The notes: generated by a model not told the origin, from the sequence alone. Shown: positions 1 through 64,000, numbered from the stretch's first letter. The stretch: DNA of 64,000 bases from Vermamoeba vermiformis (GCA_045837725.1 JBEWZL010000179.1:310001-374000); one strand, 5' to 3'. A program made the numbers and translations.

Positions 1-2450
1 CCAGATCTGCACTTCATCACCACGACGAAGAGTGCCGAGAATAACTGAACAGCCTGCAATGTATGTGATCTGAGTCTTCTTGGAGCCCTTGAACTCGAAT
101 ACTTGCAAAATCTAATGCAGTTAAATTAGCAACAACGATACATTGACAAGTGACGGGTGACGCGTACCTTTGCACGGCCATTGACAGTGACTTCTTCGCG
201 CGGCTTCAATTGTTTCTCCAATGCGCCCTTGAGCCAGTCGACAAGACCGAAGATGACTCGGAACGATTGCACTTCCACGCCTGCTTTGGCAGCAAGATCG
301 CGCACTTTCTGTGGCAGTGACACGTTGAAGCCTAGAATGATGCAGCGAGGCTCAGCGAGTGTGGCGTCATCGACATCTCGCTCGGTGATTGCACCGACAC
401 CAGCATTCACAATGCGAATTCTAAACTCGGTCTGTGGGATTTGATTGATGGCGTCACGAATGGCTTCAAGTGATCCACCGACATCGCCCTTGACCATGAC
501 AGGAATGTCGCGAATGCTCTTCTCATCGCGGATGCGTTGTTGTTTGCGCAAAAATGCCTCTTCGTCTTCACCGAGTTCAATAGCTCGTTTTCTGTCTTCT
601 TCTTCACGCAGTAATTCAGCGTGACGACGTTTCTGTTGCTGTAAATAGGCTTGTTGATTGATCTTGTCTGCTCGTTCTGCCTTTCTAAATTCAGCGATAG
701 ATTGAGCGGTGGACTCGTCTTCAACCACAATCAACGTGTCACCGGGCTCTGGAACAGCGTCAAAGCCGTGAATGTCGTACGGGAAGCCAGGCACAGCTTC
801 TTCAACGCGCTTGCCTTCAGCATCAAACATCCACCGTACTTTGCCCCACGTCTCACCGCACACAAACACGTCGTTGCGCTTGAGTGTGCCGATCTGCACG
901 AGGGTCTTCACGATCACACCGAGCTTGTTGTCTTTGCGACTCTCAATCACTGCGGCCTCAGCTGGTCCCTTGCGATCAGCGCGCAAGTCCATCAGACCTG
1001 CTTGCGTGGCAATCAACTCTTGCAGCTTGTCCACACCTTTGCCGGTCAAGCCACTGATCGCAATGGTTGGAATATCACCGCCAAAGTCCTCTAGCTGAAT
1101 GCCTGCTTTGTTCAACTGAATTTTCACTTTCTCTGGATCTGCATCGCGCTTGTCAATCTTGTTCAGCGCTACAATCATCGGCAGTTTGGCCTCTTGAATG
1201 TGTTTGATGGCCTCGTAGGTCTGTTCTTGCACGCCGTCATCAGCTGCCACCACGAGCACGGCAATGTCTGTCAATTGTGCGCCTCTTTTGCGCATTTTGA
1301 TAAAAGCCTCGTGACCGGGCGTGTCCAACACTGTGATCTGTTCTCCGGTCTTCAGTTTCGCTGTCATTGTAGTGTTAATGTCACATGCATTCATATATCG
1401 CGATAGTACTACATACTGATAAATGCGCCCAAGTGCTGTGTGATGCCACCAAATTCATTGTCGGCGACATTTGACTTCTTCAATCGATCTATATGGCGTT
1501 ATTAATAACGCCTTCTTAATGAAGTGTTGTTGTTTTTTACATACCCAACAGCGTGGTCTTGCCGTGGTCAATGTGACCCATAATTGTGACGACAGGAGGT
1601 CGTGTCGGGAACGATGGATCTGACACGCGTCGTCGTGGCATTCGATCTTTGAAACTTTGTGTTTTTCTGACTGGTATACGATCATATTCAGCCTGTAATA
1701 TTCGGGTCATATTATAGCGTGATCACATTATGTAGTTTTAGTTGGATCCGCAGACTTACCACCACTAGATCGACGAGATCTTTGTTCAACAAATCTTCAG
1801 AGGTCTCGGGACACTCGTTCATCTTAATAAGCACTTTCAATATGTCCACTGTACGCACTCCCAGGGCACTAGACAGGCCCTTAGCACTAATGTATTCAGG
1901 CAGCTCTATTTCAGTGTCTCGTCTGTGCTCGACGCGCTGTTGTCGCTTTTCAAATTGAATTTTCAAGCGCAGCGCATTGGCTTTCTTTTTAGGAGCCTCT
2001 TTTTGAGCTGAGTACGATCTGTGCGGCTGCAGACAAAACTAAAACGAGCACAAATTAATGGTGATTATTTATATATAATTTACATTGTAATTAACTTGGG
2101 TGATGAAACTAATTATTGGAAAATAAAAGAGGATTTTTTGTTTATTTTCAATAATTTAGATCGGATGTCATAAATATTATTAATTAAGAATACTGAAGAT
2201 CTACAAACTGTCTATTATAATAACCGATAAATCAATTTTATACAAAATTTCAGAACCGTCAGAAAATAAGTTCACTCACCAGATCTGCATTTCGGCTTGT
2301 TTGTTTTGTCTTACGAGTGCCAAAAATACCAATAGTACCTCTAGTCGAATAAGAGGTACTTGCATAAGTCGCTTGACGAAGGTTAGTTGCAAGGATCTTA
2401 GACATCCGATCCGAACTCTTCGTCAACAAGCTACAAACACCGCTAAACAT
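1..2450 (-). CDS. MTIF2: Mitochondrial translation initiation factor IF-2, multi-exon, 3' end runs off the window
   Basis: Spliced exons give [12 protein letters not shown] (G1), [18 protein letters not shown] (G3), NKID (G4), [11 protein letters not shown] and [10 protein letters not shown]. The first exon (2450-2280) is Ser/Arg/Thr-rich like a mitochondrial presequence and ends at a gtgagt donor. Confidence 0.93.
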
Positions 2451-2798
2451 CTTGGTCTACTTGTGTTTCTACGAGTAACGACTAGGCACTAATTAACCCA
2501 TGTTCGGAGTTGACTAAAAGTGAATGACCACGCGAAAAAAAAAGAAATTTCAGACGTACGTACAATCTTAGAGCGGAGAGACGGGCTTAAAATACAGTAG
2601 GATTTATATACATATTACACGTTTACACTAAGCTACAATAAAATAAATAAAAGTTTAAATAAATAAATCGGCTGGTTGGATCTTCGTCCATTTTCTTCCG
2701 ATCATCTTCAATAAGTTATATTCGCATATTCACAATTCAATCTATTCACATATGGACATATTCACACGTATACACAGCTTGAGATACTAGGGATCACT

Positions 2799-4246
2799 CT
2801 AGTCACGCGTCATCGCTATCCAAGCGCACAAGTTTCGGTCTGGAAATTTACGGTCAAGACCAGCTATTATAATTGTTATATGCAAGCCAAAACTTACAAT
2901 AAAATGCGCACTGTTTGGGCGTTGAGTTCGGGGCAGTCAGTCACATCCAGGGTGCTCAATTCGTTAATTCTAGCCAAAGAAGACAACCCACAAGTGCTGA
3001 CCCCGCAGCGTCTCATACTCAATTCGCGAAGGCTTTGTAATGATGTCAAGGGTGAGATCTAAGCAAAAATAAGCGTTAATGAACAGATCGCGGAACGATG
3101 AATCTTCAGTAAATTTCTCGAGAATTACAAACTGAAAGTGATATCGGTATGACTCAACTTACATCACCGTCGTTTATTTGAGGATGGCCATCGATAGAGA
3201 GCTTGCTAAGTGAAGTCAGACGAGCCAAATGTCCCAAACCGGAGTTGGATCCGCCCTGATTAAATTAGAATTTTTTTTAGCCAAATAAATAATATACTTA
3301 CTAGTCTGTTGCCATCGAGCGACAAGACCTTCAAATTAGTAAGGTCGCGCAACGAGGCCAATCCCTCGCTAGAGATCCGGTTGGTCGATACTTGCAACGA
3401 GGTGAGATTAGAGAGGCCTGCAATAAACTCCAAGGCCTTGTCATCGATGCCACAGCAGTTGAGACTGAGACTCTCGAGGTCAGTGAGCGAGGACAAGCAC
3501 GCCCAAGCCTCGCTGGACAGGTTGCACGTGAAGTTGATGCCCAAGTGCTTCAAATTCACCAAACTGCTCAGTGACGCGAGGCCCTTTTCAGTGAATTTGC
3601 AGTGGCTCATCGTCAATTTCTTCAGTTGTGTGATCTTCGCAATGCTCTTCATGCCTGTGTCATTCAGCGAACTGCAGCACAGCAACGTAAGTTCTTCCAA
3701 ATTAGGCAATTTAGCCAGTTTCTTCAAGTGTCGACCGTCAGACAAGGACTTTGACAAGCTGAGATCGATGCTCTTGAGTGATCGAACGCGTGCGATGTGT
3801 TTGAGACAGCGCGCATCTTTTTGCGAATTGAAAGTCAAGCGAGTCAAGTTGCGCAGGTAGGACAGGTGCGCGAGGCCTTGTACTTCATCAGTGATCGAGA
3901 GACCGGAGATATCGAGCTCGATGGTCAGAGGTGTCAAGGAGAAGAGAAGTATGCGCATCTTAGCGGGATCGATAGGTGTCTGATGAATGCGGAAGTCGCC
4001 AAGTGGATCGACATTGCAGAAGTGAAGTACGAAGTGATGGACTTTCAAGCTCCAATCTTTGGACACGCAGCGCAAGTTGAGAAGTGTCGGTAAGTCAAAC
4101 TGCAAGTACTGGAATATTTCGACCACCATTTCGAGTGGCAATTCGGGGAGGGGCTGGGCTTCCAAATCCGCCATCCAGATCGTGTCTTGCTTTAAGTACT
4201 TGGGCGTGCCACTTCGCTTGAGCAAGCGCTGAATAAAGTTAACCAT
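2799..4246 (-). CDS. F-box / leucine-rich-repeat (FBXL-type) protein, multi-exon
   Basis: F-box LPELPLEMVVEIFQYL...LRCVSKDW followed by many LxxLxxLxL LRRs. Downstream exons at about 3257-3161, 3059-2898 and 2863-2799 continue the LRRs. Confidence 0.85.
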
Positions 4247-5316
4247 TGTGTTATTAGGTGATCCCAAGTGGTTACTCTGTTGTGCTTGTTGTTAGAAAAC
4301 TCACAACAATTTGTCTGGAGCTTTAAGTACTTGACCCAGATCACAAAAAAACCCGAATAAATTGTTCGTCAAATGCCATGAATTATCGGAGAACGTTTGA
4401 AGATTATACTCGATGACTATATTCGGACCAAGATTGCGTCGTTCAGATAATAGACCGAAAGGACCAGGAAATTTCAAGTAAATTTTCGTGAAGGATCTTA
4501 CCTGAACATTGCCAATGCTCAATGCCGATGCCAACATTTACCACAGATATGTGTACTATGCAGGTATATCCATTATCTCGGCCAGACGCGCTCAAAAAGA
4601 GTGGAACTGTCAGAAACTAGTGATGAGTATCAATTACTTTGCCATATTTAGAAGCATCGGTACTTTTTTCTGAATTGTTAAAACTTGGCTATAACATGCA
4701 ACGTGTATTATATTCATGCGATGACTTACCTTTGGGTGAAGGCAGTGCAAAAGCTGACAAATGTGCCGTTTGGTAAGACAGATCAAGCGCTAGGTGACCC
4801 ACTGTCAATGTTAGCGACTATTCTCACTCCACGATGTTCAAGAGCGAAGATTCTCACTGCAGTACTGAGCGAACTAATTATAGGCCACGACCTGTCGATG
4901 TGTTCGTGATTAATCTTTGAGAAAATCTGTTGCAAATTTGTCGAAAATTTATCACAAGTTGCAGCCACGAGACCAAAATGATTGGTGATCATGAACACGC
5001 TTGGTTCAGTGAATGGCGATGCTAAGATTAGACGCACTAGCTTTCACAGAGTGTTCTTGGTCTAAAGGTCGTAATACTCAGTCTGTCATTTCGTGCTTTC
5101 CAACATGGCGTCAATATGAATGATATTGATAAATATACGAGTTTTAGACTTACGATAAAAAGCCACCGAAAGTTGGTCTCGCGTGAGCACATACGTCGTT
5201 ATTATTTGAATGGTCAATGCCCGCGATGACGTCTTTATTGAGCGTCCATTCAGCTATGTACAATTAGTAGTTAAGTAACATTTAAAAATTGGAGAGATTT
5301 AAAAGAAATTGTCGCA

Positions 5317-6965
5317 TTAATTTCTCTTTGAACCAAGCGTGAACTTCTCCTCGTCAGAAGCCCAAGCACCGACTTTCTTGCCAACATCTTCTTTGATCTC
5401 CGTTGAGGCACCATACATTGACATGATGGCCGCACGTGCTGCGGGATTTGAGCTCTTCTTTTGTGTGGATCTGTCATCAAGTTAGTTACGCGAAGAAATT
5501 TCAACGAGATTACATACGAGCTAGATTCTTCATTGCGCGCTCGCTTGTTGTCTCGGTCATCACGGTCGTCTTCACGTGGTCTTTTGCGGTCACGTGATCT
5601 ACTTCGAGATCGACGTCTGGTATCGCGGTCACGTGATCTGCTTCGGCGCCTATCTCTTGACCGAGAACGGCTGTGTCTGTCACGTCTGCTGTCTCGATCA
5701 CGTGAGTTGCTTCGTCGCCGATCTCTGTTGTCCCGACGACCATCTCTGTCACGTGATCGGCTACGTCTTCTTTCGCGCGATCGACTTCTCTTTCGCTCGC
5801 GAGATTTGCTGCGAGATCTCTTGTTGTCACGATCTCGCTTCCGTTCAACAACCTCGCCTTCCTCTTTAGCAGCTGTGGTAGGATTGGCCGCATCGAACTC
5901 TTTCAACTTCTGTGCAAATTCTTTGTTCTGACTCACTGTGAAGCGAGGCAAGAAGATGTCAAAGAACTTGGGCTCTGTCAGCAACTCGCGCACCATTTTG
6001 CCAATCGTGCTCGGACGCGTGCCACGCACACCGAGTGTCAACTCTTCAGTGTCCAGTAAATAATCCTTGAAAAAGTCCCATAGTTGCGTGGGAGGAGCAC
6101 ACAGTCTCAAATACAAGAATCCAACGGCACGAACGTAACTATAAACATTTTGGATCAGCATTTTGCGGGCAAAGCGGTTAAGTTGTACTTACGGATTATC
6201 CTTATTAGACAGCATGCCATTCATCTGCTTGACAGTAATGCGCATTCTAAACAGTTTGTACATCAAGCACATTGCGTGTGAGGCATAGCGTGTGTTCGGA
6301 ATGAAGGTCTCTGCAAAATTGAATTTTGGTTAGAACAAATCAATTGCGTGCGTGAATGTGCTGCAAATATGTGCATAGAGCAGTTCTTACTATGAGTCGT
6401 ACTCGTCTCGCAGGGAGTTATAAATAAATTAGTCTCCTAACGAGGGGCTGCTAAATGGTGAATTCTCGACCACGCACGAGCATCAACCATCAAAATACTT
6501 ACCCATATTGTTGACTTTATTTTTAATTTCTTGCAGTACTTCGTGGTATGTCTTGTATTGACTAAATAAAATATTATTGGTAAAATACAAAAAAATTTAA
6601 AATAAATTTCTTATCACTTACTATAAGCTTTTAAAATAGTCTGACGACTGCACAGGTACTAGCACATTTTCAGCTAAATTCATGGACTCTTGGTTGCCAT
6701 GGATGTCGAGTTTTTTTGATCGCTCTGCTTTTCTCTTGCCCTCGCTTGTCTCATCTGCATTGGCTGCTCCTTCGCCTTCTTCGGTAGCTTGTGGTACTTG
6801 AGCGCCATATTGTGCATAATACTGATTATAATAAGCAGCTGCATTTGGATCGGTTGCGTAGGCTTGGTTGTAATAATACGCGTATGGATCCGCTGCGTAA
6901 CCGTAACCCGCTTGTGTAGCGTCTGCACCTTGGGCAGGATAGCCGTAGGGAGGTGGATACGACAT
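5317..6965 (-). CDS. PRPF38B: Pre-mRNA splicing factor PRP38B-like with C-terminal RS domain
   Basis: GNQESMNL...SSDYFKSL and YVRAVGFLYLRL...LWDFFKDYLLD...TIGKMVRELLT...LPR match the PRP38 domain. A long RS/RD-rich tail follows. Confidence 0.88.
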
Positions 6966-7059
6966 GTTGTGGCTATTACCAACAGGTAAAAATAATGTAT
7001 TGATCGGGGAACACGCACAGAATTCTCTTCGCTTGAGGAAATAATTTTAATAATATTAT

Positions 7060-8332
7060 TTACATGAAGCACTTTCTGTGAATATCAGGTCCTACTTCGT
7101 CATATTCTTCATTGGATACGGCCATATCTTTGAACGTCGCCAACGAACCCAAGATTGATCCACCGAGCCAAGCAGCGAGTCCTCGTTGCTCCGGTGCAAT
7201 GACTTTCATTTGCTTCCACGAGGCCATATTCTGCAGCTCATAGTCGAATCGTTCATAGAATCCAGGGAACAACGAAGATCCACCAGACAGAACGATGTTT
7301 TTGTATAAACTGCCACGTATATCTACGTCGCAATTGAATATGCAATTGTACGCTATCTCCCAAATAGGACTCGATTCTTTGCCTAAGAATGAGGGCTGGA
7401 AATAAGCCTCGGGACATCTGAAGCGTTCGTTGCCAATTGTCAGTATTTGTCCATCAGGCAATTCATACGCTTTCTCGAGCGTGTTTGATGAGGCAGAAGT
7501 GTTCATGTCCTGATCGAAATTAGCTGCGACATAGCACAGCTGTTCTTTGATTTCTTTGAATTGCAATTGGTTCAGGTTCGACAACTGTTGTGGTTGATTT
7601 GATTCGGCCAATATCTTGTGCAGGTACAGCGTCAGATCGTGGCCTGTAACGTCCTGTGATCTGGCTGCATACGGCAACACGTGACATTCGTGCACTGGCA
7701 CTGCTTGTGTGTAGCCCGCACCGCACTCAACAATCACCGCTGTTGGTCTGCCGCAGTGAAGAGCAGTCAAGCCAGCAGTCGACGCTAAGAATGCTTGTGG
7801 TGTGTGAAATGTTTCGAACATAATTTGCATGGTCTTTGCACGGTTCATCTTGGGATTGAATGACGGTTCAGTGAGCAGCACTGCGGTCTCTTCTGGGTTG
7901 ATTTGCAATTCGTCGTAAAATACATTGTGCCACAGCTTCTCCATATCATCAAAGTTTGTTACTATGCCCTTTTCAATAGGGTGAGTGATGGCCAGTATGC
8001 CTCGTTTGGTTTGTGCTTCGTGACCAACATACGTGTCGGTTCTAAAACCAGGGAGAGCACCTCTTGGTTTTCCTACTATTGTAGGCACTGATGGTCGAGG
8101 ATCGTCTTGGCCAGCGAAGCCAGGTTTTATTGAGTCTTGTGAACGAAATATTAGTACTAAAATTGGAATTCGTCGTGAGCTTTTTACTTAGCATTGAACT
8201 AAAGCGCAACGGCATGAAAAAAATTAATAGAATTCAGATCATGCAGGGGAGCTAAATTCCAGAGTATTTTTCGGAATTAAAAATTGAAGCCTTACCGGAT
8301 CCGTTATCAATGACCAAAGTTACTTGCTCCAT
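7060..8332 (-). CDS. Divergent actin / actin-related protein (exon 1 8332-8296, exon 2 about 8135-7060)
   Basis: Spliced N-terminus MEQVTLVIDNGSDSIKPGFAGQDDPR. Actin hallmarks include YVGHEAQ, PIEKGIVTNFDDMEKLW, LLTEP..NPK.NR, YELPDGQ, ERFRCPE, IVLSGGS, WLGGSILGSL and HRKCF. Confidence 0.93.
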
Positions 8333-8432
8333 GGATGTTTTGATTATAAATGTATTATGGTTGATTAGATTATGCTATTGTGTTGTTGAATAAGGTGAAC
8401 TGTGCAATCGATCTCAACCGAAACATTTATTT

Positions 8433-9615
8433 TTAAATCATTGTTCGTCTAATCTTTTTCTTTGGCCTACTATCACCTTCATTTGTATTTCTTTTCTTCC
8501 AAACAACTTCTGCACCTGCATCGTGCTCATTCGAATCCTCATCGCGACGAGCGAAAGATCCGCCCCTATTATCCGAGTCATCATCGCTCTCATTGCTATC
8601 ACTATCACTGCGCGGTCGTTTTTTGTTGTTTTTTTCCTCGTCGTCGTCACCTTCAGGCGAGGCAGGTCTGTAATAAGAACTGTACATGTCTTCCGCTGAC
8701 ACTTCTTGCCATTCACCCGGTGCACCTTCATCTTCTTTCTTTTGTGGCGGTGCTTCTTGTTGCACGTATTGCTGGGCTGTTTGTTGCGCCGTAGCTAGTG
8801 CCGCTGCGTACTGTTGCGGGATCTGCGACTGCTCTTGTTTAGGAGTCTCGGCGTCAGGTTGTCTGTATTTGCGCATTTGTTGTTCGAGGTACTCGCGCTG
8901 TTTGTTCTTCTCTTCTTCTTTGAGCTCCGCTGCTGTCTTGGGCTCTTGTTGTTGCGGATAATAACCATATTGGGCGTAATATTGTTGATAGTAATAATAG
9001 TAATTAGGATCTGAGTAATACTGGTTGTAATAATTGGCGTAATCTGCTTGAGAATAGGTATTTGTGGTAGTAGTTGTTGTTTGTGCCGGTGTGTTGTATG
9101 AAGAGGGTGCTGTTGATACAGTTGATCTGTTTGGATCGAGTGCCTTCACGGCTTTCTGTACATCTTTGCCCGTATTATATGTAGAATACGGATGTCCACC
9201 AACCTCTACATTATTCATCAAGTCTTTCTGATAGGCTGCTTCGGCTGCTTTCATCGCAGCATTAATTTCTCTTTGCAAATTCTTATCCTCGCGTGATTGT
9301 TCATCTTTTCGCTGTCTTCCCTCTTCAATAAATCTAGCAACATTTTTCTTATGTATTTCTAAGTTCTCGTGTTGCTTTCTGTTCTGTTAAATTTGAAAAA
9401 AAATTAATTAATTATAGATCGACGACAGGTGACTTGATATCGTGGTTTTGTACTATGTTTCGCTGTATTATATCAGGCAAAAATACTTACAAAATTATCA
9501 TTTCGCACGAAGCGCTTACAGTATTGACACCAGTAATTGCCGACCGATTTCCAATAGTCTGCCCTAATAAAACAGTATTAGCTCAGTAGAGTAAAATTAA
9601 GTGTCTGACATACAT
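8433..9615 (-). CDS. WBP4/FBP21-like U1-type (matrin) zinc-finger splicing protein, no WW domain seen
   Basis: Spliced N-terminus MADYWKSVGNYWCQYCKRFV...QHENLEIHKKNVARFI, then coiled coil AAMKAAEAAYQKDL, GEWQEV and a C-terminal VVWKKR. This resembles the WBP4 family. Confidence 0.75.
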
Positions 9616-9723
9616 GGTCTTCTCTTTAGATTCAATTAATTATGCAGATCGAACGAAAAAGCAACGATTTCGCAAATAGAATTTTTATAGCACAAAAACA
9701 AGTTAATTATTTACAAATACAAG

Positions 9724-12700
9724 TTACGGACTGAAGTCATCGTCTTCGCTCTTCGCTTGAGCCTTAGCGTTCACTCTTCGTCGTTTGGGGGCGGGCTTTT
9801 TCTTTTCAGGAGCTTCGAATGACGCATCTGGATCTTGCGTGATTTCCTTAGCCTTACGCTTTCCTTTCTTTGTCGTGCCGACATTGAGGTTATGGTCGTG
9901 CTCGTCTTCTTTGACGACTTTCTTGTACTACAGTTCAATAGTTAGTCACTACCCTGCGGACACACATCGACTTTGCTTACCCTCTCGAAGAGTGTTTTGA
10001 CCATTTTTTCATCTTTCTCCCAATTCTCAACAACAATGTCCTCCAAGTTGATAGAGGTCTGTACATCACACGTCTCAATGGGGATCTTGTTGTTCAGCGT
10101 ACCAAGCTTGGAGTCTGAGGGCGAGAACGCTTGACACTTGTTGTCGGCCAAGCTGTAGAAGGTCTTCAAGAACTTCTTCAACTTCATCAAACATCCGACT
10201 GCAATGGCTGCTTTGGTCTCTTCAATCACTTCCTTCTTTTCTTCGCTTGTCAGCGATTCTTCTACAAGACAGACATTAATGGCTGAACAAACAACTACTA
10301 CAACAAATTCACCGTACCTTTCGTGTGCTTCTCTTTCAACGAGGTCAACAACTCAGCACTAGTCAGCGAGGTGACGTGATTAATGTTGTAGATCAAGTAC
10401 AAAGGCTCCTCTTGGAGTGAGAATGGCAGCTGGGCTACGGCAAGAACGAGGTACTGAACCAACGGAATGTTCGTCTAATTGACGTTAATACGCGTCACAA
10501 TGCTACGACAATAAGCTACATACCTTATTCTTGTCGATCAAACTAATGATGGCATTCAAGAAGCATTGGCGACCAGTCTTGCTTCCTTTGAACAAAGAGT
10601 AAACGCGTGCAAATATCGATTCGCGGGAGGATTTTCCAGCCCATTTGATTTGAGTGTAAGCTGTGTATGGTGTTAGTAAAGAGTCGCTTTGCGCAATAAC
10701 TTACAGCGCACAGTGCCATAGACCTTCTTTTGGAACTCAAATGAGCCCAAAATTCCGTCTGAAATTCTGTTGTTGATCATCTGCGAGTCCTTGCTCTCAA
10801 TCAGACGCAACACACGATGAGCCTTCTCGCTCAAAGACATTTCGTGATCTGTCTCCAAAGCTACGAGTTTGGGCACACACTACAACACACGTGTCAGCGC
10901 TGAAGAGTCACGAGTTAAACAAACTTACGAGTAATGGTAGCACGAGACCACGTCGTATGATGTGGTCAATCAGTGCCAATGCAGCACTGCGCACAAAGAG
11001 ATTCTTGTCGAACAAGTGATCCAGAATGCTGGTCAGTAGCTTTTGCATCGTCACACTTGTTACACCATAGTCTGCGTTCTCCTTGATTTCGTCTTTCTCC
11101 TTCGTCGTTTGCTTCGAATGTTTTTCTCCGAGTGCGGCCATCTTAGCCTCTTCGAAGTCCAAATAGTCATTCAAGATCAATAACATTTGAACCTTCAATT
11201 TGTCGGGAGCATTAATGCTCAAGGATTCCCTACCACAACATGCTAAGTAAGGGTCTCGTAAAATCGCTGTGCACTTACTTGATGATCGCTTCTGATCGAA
11301 GCAACAGACCGGGGTAGCTGGTAAAGATGAATCCCAAACTGCGGATAGCAACACTCTTAATATTCAAGTCCGTGTTCTTGCTGAAAGCAATGCACATATT
11401 GTACAGATTCTCCAAATGTGCTCCGTACTTGATGTCTTTTTTGACAGTCTTCAGCATGTTGTTCTTTGAGAGATCTGTTTCTAATTAGAGATATTCATGT
11501 GGGAATGTTGGTACATACCGTCGTCAAAGTCGTGGTATCTACACAAACTGCCTAGCAAGAACAGCGATCGAATAAGAATTTGTTGATTTCTTGCGACCGT
11601 GGGTGGCTTGTCGCGCTCTTTGTAGTCATTCAAGGGCTTGAAGTAGGTATTGTACAAAGTATTGGGTATTGCCGCAATGGATTGCTCATTGGCGAATGTC
11701 TTGACGATGGAGCACAGACACTTGCAGCAGCTCTGAATGACAGGCATGGTGTGTGCTTGCATTAACTCGACCAGATCTTGCGCTGTCGTCTTGATGAAGG
11801 CAGGATCAGGGTGTTGCATGAGTGGCATTACTCGTTCAAGTATGCCTGCAACCTCGCAATGTATCTTTTCGTCATCTTTCTGTTGGAAGTAGTTAGAACA
11901 CGTGCTTGTTCATAACAAAAGTAGCACTTACCTTGTTCTTTAGGTAGGTTTCAAGGTTCTCCGCATGCTTCAACATAAACTCGGGAGAAACTTTGCAGAA
12001 CAAACCCATTGTAATGAGGCAGATGACAAGACGTGACGGTTTCTTGCTCTTAGCATCTTGAGCTGGGGCCTTTGCCTCAGCAGCTTCTTCAGTTAGCTTT
12101 ATGAGAACCTCGCTAAGATGATCGCAGAAACGCGTGCACATCATTGCCACTTTGTGCGCGTTCTTCTTTTCTTGCTCTTGTTTTAGCAACTGTACACCAA
12201 GTTAGAACACTTATTAACTCGCGAAGCCGAAACTTACGCCTTGAACAAGTTCTTCGAACCAAGAGTAGTGGCCATCAGAAGCTTCGATGACATCGAGTAT
12301 CTGGTGTGCCCGCTGTTGTAGGGTAAAGACTGGCTTCTCAGTCAAAGCCGCCGCGCTGAGAATATCATTCTGATTCTTCGACTCCTCAAACCACAGCTCT
12401 TTGAATGTTCCCAGCACCAAGTTTCTGATGGACTCTTCGTCGTTTATACGACCAACGAGTTTCTTGCAAATGTTTGTGGCAAGTTCAGCGGTTGGCCTGG
12501 CCAAGCAGATGGTCTTGCAAATCTTCACGACACGCTTACGGACGGAGACACCAGTGTCCTGCATTACATTAGACTATGCTCGTATTGTATTATAGGTCTA
12601 CATACCACCATACGCTCGAGAATAATCTCATAATACTGGTCTGCGTACTCGGCCTTGTCCACAATAAACTTGCCAACTAGATCCACAGCTGCCTCGCGCA

Positions 12701-15700
12701 CTGAAATAGCTTGATCCCAAAAGCGCGATCTAACGGCTGCTTGTACCTTAGATTCACCCAGAATGCCCAAGTCAGATTCGATGACGGAAGCCAAGGCCTT
12801 AAGTGCTCGCAATCTAAACTTGGTTTGCTGATCACCAAGAGCACCCAGCACGCAGCTCATTAGTCCATCAAAGCTGCTGAGCAGAGGTTTCATAAGAGCT
12901 AAATAGAGGATGATCTTCATTGTGCCATTCGGTGACAATCGAGGAGCGCTGTGTGGACGAAATTAGCTTGTGATGTGACAAATAGTCTCGCAGTAACTTA
13001 CGCGATAATTTCTTTCATCTTTTCGCTGTCAATTTCCCACTCGGCACGATAGTACTCGGTGTTGTTTTCGTCATCGTCCTCATAGTTCCATTGACTGAGA
13101 ACGAACTGTCTGGCATATTTGAATGAAGGCTCGAGCGTAGAATGGTAAGCCAAGTAATTGAGGACTAACTCTTTAGACACATTGCTTTTCAGTGCCTCGT
13201 CGGTCGATTCTTCTCCTGAAGCATCTTGATCGACGTCCATTGCTGCATCTTGATCGACGTTCATTCCATAATCCGTGGGTAGATCGATGTTGTTGTCATC
13301 TTCGTCCAGATCAATATTGGTTCGCTTCTTGGTTTTCTTCATCTTCGGGGACAACAGCAGTGGCTTCTTGACAGGAACAGTGCTAGTCGGTGCTTCACTC
13401 TCTGCGGTCTGTGAAGCAGCCTGCGAATCAGACTGAGTCTTCTCTAACTTGTGTCTGACTAAGCATTGATCGCACAGCCAATTTGGTGGTGGTGCACCAG
13501 CAGGGATGCCAATACACTCCCCGTGGAACCAACGATGACAATCATCGCAATCAATCATAAAGCGCTGTTCAACGTTAGATACTGCTTGAATGACTATTTG
13601 GAGTTTAACTTACGTTGCCGTAGCCCGTGCCACAGATACATGAAGAGTCCTCGTTCTCTTCAATAATTTCATCCGTGTCGAGCTGTCGCTTAGGCGGTGC
13701 TTGGAAAATGACACCTTCTTTAGCAATTCGAGCGTCTTGTCGGACACGAGAAGCAATCATGCCGAGCAATTGAATGCTAAGCAAGCGCAGCTCGTCGTTA
13801 CTGTTTGTATTGGGTGCCTTCTTATTCAGCAGTGCACCGATAAGTGATTTGCACAGCAATTGAAGAAGGACCTCGGCAGCAGGCCACTCTGGCATGTTCA
13901 ATGTAATCAACAAATCTTCGACCAGGTTTTGCAAAATTGGTCTGTAGTCGTTTTCTTTTGATTGCCTTGAATATGTGTCAGATATTTGTCGTTAACAAGA
14001 GGTTTGACTTACTTTGTGCAATTCTTAATGAAAGAGCCCAAGAATGTATTCGCACATTTGATAGCTGCTGTGTACGAGTTTGGCGAAGCTTTTTTTTCCT
14101 CCTCGTCGTCATTTTCTTCCTCTCTCTTCTTTGGCAAAGCAGTGCAGCACTGAATCAGTTGCATTACCAAAGCTGAAACCATTTGAATTGATTTCTTTTG
14201 ATCGTAGAGCTTGTAATTTCGCAGGTTGCGCTTTGTCTTTGGTAACTTAACCAAACTATTGAAGACATCTTCCAGGATATTGTTTCTGTGAGGCTCGTAA
14301 CGTGAAAATACTGATCGCACTACATTAAGTGAAGCGAGTTGAATGGAGTGAATGCCTTCAACGAAGAATGTCGGGAGAGTAATGCTGATGACTTCGAGAA
14401 TGATTGAGTCCGGCATTGCCTCGCGATTAATGAGCTCGTTCAACTTGTTCAAAATCTCGACCATTTTATGCACCATGGCCGTACTACATGTTATAACATT
14501 ATTAGCTAAGAAGACGAAAGAAGGGTCAGTACTTACGATTGTGCAAAGTTTTTAGCTCGGTGTGATTTCTTAGGCTTCTTCTTGTCTTCAGTCGAGAGTG
14601 CCTTCAATGCGGACACGGGCTTTTGTTCGCTTGGCTCGAGTGCTTCAGGATCGTCTTCGTCTTCCTTGATATCATCATCGACTTGCATCTCTTTTTCAAC
14701 CTCTTCAGGCTCTTCGTCTAAAGTAGGATCGAAAGCGGGGAAGATGTAATTCTTCAATTGAGAACGGCAGAGTGTCAGGCAGTCTTCGATAGCTTCTTCC
14801 ATCACAAGGGACTTGGGCAGCTCATCGGTCGTTATAATATTCAAAATGACGAGCGAGGCCTCCAATCCACTCATTACTGTCAAGACGCCTTTCTTGGAGA
14901 ACGCTTCTTCTTCGGACACGTTCTTCAAGTTAATTTGCTTTGCCTGCAGTACTTGCTTGTGCATAATGCTCAAAGTCGAGGCGAGATCAGGCTGCGAGAT
15001 TGTAATTAAAAGTTTTCGGTTCTTCAGCTTGACAACTTCGGAGCAAAGTTCGGAGAGGAGGATGTTGGACAGTGGTTCTTGGTTGTCTTCCTCGCCGGCC
15101 TCTGCTTCATGCTCGCTCTCTTCTCCTGACTCCTCTGCCTCTTCAGACTTGACCTTCTTTCTGAACGTAGGCTTTTTGACGACAATCTTTGTTCGTTCTT
15201 CCCACTTCTTGATGGCGTCAAGGAACCGATCGAACTTCTGCAAGGGATCGTATTGCTCGTCTGCTTTTGGTTCAGCTTTCTTCGTGCGTTTCTTTGCAGC
15301 AGGCTTAGAGGCATCCTCGTCTTTAGTAGCTGAATTATTCGTTAGTGAAAGCTCTAAAGAAGAGAACAATTATTACCTTCGTGCACATTTGCTTCTTGTG
15401 CATTGACTTTGTTTTCTTTACCAGCAAACTGTTGTTTAGGCGCAATAGGCACCAGTGCACCTCCGTTTGTTGCTGCGACAGAGTTTGTTACGAGAGGAAC
15501 GCGTGCTGTGTTTGCTTGTGGCACAGTTTGTGGTGCTACCGGTATCGGACGTGGTTGCGCTAAAAGATGTGTTATTTGAGTTAATATCACGATCGGATTT
15601 CTTACCTGCTTTATTAAAACCTTCAGGGTACTGTTGAAGGAGTTTTGTCAGCAAAGGAGATCCCGTCATTGGACTTCGTGGACCCATTGTTTCTAGAGGA

Positions 15701-16085
15701 TTCATTTGCCTGTAATATTAAATATAATGTTATTTGATCGCGTATTTGAGGATATTTCACGACGGCTATTGATTTCCAAGGCCATGTAAAAAGTCGAAAT
15801 ATTCTTAAAATTAATCAGTAATTTCCATTAAAGCTCAAATACTCTAATAATTATAATTACTTACAAATAATCGGTATTTGCGCCTCGTAATAATTGTCCA
15901 ATTTCGTTCACCAGCTGGTCAGTTGGATGAAGTAATGCATTCTTAGCGACTTCTCTAGAGTGCTCATCGGTCATTAAATATGTATTTAATGGTACTTTGA
16001 GGGAAGGAACTGGAAGCTCTTGAGAAATATCGCTTAGCTGGCTCAAATCTGACAACAAGTAGGGAACAACTGGGGTTTGGCTCAT
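9724..16085 (-). CDS. NIPBL: Cohesin loader NIPBL/Scc2/Mis4 (HEAT repeats) with internal PHD finger, many exons
   Basis: Motifs EDLLITLNMPEWPAAEVLL, RLRALKALASVIESD, DQAISVREAAVDLVGK, DTGVSVRKRVVKI, DEESIRNLV..TFKELWF, QLPFSLQEEPLYLIY and LKKFLKTFYSL. PHD finger CICG...CDDCHRWFHGECIG...WLCDQC. Confidence 0.93.
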
Positions 16086-16289
16086 TATGGTTGTTTTTGT
16101 GCTATAGCATATTAAATTGTATTTTTTGCGAATAAATATAACATAGAAACAACTGAGGCGTTGTTTCTAGCTCCAGATAAAGGACAAAAATATTTGAACG
16201 CAACCGCGGGAGTTTTACCAAAAGCCCGCGAAAAACAACAATTCGACCTCAAGCAGCAACAATCGATGAGCACCGAATATTTACATAGT

Positions 16290-19200
16290 TTATTTATCAC
16301 CCTCGGTTAAAGTAGATAAACCTCTTTTGTTGTACCGTTCAAGCAAAGCAACTAACAAAGGGTAGTCGATCGGCTTGTTCATGTACTCTGTACATCCAGC
16401 TTTGAGGCACTGGTTCTTGTGTGAAGACATCGTATCGGCCGTCAGCGCGATAATAGGCTTGGCTGACAACATTTGATCCTTCTCGAACTGTCGGATCAAG
16501 GTAGTGCACGTCAAGCCATCCATGATCGGCAAGTGAATGTCCATTAATACGACACTGTACTTGTAGTAATTGCTCATCACGAAGTCGAGCGCCTGTTTGC
16601 CATCAGTAGCCAAGTCTACCTTCCAATGATACTTCTCCAGCAGTCTGGTTGCGATTTTAGCATTGATTGGATTGTCCTCCACGAGGAGCAAGTGCAATCC
16701 AGTCTCCGTTGATGTATTTTGGGGCTTGTTCTCCACCATTTTCTGTCTTTTGCTCAAGTAGTCCTTAAGGAGCTTTTCTAGCACGGACTTCTTTACCGGT
16801 TTAATCAAGTAATCGTCCCTAACGTGCGGATTAGGGAGTGGATTCAATAAAAAAACAATAAAGACTTACATTCCGACTGACAGGCAATGAGATCGAGTGC
16901 CAGGACTATCTGTAGCGGTAAGTGCGATAATCGGCGTGTGTTTGAGGCCGTTTAGCTGCTCCCACTTGCGGATCTGGATAGTCGCTTCAAATCCCGACAA
17001 AACAGGCATAAGACAGTCCTGTAATCCTTTGTTAATATCAATGTACTTCTTTAGAAAGACCAGCAATCTTACCATGAGGATTAAATCGTAATTTCCTTTT
17101 TTGAACTCCTCAACGCACTCCTCGCCATTTTGAGTAATCTTGGTCGTGAATCCAACGTTCTGCACGATACGCTTAACGACCTCTTGGTTCAACAAGTTGT
17201 CTTCAGCAATCAAAATGTGCAGTTTTGAAGCGTCTCTTCCGTCAGCTGCCAAGAAGGCTTCACGAGCAGAAATTCTATCATCAGACGAAGCACTCAACGC
17301 GTGATCGCTGTCTGAGCTGCCGAGACGATCAGAGTGCGAGGGCGATGTCTCTCGGTTGGGGCCGAACTTGCGCAAAATAGTCAAGAGCTGCTTGCCTCGA
17401 ATTGGCTTCGTGAGGTATCCGTCGACGTGAGGCAATAGCAATGACTTGCGCTGTTCAGCCGAGACCATGACGATGATGTGCACTCCTTTGGTCCGCGGAT
17501 TCTCTTTGATCTTTCTCGCCAGATCAGTGCAAAACAATTGAACACCATTAGGGCCGGGCATCTATTGTGCGGTAAGTACTAGGCGCTTTGAACATACTAA
17601 CGTACCATATAATCAAGCAGTAACACATCTGGAAGTTGGCCCTCGTCTTCGAGCTGGAGGATCAACTTTTCTGCCTCATGAAAGGATGTGACTCCACGAA
17701 CACTACCATAATTAGATCGTTTAATATAACGATATCATACCGAGGAAGTATGACGTAATATCTCGTACCTAGATAACGTGAATCGTTGCATCATGCTTTG
17801 AATTGCGTTCACTACATTAATGTTGTCATCAACGCAAACAATTGACTTGTTTATGTAGTTTTCCTATAATCGAGAATTATTCCAGTCTTTGTCCTAATTA
17901 AGGCAAGGCAATAATAAATACCTGATGTGGCGAAGCGGCATCCGCCTCACGGAAGAGACCCGAGAAGGTAAAACTAGAGCCCTTGTTTGCTTCCGAGCTT
18001 ATCTTGAGCTTGCCGTTCTTAAATAGTCGCGCCAAACGGTCGCTAATGGCAACTCCCAAGCCACTTCCACTAAAAATAGGCGCCTGATTTAGAACTTGAC
18101 AAAACAAAATAAGTTTACGAAACCATACCAGCCATTTTCCCTCAAAGAGAAGAACGGGTTGCCCAATCCAGCTAGACTTGATTTGGGAATTCCTTTACCC
18201 GTATCTTTGACTTGAACGCTCAAAAATACTTCGCGATCTGCACCACGGATAGCTGAAACTTTGATTGCGACCTCGCCTTTGTGCGTGAATTTAATTGCAT
18301 TGTCAAGCAAGTGATTCAGTATCATTTCCAAGACATTTGCGTCCTGAATGACATAATTAGACAGCTAATAATAAATTTATGGATGTGAACGTACTCCGAG
18401 CAAAGATTCGGGAACATTTTCGTCAATGGTGTAATAGACATCAATATCAGACTTGCATTTCTTGTTGTCCAGCACTCGGTCCAGCAGTTTACCGATTTTG
18501 AATGAAGTAGCTATTTTAAGAACGTTAATAATTTTTCCGTCGCTTCAATCAAAACGTTACGTGGAACGGTTCGATAGGCTAACTTACATTCATCAATGAT
18601 AATTCTACCGGTATCTGCTCGAACAAAAGTGATTGTGTTGTTGATCAGCGCAATGAGCCCATCCACCGATTTTTCCAATGCAATCGCGTAATCTTGTTGC
18701 AGAGGGCTGAGCTTACTCTCGATAAGAAGCTCAATGTTTCCCATCTCTGCAAAAAAAAATTAAATCGGAGTTATCAGCGAGAGTGGCAATTCAAAATACC
18801 TCCGTTCAACAGTGTGCGCAGCTCTTGCGTCAGAGAAATCTAATGGACGAATTAGCTCTGTCTTAAGGTTAATACGTATTATCCCTTGACATACCAATAG
18901 CTCGTCTTTGGCCGTAAGCATCGCGCGTGCTTGTTGCAGTTCGGCTTGGTGATTCTTGATCTCGCTTGAACTCGAGCTCAAATTGCTTAATTTAAGCTTA
19001 GTTTCTTTCAACATGCTGGCAGATTTCTTCACTCGAGATTGCATCTTATCGTAAGCCTCTGCATGAGCTTTGAAAATCCCGGCGCTGTAGATCACGCTAC
19101 CAACGAACAGAGCAAGCCTTGTCATGGTCAAATAAACGCTGTGAGGCACTCTAGAAGAGAATAAGACCATAGACAAGTGCACCAACAACGTTGGTAATGC

Positions 19201-19972
19201 TGATAGCTTCATGGATTTGCTAATCGAGCTGTCCTTTTTCGTGTGATACGAAACCAAATAAATCCAGATCGAAACGCTGATTCCAAAAGCAAATCGTGCG
19301 ATACTGCGGTCTTCTAATAAAAGTGAAAATAATGTGCTGAATCCAGTGATATTTGTAGTGGCTAGTAACAACAGGACCAATACAAACGTGGAAGCTGCGA
19401 CCAAGAGCGGGATTAGTCTCGTGAGGGCTGTCATAATGCGGAGACTTTTGCATGATTGTTGATATCCCACTACTACTAATAGTAAACACAGAATAGGAAC
19501 CTATTTGAGTCACGGTTAAGTTTAAAGCGTCTAATCTAGAAGATTGGATCTCTTCCCACTTACTACATAAGTTATTATCGTTTGGTAAATGATTCCGCTA
19601 TCTCCATAAATAATATCCACTATTGAAGCGAAGTTTTGAATGGTGAGCCCAATTCTGAAGTATTTTTCAATTGGTCCTGTAGATTCTCTGATCGTTGGGA
19701 GAAATGCAATAATGCTCAACGCTGTAAATCCTATCGCTATCAAGAATTGTAATACATTTTCCACGAGGACATGAGTCCTAATCCGCTGATCAATTGTCAT
19801 AATCGAGAATAAAGGAACCACGACCAAAATAGCTACAGACATCCACAACACATCTTGCGCCAATAGCCGGCTAAATTTTGATATCAGCATTTGTTTTAAA
19901 AGACTGGGTATAACGTTACCTAATTGAACCCAGCAGTGTTGGCTTTATTGGCAAAGGATCTGTATTCGGCAT
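16290..19972 (-). CDS. Membrane-bound hybrid histidine kinase-like protein (multiple TM helices, HisKA-like, HATPase_c, three receiver domains)
   Basis: Hydrophobic N-terminal exons. H-box region LTQELRTLLNG, N-box LLDNAIKFT, G1 DTGKGI, G2 GSGLG. Receivers VCVDDN...LLLDYMMPG, IAEDN...ILMDCLMP and LVEDN...VLMDIHLP. Confidence 0.88.
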
Positions 19973-20260
19973 TATCGTGTTGTCTCCATTTATGATAAAA
20001 TAAATAATAGTGAGCAGTTGTCCACGCTAATGTTAAAAATAATGCATCATAAAAATAGCGCCTGAAATTTTTCCTGTTCGGCGTAAGAAATTGTATACCA
20101 ATTTGCGGCAGTATATTGGGAGATTGACCTGAGATTATGTGATCAAAATCATGATGACAGACAGCCAAATTAGATTCACATTGTTTATTTACAGCAACTG
20201 TACAATTCAAGCAAAAGCTTTCTTCGTGGTGAAAGAGAAATCGAAGGATCCGATAAAAAC

Positions 20261-21462
20261 CTAATCTGCCAAAACACCTTTTGTTTTGACGACTTGTTTG
20301 CCTCCTGGTTGAGCTACAGCTTGACCTTGGCCTAATTATGAATTCAGTTAGCAATACACAAATCTACTCGCAATTACGCCGCTTGTGTGGTTCAAACACG
20401 TGCTTGACACACGCGCACACGCACTTCGGTCGGAAAAGCCGAAATAAAAATTAACGTTCAATAAGCAATGGAAAATTACCTTGAGCAATCTCTGGCAACA
20501 AACTGGCCAGCTCTAAGTTGTTCTCATCGGCAACTGCACGGATCAGATCGTCGACTTGATCGATGGGAATCATAGTTGCGGTTGTCTATTCCGCGTTAGC
20601 CGTTAGTATTGTAAGGTCGTTGCAAACACGAAGTAAATTTCTGCTTCGATCGCTGGTAATTTGCCACGTCAAATTCGTGGCCAAATTTCGCGTTGTTGCA
20701 CGCAGTTCCACGAGCAAAAACTCAAGTGCACGGTAATTTACGGTCATATCAAAGCACTTACCTTGTCAATAGAGGCCTCTACGGTGGATGTAGCAACATC
20801 TAAGTCTTCAAACTTCTCTTCAAATTGGTTCATAACGCTCGAGATCTGCTCAATATTCATCGCTACAGAAAATAACAATAAGCATTGTTGAAATATCTAA
20901 TCGCGCCACTAACTTACTTTGCATTGATTTTTCCATTTCCTTAGTTACACGTTCCATCATCATGGTCATCTGTTTGTTTGCTTGCATTGACTCCAGCCGA
21001 GATCGAACGCTAGAATATTAATTGTTAAATTTCCATTATTTAATCCATCCACAACAACAACAGCTATTTACCCGTCGATTCTAGAAGACCTAAACAAAAC
21101 TTGTGTCAGATCAGTGATAATTATTCAAAATTTACTTACAATCTCAAGAAATTCAACGATTCATTATGTTTTCGAATGGCATCATTGGCATACACTCTAG
21201 CGATTTCCCCTTCATTATTAAAAATATTATTATTTAATTTTTCGCATTTTCGTGCGAGGTCATTCTGCATACCGTTGCCTTTCTTCAAGTACTCAGCAAC
21301 TTTCTTCTTTTTTAATTTTGATTCTTTTTCTGCCTTTTTTGAGGCACGTTCTTTTCGAGTTAATTAGTTAAAGGAACGGAAGTCCGATGGTTGCAAGTTT
21401 TTACCTAACTGCTTGGCAGTGAACTTCAACTGGAATATTTGCTCAAAATATGGACTAGTCAT
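20261..21462 (-). CDS. CHMP1: ESCRT-III subunit CHMP1/Did2/Vps46, multi-exon
   Basis: Spliced protein: [91 protein letters not shown]. The stop position is less certain. Confidence 0.88.
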
Positions 21463-21579
21463 GGTATCTAGCTGGTTTGTTGTTTGAAAAATGTCGTGGA
21501 GTGCCAACAGAGAAACTCGTCAAAAAACTTTGGTGGATCGCACAACAGCACCCAAGCACAAACAAGTACCACAAAGAAG

Positions 21580-23602
21580 ATGTCGCGCTCTTTAACAGTA
21601 GTCAAGAGGGTGTCGAATTTTCTTCATACCAAAGCAGAAACGAAGCAGCGTTCTCCACTGTTGCTCGGGATCGTTGGTGAGTTTATAAAAATTTTAATAT
21701 TAATTATAATTGTCAAAATAAATATAATAGGCGTCTGTACTAATATACAATTGCAGCAAATAAGAATTGTCGGCGGAACTCAAAGAGGACCCAATTATTT
21801 TATGCTACGCCGATCAGCCAGCAGTGCAGTGCTCGCCATCGATCAAGTTTAATAGCAGAGACTAAAATACCATTTAAGACATATGAGAATATTCCTGTAA
21901 GTGCTTCATAGAGTGTGCAACCCGATCGCGCGATTATTACATCATGCAATTTACATGAACGCTCTTTGAACTCCGAATAATACAATATTAATTTACCTTA
22001 TAGAAACAACAACAATTAAAAGTTTTGGAGTTGGAGGTTGATGAGCGGGGCGATCTTCCCGAAGGTTACTCTCAACGAGGTACGTAGAGATTGTATTGCA
22101 CTTTCATAATTTAAATATTTATTTATTAACAAATATACAGAGGTTTCAAAAATGGATCTGGCTGTCGAGCTAGGTGTCAGCTTGCGAGATCTGCGCTGTA
22201 TTACTGACACTTCTTCATCTCGGAGAATTGCTTCAATCTTGACTCGTCCGGGAGTTATTATTCTACACATTGAGGTACGTATTAGATCAATATGGCACTT
22301 TATTGTCACGTACTAATGTCTTCTTAGCCTGTGCAAGCCATCATTCAACACAACAGAATTTTATTATTCGGCATTGGCAAGGACCCGTTCTTGCAAAAAC
22401 TTAGTTTCAGACTGCCGTACAGAATCAATCGCTCCACAGCATCGAGTTTCGAATTCAAAGCACTCGAAGCAGTGCTCATTGAACTGGTAATTACCAACAC
22501 TTGACGCGCTGTTTTGCAGTGTAACTCAACGGTGACTTTAGGTCGAACAAATGGACGCCAAGGCACGTGACTTAGAACCTGAAATTGACGGCTTGTTGGA
22601 AGCACTGGTGAATTCAACACGACAAAAGACGGAAGATTTACTGCAAATCAAGAGAGCTACAGACAGGTCAGTTGAAACGACATCGATTGCCAAATAAGTC
22701 TAACCCACTCTAACAGATTAAACTCATTTGATGCTGAAGTACTCGAAGTCAGTGCGGCTATCAACGCTATTTTAGAAAACGACGAAGACATGGTCTCGAT
22801 GTATTTAACAAACGCATATCACAAGTACGTACAATGTGCTGCTAAAGTGTAACCGTGCCTAATCTCAATGTAGCGTTAAACAAGATGTGAAAGACCATCA
22901 AGAAGTCGAGACAATGTTAGAAATTTTCCACCAGCAAGTGACTGAAATAGACAACAGAATTTCACAAATTAAGAACAGAATTAAGACAACAGAAGATTAC
23001 GTTAAAACCAATTTTGACGTGTAAGTACTATCGCGCTTGATTCATTAACGGATACTAATGCGCTGGTTTTAGACAACGTAACAGGCTGATTAGAACGAAT
23101 TTGTTCGTTAGTCTTGCTTCGCTAGGTGTCGCTGTATCAGCTATGGGTATGTGCATCATTCATTCTACGAGTGCATCTCTAACACATCACAGGTGCGGGA
23201 GTATTCGGCATGAATCTCAGGCACGGTTTTGAGGAGACAGCACACACCTTCCCCATTGTCACTGCAACGATATTAGGTCTGGGACTTATCACCTCAGGCA
23301 CCACCTACTACCTGATGTTCCCTCGTGCGCAAAAGCAGAGTATTCTCGACAAGATTGACGACCGCAAGGCCAAGAACTGCCTGCCCGACAACACACTCGA
23401 GCAACTCGCCTTCGCTAGCACGGCCATGCCTCAAGCTGACATCCCGCTCGCGCAAGAAAGCTACAAAGATATTAACCGTACCCGTGCCCGCGAGTTGGAG
23501 CATGATATCAGTGTTGAGCAACAGATCGAGAAGTACCGCAAGTCCTATGCGAGCGAAGACATTGACAATGAAGGCTTGCCTGTGCACCATCAACGATCTT
23601 AA
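21580..23602 (+). CDS. MRS2: MRS2/CorA-family mitochondrial Mg2+ transporter, multi-exon
   Basis: Presequence-like N-terminus. Motifs LRDLR, FEFKALEAVL, LENDEDMVSMYLT, EVETMLE, LDxxRN-like FDxQRNRLI, and the GMN signature (GVFGMNL, about 23207-23215) between two TM helices. Confidence 0.9.
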
Positions 23603-23819
23603 AACAGGTACTAAATAAATTGTTAATAACAAGAGCCTTTGGCGTGAATAAGTGCTACGGAGGATTTTACGGAGCTTGCTGATCCAAAAATAGTAAACAC
23701 TAGCCGGTACAAAAAAAAATTTGACCTACTTTTCCTAATTATTATTTTATTCTTTTATAGCCAACATACATATTTGTATATTATATTATTTATTTGCTTG
23801 TAAATAGAACTGCATCCAG

Positions 23820-25881
23820 ATGAGCTCGAAAAAGAAAGATAAAAAGGAGAAAGAGAAGAAGGAGAAGGATAAAACCAAAATTAAGCTCAAGCATAAACCT
23901 TCAAAAAGCAAGCTGTTAATCGGCGGTTCCAAGCATAACAAGCCGGAAAGAGCCGCATCTGAAACAGGACCAATTGTTACTTTTGCTGCTGCTGTTATGC
24001 CGCCAAGGGCAAGGTCAACGTCCATTGGTGTTCAAAGGCTACGTAAATCCACCGATCCCGACTCAGGGGCAGAGCCACCCACGGTACAAATTTTATTTTC
24101 GGTCAGATTTGAAATTACTAATTAATTTAAAAATTTAGCCGGACACGTCTTCGATGAGCAATAGCGAAGGAAAAAGCCCAGATGTGTTAAGGAAAGCAGT
24201 CGCTGAATTAGCAGAGTTGGAAAATTTAATTGATGACTGCGAAATTGAATCCGATCCAGCTGGGCACAGCGCTGCTCATAAAGCCAAACCACGAATGTCT
24301 GAGGAAGATGACGACTTTATATTTGAATCAACACTAGACTTTGAAAAGAAGGTTGATTTTCTTAGTCAGCTTGCGGAAGACTTTGCAATGAATTTACCAG
24401 AGGACGTTGAACGCGCCTTTGAAGAGGTGATATCAGCACTGCAGACTAAGGACTCGGAGGCAATGTTGGGGTTGACTGAAGACAAGCTCGGCGACGACAT
24501 GGACGGTCTGGACTACGACAACTACATTGACAACATCATAAAGCACACGCAAGATATTGACTTGGGTGACGAAGACGACTTCAAATTTGACATGAAGATT
24601 GAAGGGCTTGACGAGTACCGTCAAAGTATGGCACAAAGTCAGCCTAATGACCTCGAGCTAGCGTTGATGGACGTCGACAAACACCTGCAACAAGACCCGG
24701 TAGTGGTGGTCGTGCACAGTCCCGCCGTAAAGCCACTGCCCAATCTGCCTCCTGATTCACCGACCGAGATTGATATTGACCAAGTCCAAGGCTCAGACTC
24801 GCCGTACAAGTCACCAAGAGCAGACAACGTGGATGCTGTCGCATCACCGCGTGTGTTGTCCCCGAAGAAGGTCACACCAACAGAACCAATGGATAAATCT
24901 TCATCGCCAGCACGCGTCATTACACCACGACAAGTGTCAAGTCCCAGACACAGCATTGAGGACTTGCCACCCATTGAAATTACAGCACCAAAGACTCCTC
25001 GTGAACCTGAGACTGGGGACGCTGTTGAAGGCAGTGACAAAACCACGACACCTAAAACCACTCCACGAGAGTCTCCCGAGGCCTCTGAACCTGTCAACAC
25101 GCCAACACCACGAAAAGTTAGCACTCCACGAGAGGCCGAGGGTGAAAACTCAGACCTTTCCACGCCAGCTGATACTGCACCTCAACAAGACTCCACAGAA
25201 CACGAAGTTACGCAAACAGCCTCACCTAGACATGACGATGTTGCTCCAATTAGCACGCCACAGAATACACCGAGAGAAGGCGTCCCTGTCAACACACCTC
25301 GTCTCGAAGTCGCTGAGCCAGTCAAAACACAAACACCACGACAAGTCAGCACTACTCCGCGTGAAGATCCTTCTACCACAGAACCTGAACAGCCAGCTCA
25401 AGAAGTACCAAACACAACAGACGAAGTATCGCAAGAGGATGATTCATCGTCGAGTGACAGCGACTCAAGTGACAGCAGTGACAGCGAGAGCAGTTCTGAA
25501 GAAGAATCGCAGCCTCAATCGCCAAAGCCAGACGAGACTAGGACTGCCTCCGGAAACATCAATATGCCTCCAATTCCCGTTCAAAACACTCAAACAGGTG
25601 ACGAAGACAGTGAGCCATTAGCCTCGAACAGAACCAGTGGCAAGAATTCTCGTCGAGGTTCAGCTTTGACGGCAGCAGACAAACAAAAGATTATCGCTGC
25701 CAGACGTGAGGCCACGCTCAAAATGGCACAACAACTGCGCGATGAATTGAAGGCAGGCACGGGTGACCCTGTCACCAAACGACAACGATTGGCACAGCTG
25801 TTGAACGAGTTTAAAGGTGTGCAAGTCAAAGGCCTCATCAGCATATTTGAGCAGAAGATGAAAGAAGTTGTCAAGAAATAA
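23820..25881 (+). CDS. Uncharacterised low-complexity protein (basic N-terminus, acidic block, S/T-P-R-rich region)
   Basis: Two exons joined by an intron at about 24083-24138. 575-aa open frame with coding-like codon use. No recognisable domain. Confidence 0.75.
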
Positions 25882-26044
25882 TAGCAGCGTATTTAAACTT
25901 GTAATTATTAGTAGCGAAAGTCATTTTTTTAAACAGCAGGTGCGCGTTTATAATGTAATATGTATTTAAACAATAAACACGATCATTTGCTTCAAAATTG
26001 ATTTATTTTACAGTTTTTTTTCTTCGCTATTCACAAAATTATTT

Positions 26045-28303
26045 TCAGTTTGGTGTTTCTGTTTGCGTTGAAACAGCTGTGCCATTATTCAACTTCCTCT
26101 TCTTATTCGGGAAATACCTATTATACGCCCATTAGTACTTGACACCTACTATTCAATAGACGCATAAGACTTACTGTCTTGCTAACGCTTGTTGAACTTC
26201 TTTCATCACATCACGCTCTAGATCCAGATACACATCTGAGGCCATAATCTAAACAATCATTAGTAATGTTATAGAATACTATAGGCGTATGACTTACATC
26301 ACCAGGGTGCGCTAGAATGAACTTCATGCATTCTCCGCGCAGGATGGGCGCGTTTAATTTGTCCGCGGCCTCGAGTACTGTACACACATTTTCTATACAA
26401 ATATTCTCCAACATAAACTTCTCGCATAAATATCTAAATATAGAAGTGAGTTTTTGCCACAATTTTTTCGATGTTCATGCTACGTACTTCAATCTCGGTT
26501 GGTCAAACTTATCAGCGGCGATAAACAGTTCTAAGACACTCTCGCCATCGAAGGACGATTGGTCCGTGTACAAGAATTCTATCAATTTGTGCAGCACGTC
26601 AAAACTAATGTCGTTGATGGTCACTTCTTTCATCGTGCCTTCTTTCATCTCTGTCGACATTGCACGCGTTAGACTAGACCTGAGTACTATATAAGTGAGA
26701 CGTACCTCCTAACAACATGGCACGGAAGACACTAGACCGTTGACAAAGTATAATTCTGTGCGCGTAAATGGATCTGTTGTCCGCGTGCAAAATGACATCA
26801 GATCCGATTGGATTGTTGATCATCGACTTGAAATCGCCAATCACTGTTGACGGCGCTGCAAACCCCATGCGATGTGACTGGACCCACTGTCCGCCACTCA
26901 ATTCACCGTGCAGTTTGTTGTTTGAAATGTCTTCAATCTCCACGCCGTAGCCTTTGTTCAGCGGCCACCACCTAGTCAACTAGAATTAACTACGATGGCG
27001 TATATATAATAGGCGTGAGGACTTACCCGATGAGTCGTGGATCTGTCCTGGACGGCTGTTCTTTCATGTACTGATGAATTTTTTCGACTGACAGCGCCAC
27101 ATTCCACAGCCTGACATCGCTCAACATGCAGTTAATGTTCTCTTCGACGAGGTGCAGGCCAAAGTAGAGATCGTTCTGAACAGATGTCATGAGTGCCGAG
27201 TTCAGTGCGAGTCAGTGATTGACATGTGACACGTGTCAAACTCTGCTACTTACCGAGGTGCTTTCCAGAGGTCCGGTCATCGCGTCAAATACTTTGACAG
27301 GTACGCCGTCAATGTAAACAATTGCTTCGTTCTTCTCTGCTTCGTATGTGACGACCACGTGACACCATTTCTAAATTTGGAAATATTTTAGTGAAATCCA
27401 ATCATTAAACTGAGCGTGGGAAGTGCTCGGTTAAATTTAATGAGGATGATTCCGAAGCGATGTGATTCGTATTATTGATTTAGCAATAATGTCGTATGAA
27501 CATAATTAAGCGAATTACGACAGAATATCCGTCGGTATAAAAGTTCCGTGGGAGGTTAAATTTAGATCTGGATGTGTTACCTGGAGCGGTAGAGGACACT
27601 TAGTATTCTTCCAGACCCATCCAGGCTTGCTATTGTTCAGCGAAATCATCAGCGAGTTGGTCGAGCCTTGTTTTTTGACCGCCAAGGCAAAGCTCTGTTT
27701 CTTTGCGATGATGTAACCAGTGCTGTCTTGTAACAGGTGGATCCAGCACTCCATCGTCAGGGAATTAGTCACCTTGAGCTCTTTAGTGTCGTTGATGGTG
27801 ATCTTGTCATGTTTATGCTCGTATCTCAGCGCGAAAGGATAGTCAAGCACATCTGTCGGGATTTCATAAAAGTAAGTACGAGCATTGCGGAGTAATCCCA
27901 AAATAAGAAATATTGCGTAGTCTATATTAATATCGATGGGGTATTAGATAGAAGAGTTGCTATGATTTCGCCGAAATTTAATCAGTTGATCTGCTATTTA
28001 CTACGCAATTGATAGAAAATTCTAGCAGGGAAAGTAGCAGAGGTTAAACTTTTGATATTAAAACAATTTTAATATGGTAATGTTATGTTATTAGGACAAC
28101 ATTCCGCCCAGAACCAGAGAGTAAAGAATAAATTAGTCATTTTTAAATAATTTCTTTGGCGGTCAGTAAAAATCTTTAATTTAATGGCATAATTAGCCGC
28201 AATAGATAAATTTATCGGCATAAAAGCTAGTATTGTTATAAAATAAGCGCCACAAATAAAAGTGGATGCAGCTGAAGTTACCTTTTCCAGAACTCGTCGC
28301 CAT
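26045..28303 (-). CDS. LamG/concanavalin-like domain + BTB/POZ(-BACK-like) protein
   Basis: SLTMECWIHL, KWCHVVVTYE..IVYIDG and SDVRLWNVALS are LamG-like. SDVILHAD..IYAHRIILCQRSSVFRAML, MKEG..EVTINDIS..LIEFLYTD and ADKFDQPRLK are BTB. C-terminal PNKKRK may be an NLS. Confidence 0.85.
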
Positions 28304-28769
28304 TATTGACAAATCGTGCTTTGCTAATTCCTACGCGTTGTAGTGAATGGCTCAACAATAATAATGCTGTTCTGGTGCGTAGTTGTGTTCGATCTGATCG
28401 GCTTGTAGAACGAACTGAAAGAAAAAAGAAATTTGCCTTTTAAGGACTGATCGGTGCGTTCCGACCGTATCTTGTGTGGTAGTATACTTTAGTTAATGCG
28501 ATACAATGATGTATTTAAGGGCAGACAAAAGGCTTAGCAAGCCAACGAATGAAAACAGATCGAAAAGAAAAAGAATTTTCGATTTTTAATCGACGAATGC
28601 CTTTACACAACGCTGTCTAGTCCCAAAGATGCAATGAATCGATTGGACACACTGCCCGAGAAGACATTGAGTCTGTTTCAATTCAGCGAATAAGTCGATC
28701 GGGACAAATGCTTGTTTTGTTTTTTAAATTCTTAAGAGCACCATAGACCTATAAAACCAATCTATAATC

Positions 28770-30641
28770 ATGTTGATGGCATTTTTGTTGACGGTGTTCG
28801 GCGCCATTGCCCTCTTCGCCGTCGTTGATTACTTGTGTAAGTGTCGCAGCCACATCTGTCGCGCACTCGATCTCCGAATTATTTGCTTGATTTCGCGATT
28901 AAACTAATCGTTGTTAATTATAGTGCCCTTGTTCTTCTTGGCTTACCTCCTTCCTAACCAAAATCTGAAAAAGAAATACAACGCCAAGTGGGCCCTCGTT
29001 ACTGGAGGCAGCTCTGGCATTGGCAAAGCTCTTGCCGAGAAGATGGCCGAGCAAGGTACTTATATACGCTATTATAGTTATTAAGAGAAGCATACAACCG
29101 ACAATTCAAAATTATTGAGTGGATTTACTAAAACTCGTTTCAAAAATTGCCCGTTAAATTAATTTGACAAAAAACAATGTATATTATCGATATATATCAC
29201 CATAAGATCATTATAATGATTTAATTCGATTTTATGATTTAATTGAAAACGGTCAGATCCGATCGAAGATATCAAACCGTCATTACTGTATTAACGAGAT
29301 CTATAATAGGTTTGAACGTTGTTTTGGCTGCTTTGCCCGACAACTTGTTGAAGGAGACTCACGCTGATTTGACCAAGAAGTAAGTAACATCTAATTTACG
29401 CACGTTCGAATCTGAGCATTGGGATGGTTTGCTGTAATACTGCATACGATATATTTGCATCAGCATACGGTTCATATCGATTCATTACCAAAATCTTCCC
29501 AAGTTAAATTTGGATTGACAGATTTAGCTCGGCGATGGATTTGTTTCTGGATTTGACGATCCTTTTACTGAATTATTATTCTATATATGGAATATTAAAA
29601 TTATACTCGTAGGTTCCCTAACGTCGAGTTCCGCGCCGTTGGAGTCGATCTTGGTAACGCTGAAACCAAGTACATGGAGACTTTGATCGAGAAGACTAAG
29701 GACATTGACGTGCAGATTGTCTTCAACAACGCTGGCTACTGCATCATCAACGTAAGTACACATATATGAAGCGCGTAGATGCTCAAATGGAGCTGTTGCA
29801 AGCCTGCATCTGTCCAGTACGCGAATCCACATCTGACCCGTTTTATTTGTCGTTAGAACTTCTTCAAGAACTCGCTCGAGAGACAACTCTCCAATATGGA
29901 GTGCAACATGACTAGCCACGTCAAGATTGCTCACCACTACATGGCTCAAATGGTCGAGAAGAAGTTGCGCGGATGTGTCGTCTTCACTGGATCTCAAGTA
30001 CGCCTTCGAGCTCATTTATATCAATGATACATATGTATAATACTAACATATGTGCACCAATAGGCCGCTTTCTTCGCCACTCCTGGTGCCGTTATGTACA
30101 GCTCCACTAAGGCTTTCTTGGCTCAATTCGCTTACTGCTTGGCCATCGAGGGCAAAGGTAAATAACGCCTATATTAATTATAGTACTAGTATTGTATCGA
30201 TGAGTGGTATTAATTGGTTCGTTAGACTACGGCATTGACGTTACTTGCCTCCAATCTGGTCCGATGCGCACTCGCTTCAACGACAAGTTGCCCAAGTTGT
30301 CTGCCCTCAAGTTCTTCGGTATGTAGTCGAGGCATGTACCACCATTATCGAATATTCCGCCATATTCTCGTGGCCATTACGCCACTTTCGTGATCGCATC
30401 TTGTTTGTCTTACATCCACTAACCCGTTACCTGACTTACAGAAAGCATTGCCTCGTCTCCCGAAGAAGTCGCTCAAATCCTCATCAACAGCGTGGGTCGT
30501 GTAGTGCTCCGCGATGCCAGTTTGTACACCATGTTCACCAGATTGCTTTGCAAGGTGATCGACAACAACACCATGTTCAGAATCGTCTTCCACGGCCAGA
30601 AGATCTCTGCTGACTACAAGAACTTCAAGGACTTGCATTAA
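28770..30641 (+). CDS. Short-chain dehydrogenase/reductase, 17beta-HSD12 / ketoacyl-CoA reductase-like, with N-terminal TM
   Basis: N-terminal hydrophobic helix, WALVTGGSSGIGKALA, VFNNAG and catalytic YSSTK. Confidence 0.85.
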
Positions 30642-30890
30642 GTCAATTGTGCGCGTTCTTTAAGCGAACAATACGTGCGTTATAATAAAAATTTCGAATT
30701 AAAATTACGCGGTTCAGATGTACCAAAAAAAAGTTACTCGAGAGGATAATAGTCATCGTAGCTGCCATACGGTACTTCCATACGTAGTATAGTATTGCGA
30801 CAAAGATTGCCAGCGCGGAGGCAACTTCAAACTGATTCATTTACTTTTTCATGAACGCGTTGTTCTTATTTTCGATTAGATCAGCAACAA

Positions 30891-33026
30891 ATGGCCACAG
30901 AAGGATTAACACCCTTGCCCGGCGCTACCTTTAACAACGACTACAATGTCGACGTCAAGGTGCCCTTCGTATTGGACGACAAGGGCAACAAGGTCTATCA
31001 AATCTTGCACTACCCTTTTCAAGTCACAGCGAATCCAATGCGAATTAACCGCGAGGAAACATTAGGTTATTTCCACGTACTTCAACGCAAATTTTTGAGA
31101 GAATATTTGGACGATTATTTGGAAATTGAAGACATCTACAAAATGGCTACTCTTAGCCGCGGTTGGAATCTGGTTACAAATGAAGAAAAGTACGTGCAGC
31201 TTATTATTATATTATCTAGTATCATCTATTGGCGTATGCAGCGTAATATTGATGCTATAAATCACGTTGTTGAATTTCAAAAATTAATTTTAAACCGTTA
31301 CGCACAGATGCAGGCAATTCCATTCAAATTGCCAGTAATTCATCTAATCAATTTAATTTAGATTATGGAGGAGATTTGCACGTCGTCTTTACAAAGGCAA
31401 CATTCCGTTCTATCACACCTGGAAACACTCGCTGATCGTGCAAAATCACGTTGAATACTAGTGCGTCATTTAATACGCCTTATTAATTTATGATACTAAT
31501 GTATCTATACTTAGTGCTAATACTGGCATCAAAAAGTTGCCTATTCCATACAAACCGGTGGATCTGCGTCTTGCGCCGTACTGGATCGGCATGGAAGACA
31601 TTTTGCAGCACCGATTCAAGTTGTGGTACAGAACTGTTATTAATCCTGAATATTATCGCGTTCAATGCCCCGAGCAAGTTGACAGAAAAGACGGTAAGAA
31701 AGTTTTTACCAAGCCAATTGATAAAGATTAGTGCGCGATCCGCTGGCACCCATGAAATAATTTCCTAATATAGTAATTAATTATTATTTGCAGCCAAAAC
31801 ATTTACCGTGGAAGAATTCATTCGTGACTACGAATTGCCCTCGAAGCCAGTGATCATTTACAACGCGATGAATGAGTGGACTGCCAACAAGAACTGGACC
31901 ATTGAAGCACTCATGAAGAAGTACGCTGAAGTCAAGGTAGGCACTGGTGATATATTGCACGTGTGGAGAGATGTCGAGGCTGCTATTAGACACGTGTCAA
32001 ACTGTCACAAGTTGACCTCTTCGAATTTTCAACTTTCATCAATCTTTGCAACTATTTCATAGAATTAATAAGCCACACGTACAATTGCCAAATATAGTAA
32101 TACTTAGAGTGGTACTGACACGCCTTTCTCCGTCAGTTCCGCACAGGCACGGGCTTCAACATGACCTTCGCACACTTCATCAAGTACTTGGAGACGCAAC
32201 AAGAGCCCCGACCTCTCTATTTGTTCGATCAAAAGTACGCTGCCAATGCACCGGACATGTTGAAGGACTACAGCGTGCCATATGTCTTCACTGAAGACTT
32301 GTTCAGTCTCGCACCTGAAGAGCGTCCTCCTTACAGGTAATTCATGAACGAATGTCACGTGATTGAATGTGGTAATCAACTCATTATGCAAATAGATGGA
32401 TCTTGATCGGCACAACGCGCACTGGTGCACCGTTCCACACAGACCCTCGAGCCACTGCTGGTACGTTGAAATAGCACAACTCGAGTTCAATCGTGCGTTA
32501 AATTGACCTGTCACTCTAGCGTGGAATGCGGTGCTCTCAGGGGCCAAGAGATGGGCGCTCTATCCCCCGACCATTCACCCTCCAGGCGTGGGTCCAGACG
32601 ACGCTGATTATTACACTGCGCCTGCTCCTCTGCGCTGGTACTTGGAAGTCTATCCGAAGATTGAACAGAACAACGAGCCTAAGCCTATTGAATGCGTGCA
32701 ATATGCAGGCGATATTATCTACGTCCCTGGCAGTACGTACTATTGACACGTGTCAAACTGACACTCGCAGCACATGACACTAACTGTACCTCTAATTAGA
32801 ATGGTGGCATTGCGTGCTAAATTTGGGCACAACAGTAGCAGTCACGCAGAACTTTGTGAGCTCACAATCGTTCGAGAAAGTGTCACGTGATCTGATTTAT
32901 GACGATGACCCCGATGAGGACTTTTACGACGAGTTCCGCGAGGGCCTGAAGACTAATCGTCCTGAGCTGTTTAAGATATTCAAAGAAGTCGAGGTCGAGA
33001 AGCGCGAGAAGTCTAAGAAGGGATAA
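30891..33026 (+). CDS. F-box-like + JmjC (JMJD6/PSR-type) 2-oxoglutarate oxygenase
   Basis: EEFIRDYELPSKPVII, PLYLFD, VFTEDLF, RPPYRWILIG, FHTDP (HxD), WNAVLSGAKRW, WWHCVLN (distal His) and AVTQNFV. N-terminal degenerate F-box ending in EKLWRR. Confidence 0.9.
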
Positions 33027-33173
33027 ATCAGCGGATCTGGTCAGTGACCTGGATGCGATCTTGATCCATCGAAAAACTTGTAAAATTCAAACATAAAAGA
33101 ACTTCAATTGATTTCGGAGCTATTTACATTATTACTACAACGTGGTGATTTACAAGGGCAGGTATCATAATAT

Positions 33174-35793
33174 TTAATCATCATCTGCCTGCTGGTCGTC
33201 ATCTGCATCCACTTCTAGAGGTTGACAAAAATCATCTTCATAAGCGGTGATACTGCGCAAGTAAGTGCTATTAATAAGGTCTATATACTCTTTAGTCTGC
33301 TTGTGCTCTTCTTTGCTCAATTCTTCTTGTGCAGCAGGTGTTTTGATAATAAATGTAGTTGTCGCTAATTTTAGCCGATCAAATTCATGAAAATCAGCAA
33401 AGTCGAGGACTTCTATGGCATTTTGTTCGTCCACGTTGCTGAATATAAAGTTCTCGCAAAGTGTAAACAACGACTTGACTAGATTTTGGCCATTTCCTGA
33501 TTTGGAAATTCCATCGCGCGATACTGGCTTGAGATCCATAATATTTTCCAAGTACTCTGCTGTCATATGGTGCAAGCAGTCTCCAATCTTGACCTTGATT
33601 CTATGACGCATAGCTGATGGCGCATAGAACTCTGCGATGAATTGCTGCATTTGTTCATAATTTTTAGCCTGATTTAATTTTTCCATCGCGTTGTCCCAGC
33701 TAATGCTCAACTGACTCTTCTTTAATTTCGGCGAATTACTAGGACTAGCACCGATTAGCTGAAGTGCCTTGAACTGTTGTAATATCTTCAATAGTCTCGT
33801 AAATACTCCTGCAACAATTAGGGCATTTTTCGAGTACGAATTTTTCGTCAAAAAATAAATTGTTGATGCAGCCAATTCCAGCCTTAATAACTCCCTATCA
33901 TTCAGTACATGTGCTTGTTTGTCGCTGTATTGTTTGAGGATCTGACATAATGGCGCTATAATGTTATAGGTACTACCATCTCTTTGTAGACTTTTCGTTT
34001 GTAGATCTGCATGTCTTCACAGATGAGCAAGTGGTGCAACCACCACAGACCAAAGCACTGTATTTCAAGTGAATTTGACGTGAGTAGTGTCCTGGGCAAT
34101 AATAGCGGTCAGTTTTGTTTCGTCTTATATTGCTAGTGGTACTCACCTCGCGTCATTCAAATCGTTGTACAAAATATTCAAATCTCTTCTCGGGTCCACA
34201 AATTTGATGCTGTAACAGCATGGTTACAATGAGTACGATATTATATTTAACAGGGAGTATCACTGGTACCTTTCAATAATGTAGTCCAGTGCTTTGCTCT
34301 TCTCAACAATTTCCTTGTTTTCAGCAGATACATCGAGGCACACAAAACTCATCGCGAGTGACGTCACGTACTTCATTCTGTGAAAGTTGTTAATGACGGT
34401 CGTTAGGTTTTGCCTATTAAGGAAATGTTCCTGTGTGTACCTATCGTTGGATCCACGGTTAATTTGAATGAGACAGTCGAGCACGCCGAGTTGCAGTAGT
34501 TTAGATCGAATGTCCGGCACTTGGGCCAATTTTCTGGTCGCAAAAACAACACCGGATGAGGTCAAACCAGCGGACTGTTTGAACTCTTTAATAACTTTCT
34601 CGAGTCCTTGACCTATTGTAATTGACATCAGCGATTATATGTCGAAAATAAAGCTGATAAAATATAGATCTGGGTGTTTTGTACTAACCTTCTAAAAATA
34701 TTTTCTTGCCCTCAGCACAATATATGACCCAATTAAGAGCCATCCAGGTTGACTTTACAATGACTTTGTCGCTGCACTCTAACAGCGATAAAAAGCATTC
34801 AATGACGCCGAGTGTCACTAACTTGTCTTGGCACTGTTTGCCTCCACACGCCAACCATCCAATTACGTCCACGGCCTTACATACCACCACACGCGAGTCA
34901 GGAGTGACAGGTGTAGAGTTAATGAGGGCTACGACTTGTTGCACGATGCCAGTGTCTATTATTTCTAATTTGGCCTCCTGTAAAGGTAATCAAAGTCAAT
35001 GGATCCGCTCGATAAAAATTTCAATCTTTCGCGAGTCTAATATTATTCAATAAATATTAACGTACCTCTTCGAGTCCGTATAATATAGTAATGAATAATC
35101 CAAATGTATGTCCTATTAATTCCAAGTCTTGTGACTCGAGTAGTTTTGCTATGATTGGCACGATTCCAGCTTTGACTAATCGATTGCAGAGTGGTATTGA
35201 ATCTTTTGGTTGTAATAATAAATACCATAAATTATCTACGGCCTGAATACAATTCAAATTGAATAAATTAATATTGTCAGATCAAGCCGTTATTCTTACC
35301 AATGATACTAGACGTTGATATTTGCTTGCCATTAATTCTACTATCAATTCCAAACCAAAATTTTGAAATTCTACTGTTGCATAAGAGAGGATCAGCTCTG
35401 TGGGCTGGATAGCGTTGGACATGTCTTCTTCGAGCTCATTTTGTTCGAGCTTATGTACCAATGTTTTGACTAAATATTTTCCTATGCAGTGATATTTTCT
35501 TATTTCGAGAATGAGAAATAACAACGCATCTGGAGCTCGATAACTGAAAAAATATTAAAAAAAAATCGGTAAAAATAAACTATAATTATTTTCTTACGGC
35601 GAATTGACATGCGTTTTAGCAGATTGTAGTGGCACAAAATCCGTCAGTGCTTTAGCGCATCCGCCGCAGGTGCACAATGTTCCGTCATCCAAACGCTCCA
35701 AAAGAACTGTCAGCCATCTGTGCGGGTCATCCTGTTATATGTGATTTAAATATGGCTATTATAAAAGCTGGTTTGTCGTGACATTCTTACCAT
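33174..35793 (-). CDS. Armadillo-repeat protein with C-terminal BTB/BACK-like remnant
   Basis: ARM-like units (LVKAGIVPIIAKLL, LVTLGVIECFLSLL, LLQLGVLDCLIQI). The C-terminus LCENFIFSNVDEQNAIEVLDFADFHEFDRLK resembles the BTB-associated BACK/BPM helices. Confidence 0.7.
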
Positions 35794-35951
35794 TTGTGCG
35801 TAAATAAGTCAAATAGAAAATTCGCCGTGTTTTAGCTGGCGACCCATTCCAGTTTAAACAAAATATCGCAACAATATGGAGTGTCCTTATTGAAAGCATT
35901 AATTTCGTGACTAATAAGCCGCGCTAAGATGAAGATCCGAAGTCAAAATTC

Positions 35952-38275
35952 TGAATCCAAAATGAAACGACATAAGCACGAGCGAAAGTCACCAAGAGAT
36001 GGAATAGAATTGCCTATTGAAATATTGGAGCTCATATTTCTTAAATTTACGAATTACTCAGACTTGTTTTGCTGTGCACGTGTTAACACGCATTGGCGGC
36101 ACGCGACGCAAGATCAGAGACTATGGAAGGTAAGAAATTGGGTCACAATATCACCTAAATTACCCGAATATTATACTCAGTTATATTTACTATTATTTTT
36201 AATTTCAAATAATTATTTTTCGGATCAAAGCTCACAAAGATTTGTTCTTAGTCTATTTACACACATATGATTTATCCTCTAAGCCCACCAAAGCACAAGA
36301 AGCACTTCAATTGGTACAACGCAGTCCGAGATTACCTCACAATGCGAAATAATGTCAAGTTGGGCAGGTAAGTCTTATTAAACCAGCTTGCTTAGCACTC
36401 ATTCGCTGATAGATGCGTCACTAAATCCATCTGCACTCGTACACTGGATGAGTCTATCAATTCAATATCACTCAACGACCGTTGGGCTATTGTTAACAGG
36501 TTCGGAAGAAACCTCCGGCTTCGAATTTGAATGCTAATCTATTGTATAGAGAGGAAAATAGGCGGTGTAAAGGCTCTCAGATATATAACATCACATCAGA
36601 GCATTTAGAGGTATGGTTTTGATGGTTTAAAGAAACGAGCATTGAAAATGTTTTCTCTCAGATCACCGACAATTACTGCAGCCATCTTTTAAGCAGAAAT
36701 CTCGTTTATGCATCGGTAAGTTGCATATTAATATAGATTATCATCTTTAATGAAGCATTTGTAGCGTTGTTCGGTGCATTCTGAAGTGTACTTTCATCAT
36801 GCCAAACTGAGCGGGGCATTACTTGGTCCAACGAAGAAAAAAGTCATGCGAATAATGAAAGGACGAGATAGTATGTATTAATACTATGCATATCGAGCGA
36901 AACTAACGCGTTGAATAGGGTCTATGAATCTTCGGCTGATCTCAAATCAAGATCCGAAATCAAATCTGATTGGATTCGAATGGTAATGAGGAGTTTAGGC
37001 CATCGATCAATCTTAACATTTTATATAGTACAAATCCGTATAAGGTCGTTGTGTTTAACATTAACGAAGAGAGAGCAGAATATGTTTATTCAACTGAAGA
37101 TAACAAGTCTTATTACCTTTGCAGTAATTATTTAGTGGTTGCTGATGTAAGCAGTGGAGAAACGATATAATCATATTAACATAATATTATAGCGCGGCAA
37201 AGCGACAGTCATTAATGTACTGGATCACAACACGATCCACAAGATCAAGTTCTCATGGGACGGAGTGCCAGTCTGTTGCGTAAATAACGATCAAGTAAGA
37301 ATCATATATATACTATTATGGATGATAATTAAGCCGATTATGCCAGTTAATATTGGTCGGAACGAGAGAAGCGTGCATATTAAACGTGAATACAGGCCGT
37401 CATCGCATGTGGCCGCATGATCTACGTAGCGTTAGTATCATTAAATATATATTATTGACATTATATACTAACATTAAGACATTCTAGATCGATACAGCAG
37501 CTGTACACAACGGCATGCTAGTTTGCTCGCGCTACACGCACTTGTACTTCTTAGACCTCAATAGAGCAGTCACTTTGAATGGCTTAGTGTTGTGTGGTAG
37601 TGCTACTCTATCACCATCAACAGTACGTAACGACCAAATTGAGCTTATTTCTGAATCCGATCTGACAACATACTCACCTTTTTTAAGGATGCTTTTGGTC
37701 GATTAGTATGCCATTCTACCGATGGTCTACGCGTAGTTGATTTTAGTCGCACTATTGATGAAGTCGTATCCATTAGAGTGTTGGACGACAATGCCAGTAC
37801 GCACGAGATTAAGGTAGATCTGGTGCTGCTGATAGAAATGTGTTATTTACTCATGTTATATTAGATGGCTCAAATGCCTCGTTACAAGATACTACCTTGG
37901 ATTATGGAGCAAGAAAAAGACAACGAAGAGCTGCTGATCTCGTTCTGGTGGAAGACAACGCCAGACGAGCGCTACTCGATCGTATTCGCGAGTCATTCAA
38001 AGGGTCATAAGAACAGATTAGCGACTAAATTATATAAGGAGGCATTGCAAAGACCTGAATCCAAGTACAACATGCCTTTTCTCGCCTACGAGTTCAAGAT
38101 CGACAAACAAATCTTTCCGGATAGAATATTGTTGCTTAATAGGAGCTCTTATCCGCCCATAGTATTAGGCACTGCTTACTGCATTTATGAAAAGTGGATT
38201 GGCGGCGAGCGATGGGAGATCTCAACGCCAAGTTCTTGGGTTATTAAGCGAGGAAGCATAAGCCCTCGACAATAA
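35952..38275 (+). CDS. F-box protein with unrecognised, probably beta-rich C-terminal region, many short exons
   Basis: F-box ELPIEILELIFLKF..SDLFCCARVNTHWRHATQDQRLWK, followed by a chain of GT-AG-flanked exons to the ORF ending at 38275. Confidence 0.7.
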
Positions 38276-38545
38276 ATAACGTGTTGTTATTGGAGTTTGT
38301 CATATTGTCTTGCCAAGGCGACGAAATCCATTCGGCTCTTGGATGTGCCATCTGCCCAATAATTTGTGGATAAGTTCTGTTCATAATATTTATGTTTTTG
38401 GAGAAGCTTTAAATGAACGGAAATAGACAAGTTCTCGTTGTGGTCTAATCCAATTTTTAGGCGCCAAAATAAGAAACGTTCACTGGCAAAGCTAAACACC
38501 TTTTTATAAGTCCGTTTGGTAGAGAATACCAAAGCTGTTGATCAG

Positions 38546-41500
38546 ATGATGAACGGAAATAAGCCGGGTATTCAGGACCCGCTTAGGAGCGGTGCGATAT
38601 TTGGCGCCAATCCGAAACATCTCCGATCGCCAGTACCGCTGCACCATCTTTCGATGAATAACAAAAATAACTCGGCACCAAATTCTACTGAAAAAGGAGG
38701 AAACAATGCGCCTGCAGGGTATGAATTTAATTTTCAAAAAATAATGAAGCTCTATTACGCCGCGCATATTTTGGCTAATATTAATGGCCGCGAGTGAATA
38801 TTTATTATAGCCAATTTTAATAACATTTTTTCAGATTAATTCGGCCTAAGGCAACAAAAGCTGGATTAGGATCCCTTTCTTTTTCGTCCAGAGAGCCGAC
38901 AACCCCACAAAACCCCGCTCAAGCACGTAATACACCTACTAATGCTACCGTGATATCGAAGCAACCAGCTGGAGCGTCAAGGAACGTTCAGCAAATAAAT
39001 CAAAACTTCGACGCTCTCGTGAGAGCGAGCCCACTGCCTCAAGTAAGATAATAGCACCAAAATATTATATTAATTATTAGAATATTTTTTAATGTTTTTT
39101 TATCGCTAAAGATCGTTAATACGCAACGAGTTTCAAAGGCGACAATGCAAGTCAGTCCTCCGAAAAATTCCTCAATTGATGATGATATTTCTATGGGCCC
39201 GCCATCGCAAGATTTATTTGACGATCGATTGACGCAAGAGCATTCGTTACGCGACGACATAGTGTTCGATGAGGACGAGATGGATCTGCGTCAAGAAGAC
39301 GAGGAGGACACGCAGCATGATTTAAATGCGATTCCAGAATACGATGACGATGAAGAGATGGACGACAGTGTTAATAACACCAATGTCTCGCAGCGCAGCA
39401 AATCACAGCAAAGCAGCCCGAGGAAACAACAGCCTAAAGTGTCCAAGGCTACGATGGAACAACACTCGTCTTCATCGCGCAAGAACACGCCGAACAAGAC
39501 TCCCGAGAAATCTTCTGAAAAAGATAACTCGAGCAAAAAACCTTCGCCGACGAGATCATCGCAAAACAACAATAATAATAACAATAACAATAACAACGGT
39601 CAGAAGAAGGATCAACGACGCGATAATTCACCTCCTAAGGAGAGAACACCGACGAGTGACAAGACTGAGAATGTCAAAGGTAATTATGATCGATACGCCT
39701 TTATTTCAAGAGTACTAATTGAGTCACAGAAATTCAATTGATAAATTGGTACATCAAACCGGTCGAGAAAACTAAAGGTGTACAAGTGGAGGGATTCAAA
39801 CCTGATAACAATCTGGACGAAGAGCCAATTGTTTGGCATTCATCGACTGTTGCAGAACGAGTAGACAAGACGCACGTGAAGACAAAAGGAGGCTCAGTTT
39901 ATCGATTGCTGTAAGCTCAATCTCGTCGAATTATTTAATTACATTGATACTAACACTAATCAACAGCCGTAAAATCAATGCCGAGGCAACGCGTGTCCAT
40001 TTCTCGGAGAGTTTTGTTCGTGCTTTTACAGACGGTTTCCCAGCGTAAGTGTACCTTAGCCCTTTGCGTACTAGCGGTCATTAACACTCGTGACTTGAAG
40101 TAATTGGAGAGAGCTCATTAAAGAGCACTTTGAGCAAAAGGAAGCTGAAGAAGCCGCGGCCGAGGCCGAAGCCGAGGAAGCCACAGAAATGGACATGGAG
40201 GACGATCAAATGGAAGAAGTCACTCCGCGCAAACAGACAGCGAGACCTAGACCGAGAACTGTTGAAATGTTGAAGAAGTCGAAGCGAGACGACGAATTCA
40301 GATTGGAGCATGATGAAGAGGACAGCGAGGGCTCAGTCTCAGATGAAGATCTGCGAGAACTGCAGGAGGAAATTATGGTCTCAACGCCGTCCAATGCTGT
40401 ATTCAAAAAGCCAACTTCCACTAGCACCAAAAAGGCTCGTCGAAGAACAAGTCAGCACGATGGCGACGATCGATTCAGCACGCCCAAACATCAGTCTCAC
40501 TCGCCAGCAACTCCGACCTCGGGTCCTGGTGTAGTTCCTCCGAGCGAATTCAAAGTGTCATCACGTGGCCGCCATATTGTTCCGCCTCTCGAATACTGGC
40601 GATTACAGGCTGCCCGTACCGATGCTTATGGCAACTTGGTAACAGTCACTTTGGTAAGTAACGTCGAAATCTTATGATTGTAGCGATCTAATATAATGCC
40701 ATTGTAGGGTTCGCGCAATGACACTGCGCTATCTTCGCCGATTGGCATTGAAGGAGCAAGCCCTAGCTTCTTACGAGACTTGTCCAAGTCAGTTCAAAAA
40801 GACTCTAAATCGGATAAAGACGAGGAAGAAGAGAGTCCTAGCGTCTTACGAGACTCTTCCAAATCTAGTCAAAAAGAGTCATCCAAGCCGTCTCAAAAAG
40901 AATCATCCAAGCCGGCTCAAAAAGATTCATCTAAGTCGAGCCAAAAAGACTCATCGAAGTCCAGTCAAAAGAAGCGAAAGCGTACTTCCAGTGAAACTGA
41001 CGATATTGAACCTCCCTTACGCAAGAAAGCTAAACAAGCCAAAGATGTCACGACAAAGGTCGATGAAGTCGCTGAAGAGGTCGAAGAAAAGTCAGACGAG
41101 GAAAAAGTTCCGGAAGAGGAGGAAGAGGCTCTTGAGATAGAAAAAGTTTCCCCTGAAGAGGAGGAGCAACCTGAAATGGAGCTGCCCTTCGTGGACGAGA
41201 TCAATGAAAGCATTGGCACTAATGCTAGTGTTGAGGAGAGCCCAAACAAGTACGAGACACCTGTCAAGGGTCGTTCAACAAAGAAAGGCTCGTCTAAGCA
41301 ATCGACTAAGAAGGCTGAAGAACAGACCGAAAAAGAAAAGCCAGAGGAAGAGGAGCTTGACGAAGAAGAGCTGGCTCGTCGCAAAGAAGAGCTTGCCGAA
41401 AAGAAACGCGAAGAAAAGCGATTGGCAAGTGCAAAGAAACGAGCGGAAGAGCGTGAAAAGAACGCAGCGAAAAAGGCAGCTGAACAGCTACGACGAGCTG

Positions 41501-44500
41501 AGCGCAAGAAACGTGAGCAAGAGCGAAAGGAGGCCGAAGAAAAGCAAAAGGCTGAAGCCGAGGCCAAGCGCCTTGAGGAAGAGAAGAAGGCCAAAAAGGC
41601 CGAGGAAGAGAAGCGCAAGGCTGAAGAGAAGGCCGAAGAAAAGCGTAAAGCTGAAGCTAAGAAAAAGGCTGAAGAGGAGAAGCGAAAGGCCAAAGAGAAA
41701 AAGGAAGCTGAAGAAAAGAAGAAGGCTGACGAAGCGAAGCGCAAGGAACAGGAGCGATTAGATGAAGAAAAGCGCAAGGCAGACGAAGAGAAGCGCAAGG
41801 AAGAAAAGAGAAAGGCCGAAGAAAAGAAGAAGGCCGTCGAAGAAGAGAAGCGCAAAGAACAAGAGCGAAAGAAAGCTGAAGAGGATAAGAAAAAGAAGGA
41901 AGAGGAGCGACGCAAAGAGCAAGAGCGAAAGAAAGCCGAAGAAAAGCGCAAGGCTGAAGAGGAGAAACAACGTGCTGAAGAAGCCGAGAAGCGCAAGAAA
42001 GAGCAAGAGAAAAAGAAAGCTGATGCGAAGAAGGCCGAAGACGCCAAGAAACAAGAGAAGAAAAAAGCTGAAGAGGAGAAAAAGAAGCGAGACGAATCTC
42101 CCAAGAAGAGCTCTGAGTCTCCTCGAAAGAGCACGGACACTTCCAGGAAGAGCCTTGACTCGTCAAGGAAGAGTGCAGAGTCTCCTCGAAAGAGCGCTGA
42201 GAAGAAGAAACCCGAGCCTTCTGAGGCCCACGATGAAGTAGCAGATCTGAAGCGCTTGACTGTTTTGCGAGAGAAGCAAGCAGGTGGCACGAAGCTAACT
42301 GAAGAGGAGAAGAAAGAGGCTAAGCGATTAGCGATGAGAATCAAGCGCGCTGAAGAGCGTCGCACGAGTCTCTCTCCCGAGAAATCACCACGCAAGAAAG
42401 TGGGTGCTGTTGATGAATCAGAAGGCGAGTCTGAATCACCTGTCAAATCTTCGCGTTCTCGCCGAATGTCAATCTCGTCCGACGAGGACCGACAGACTCG
42501 CTCCAAGTCTCGATCAAAATCTCGTCCTAAGAGCTCAGCTAGCAGATCCGCTAGCCCTCGTCGTGAAACTCGCTCTGCCACTCCCAAGAAGAGTGCCAAG
42601 AAAACTTCACCAAGTAGATCGCGTAGTCCTCCTGCCAAGAGAGAGACGCGCTCTTCAACTCCCAAGAAGACACCGCGTTCAGCCTCGCCAAGCAGGTCTC
42701 GCAGTCCTCCCACAAAGAGAGAAACTCGTTCTTCGACACCAAAGAAGAGCGCTAAACGATCAGCATCTCCGAGCCGATCTCAGAGCCCGCCTGTTCAACG
42801 TGGTCGCTCTACAACACCTAAGAAGGCTCCTGCTCGTAAAGGTGCTTCAGCAAGTCGATCACGTAGTCCACCCAGCCAACGCGAGGCTCGTTCGCAGACA
42901 CCAAAGAAAGGTGCAAAGCGGTCCGCCTCACCTAGTCCCGAGGCTAGCACTCCCTCGCCGAAGAAGGCCAGCTCACAGGCTTCGGGCAGTCAGTCGCCTT
43001 CCATTGATGCTATTATACCTCGTCTCAATGAGCTGAGGGAAAAGCATGCTCAGAAGAAGCTTTCTGAGGAAGAGAAGAGGGAGATGAAACGATTGACCAT
43101 GCGTGTTAAGCGAGCTGAGGACCGTCAAAAGATCAGTGAAAAACGAAAGTCAGAGCAAGAGCGACGATCGCGGTCATCCAGCCCTCGCAAAGATAGCAGC
43201 AAGAAGTCTGCTAAGTCTTCTGAACAGTCCAGATCACGCAGTCCGCCAGCGAAGCGAGAGACTAGATCAATGAGCCCTCAGAAACCATCTCCAGCCAAGT
43301 CTAAAGCTAAGTCAAGCGATTCAAAGACCAAGAACAGCAGGGCGCGTTCAGGTTCACAATCACAAGAGCGATCTCGCAGCAGATCACCGCGTCGCGATTC
43401 AAGGTCGCCCAAGAAGAACACTCGCCGCGAGTCTGCTTCACCGAGTAGGTCTCGCAGCCCTCCTGCACGTGGACGGGAACGACGCGAGACTCGCTCAATG
43501 AGCCCAACAAAGACTCCTGATAACAAGTCTCGGAACAATAACAACAAAAATACTAAGAAGAGTTCCAGCAAGAAATCAGGAACTAAGAAGACGACACCCG
43601 AGAAGCCCACCGACGTGTTTACAGATGAGATTGAAAGTGATGTGATCATGGAAGAGAGCAGTCTCAGCGAGCCAAGCAGTCCCGCCAAGGAGAAAGAGAC
43701 CGACTCGCGAAGGACGTTCAACATTGAATTGAACTTGGAGAGCACTGAAGGTCAGGAGAAAGAGAGCGAGAATGACGAGGAAGAGGACGTTTGGACGCCC
43801 AGTGTAAGTTATTTATTGTCAGAGTTATTAGGCCGTATATAATAACGGTTGTTTCTCGGCAACAGCAAATCAAGGCTTTGCAGACTGCCCACCGCAAAGT
43901 AGACCCGAACACACCTTTGTTCTGGAAAGAAGTCGCCAAGTTGGTCAAGGGCAAGAACGCCGCTCAGTGCCGCAAAAAGTTTGAAGATCGGTACAAGACG
44001 CCTTCGTCTAAGACCAAGAAGACGAAGAAAGTGACCAAAGAGTTGTCACCCATCAACTTGGGTGCGAACAAGAAGACTGCCAAGTTCAAGCAAAAGGTCC
44101 GTCAGTTTGTGCAACGAGTAAGTAACGCGAACATGTGTAACATTAGTGCTGTGTTGACACGAGGTTCTGCAGGCTGCCGAGGCCGACGACAGTCACAAGG
44201 ACGCGTTCGAATCAACGCCGTTCAAGAACCGTTACGGCAACATCAACAGTGTGGATCTGAGCGGTGATGCCGAGATGACTGAGAACAACACAAATGTCAA
44301 CAACGTGTCAGCTGAGGATGAAATGGCCGTCGAGCACAGTGAAGCCAACGCCGCTGAGAGCCAAGCTGAGGCCATGGAGACAGAGCCAACCACTGGTGCT
44401 GTCAGCGCCAACAACACCAATGTGAATAATACCAACGAAGTGCCTTTGTCACAATCTCAAGCGCGAGATTTGATCGATGATGCGATCGAGAACATTGACA

Positions 44501-44957
44501 CGAACACCCTCGGAGTTGACAAGACATTTGTCTTGGACAATTTACTCTCTTTTGGTGTAAGCGTTTGCCACCACCTATTCCTTAGCGGGAGCTAATATTT
44601 AATACTATAGGATGATAACGACGATATTCTGATGAAGCCAGCTGATCGCAACAACTTGGATCCGTACATCAACCGCGTGTCAAAATCTATGCGTGGTGTA
44701 CGCTCGTTAGATAGCGAGGTATTACAACAATAACATAATTTAAGGCACAATAACTGACCTGGGTTCAAAAATAGGAGACAAACAAGTCGAAGAAAAAATC
44801 TTCGAGCAAAAAGAGCAAGTCAAAGACAGTCAACGAGGCTAGTCAATTGTTGCAAGAGATGGAGTCAGATCGCAATCGACGACGAGAAAAAGAAGATGAT
44901 CGCGAGGCTGGTGAATCAGAAGACGACTATTTTAGTGAGGATAATGAGGACAATTAA
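38546..44957 (+). CDS. MIS18BP1: KNL2 / Mis18-binding protein 1 (CENP-A loading factor): SANTA, CENPC-k motif, long charged/SR insert, SANT/Myb
   Basis: Spliced SANTA LINWYIK...VEG...WHSSTVAERV...KTKGGSVYRL...F..AFTDGFP.NW (about 39730-40130). CENP-C-type motif SSRGRHIVPPLEYW (about 40558-40600). SANT WTP.QIKALQ..HRKVDPNTPLFWKEVAKLVKGKNAAQCRKKF (about 43790-43985). TAKFKQKVRQF and DAFESTP resemble the M18BP1 C-terminus. Confidence 0.85.
39565..39597 (+). repeat. AAC/AAT microsatellite encoding poly-Asn inside the KNL2 CDS
   Basis: aacaacaataataataacaataacaataacaac encodes 11 Asn. Confidence 0.8.
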
Positions 44958-45104
44958 AAAATTTAAATTTGTAATACAAAATTTTAGTATTAACCTGTCT
45001 TATTGTAAAATAAATCAAATATACCGATAATGTATTAATTTATTACTAAGAGTGGAATTAGATCGAAAACGAATTGACTTTTAGAGACTTGGATGCAGAC
45101 CGAG

Positions 45105-45857
45105 TTAATTCGAGTCAGGCTTCGGTGCGTTCAGCGATCTGCCAGCAGCTACTTCTTCGTTGTACCATGTTAACATTGATTCATATTCTTGATTGTAATT
45201 CTCTCGGAGCCATTTCCAATTTTGTTTCGGCAACTCTTTGTCATTGCTAGAATTCTTTTCGCTGAACTGTTTCAACTGTTGCTCGACAACGTTCCAAACT
45301 GCGTCAGGCAATGGTCTATCGGAGGCACCGCCGAAATTCATTTCTGACGGAACAATAGCCCAATGGTACAATGTGCGACCTTGCTGATCCACGACAATCA
45401 GGGCAGGTTGAGCCAGGCCGTTAGGGTACCACGAAGGATGGTCCTTAAAGTAGGTGTCTTTCTTGGGTGTAATGTTAACTTTCAAATACTTTGCTAACTC
45501 GTTTGTCGTGTCGACGACGGTCTGAAAACTACATCCAAGATCAACAACTGCAATCAAGTTGATTCTAGATTGTACTTACTCTAAGTTCCATTCTTGAGTA
45601 GCGGCTTTACCATCGACTAATTCTTGAGCAGTTACAGCGAACAATTCACCGCCCACTGCTCGGATCTTCTTGACGAAACTTTTGTTGAGTTCCTTTAAGT
45701 ATCCTAACGATCTTGTTAGAAAACGATCTTATACTTCTATATATGTATATTTACCGCTGCACCAAGGGCACCAAAGTCCACGATAAAAGACGATAGCGGT
45801 GAGTGGACGCTTGGTGATCTCGGATTTGAACCACTCGATTGGATTAGATTGTTGCAT
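45105..45857 (-). CDS. AhpC/TSA (peroxiredoxin-like, thioredoxin-fold) protein with CxxC
   Basis: Three exons give IVFYRGLWCPWCSGYLKEL...GGELFAVTAQ...FQTVVDTTNELAK...QPALIVVDQQG. Confidence 0.85.
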
Positions 45858-46294
45858 AATGTTGTTGATTGTGTTGCGATGTTGATTGCTTGTTGTTAAT
45901 GATTAAATGACCGATATTTTTACGATTTTATTGGTGCGAGCAGAATCTTCTGAATGTACCGGAGCGGGACCGACGGTCGGTGAATTTCCTATTTTGGTAA
46001 CTGGACCGATCTTGGTCCATCTTCATCTAATCATTCTGCTTCGCACATTAAACTGATGTTTTAATATCGCAGTATCGTAAAATATGAACAAGTTGATGTG
46101 CGATTTTCGTATTTAATGCCGAAGAATTATTGTTCGGTTGATGATCAAACTTTCTTATTAGCTTACTTTCCTTTACTAGTTAAAACTACGTACTATTTAT
46201 TTATATAACAAAAAAAGACCTTTTTTACAAAATGATAAGCGCGGTGCGATCTCGCCCTCGAACTTCTGACCAAGTAGTCCGACTTCACATCACG

Positions 46295-49119
46295 CTAACT
46301 CAAAAACGCGGGCTCTATACAATTTTGGGTTTCTACAGAACCAATTAGCAATTGAGAACAATGAAAGCGTTAATGAGTACCTTTCCCAAAGACTGCTCGG
46401 CTCCTTCATCATCGCGCTGAGAGAACGTGCGTGCCAAAGAAAAAGGCTGGGCATCGACAACTCTGAATGCGGGATTTACCTCCGAGAGTTCATATTGAGC
46501 AGTTATGTGCGGCAAAAATTGCTCGAGGAACTCTTGAACGGCTTCTGGCGTGGTCAAGGTACTGACCCATTCTGGGAACAGTTTGTGCATCATCGTCACC
46601 ACGTTCGATGTGGTTTGTCCGCCTAGTAGTAGAGGTTAACAAAGTTGACTGGAAAAATTGAAAGAAAATATTTACCTGCGTAAGGAGCGCTTTGAAAGTG
46701 TTCAAACTGCGTGATAACTGGTTGTAAATGACTTCGTTAGTGTTCGTTCAAGCAATAACGCAATCGACTTACCCTTTGTAGCCTCCTTATCCAAACTAGC
46801 GTCACACTGTGCGATGTAGTTGTAGTGCTCTTTGCCGAGCAAGCAGTGCAGGCCTGCTTTGCGCAAGACGATAACTTCGACGTTCTCGGGAATTCGGCCG
46901 TCAAAGTTGGAGTCTAGGCGGTAGCAGTCGAGTTTCTTCACTTGAGGCAAGAGCTCGGGCTTTGTCTCGACAATGTGTTTCTTGAGTTTGCTGTGGTTCA
47001 TCGCCGCAAAGACGAACGTCAACTTGAACTCGCCGCTGAACTTCAGGATACCCCATCTTATGGTCTGCATTAACGGGCACTTGTTTAACTCGTTCAGCAA
47101 AGATTGATATGACGGGTTTTGGACACCTGACATCAGTTGTGCGCACAGCACGTGATCTTTGTCAATTACCACCATGAAGTCGGGGCTGTTTGAAGCGGTG
47201 CCTGGTTTTAATACACGGTTGTAGAGCAAGGTAGAGCTCAGCAGGTCTTGCATAACGGCGGGCCAATCAGAGCGGCCAATTGTGGGCATGTCAAATAACT
47301 CTTTCGAGTCCTGATACCTCGCCTTCCATCCAGAGACCTTTGGGAAGTTTTTTTGGCCTCTAATTTTGTGTTGCAAGTCGCGGACAAACGAGTCAGCCAA
47401 GAACGAGAACCTTTGTCCAAAAGTCATCTGTGGCGCACCTTGAAGGCAGATCATGTTGCGGCAGGCCACAAGCTCCATCGTCACCCACGCAAGTTGTTCG
47501 TTCGGTACGAGGCACTTGTAGGTTGGATTGTCGGCAATGTAGCGCTCGGCCAGCAACTTGGGCACAACCACATAAAGTGGACTATTCGGAGCCTGTTCCT
47601 GCAAACTGGGGGCTGATTGCACCGCTTGCGGTCCAGGAGGTAGTTCGGTAGCTGTCAAGGACTGCGGAGAGGTGGGCGCAGACTTATGTTCTTGCTGAGA
47701 TCCTGCTTTTTGAGATCCTGTTGAGGACTTATCCTCCACCGACTCGGCTTGCTGAGATCCTGGTTGTTGAGATCCTGGCGAGAACTTATCCTCCCAGCTC
47801 CTATCCACCGACTCGCCAGTATCGTCTGAGCAAACAGCCGCTGTTTGATTTGGCGCCAGCAAAAAGCAGCATGCCTGGGCAATCATGCCGTACTTCACTT
47901 TTCCGAATGTCCAGTTGTCCGGGATTGGCTGTTGGCGGAGGCTATGAACATAAAGCCGGAAAAATAGGGCTTGATAATCCTCGTTCGAGATCACTGCAGG
48001 TTCATGCAGATACTTCATCCAGGGCACATCTGGACAGGTTAGTTTGTTGTTCTGCCAAATCTCAAAAGCCGTTATTGGAATTCCTCCGCTGTCGGACAGT
48101 GCAATGTCAATAAAGCCTGCGGGAATTTCAGGAAACCTACAAAAAAATAAAATGAAAATTTTAGATCCAAGTTCAAACCGGAGATTGCGTACTTACCGCC
48201 GGATTATGTCGAATTTTGTAACAACAAAGTTTAGTACTTCCATTCTTGACAATAGATCTGTTTCAGAGAACCGTAGCATCATCTCTATGTCGCCGTAGAG
48301 CAGTACAGTCCTCGACTTTGCGGCAACAGATCGTACTCGTTGGAGCAGTTCGGCCAGCTGGACGTTAGAAGGGCAGTCTATGACAATGAAAAGATCTTCA
48401 GAGGCCAGGTCATCGGGGAGCACATCAGGCAGCGCATCGGCTCGTTTGACGCCAAGGTAAGTCTTTTTCTTGATCAGCGAGCCGAAGTAATCAAACCAGC
48501 TGTTGGGCAAGAAGCCTCGCTGGAAATTAGCGAATATTTGCAGCTCTTCGTCGGCTTCATCGATTTTTTGGGCGAGCGCCGCAGTATGGTCTCCAAGAGA
48601 CCTCAAAATATTCAAAACTTTCTGATCTAGATCCAAGACTGGCACGGCATCTAAAATAGGTTAATCGATACATTAACATAGTCATGTGATCGGTCCATAC
48701 CATTAATGCTTTTTGGCTCAGGCAAGTTGAAGCGAACTTTTCTTTTTTTCTTGGAAGTGGGAGTAGCCACCTGCTGATCGGAAATGTTGCTTAGAGAAGT
48801 ATTTTTCAAGCAAGATCTGTTTCGTTAAATTCTTTAAAATTCGGTGGCTTCGATTGTATCCTTACTTGGTCGGTAATTTAGAGTTTTGTTGCTAATTAAA
48901 TGAAGTGAGTGATAATTATAAGATGGTTCCATTAATAATGATAGTAAAAAAGAATCAAAAAGCTTAATAAATAAAAATCGAAAATAAGTGGTGCAAACGT
49001 AGCGAATTGCTATGTTTGTTAATAGCGATTGTAATTATTGAATTATTGAGAAGAATATTATATTTATTCGTATTTTTTGGTACCTGTGATGCCTCTAGCA
49101 AATTTGGATCCAAATCCAT
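46295..49119 (-). CDS. Uncharacterised protein with N-terminal NLS/RVxF-like motif and a possible degenerate PD-(D/E)xK-like segment
   Basis: In-frame splice path from MDLDPNLLEASQ through KSCLK..KKKRKVRF and ORFs 48193-48645, 46702-48027 and 46345-46602 to a TAG at 46295. The family was not recognised. Confidence 0.6.
47665..47820 (-). repeat. Short degenerate coding tandem duplication (ESV/EDK..GSQQ..GSQQ)
   Basis: Peptide EDKFSPGSQQPGSQQAESVEDKSSTGSQKAGSQQEHK. The DNA repeats tgagatcctg four times and acttatcctc twice. Confidence 0.65.
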
Positions 49120-49281
49120 CAACAGGGATCCCTGGTGGTAATTAGTTTCGAGAATTATGAATCTACGGTCATCACAAGTGAACAAAAAACGAGCAGTGGT
49201 GTTGCGTAGCGCAAAAAAAAAAGAATTATTTTATGTCTAAACAAATAAATCAATACTTGCTGTCCACCAAGTAGTAACCGT

Positions 49282-50809
49282 TCAGGCGTTCTTAGCGAGC
49301 GCGAGAAGCAAGTTGAACATCAATGTCTCTCGATACTTGGTCTCCAAGTTGTTGATGATCTTCTCCATATCAATCTTCAACTCGCGGACGAGCTCTTTCA
49401 ACAGCTCCATGCGTGGCACCATGTTCGAGTTCTGTGCACTTTTGACTCTTTGGAGACAGTCGTACAACACAGCTACGAATTTAAAGATAGTGATCTTGAA
49501 GGAAGGATGACGAACGATGAGCATAGCGATGTCAAAGCTATTGAATTCGATGGCCTTTCGAAGAGCTTTGTACCCATTTGCAGCCAGATCCACGGACGAG
49601 GACACGTGCAAAATTTGTTTTACAGCGTCGGCATCACCAGCGTTGATGCAAGCGAGCAATAGCTGGTTGTGGTCGTAGGTTTCAGGAGATTTAAGCACCG
49701 TTTCGAGTTCGATCTCGGACCATTCTCCCTGTAAGGTGCTATGTTAGCGATGATAGTTACTAGAACAGTAGCATTATTTACCATTAACACTGCGCGCACG
49801 TTATGACCCTTGAGGGTGAGATTAGCGCACAATGTGTCCAGCATCTCATGACGCAGGTGTCTCTTCAAGAACAAGAGCAACTTTCGAAGCTCAACGTCAG
49901 TCACGAGTGAGATGTCGGTGTGGTCCAGTAACACGCGCACAACGTCCACAGGCTGCTTTTCAGACTTCACGACACTAAGGAAGGTGTCTACGAGGTAGAG
50001 ATGCTCGACGCGGACTTTGACGGGAAGCAGCAACCATTCGACTACCGGTGCATGTCCGGATAGGCACGCAGCACGGAATAACTCCCACTGGTCGTCAGAG
50101 AGATCGAAATGATATGTCTTGGCAAGCATATCGATGATAGTTATATAACCGTGGGTAGTAGCCAGTTTGATCGCTTGGCCAATGTGCGCAACATCGGGGT
50201 CGAGGTGATTGCGAGCCAAGATTTCTTCGACAATGCCATCAAAACCACATTGAGCAGCAGTCACCAATGCTGCGTTAATTTGTTCTTGATAGTTTTTGGC
50301 GAAGTAAGGGAGTCTTGAGAGCTGCAACAGAGCCTTCAAAATGTCTCGATTGTTTCGTTCGACAGCCAAAGTGACGGATCTGCTCGGCTCAGTTTGACGC
50401 ACCATGTCCATGTGATGAGCGAGGATGTGCAGAGCAGCGTCGGTCTGGTCCAGCACAATGGCGTAGTCGAGGATGTTATACTGAGATCCCGTGGCAACGA
50501 TCCCGAGCAACAAGTCCTTGGCAAAGTCATCTCGCTGTACGAGATACGTGATCATGGGCAGTTGGTTCGAGGCAATGGCTTCGCGCACGAGATTTCTCTT
50601 GACGAATGGTGTGACACGTGTCAAAAGTTTTTCTACGACGGCGATGTTGCCTAACTTGACGTGACTGATGAGCGCTTCATCAAGGTTGCTGTTGCGTAGA
50701 TCAGCAAGCATTGCTTCAACGTTGAGCTCGGTGACGGAATGAACCTACAGAAAAATTTAGATAAATTTCAGGATCTTTAACCAAGACGTACTTGATCTGA
50801 TGTGTTCAT
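49282..50809 (-). CDS. Ankyrin-repeat protein (3 exons)
   Basis: Ankyrin-like units ALVTAAQCGFDGIVEEIL, AIKLATTHGYITIIDML, LFRAACLSGHAPVVEWLL and ALRKAIEFNSFDIAMLIV. An intron at about 49730-49780 joins the two ORFs. Confidence 0.85.
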
Positions 50810-51044
50810 GCTTGTAGAGTGTTGATACTTGTTGAAGTTTGATGCTATTACTTGATTATTTATGTCCTTATTCCTGCGGTCCGAGGAACATTAGCCGAAT
50901 TCATTCTTGTACTTGCACTAACAGCGGATGTGAACGTTAAAATGTTCTTTAACATGTTCTTCAGTAAAAAGATGGGAATACGAAAGATTCGATCTTCGCA
51001 TCTTTATACCGTGATTTTAATGATCGCCGCCCAAATCATCTTCT

Positions 51045-51257
51045 TTGATTCTCGTGTTTGCAACTCAAACTCAGAGCTAACAAATCATGCCAATAATTTT
51101 GCAAATATTTTAATAATATTTGCGCAATATGTTGATATTTCGAAGCTAAACAGTTTATTAGTTGAGAAGGACACGAATTAAAAATATTGGCTTGGATCGT
51201 GTCGTCCGTGAACTTACGTTGCCATCGTAGTGGAAGGTAAGTGATATTGCCTCCATC
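51045..51257 (-). pseudogene. Truncated, frameshifted copy of the F-box exon of the gene at 53549-55402
   Basis: 51050-51150 is nearly identical to 55190-55303 but has 4-nt and 8-nt deletions and an early TAA in the expected frame. Confidence 0.8.
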
Positions 51258-51384
51258 TAGATTATTGCAATATTTTTGTCGCCTTGCAGGTGTTGTTGCA
51301 CAACCAGAAAAAATAAACGAATGTCAAAATAATTGTGGCTTAATCTTTTTATTAGATAAATTACGCACTCCTAGCAATACTTTA

Positions 51385-53404
51385 CTAAAGGGTGATTTTG
51401 CAAATGTACAACTCGTCGTTGTCCGAATAGGCGCTAATCATGAACGTCTTTTCGTTCACGAATGACACCGAAGCACCATAGAGCACCCATTGCGCTTTCA
51501 CGGGCAGTTCAAAGCTATCAAATTTGGTCTTGCCCGTGCTCAGATCCATCACCTGCAAAATAATTGTCCGATTAAACTCCGAGGCTAGAATGTTAAGTAC
51601 TGAGTATTTATGACTTACGGCCAACGAATCAACAGACAAGCCAACGACGACATCTTTCGAGGCCCATTTGTACACCCATATTTCTCCTATAGTGGATCAT
51701 ATGTTAATATTGGCAAAGCCTTAATCTAAAGGTTGACCTCAACTAAAGTTACTTACTCGTTTCGTTTTCAGATTTCTCAGCACTGTTCGTTGTGGTACTA
51801 ATGTTCTTTGTAACGGTAATCGTGCTCAGTTCTTGGCTGAATTTGTTATCGTCAATGTTAGAGCCCTCTAACAACCGCTCATTTTCATTCAGTTCCTCGT
51901 CCTCGTTATCTTCGTCCTCATTGTCCTCATTGTCCTCGTTCTCCTCATCATCGCCATTGCCGCCGCCGCGTTCTCTAAAGCCAGTGATTTCGAACAATCT
52001 GAATGAGCTGTCATCATTGTCAAATGTAAATTTCGTGCCATCAGGCGACACTTCAATATTGGAGCCATTGTATTCGCTGACGTAGAGTCTCAGCTTAGGC
52101 GTCGCTTCTTGTGAATACACGTAAAAATGTGAGCAATTTGAGCCTGCAAATGAAAGGTCTTAGAGCCAGATCTAACCGAAAAAAAATAAAGTCTTTCGTA
52201 CCAGTAGATTCGATAGCAATATGATTCTTTTGCCAATCGATCGAGGGAGGATAATCGTAATTAGGCAGTCTCAATAACTGTCTGCGGCGCTTCGTAACGG
52301 AGTTGATGACGTAAATGGGCACATCTTCGTACTCCTCACTGCCAGTTCCTAGTAAAGAAATCTCGTATTAATATCTACATAGTAGTGTACTTATTATCAA
52401 ACGTACGATAATAAAAGTCAACTCCTTTTGGTGCCTGTCTGGCCGAGAGAAAAGTGACCTCGTCTTCTTCGTTCTCTGTTATCTGAAGAAAATCTTGTTC
52501 CAGGAATTTGTTCTGATCAATGGAATAGCGATTGAATGTCAAACAGCCCATAATCCAGACTATTCTATCGTCTAAAAGGAAATCATACATTAGCTACCAT
52601 TCTTTTTTTACGTAAAATAGTCTCAGCTTTAACTGACCGTCAATGAATATCGAGGCATCAATTAAATCTCCTTCACGCACAACAGTATTGCATTTCAGTG
52701 AAAGCTGTCCGTTGTTCACTGAATACACGTGCAGCGACTCTTTTTGTTCTTCGTGCACGTACAGGCCCAACAATTTGTCTGTTGAATATGAGTTTATACC
52801 GTTATAATCGTTACGTACGCTTTTCGTTGAATACTACGGTTTTTTGGATCTTATCGTGCCAGTCCACAGTTTTGATTGCTAGAAGCTCGACGTCTTTGGT
52901 CAGATCGAGTATTCTGGTCCGCTTTTGACCTTGATGTACGACTATATTGGAATCCCAAGGTACTACATATAGATTGTTTTCGTATCCTTCGCTGTCCTCT
53001 GATTCTATTTTGTAAGCGAAGATCTGTACATCACTAACATTGTGCAACGTTTTGAAAAATCCTGCGCATGTGTTGTTTCGTTGAGGAATCGAAAGAGTCT
53101 TATACGATACTGGCATATATTTTTTGATGCATTTGTTGAGGAAGTTGTTGATTTTGTTGTGCCAAGAAGAGGAGGTTAAACTCAAAGCGACCAAGTCACG
53201 TATGGAATGGGTCAGAAAATCTATAATAATCCTAGAAGTATCCTCGTTCAAGTATTGAAACTATTGGAATACAAAGAAAAATATTAGCTTAAAGTTTAGC
53301 CTAATTGTGAGACGTACCTCCGCATCCACGAATTCGTTGCTCATTTTTGAGCGCTTATCCGAGCTTGGCTCCTCGTTAGATACTCTCTTTCTTTTTGGAG
53401 GCAT
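51385..53404 (-). CDS. Divergent F-box-like protein with probable beta-propeller C-terminus (paralog A)
   Basis: MPPKRKR (NLS-like), then LNEDTSRIIIDFL..SIRDLVALSLTSSSWH (F-box-like), YVVPWDSNIV and VSPDGTKF. Multi-exon. Confidence 0.7.
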
Positions 53405-53548
53405 GGTGGCCTTTAGATTTGGACCGAAAAATATCTGCTAACGGACCACGACTTTTCTTTCTTAGCAAGAGACCGCACGTGATCCTAAAAAAACCGGAAC
53501 AAGGTTGTGAACTTTCCATTATTTGTACCACAAGGACGCCGTTATTAT

Positions 53549-55402
53549 TTACTTCCTCACAACTTTGAATATTACTGACGAGTTGCTGGGTTTATTCTCG
53601 GCAAAGAGAACCGCACTCCGTTCATCCACAACTCTGTGCTTGCGGAGCCCTAGCTTCAGCGGCAATCCTATACCACGCAAATCACCTTCTGGCTTATTGA
53701 TATCGACCGTCTAAAGGTAATAATTGTTATTCGAAAGGTATTGCGAATCCGATCTGGATCCGTACCACAAATGAATCGTCACCTATTGCAAAGATTTCAT
53801 TGTCGTCGAGCCAACCAAAGTGATGAAATGCACCTTTTGATCAAAGAACAGGTTAGGCGGTACTACTATGTAAAGTCAGAAGCTTTAGCTTGTAGTTGCT
53901 TTAACTTACTTCTAAGTTTCTTCCCAGTATTATTACCATGCTTGTCTAATAGGCTTATCACTGCTTCTTCGCGGCATAACTGTTCATTTTTCCGCGAATT
54001 AGCGAAATCGCAGAACTGCTCCTCGGACATGGTTTGGATGTACTCCTCGGCGTTGGTATTAATCGAGTAAATCGTCAATAGATCCTGCCTCAAAGCAACG
54101 TAAAAGAACTTTTTTCGGTCAGGTGACAGCTCCGTGTAGTCCAATCCTTTAGCGGCCATGAAGAATTTGATTTTGCCGTCAACGACCAAAAACAACGCGT
54201 TTTCATGGTCTATGAATGATATATTAGTGCGATATAATATAACAATATGGCATCGTAGCAGATGTACCTCCTATTCTAATAATCTCGTAGCCCGGGTAAA
54301 ATGTGATCAGCGGATATTCTCCGAGGTCACCCGGGATCAAGCGCGGATGAGTGAGATAAGTCCGTGACTGGCGTGTAGCAGTGTCGTAGCACTTGATCGT
54401 TGGTTGATCGTCAAGACCTGGGCCAAGTTAGTTCTACCGGCATTGTGAAATATCTAGGTGTCACGATTACGTACAGTAATAAATGAGGGTGCCGTCCTTC
54501 GTCTCGTTCGATCGAATAGCGCATATGTGCTTGAAGCTGGGTGCATTGACGTCTGTGGTGAACCTTACTGTGTGGAACAGGACACTCCACACAGATCCGT
54601 CGTCTAAAGCCCGTGTTAGTCTGCGTGCTCTTGAGTTGAAACTATGACTTACCATTTAAGAACAATGTATATGCTCGATCACTAGTCAAACTAGTCGTTA
54701 GTGTGTCAATACATTGTATTTGCTTCTCGTTCACTGAATAAAGCCGAATAATGATTCGATCGTCTGCGTTAAACATTTGAACGGCCATGGTACGTCCTAG
54801 AAGAATATTATTTATTAACGGTGGTATATGTATGATGTATCTTACTATGTTCATTGAAGGCGATTGGTTGTCCGACTCTCAAAGCAAAAGCGCCCTCTCG
54901 TCCGTAACGACATCCATGCTCGCAGTAAATGATGGATCCGTCGCGAGTATTTAGGACCATGAATAGGCCCTCGTATAATACCAAGATCAAATTACTGTCC
55001 CAAGGCACCGAATACAGGCCAACAGGGGTGTACTGGCCTGGCGGTGCCTCGTTTAGGTCGAACATCCGGATCTCGCAGACGTTTTGCATTATCGATGATA
55101 ACTCTTCATACACCTTGTTGCGATGAGCTATTGAGTGCACTTGAGTGTTTGGAGCAAGATATCCAAGCCGTTTATCCACAAATAAGTTGATTCTCGTGTG
55201 CCATTGTTTGCAACTCAAACTCAGAGCCAACAAATCATGCCAATAATTTTGCAAATATTTTAATATTATTTGTGCAATGTCGTTGTTGATATTTTGAAGC
55301 TAAATCGTTCATTAAAGATTAGGGTGTCAAATTTACCATCAATATTTAAATTTGGCTTACCTCTTGGTAGGTGGAGCCATCATTAGATGCTACCGACGCC
55401 AT
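53549..55402 (-). CDS. Divergent F-box-like protein with probable beta-propeller C-terminus (paralog B)
   Basis: INNDIAQIILKYLQNYWHDLLALSLSCKQWH (F-box-like), YSVPWDSNLI and LSPDRKKF. It shares these motifs and the first-intron position with paralog A. Confidence 0.7.
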
Positions 55403-55526
55403 GCTTCGAGTGGAACAGAAACTGAGAAAGGGGTAACTTTTGAGACCTGTAGGAGACACAACCAAAAAAAATAAAAGAACGCCACAAGGAGATTTCGTGA
55501 GTTGCTGTACATTTTATATTATTATA

Positions 55527-55970
55527 TTACTTAGTGCCTGGAGCAGGCTTGTTAATAAATGCATTCATAGCATTGGCTTTGTCTTGTGCTGCTTGCTTCA
55601 ATTTTTTGAGTTGTTGTTTTTGTTCGTCATTCAACATATCCTTTTGATAATTGGATAATTGTCTGCCGACCGTTCGCTGCTTTTTTAACGTTTCTAAATA
55701 TTCTTGCCACCCTTTAATGAAACTAAAAATAATGAAGGTAAATAAAAGAATCGAGATCGGCAATTTTTTTCTATTATTCACTCAAATAAATATTAAATTA
55801 AATAATAATACGTACTTTGTAACGTGTTCTTCTTTTTTCGCTTTTTTCATTGACCTGAACTCAGATCTGACATATTCGTCACCCAAATTTCGCATGTCGA
55901 AGGGCAATTTCTTCTTATGCATGCGCAAAATACTTCTATATAAATTTAATATAGGTTCACGGTAGCTCAT
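55527..55970 (-). CDS. SDHAF3: Succinate dehydrogenase assembly factor 3 (ACN9/Sdh7, LYR family)
   Basis: LYRSILRMHKKKLPFDMRNLGDEYVRSEFR...FIKGWQEYL...GRQLS...LNDEQKQQL. Two exons. Confidence 0.92.
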
Positions 55971-56094
55971 GTTGTTTTCTGTTGCAAAGAGCGGAGAGTT
56001 TGTCTTTCTTGATCGCGTGACAACTTTTTCTGTTTGTGCTTGATTGGCGAAGTCAACGCCACAAATGCGATTGTAATATATTTGTATAGTAATA

Positions 56095-57357
56095 ATGTCA
56101 ATACGAGAAGAACTGGGAGGGCTCCTTCAGGAGTTCGTGAGCACCTCGTCAAATCTTATAGATTCGTTGATTGGTGTTGCCGACGGCAAAAAATCTAGAA
56201 ACCCTGAAGAAATAATGGCAGAGGCGATAGAGATTGATAAGAAGATCAAAGTAGCCATTACTAAACGTAAGCACTCGAAACAAAATTGATCTCTTCATTA
56301 AATTGCGCAATTAGCTTAAAATAATTTTAAAAAATACCACTGATCGCTATATTAACTTTCTATATGATTTTTTCAGTGGCAGAGCAGCAAGAATTTTATA
56401 AAAAAATTATTCACGTGCAGTCATTGATTGCTGAAAAAGACCGCGAAGTCAATCAACTCGCAGGACAACTAAAAGATGTAGAATTAACATTACAGTCCGT
56501 GCTCGACGAATCTAAAGCGGAATTAGAATCATTAGAAAAATCTGAAAAAAGTAAGTGTCACGAGTACTTTTTTTGAACTAGATCAAACTTACTTATGCTT
56601 ATCTATTTAAATACAGATCTTGTATCGGTCGAAGATCTCGTTGAGTATGCGCACAGAGTTAGTGGAACCACTTCAGCCCCACCACAAGACATGGATCTTG
56701 TCGACGCACCACGTGTCTTCAAGCACCCTTTCCCAACTGCCACACAAATACAACAATCACTGCTGCACTTAGGTATGAGTTTACTTGTTATAGATGTCGA
56801 GCAATATACTAATCTAAGTGGTGGTTTAATGATGTTAATTCCTATGCTATACATCGAACACTCGAGTCGCGACACTTGGGTGTTGTGATAAAAATGTACC
56901 AAACTGAAATACAACCACTAATTCATTCCAATTACTCTACAATAGCCTTTTACGACATTAATTAACGATTTGTATTATCATAGAGACGAATCCAGCAGCC
57001 GTGTCATCGGCACCGAGTGCACCACTAGACCAGGAATACAGCGCAAATATGAATGCACCACGTACGGCACAAAGCGCTGATATGCAAAAAGACGACATGG
57101 GCGGCGAGGCCATGGATACGGAGATGAATAACGAAGAAGAAAATCATTACGGTAAGTACCACAGAACGCGTAAGATGTGGATCCACTTCTAATTTACTCT
57201 ATGCAGGCATGGACACAGATCACCAAGAAGAGGATCAGTAAGTTATATTACTATTACTCGTTAACATTTGTGTGCTTAAATTAACACTATTTTTAGACAA
57301 AGAGAAGCAGCAAACATTACCGACATTTTTGCCGACTTGAATCCGGATCTGCAGTAA
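56095..57357 (+). CDS. MED4: Mediator subunit MED4
   Basis: Coiled coil (KDREVNQLAGQLKDVELTL), VSVEDLVEYAHRVSGTTSAPP and HPFPT..QIQQSLL, with a C-terminal DLNPDL. Multi-exon. Confidence 0.85.
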
Positions 57358-57540
57358 CAAGTAATGTAGTTCGAATATTATGTGGCATTAGTACTTCAGT
57401 ACATGTAAATATTAATTTGGTCGATTTTCTTTGACGATTTCTTTATTTTAAGCCACGTGCTCCAAGATCCTTTACCTACGTATCGCCCCTGACAATTTTT
57501 CGAATTTTTGTTGTTTTATTGTATCATATTAAGTTACAAC

Positions 57541-57784
57541 ATGAACCACAAAGCTATTTTTGTCGTTTGCTTCATTTTCTCTTTGGCCGCATCTGGCCTC
57601 GCAGACAATCAACATCTTACCCTTCAAACTCAGTGGATCGAGGACATGTGCGAGGCTGGCGTTGACTGCTTCGCTAAAGAGTAATATATATATATATTAA
57701 GTTTATCGTCCAGTATTTAGCATAAGTTCACTTTACAGCAAAAGTGTACCGATCGAGATCTGTGCAAGCAGGTTTTTAAAATAA
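57541..57784 (+). CDS. Small putative secreted Cys-containing peptide (about 61 aa, 2 exons)
   Basis: MNHKAIFVVCFIFSLAASGLA looks like a signal peptide, followed by DNQHLTLQTQWIEDMCEAGVDCFAKD and, after a GT-AG intron at 57681-57738, KSVPIEICASRFLK*. Confidence 0.55.
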
Positions 57785-57812
57785 ATACTATTTACATTAG
57801 CGCTACAACGTA

Positions 57813-59507
57813 TTAATTAGCAAAATCAGGATGATGTTTGAGCTTCTTTTGTAACGCTTTCAATCGCCAATCAATCTCAGAAGTGATCAGCCTAAATTCC
57901 TCTTCTTTCAACGCTGCGAAAATGCACTCGCTCTTGGAATTGCTTTCTTCTAATTTAATGCTAAATGGATGGCCCATTCCTGGCAATTCTTCTTCGTTTG
58001 ATTCAAAGGTGACTACCTTCGTAAGATCGATTTCTTCGATAGGCTTTTCTTGGGCACTCTGGAGTAAATATTCCTCGTGCGTTAGATACAAATTCATATC
58101 ATTGATGCAAAGAATACAAACCTTGTCAGATTTGACGACCCGATAAAAGGAGATCTTGCCGCTTTGAAGCACAAAGATTCGCTTCTTCCAATTCTTGCCA
58201 CCTATTATGTAAATAACACGTAAATAACTTGATTTCTTACTTTAATTAAAGTATAAGATTGCCGTTTCATCCTTAATTTGGACATACTTCGGTGAAGCAC
58301 TTGACACTTGATCCCGCGCTTGGCTTCTTCTACTCCTTGCACCATTATCGACGCTACTTTACCGAACAATGCGTACCATGCCTCTTGTAAAGGTATAGTG
58401 ATCTATCACAATTTAAGCAATTAATAAAATCAGCAAGGGATAAGATTTTCGGCATTTTGTGCGACAGTTTAAAATATACCTCGTTGGATCCCAACACTTT
58501 CTTCAATGTTTCTACTAAGACGACACCGAAAGCTTGATAATCCTTCACTTCAACGCCATAGAACATATGATGAGCGCCTAGTATTTTAACATTAAATAAA
58601 GGTATAAATTTTAATCGCTTCATTGAATATTTGACAGCTTTGGCCGAAACAAGGCAGTTTCAGCGTATTCGATTAATTAAATAAAGTTTCGAGTGATTTA
58701 TCCGAATTTTAGTGCTATTGCTAAGATATTACGCACGTACCAAGCTTTTTGAACATTGCGGTTAGTCGATCCAAATTATCCAAGCCCTTAATCAATGAGT
58801 TCATCATCGTAATTAGTGCCCTAACTTGAGTAGGCATGCCTTTGTCTTCAAATAATGTTTTGGCGCTCGGGCTGATTGTGAACAACGTTGCATAAAACTC
58901 GCTGTGATTTAGTTAGTAACCGAATCAATTATATCGGCTGATATTCATATGATTAGTATATTAATACGCACTCGAAAAATTGAACAGTCTTCTCATTGCC
59001 GCCGTCCGTAATCTTTTTCCAAGACTCTTTGATCGCTGATTTTTGTTCATCTGGTACTGTCCATAATTCCTCTCGTTCTCGTGGCGTTATTGTATTATTT
59101 CGGGACCGACCATACTCTTCTGAATTTTGGGACTGAGATTCTGACAGAGAGCTAGACTCGAACGATGGATCGGGGCTCTACGTAGTTATAAATAAATTAA
59201 TTAATTATTGCTGCACAATATTATAGACTATACGTACGGAGACTGGTGAGTATTTAATTAGTGCATCGTTCTCGTGAGTTAAAACGCGGTGCAACTCTGC
59301 TTCGATCAGCAATGGAAGATTGAGCCTTTGAAGCTGCTGAGGCTGTAGTCGCATCAAATGGCACATTTTAACAACCATGTTTTGATTAAACTTCTCGACA
59401 AGGTCTGGAAGGGCGGCTCGATCCAATCCGTGCGCTCGGGTGATTCCATCGAGCACATCGGAGATGGACGAGTTTGGTCCTAATACATATGGAGTGCTGG
59501 TCGACAT
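57813..59507 (-). CDS. SAM-like + globin + PH domain fusion protein, multi-exon
   Basis: Globin: AIKESWKKI, EFYATLFTISPSAKTLF, TQVRALITMM, KLGAHHMFYGV..KDYQAFGVVLVETLKKVLG, LQEAWYALF. PH: KNWKKRIFVLQSGKISFY, PIEEIDL, HPFSIKL, IFAA. The N-terminal helical segment resembles SAM. Confidence 0.8.
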
Positions 59508-59637
59508 GTGCTAGTGATTACACAAAATGAATATTTAAAAACGGCCATGTCCATAAATGGAAACAATTTTCGTTGAAATTTTTACCTACGAGAAAACAAA
59601 AAAGAAAAAATTCAGTCCAGCGCTACTTCACAGCACC

Positions 59638-61298
59638 ATGACCACAGTAGCCACGCATATCCCGCCTGTTATAGGGTTCAGGCAACAATTTGATGCGTAT
59701 TATCGGGGTGAAGTCGAGAAGCTTAAGACTAGGCTAAAGGCAACTATCAACAACGTGCAACAGAATAGAGAAGATCTCGAAAACCCTATTTATCTCGCAT
59801 TAAAAGAACGAGCCAAATATCAATTTTTCAAACGAGTCGATCCGACACGCACAGAGTTGGATGTAATCAAAGATCTACGACCGTTTGCGGAGACAATGCT
59901 GGATTTGCTCGCCCAGCTCCTGCGATTCCAATTCGATGGAAACTTATTTAAAGAGAAGAAGATAGCATTAGAGAAGCACATTGATAAAGAACGCGGTGCA
60001 AACAAGCTGAAGGACGACCCACACCTGTTAAATCTGACATCAGCTTTCTTTTCACACTTGGACCATATAAGAATCTTAGGCAATATTAATACCCACGAAA
60101 ATAGAATGAAAGAAGAAACATTTGTAGAATATATGATGGCCACCCTCGGAGCCTTGCGGATGGTGACGATTTTCTTAGACTTATTAGAAAGCACTGGCTT
60201 CAAATTATTAGCTCAAGCTAGCAGAGAAAAAAATCTACCAAAGGTAAATAATCATAAATATTAGAAGCGCGTTATTTAATTCAAATTCAACTTTTCGAAG
60301 CTTACCTACGTAAATTTTGACATGGCCAGAATTAAATCAGATATTTTTTTTCTCACTTAAATGGTATTATTTACCACACTGCTGATACATTTCGGCTACG
60401 AAATCATTACTTACTTTTTTGGTGACAGATCCAGATGGCCGCCGTGCAAACCAAATTACCCTATCAAACCCAACGCCCAAATTTATATGACCAATATGCA
60501 ACCCCTACGCCCCAGACGACGCCCCAACCCATGTACAGAGATTCACTACCGACATCAAAGACCACTTTAGAGCAGCAGATGGAGGTTCAACAACTTCTTG
60601 CCACCATGTTCCCCGCCAACCAAAAGATGACAAATACCGCTACATTGCCCAATATTCGACAATCTACCAACGCATATGCCTCTACCAACCCTACCAAGAT
60701 AACATCACCTCAACCAAATTACGTGCAAACCGTGCCCCGCAGTTCTTCGCCTCGTTACGAGGCAGCACTGCAAACCCAGCCCGACCAGATAGAAGATTAC
60801 GACCAAGCATATTATAACGAACAGATGTATAATGCCCACTACACCCAACCTACCTACACCACTCCAATACTGCCGACCCCAACTACGCCTGTGACACCTA
60901 CAATCACCCAACAATCTTCCCAGTACACTCAACCCGCCTATACGACCCACAATGTATTTCCTACCCGAAATACCCAATTTATCAACTCCCAGTACCTCAC
61001 TTCCAACGTTGCCGCCGATCCAGTCGGATTTCAAGCCCTCTCGAGCACGATCCGGATTAAGCCCTCCTTGACACTTGACCAAGCCGAATTTTTGAAGACT
61101 GAAGAAGACTTTGAATGGACAAGCATCGATTTCAAGCGCGAGTTTTGTTTCCTTCACTTCGCGAGTGGCGAGGCAGCTAGTCGCGCGCTACATTACTTCG
61201 ACTCTATCAAAAAGATCCCCGAGTACTCGTTCCTGAGGCACTACGACGCGAGCATGTACTTGAAGCCACAAGGAAAGGATGAAAAGCGAAAGTACTGA
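59638..61298 (+). CDS. DUF4145/HEPN-like domain + Q/T/P/Y-rich linker + C-terminal RRM-like domain
   Basis: Exon 1 ends in phase 0 at 60243 (gtaaat donor) and splices in frame to the 60435 ORF. It contains LRPFAE and LDHIRILGNINTHE. The C-terminal IRIKP...IDFKREFCFLHFASGEAASRAL is RNP1-like. Confidence 0.65.
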
Positions 61299-61513
61299 CT
61301 TAAACCCATGTACAGTAATCGGTTTGATCCGTACAAAAGAGGCCGGATCAAGCTTAACTTGTAAATTATCTGAATTAAACCTGCGGATTCTACATAAAAG
61401 CTAGTATATGATGTTATTTTAATCGTTGCAAGTCGCTTCCTTGAATGCTGAGGAAAAATTTCTTTTCTGTTCAGTAACTTACCTACGAAACAACTCGGGT
61501 CAAATATCATACC

Positions 61514-62699
61514 ATGGATTTAAGATTAAAAGATTTGCACGTCTTCATTACAGGAAGCGCTGGGGATATTGGCAAGTCGTAGGGCTACATCCGCAACAAC
61601 GAATATTTTTCTCTTATCCAAATATAGATATAATTAATTTCACCTTCGCTATTACAGGCCGAGCTTGCGCAACAAAATATCTTGAGCACGGAGCAAAAGT
61701 CACATTGCATTATAATTCTCAAGCCAATACATTAGCTTCATTGACTGAAACGTAGGTATCTAAACGAAGGATTAATTTTATTTAATTGCTACGTGCTCTC
61801 AAATCTCAATACCTATGACATTCGATCTGCTCGTGCGACTTTTCACCCAACTTTGCTAGGTACCCCACGCGCACAACACTGGTGCAAGCTGACTTATCCA
61901 ATGAAGAACAAACTATTCAAGCTATGAAGACGGCCGTAGAAAAGTTTGGCCCGTGTCACATTCTTGTGGCTAATCACGCCATTTACGAAACAAAGGAAGT
62001 GCCTATTCAAGACATGAGCCTCGAGCAGTTCAAACACACTATTGATGTGAACTTAGTAGGAGTATTTTTAATCACGCGAGAGGTAAGCATAAGCGGCACG
62101 TGTCAAACTCAACAACACCCTACAATCATCGTTTAATTGACAGTTCATGAAACAACTCAAAGCACATGCTGATACATTGACACCCGAGCAAAAGTTGACC
62201 ACGCACGCTAGTATTGGTACGAGAATATGTTAACAACTTAAATTGAGGTCAACGTGTTAATGCTCTTTGTAGCTATCATTGGCAGCACAGCGGGCAAGTT
62301 TGGCGAGGCCAATCACATTGACTACAGTGCTAGCAAATCAGCACTCATGTACGGCTTCAATTATTCGCTGAAGAACGAGATCATCAGAATATTACCTCGT
62401 GCGACTGTCAATGTTGTAGCACCTGGGTACGTCTACAAAGTAATTGTTTAGTATGAACAGCACTCATATCATACTGCAGTTGGGTCCGTACATCGATGGC
62501 CGAAGAAGCTATTGCCCAAGGACTGCACTACAAAGCACTGCGTACCATGCCATTAGCTAAGGTCGCAACAGTTGAAGACTGTTCGAATGCAGTGTTGATG
62601 GTCACTTCACCTGTGACTGGCGGTCATATGAGTGGCGTAGTACTATCAATTGATGGTGGTATGGAAGGTCGTGTGTTGCACGACTTCAGCCAGCAATAA
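61514..62699 (+). CDS. Classical short-chain dehydrogenase/reductase
   Basis: VFITGSAGDIGRACA, ILVANHA, IIGSTAGKFGEA, DYSASK, VNVVAPGWV and SGVVLSIDGGME. Confidence 0.9.
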
Positions 62700-62769
62700 A
62701 AGCACGTGACATCCAAAAAATTAAGACCCGTTGTCATTTTGTTTGGTATTATTTATTAAGTTAAACACC

Positions 62770-63676
62770 ATGGCTTCGTGGAGCTCGTATTTAGCCGATG
62801 AAGTCGCTCTTCAAGTCGGAGCAACAGTGCTGACAAATCTGACTATGATCCCTGCGATCGTGCAGTCCGTGCGCAAGAGAACATTCTATGAACTAGCATT
62901 ATTGTCGGCAACTATGTTCACTTCGATCATGTACCACATGGCGGATACAGTCAAGACAAAGATTTGGGGTATGTGAATTGATTTTTGCTGGCGCATAAAA
63001 ATTTTAAAATAATATGGACTATCAGTTAAAGCATTAGCTTTATGGTGATATCTGCCAAAATTATTTTAAATTATTTGGTTATTTTTGAGGGATTCCGTGT
63101 CAAGTATTCATTTTGTCTCGTAGGAATGACTCCTGGCAATTGGCATCGTTTGGACAACGTTTTCGCAATATTGTCTGCTCAAACTATGTTCATTCACTTC
63201 GCGGATTTCCAAACTCAAGAAGTCAACGAGCTTGTACGATGGATCTGCTTGTTCATCACTTTGTTCTTCCAAGTAAGCTTCATTAATTATTTAATAGCCT
63301 ATTTACACTTCATTAGGAACGTGGACCTTGGGTGGAGATGCATATGATTATTCCTATCGCCTTATCCATCTTAATGATGTTGGTCAAATTCGCCATTCAA
63401 CGACGCGTTCCTAAGTGCAACATCAACTTGTTATACGGCTCATTATTAGCACTCGTCGGTGTGTTCTTTTTCCACCGTGGATTGGATGATGACAATGACT
63501 GGTAAGGCTGTGCCATATAATCAAACCTAGTGTCTAACACGCGTTACAGGTTGCGATTAAATCACGGCTTGTGGCACTCGTTCATCGGATTGGCCACTTA
63601 TTTCTTTTTTAAATCGAAGAACAGTGATTTGAAGCACCGAAAACATCGTCACGGTGAGGCTAAGAAGGACGTGTAA
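62770..63676 (+). CDS. TMEM8/PGAP6/myomaker-like (DUF3522, CREST superfamily) multipass membrane protein
   Basis: TNL.MIP, TSIMYH.AD (SxxxH), WHRLDNVF and LNHGLWH (HxxxH), with multiple TM segments. Confidence 0.8.
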
Positions 63677-63734
63677 TGTACAAATAATATTACATTTATT
63701 TACAGAACATTCTATGCACAATATATTACAATTG

Positions 63735-64000
63735 TTATATCTCGGTCATTTTGACCTTATCTGCCTCATTTTTGATATGCAGAACTACGTCTTTATCGTC
63801 TTTTTTACGATGAACTCGTGCTACGACACCCATTTTTGTCTTCGCAGCGGCAATGTACGGATTTTCAACAGGCTGACGAGCACTATGAAATAGGTTAGTT
63901 CCAAGCGAGTACTACTATATTTACATACACTGATGATGGCGGTGCTCTATTGAATGGTTTGTCACGCCCTCCAAATCGCAGTTGACCTGACTCTTTCTTG
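63735..64000 (-). CDS. 3' end of an unidentified gene entering from the right edge
   Basis: Two GT-AG-joined exons: KKESGQLRFGGRDKPFNRAPPS and ARQPVENPYIAAAKTKMGV...KVKMTEI*. Confidence 0.55.

Follow-up and report, generated by a model that had tools for sequence, protein, structure and literature searches.

The gene described here lies in a 64,000-nucleotide stretch of Vermamoeba vermiformis DNA; we refer to the whole of that stretch as the window, and all positions are counted from its first letter. Genes in this region are closely spaced, and its introns are 53-185 nt long with GT..AG ends, which gives an impression of fungus-like gene organization. The gene under study has two exons on the plus strand, and its intron carries one copy of a short sequence, TTACCTACG, that recurs in this part of the window. 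The gene and its neighbors are arranged as follows.

57813-58241: PH-domain gene (Pfam E 6.7e-6)
58354-59510, minus strand: globin gene of several exons, just upstream of the gene under study (Pfam Globin E 6.7e-5 for 58721-58912)
59638..60243, plus strand: exon 1, 202 codons from the ATG at 59638
60244..60428, plus strand: intron, 185 nt, GT..AG, with the TTACCTACG copy at 60302-60310
60429..61298, plus strand: exon 2, 289 codons plus the TGA stop at 61296-61298
61514-62700, plus strand: short-chain dehydrogenase gene, downstream (Pfam adh_short E 8.6e-14), syntenic in the metagenomic loci L001 and L002

Spliced in frame, the two exons encode a product of 202 + 289 = 491 amino acids. The donor reads AAG/GTAAAT after 60243, and the acceptor reads ...GACAG/ before 60429. 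The start at ATG 59638 is common to the relatives P0004 and L001; a further in-frame ATG at 59557, 27 codons upstream of 59638, has no counterpart in L001.

Several kinds of sequence data bear on the splice. A 1192-nt contig of run X1 aligns to 60012-60241 and to 60427-61385; the 185 nt that it leaves out have GT..AG ends, and when shifted by +2 the cut falls at 60243/60429. Run X1 is a contig set under the same species label as runs X21, X22, and X23, and its kind was guessed to be RNA; since its contigs also lack three introns of the neighboring dehydrogenase gene (61752-61859, 62081-62141, and 62426-62478, to within 1-3 nt), it behaves as cDNA. In the raw RNA-seq runs X21, X22, and X23, respectively 6, 5, and 6 reads (17 in total) bridge 60233 to 60447, and depth is 0 in the intron bin 60236-60352. 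The bridging reads carry a relative's own diverged letters between the two sides (...AAAG/ATCCAGATGACTACC...), and the reads of these runs are nearly all 90-95% alike to the window and therefore come from a relative, not from this strain. The protein P0006, also from a relative, crosses the exon junction (...REKNLPK/IQMT...). The gene model, splice, and transcription are established, with the splice and transcription data coming partly from a relative. The in-frame joining of the exons had been proposed in an earlier note on this DNA, which placed the splice at 60244-60429; the X1 contig, the RNA-seq reads, and P0006 all cross that junction and the intron is confirmed, with the correction that exon 2 begins at 60429 and the intron ends at 60428.

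Were the two open reading frames separate genes, a promoter would lie inside the "intron," marked by TTACCTACG at 60302, and exon 2 would be read from an ATG at 60435. Copies of TTACCTACG do occur 35-69 nt upstream of three plus-strand ATGs, and the protein P0005 is called from MAAVQ..., an internal Met of exon 2. However, the transcript contig and the 17 RNA-seq reads join both exons, no read starts within the intron in any run, all three RNA-seq runs show an intron depth of 0, and P0006 spans the junction. The earlier note had named separate transcripts as an outcome that would count against its reading; the contig and reads show the reverse, and we regard two genes as extremely improbable. 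A minor short isoform from the internal start is possible. P0005 itself, from a near-identical relative, not only begins at the internal Met but also reads through the stop (...EKRKYW LKPMY...), the TGA evidently having been taken as W; both features look like gene-calling artifacts on a transcript contig rather than biology.

The short sequence TTACCTACG is an observation in its own right. The window holds four exact copies, compared with 0.15 expected, and none of 100 shuffles reached four. The copies (57472-57480, 59582-59590, 60302-60310, and 61479-61487) are all on the plus strand and lie within 4 kb. Three of them are 69, 56, and 35 nt upstream of the plus-strand ATGs at 57541 (a signal-peptide-like open reading frame and candidate gene), 59638 (the gene under study), and 61514 (the dehydrogenase), respectively; the fourth is the intron copy. 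In the relatives, the sequence is found at 4485-4493 of L001 and at 588-596 of L002, on the minus strand in both, and the introns of these two loci carry a 12-mer, TTACCTACGTAA, in opposite orientation but are otherwise unalignable. The sequence may be a promoter or a transcription-factor site, and the intron copy possibly a minor internal promoter. Elsewhere in the window, positions 40001-44000 have an unusual composition, with a GC content of 0.48-0.52 compared with about 0.42 in the remainder and an AT skew of +0.31 to +0.42. An open reading frame near 44157 is the best match in the window to the RRM_1 profile described below, its score of 3.8 bits being at noise level. A search of the window with Rfam gave no match.

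The protein can be partitioned into a helical N-terminal half, a low-complexity linker, and a C-terminal domain, with the following parts.

59638..59847, plus strand: residues 1-70, N-terminal helical region before the bundle, predicted helices 11-42, 44-47, 50-58, and 62-67
59848..60231, plus strand: residues 71-198, predicted DUF4145-like (HEPN superfamily) four-helix bundle, helices 73-94, 101-120, 128-151, and 159-184
59875-59892, plus strand: LRPFAE, residues 80-85
59878..59892, plus strand: R81-P-F-A-E85, aligned to the DUF4145 helix R-x3-[EQ] in a low-stringency profile alignment
60070..60096, plus strand: R145-I-L-G-N-I-N-T-H153, DUF4145 signature R-x2-G-N-x3-H and putative RNase active site
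60429..60998, plus strand: residues 203-392, low-complexity linker, omega 0.33
61038..61268, plus strand: residues about 406-482, RRM-like domain, predicted beta1-alpha1-beta2-beta3-alpha2 plus an extra helix
61134..61160, plus strand: K-R-E-F-C-F-L-H-F, RNP1-like, on predicted strand beta3, followed by GEAASRAL at the start of alpha2

The peptides quoted in the earlier note were found where it had placed them: LRPFAE at 59875-59892, the R codon at 60070 and the H codon at 60094 in exon 1, and EFCFLHF at 61140-61160 followed by GEAASRAL in exon 2. In HLDHIRILGNINTHE, the R145 codon occupies 60070-60072 and the H153 codon 60094-60096. The low-complexity character that it had ascribed to the first part of exon 2 is borne out by the composition of the linker, which is 17.9% T, 14.2% Q, 12.1% P, and 8.4% Y, with Q, T, P, Y, N, and S together making up 64.7%. 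This linker, about 190 amino acids long, is probably disordered.

Comparison of the window with L001 showed how differently the parts of the protein have evolved. With synonymous sites near saturation (pS 0.57-0.71), the N-domain (exon 1) has an omega of 0.027, the C-domain one of 0.068, and the linker one of 0.325. The N-domains are 89.1% identical and the C-domains 88.9%, and in the linker 78 of 172 aligned residues are identical. Since omega is low in both domains and higher in the linker, the protein consists of two domains under strong purifying selection joined by a fast-evolving linker.

Relatives of this protein are scarce. A phmmer search with exon 1 of 1.84 billion representatives returned a single protein, P0004, with 93% identity. 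A word-index search with exon 2 yielded relatives in 4 of 285 candidate proteins (98, 73, 69, and 59% identity), and longer word-index searches yielded none among 1246 candidates and none among another 111. A metagenome scan gave 273 pattern matches, two of which, L001 and L002, were confirmed; both are syntenic with the window over the PH-domain gene, the gene under study, and the dehydrogenase gene. The C-terminal domain is 87-89% identical among four relatives. All relatives found are close, with N and C domains 87-93% identical, and for that reason little weight attaches to the conservation of the motif residues. No paralogue was detected in the window by tblastn. Within the databases searched, the gene family is tiny. 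A proteobacterial metagenome-assembled genome contains a 24-residue match to N-domain residues 10-33 that is 63% identical (L003, 1001-1072); it was taken as chance and rejected as a relative, being too short and lying in a genome that has no DUF4145 match.

The earlier note had seen in exon 1 a DUF4145/HEPN-like domain, DUF4145 being a family of the HEPN superfamily. DUF4145 (PF13643) was the sole Pfam family matched, and it was matched by all three N-domain orthologues: the window protein (E 0.008, 16.7 bits), P0004 (E 0.0029, 18.0 bits), and L001 (E 0.0033, 17.9 bits). None of the three, at 16.7-18.0 bits, reaches the Pfam gathering score of 23.1 bits, and we have therefore named the domain DUF4145-like and have not filed it as a member. 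A profile of our own, made from 30 bacterial DUF4145 domains (the family was present in 33 of a sample of 201 bacterial genomes), scored the orthologous domains at 14.8-15.5 bits, with 14.8 bits for that of the window. None of 2000 shuffles reached 14.8 bits, the maximum being 7.1, and the reversed sequence scored -0.8. Among 1022 background open reading frames of at least 60 amino acids, taken from the window and 31 unrelated loci, the exon-1 frame scored 14.5 bits on this profile and the next best 4.3. Profile-profile alignment by hhalign gave a probability of 64.6% and an E of 6.3e-5 over 24 columns around the signature, and at low stringency it also paired R81 and E85 with the R and E of the DUF4145 helix. 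In pairwise BLASTP comparisons the top match is L010, with 33-35% identity across 77-78 residues (query 80-155), a span that covers both motifs. The claim of a DUF4145/HEPN domain thus stands in part: the sole Pfam match, our own profile, and the hhalign result speak for it, and the score below the gathering threshold speaks against it.

Of the 30 bacterial DUF4145 domains, 24 have the signature R..GN...H. When exon 1 was shuffled or reversed, 1 of the 2001 resulting sequences had it, and its occurrence in exon 1 is more than chance. An R...[EQ] motif lies 35-80 residues upstream of the signature in 23 of the 24 signature-bearing domains, compared with 64 residues upstream here; R-x3-[EQ] is a loose pattern that occurs five times in exon 1, and so it carries little weight. 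It had been suggested in the earlier note that G in place of R before the N could lower activity. This concern does not hold for the family in question: G-N is the DUF4145 consensus, and because it is the norm and R145 and H153 have the same R-x7-H spacing as the two catalytic residues of the bacterial RNase RAZR, the signature is of the intact family type.

In an AlphaFold single-sequence model (pLDDT 67.2, pTM 0.66), the N-domain contains a four-helix bundle, and the signature occupies the last part of helix 128-151 and the loop that leads to helix 159-184. The HEPN survey gives the Rx4-6H motif the same location as in this model (PMC3710099). Fold searches with the single-sequence model, at its pLDDT of 67.2, returned generic four-helix bundles only and singled out no HEPN protein; the structural neighbors included chemoreceptor ligand-binding domains, vinculin, and CCM3. 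The closest Atlas look-alikes are unnamed bacterial clusters (0.91-0.92), and those bearing a family name are HEPN_RnaseLS/RnlA clusters (0.88-0.89), which we take as a lead only. Homodimer prediction for residues 68-202 gave no verdict on pairing (score 0.00, mark 0.32). PADLOC gave 0 matches, a PDB sequence search with the N-domain gave none at E <= 10, and a profile of the N-domain alignment run against the PDB gave one noise match (E 2.6). Matches to PHROGs were confined to E 0.26-0.29 and those to NCBIfam to E values of at least 0.04. Pfam found no match in the protein to other HEPN families (KEN, Swt1, and sacsin).

These results have to be weighed against the possibility that the N-domain is an unrelated four-helix bundle whose match to DUF4145 is convergent or due to chance, in which case the protein would be a lineage-specific RNA- or protein-binding factor. 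The sub-threshold Pfam match, the generic structural neighbors, and the confinement of the confident profile-profile alignment to 24 columns are all compatible with that reading. On the other hand, none of the 2000 shuffles and none of the 1021 other background frames came near the score, DUF4145 was the single Pfam match in three of three orthologues, and the two motifs are collinear with those of DUF4145 at a plausible spacing. We consider an unrelated bundle decidedly unlikely, and judging from sequence comparison the N-domain is probably homologous to DUF4145.

The C-terminal domain is recognized mainly by its predicted fold. Pfam returned no family at E <= 10 for P0002, P0003, P0005, P0007, or P0008, and for P0006 it gave only a noise match (SCIMP, E 0.21). 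Our own RRM_1 profile (PF00076), built from 30 bacterial RRM_1 domains, gave 2.5-3.9 bits and an hhalign probability of 2%, and the exon-2 open reading frame was outside the top 10 of the 225 window frames scored with it. The profile aligns only the stretch K-R-E-F-C-F-L-H-F-A-S-G-E-A-A-S-R-A-L, to RNP1 plus alpha2. A model of the domain calculated from a five-sequence alignment (pLDDT 65.6) has, at model positions, beta 17-20, alpha 26-35, beta 40-46, beta 49-54, alpha 57-70, and a further helix at 74-81. Among the Foldseek matches listed for this model, RRM-type proteins judged by title make up 35 of 44 rows; the best is PTBP1 RRM1 (E 0.013, probability 1.00), and none of the matches listed has E <= 0.001. 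The other rows listed are seven riboswitch, ribozyme, or aptamer co-crystals, whose protein chain we take to be the U1A module, and two ribosomal particles. All named Atlas look-alikes of the C-domain belong to the RRM clan (0.82-0.86).

In RRMs, the RNP1 octamer lies on beta3 and the RNP2 hexamer on beta1, each as a consensus pattern. The octamer R-E-F-C-F-L-H-F keeps the two central aromatics and flanking positions of RNP1 and lacks its G and G/A, and I-R-I-K-P-S at the position of RNP2 is without the RNP2 aromatic. A ferredoxin-like (beta-alpha-beta) module that binds protein or ligand, of the ACT-like or MzrA-like kind, might be offered in place of an RNA-binding RRM. We find this unlikely, in view of the preponderance of RRMs in the Foldseek list (35/44 rows listed), the restriction of the named Atlas look-alikes to the RRM clan, and the alignment of the stretch quoted above to RNP1 plus alpha2 of RRM_1. 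The RRM-like C-terminus put forward in the earlier note is favored by the moderate-confidence predicted fold and by its Foldseek neighbors, although it has no Pfam RRM match. On the strength of the model, an RRM-like fold for the C-domain is likely, and the chances that the domain binds RNA appear evenly balanced.

The best explanation overall, to which we give about an even chance, is that this is a spliced, expressed gene of a compact-genome eukaryote whose product, a DUF4145-like domain, a linker, and an RRM-like domain, acts as a targeted RNase. In such a protein the RRM-like domain, perhaps with help from the linker, would carry RNA to the HEPN-like domain. As other HEPN RNases do, the HEPN-like domain would pair with another copy of itself, the two together making up a composite, metal-independent active site. 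This site would cleave single-stranded RNA to leave 2',3'-cyclic phosphate ends; the low-complexity linker may favor assembly. By analogy with those enzymes, the prospects for RNase activity are a little short of even. The protein may have a role in defense or in RNA quality control, as the earlier note suggested; nothing about its PH-domain, globin, and dehydrogenase neighbors points to a defense setting.

A different outcome of the same ancestry would be an N-domain that derives from HEPN/DUF4145 and no longer cuts RNA, serving as a dimerizing or RNA-sensing module in a non-enzymatic scaffold of RNP granules, with the Q/T/P/Y-rich linker driving assembly. The HEPN domain of Swt1 is proposed in the survey to be just such a dimerizing or RNA-sensing module, and inactive eukaryotic HEPN domains, Swt1 among them, are described there (PMC3710099). 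The composition of the linker (64.7% Q/T/P/Y/N/S) and a gene context without defense-type genes would also suit a scaffold. Against it, the R and H required in RAZR are intact here at the same spacing, together with G-N, as they are in three of three N-domain orthologues, whereas the motif is, according to the survey, usually lost in inactive HEPN domains (PMC3710099). We consider a scaffold unlikely and retain the targeted RNase as the preferred reading.

A bolder version of the RNase reading is that a narrow eukaryotic lineage took up a bacterial abortive-infection DUF4145 HEPN RNase of the RAZR kind and rebuilt it with an RRM-like sensor and a condensate-forming linker, giving an RNA-triggered, assembly-activated RNase that would halt translation during attack by viruses or transposons or during stress. 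We regard this as a long shot; if true, a family of bacterial immune effectors, so far unreported in eukaryotes, would gain a counterpart there. If the preferred reading holds, an expressed, constrained eukaryotic gene joins a DUF4145-like domain to an RNA-binding module, which would add to the bacterial immune modules reused in eukaryotes and provide a small, tractable protein for studying the way in which a HEPN site is directed to RNA. Should the HEPN likeness prove spurious, what is left is an RNA-binding protein confined to one lineage and of modest interest.

The C-domain resembles canonical RRMs (PTBP1 RRM1, U1A, hnRNP Q/R, and Npl3) in its predicted beta-alpha-beta-beta-alpha order, in the RNP1-like strand with F441 and F443, and in an alpha2 that begins with GEAASRAL; these RRMs are also its top neighbors among the Foldseek rows listed. 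It differs from them in having no Pfam RRM match, in the replacement of the RNP2 aromatic (IRIKPS), in the absence of beta4 from the model, and in the extra helix after alpha2.

The eukaryotic HEPN proteins, namely the KEN domains of RNase L and Ire1, Swt1, and sacsin, share with the protein described here membership or likely membership in a superfamily that acts on or senses RNA and that is metal independent where active, as the survey describes it (PMC3710099). The HEPN families to which they belong are different ones, marked by the canonical Rx4-6H motif, and their partners are other domains, such as kinase and PIN domains (PMC3710099). The abbreviation "RRM" occurs 0 times in the main text of that survey, which mentions no fusion of DUF4145 to an RRM (PMC3710099). 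In titles and abstract openings, the DUF4145 literature concerned prokaryotes, phages, and microbial communities only, and a search for HEPN, RNA recognition motif, and eukaryotes gave CRISPR and defense papers and reviews among the matches listed. A eukaryotic fusion of DUF4145-like and RRM-like domains was not found in the titles and abstract openings of the literature searched.

According to the survey, DUF4145 occurs in bacteria, archaea, and dsDNA viruses, and its domains are found, for example, at the N termini of large restriction or helicase proteins (PMC3710099). The N-domain has in common with these prokaryotic and phage domains the signature R-x2-G-N-x3-H, the upstream R-x3-[EQ], the helical bundle, and the domain size; unlike them, it has a longer insert between the motifs (64 residues here, compared with mostly 41-50) and a eukaryotic host.

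Another close comparison is with RAZR (PD-T7-4), one DUF4145 member, recently shown to be an anti-phage RNase (PMC13017515). RAZR is bacterial, whereas the gene described here is eukaryotic and spliced. In RAZR the partner is a Cys4 zinc ribbon at the N terminus, which senses phage ring proteins, and the protein acts as a 24-mer (PMC13017515); here the partner is an RRM-like domain at the C terminus, preceded by the low-complexity linker of about 190 amino acids. The DUF4145 match of the present protein is below the Pfam cut-off and the PADLOC models are blank. The RAZR DUF4145 domain cleaves single-stranded RNA, and defense is lost when R146 or H154 is changed to alanine (PMC13017515). The two proteins share a DUF4145-type domain linked to a second, non-catalytic domain, and an R-x7-H pair that is R146/H154 in RAZR and R145/H153 here.
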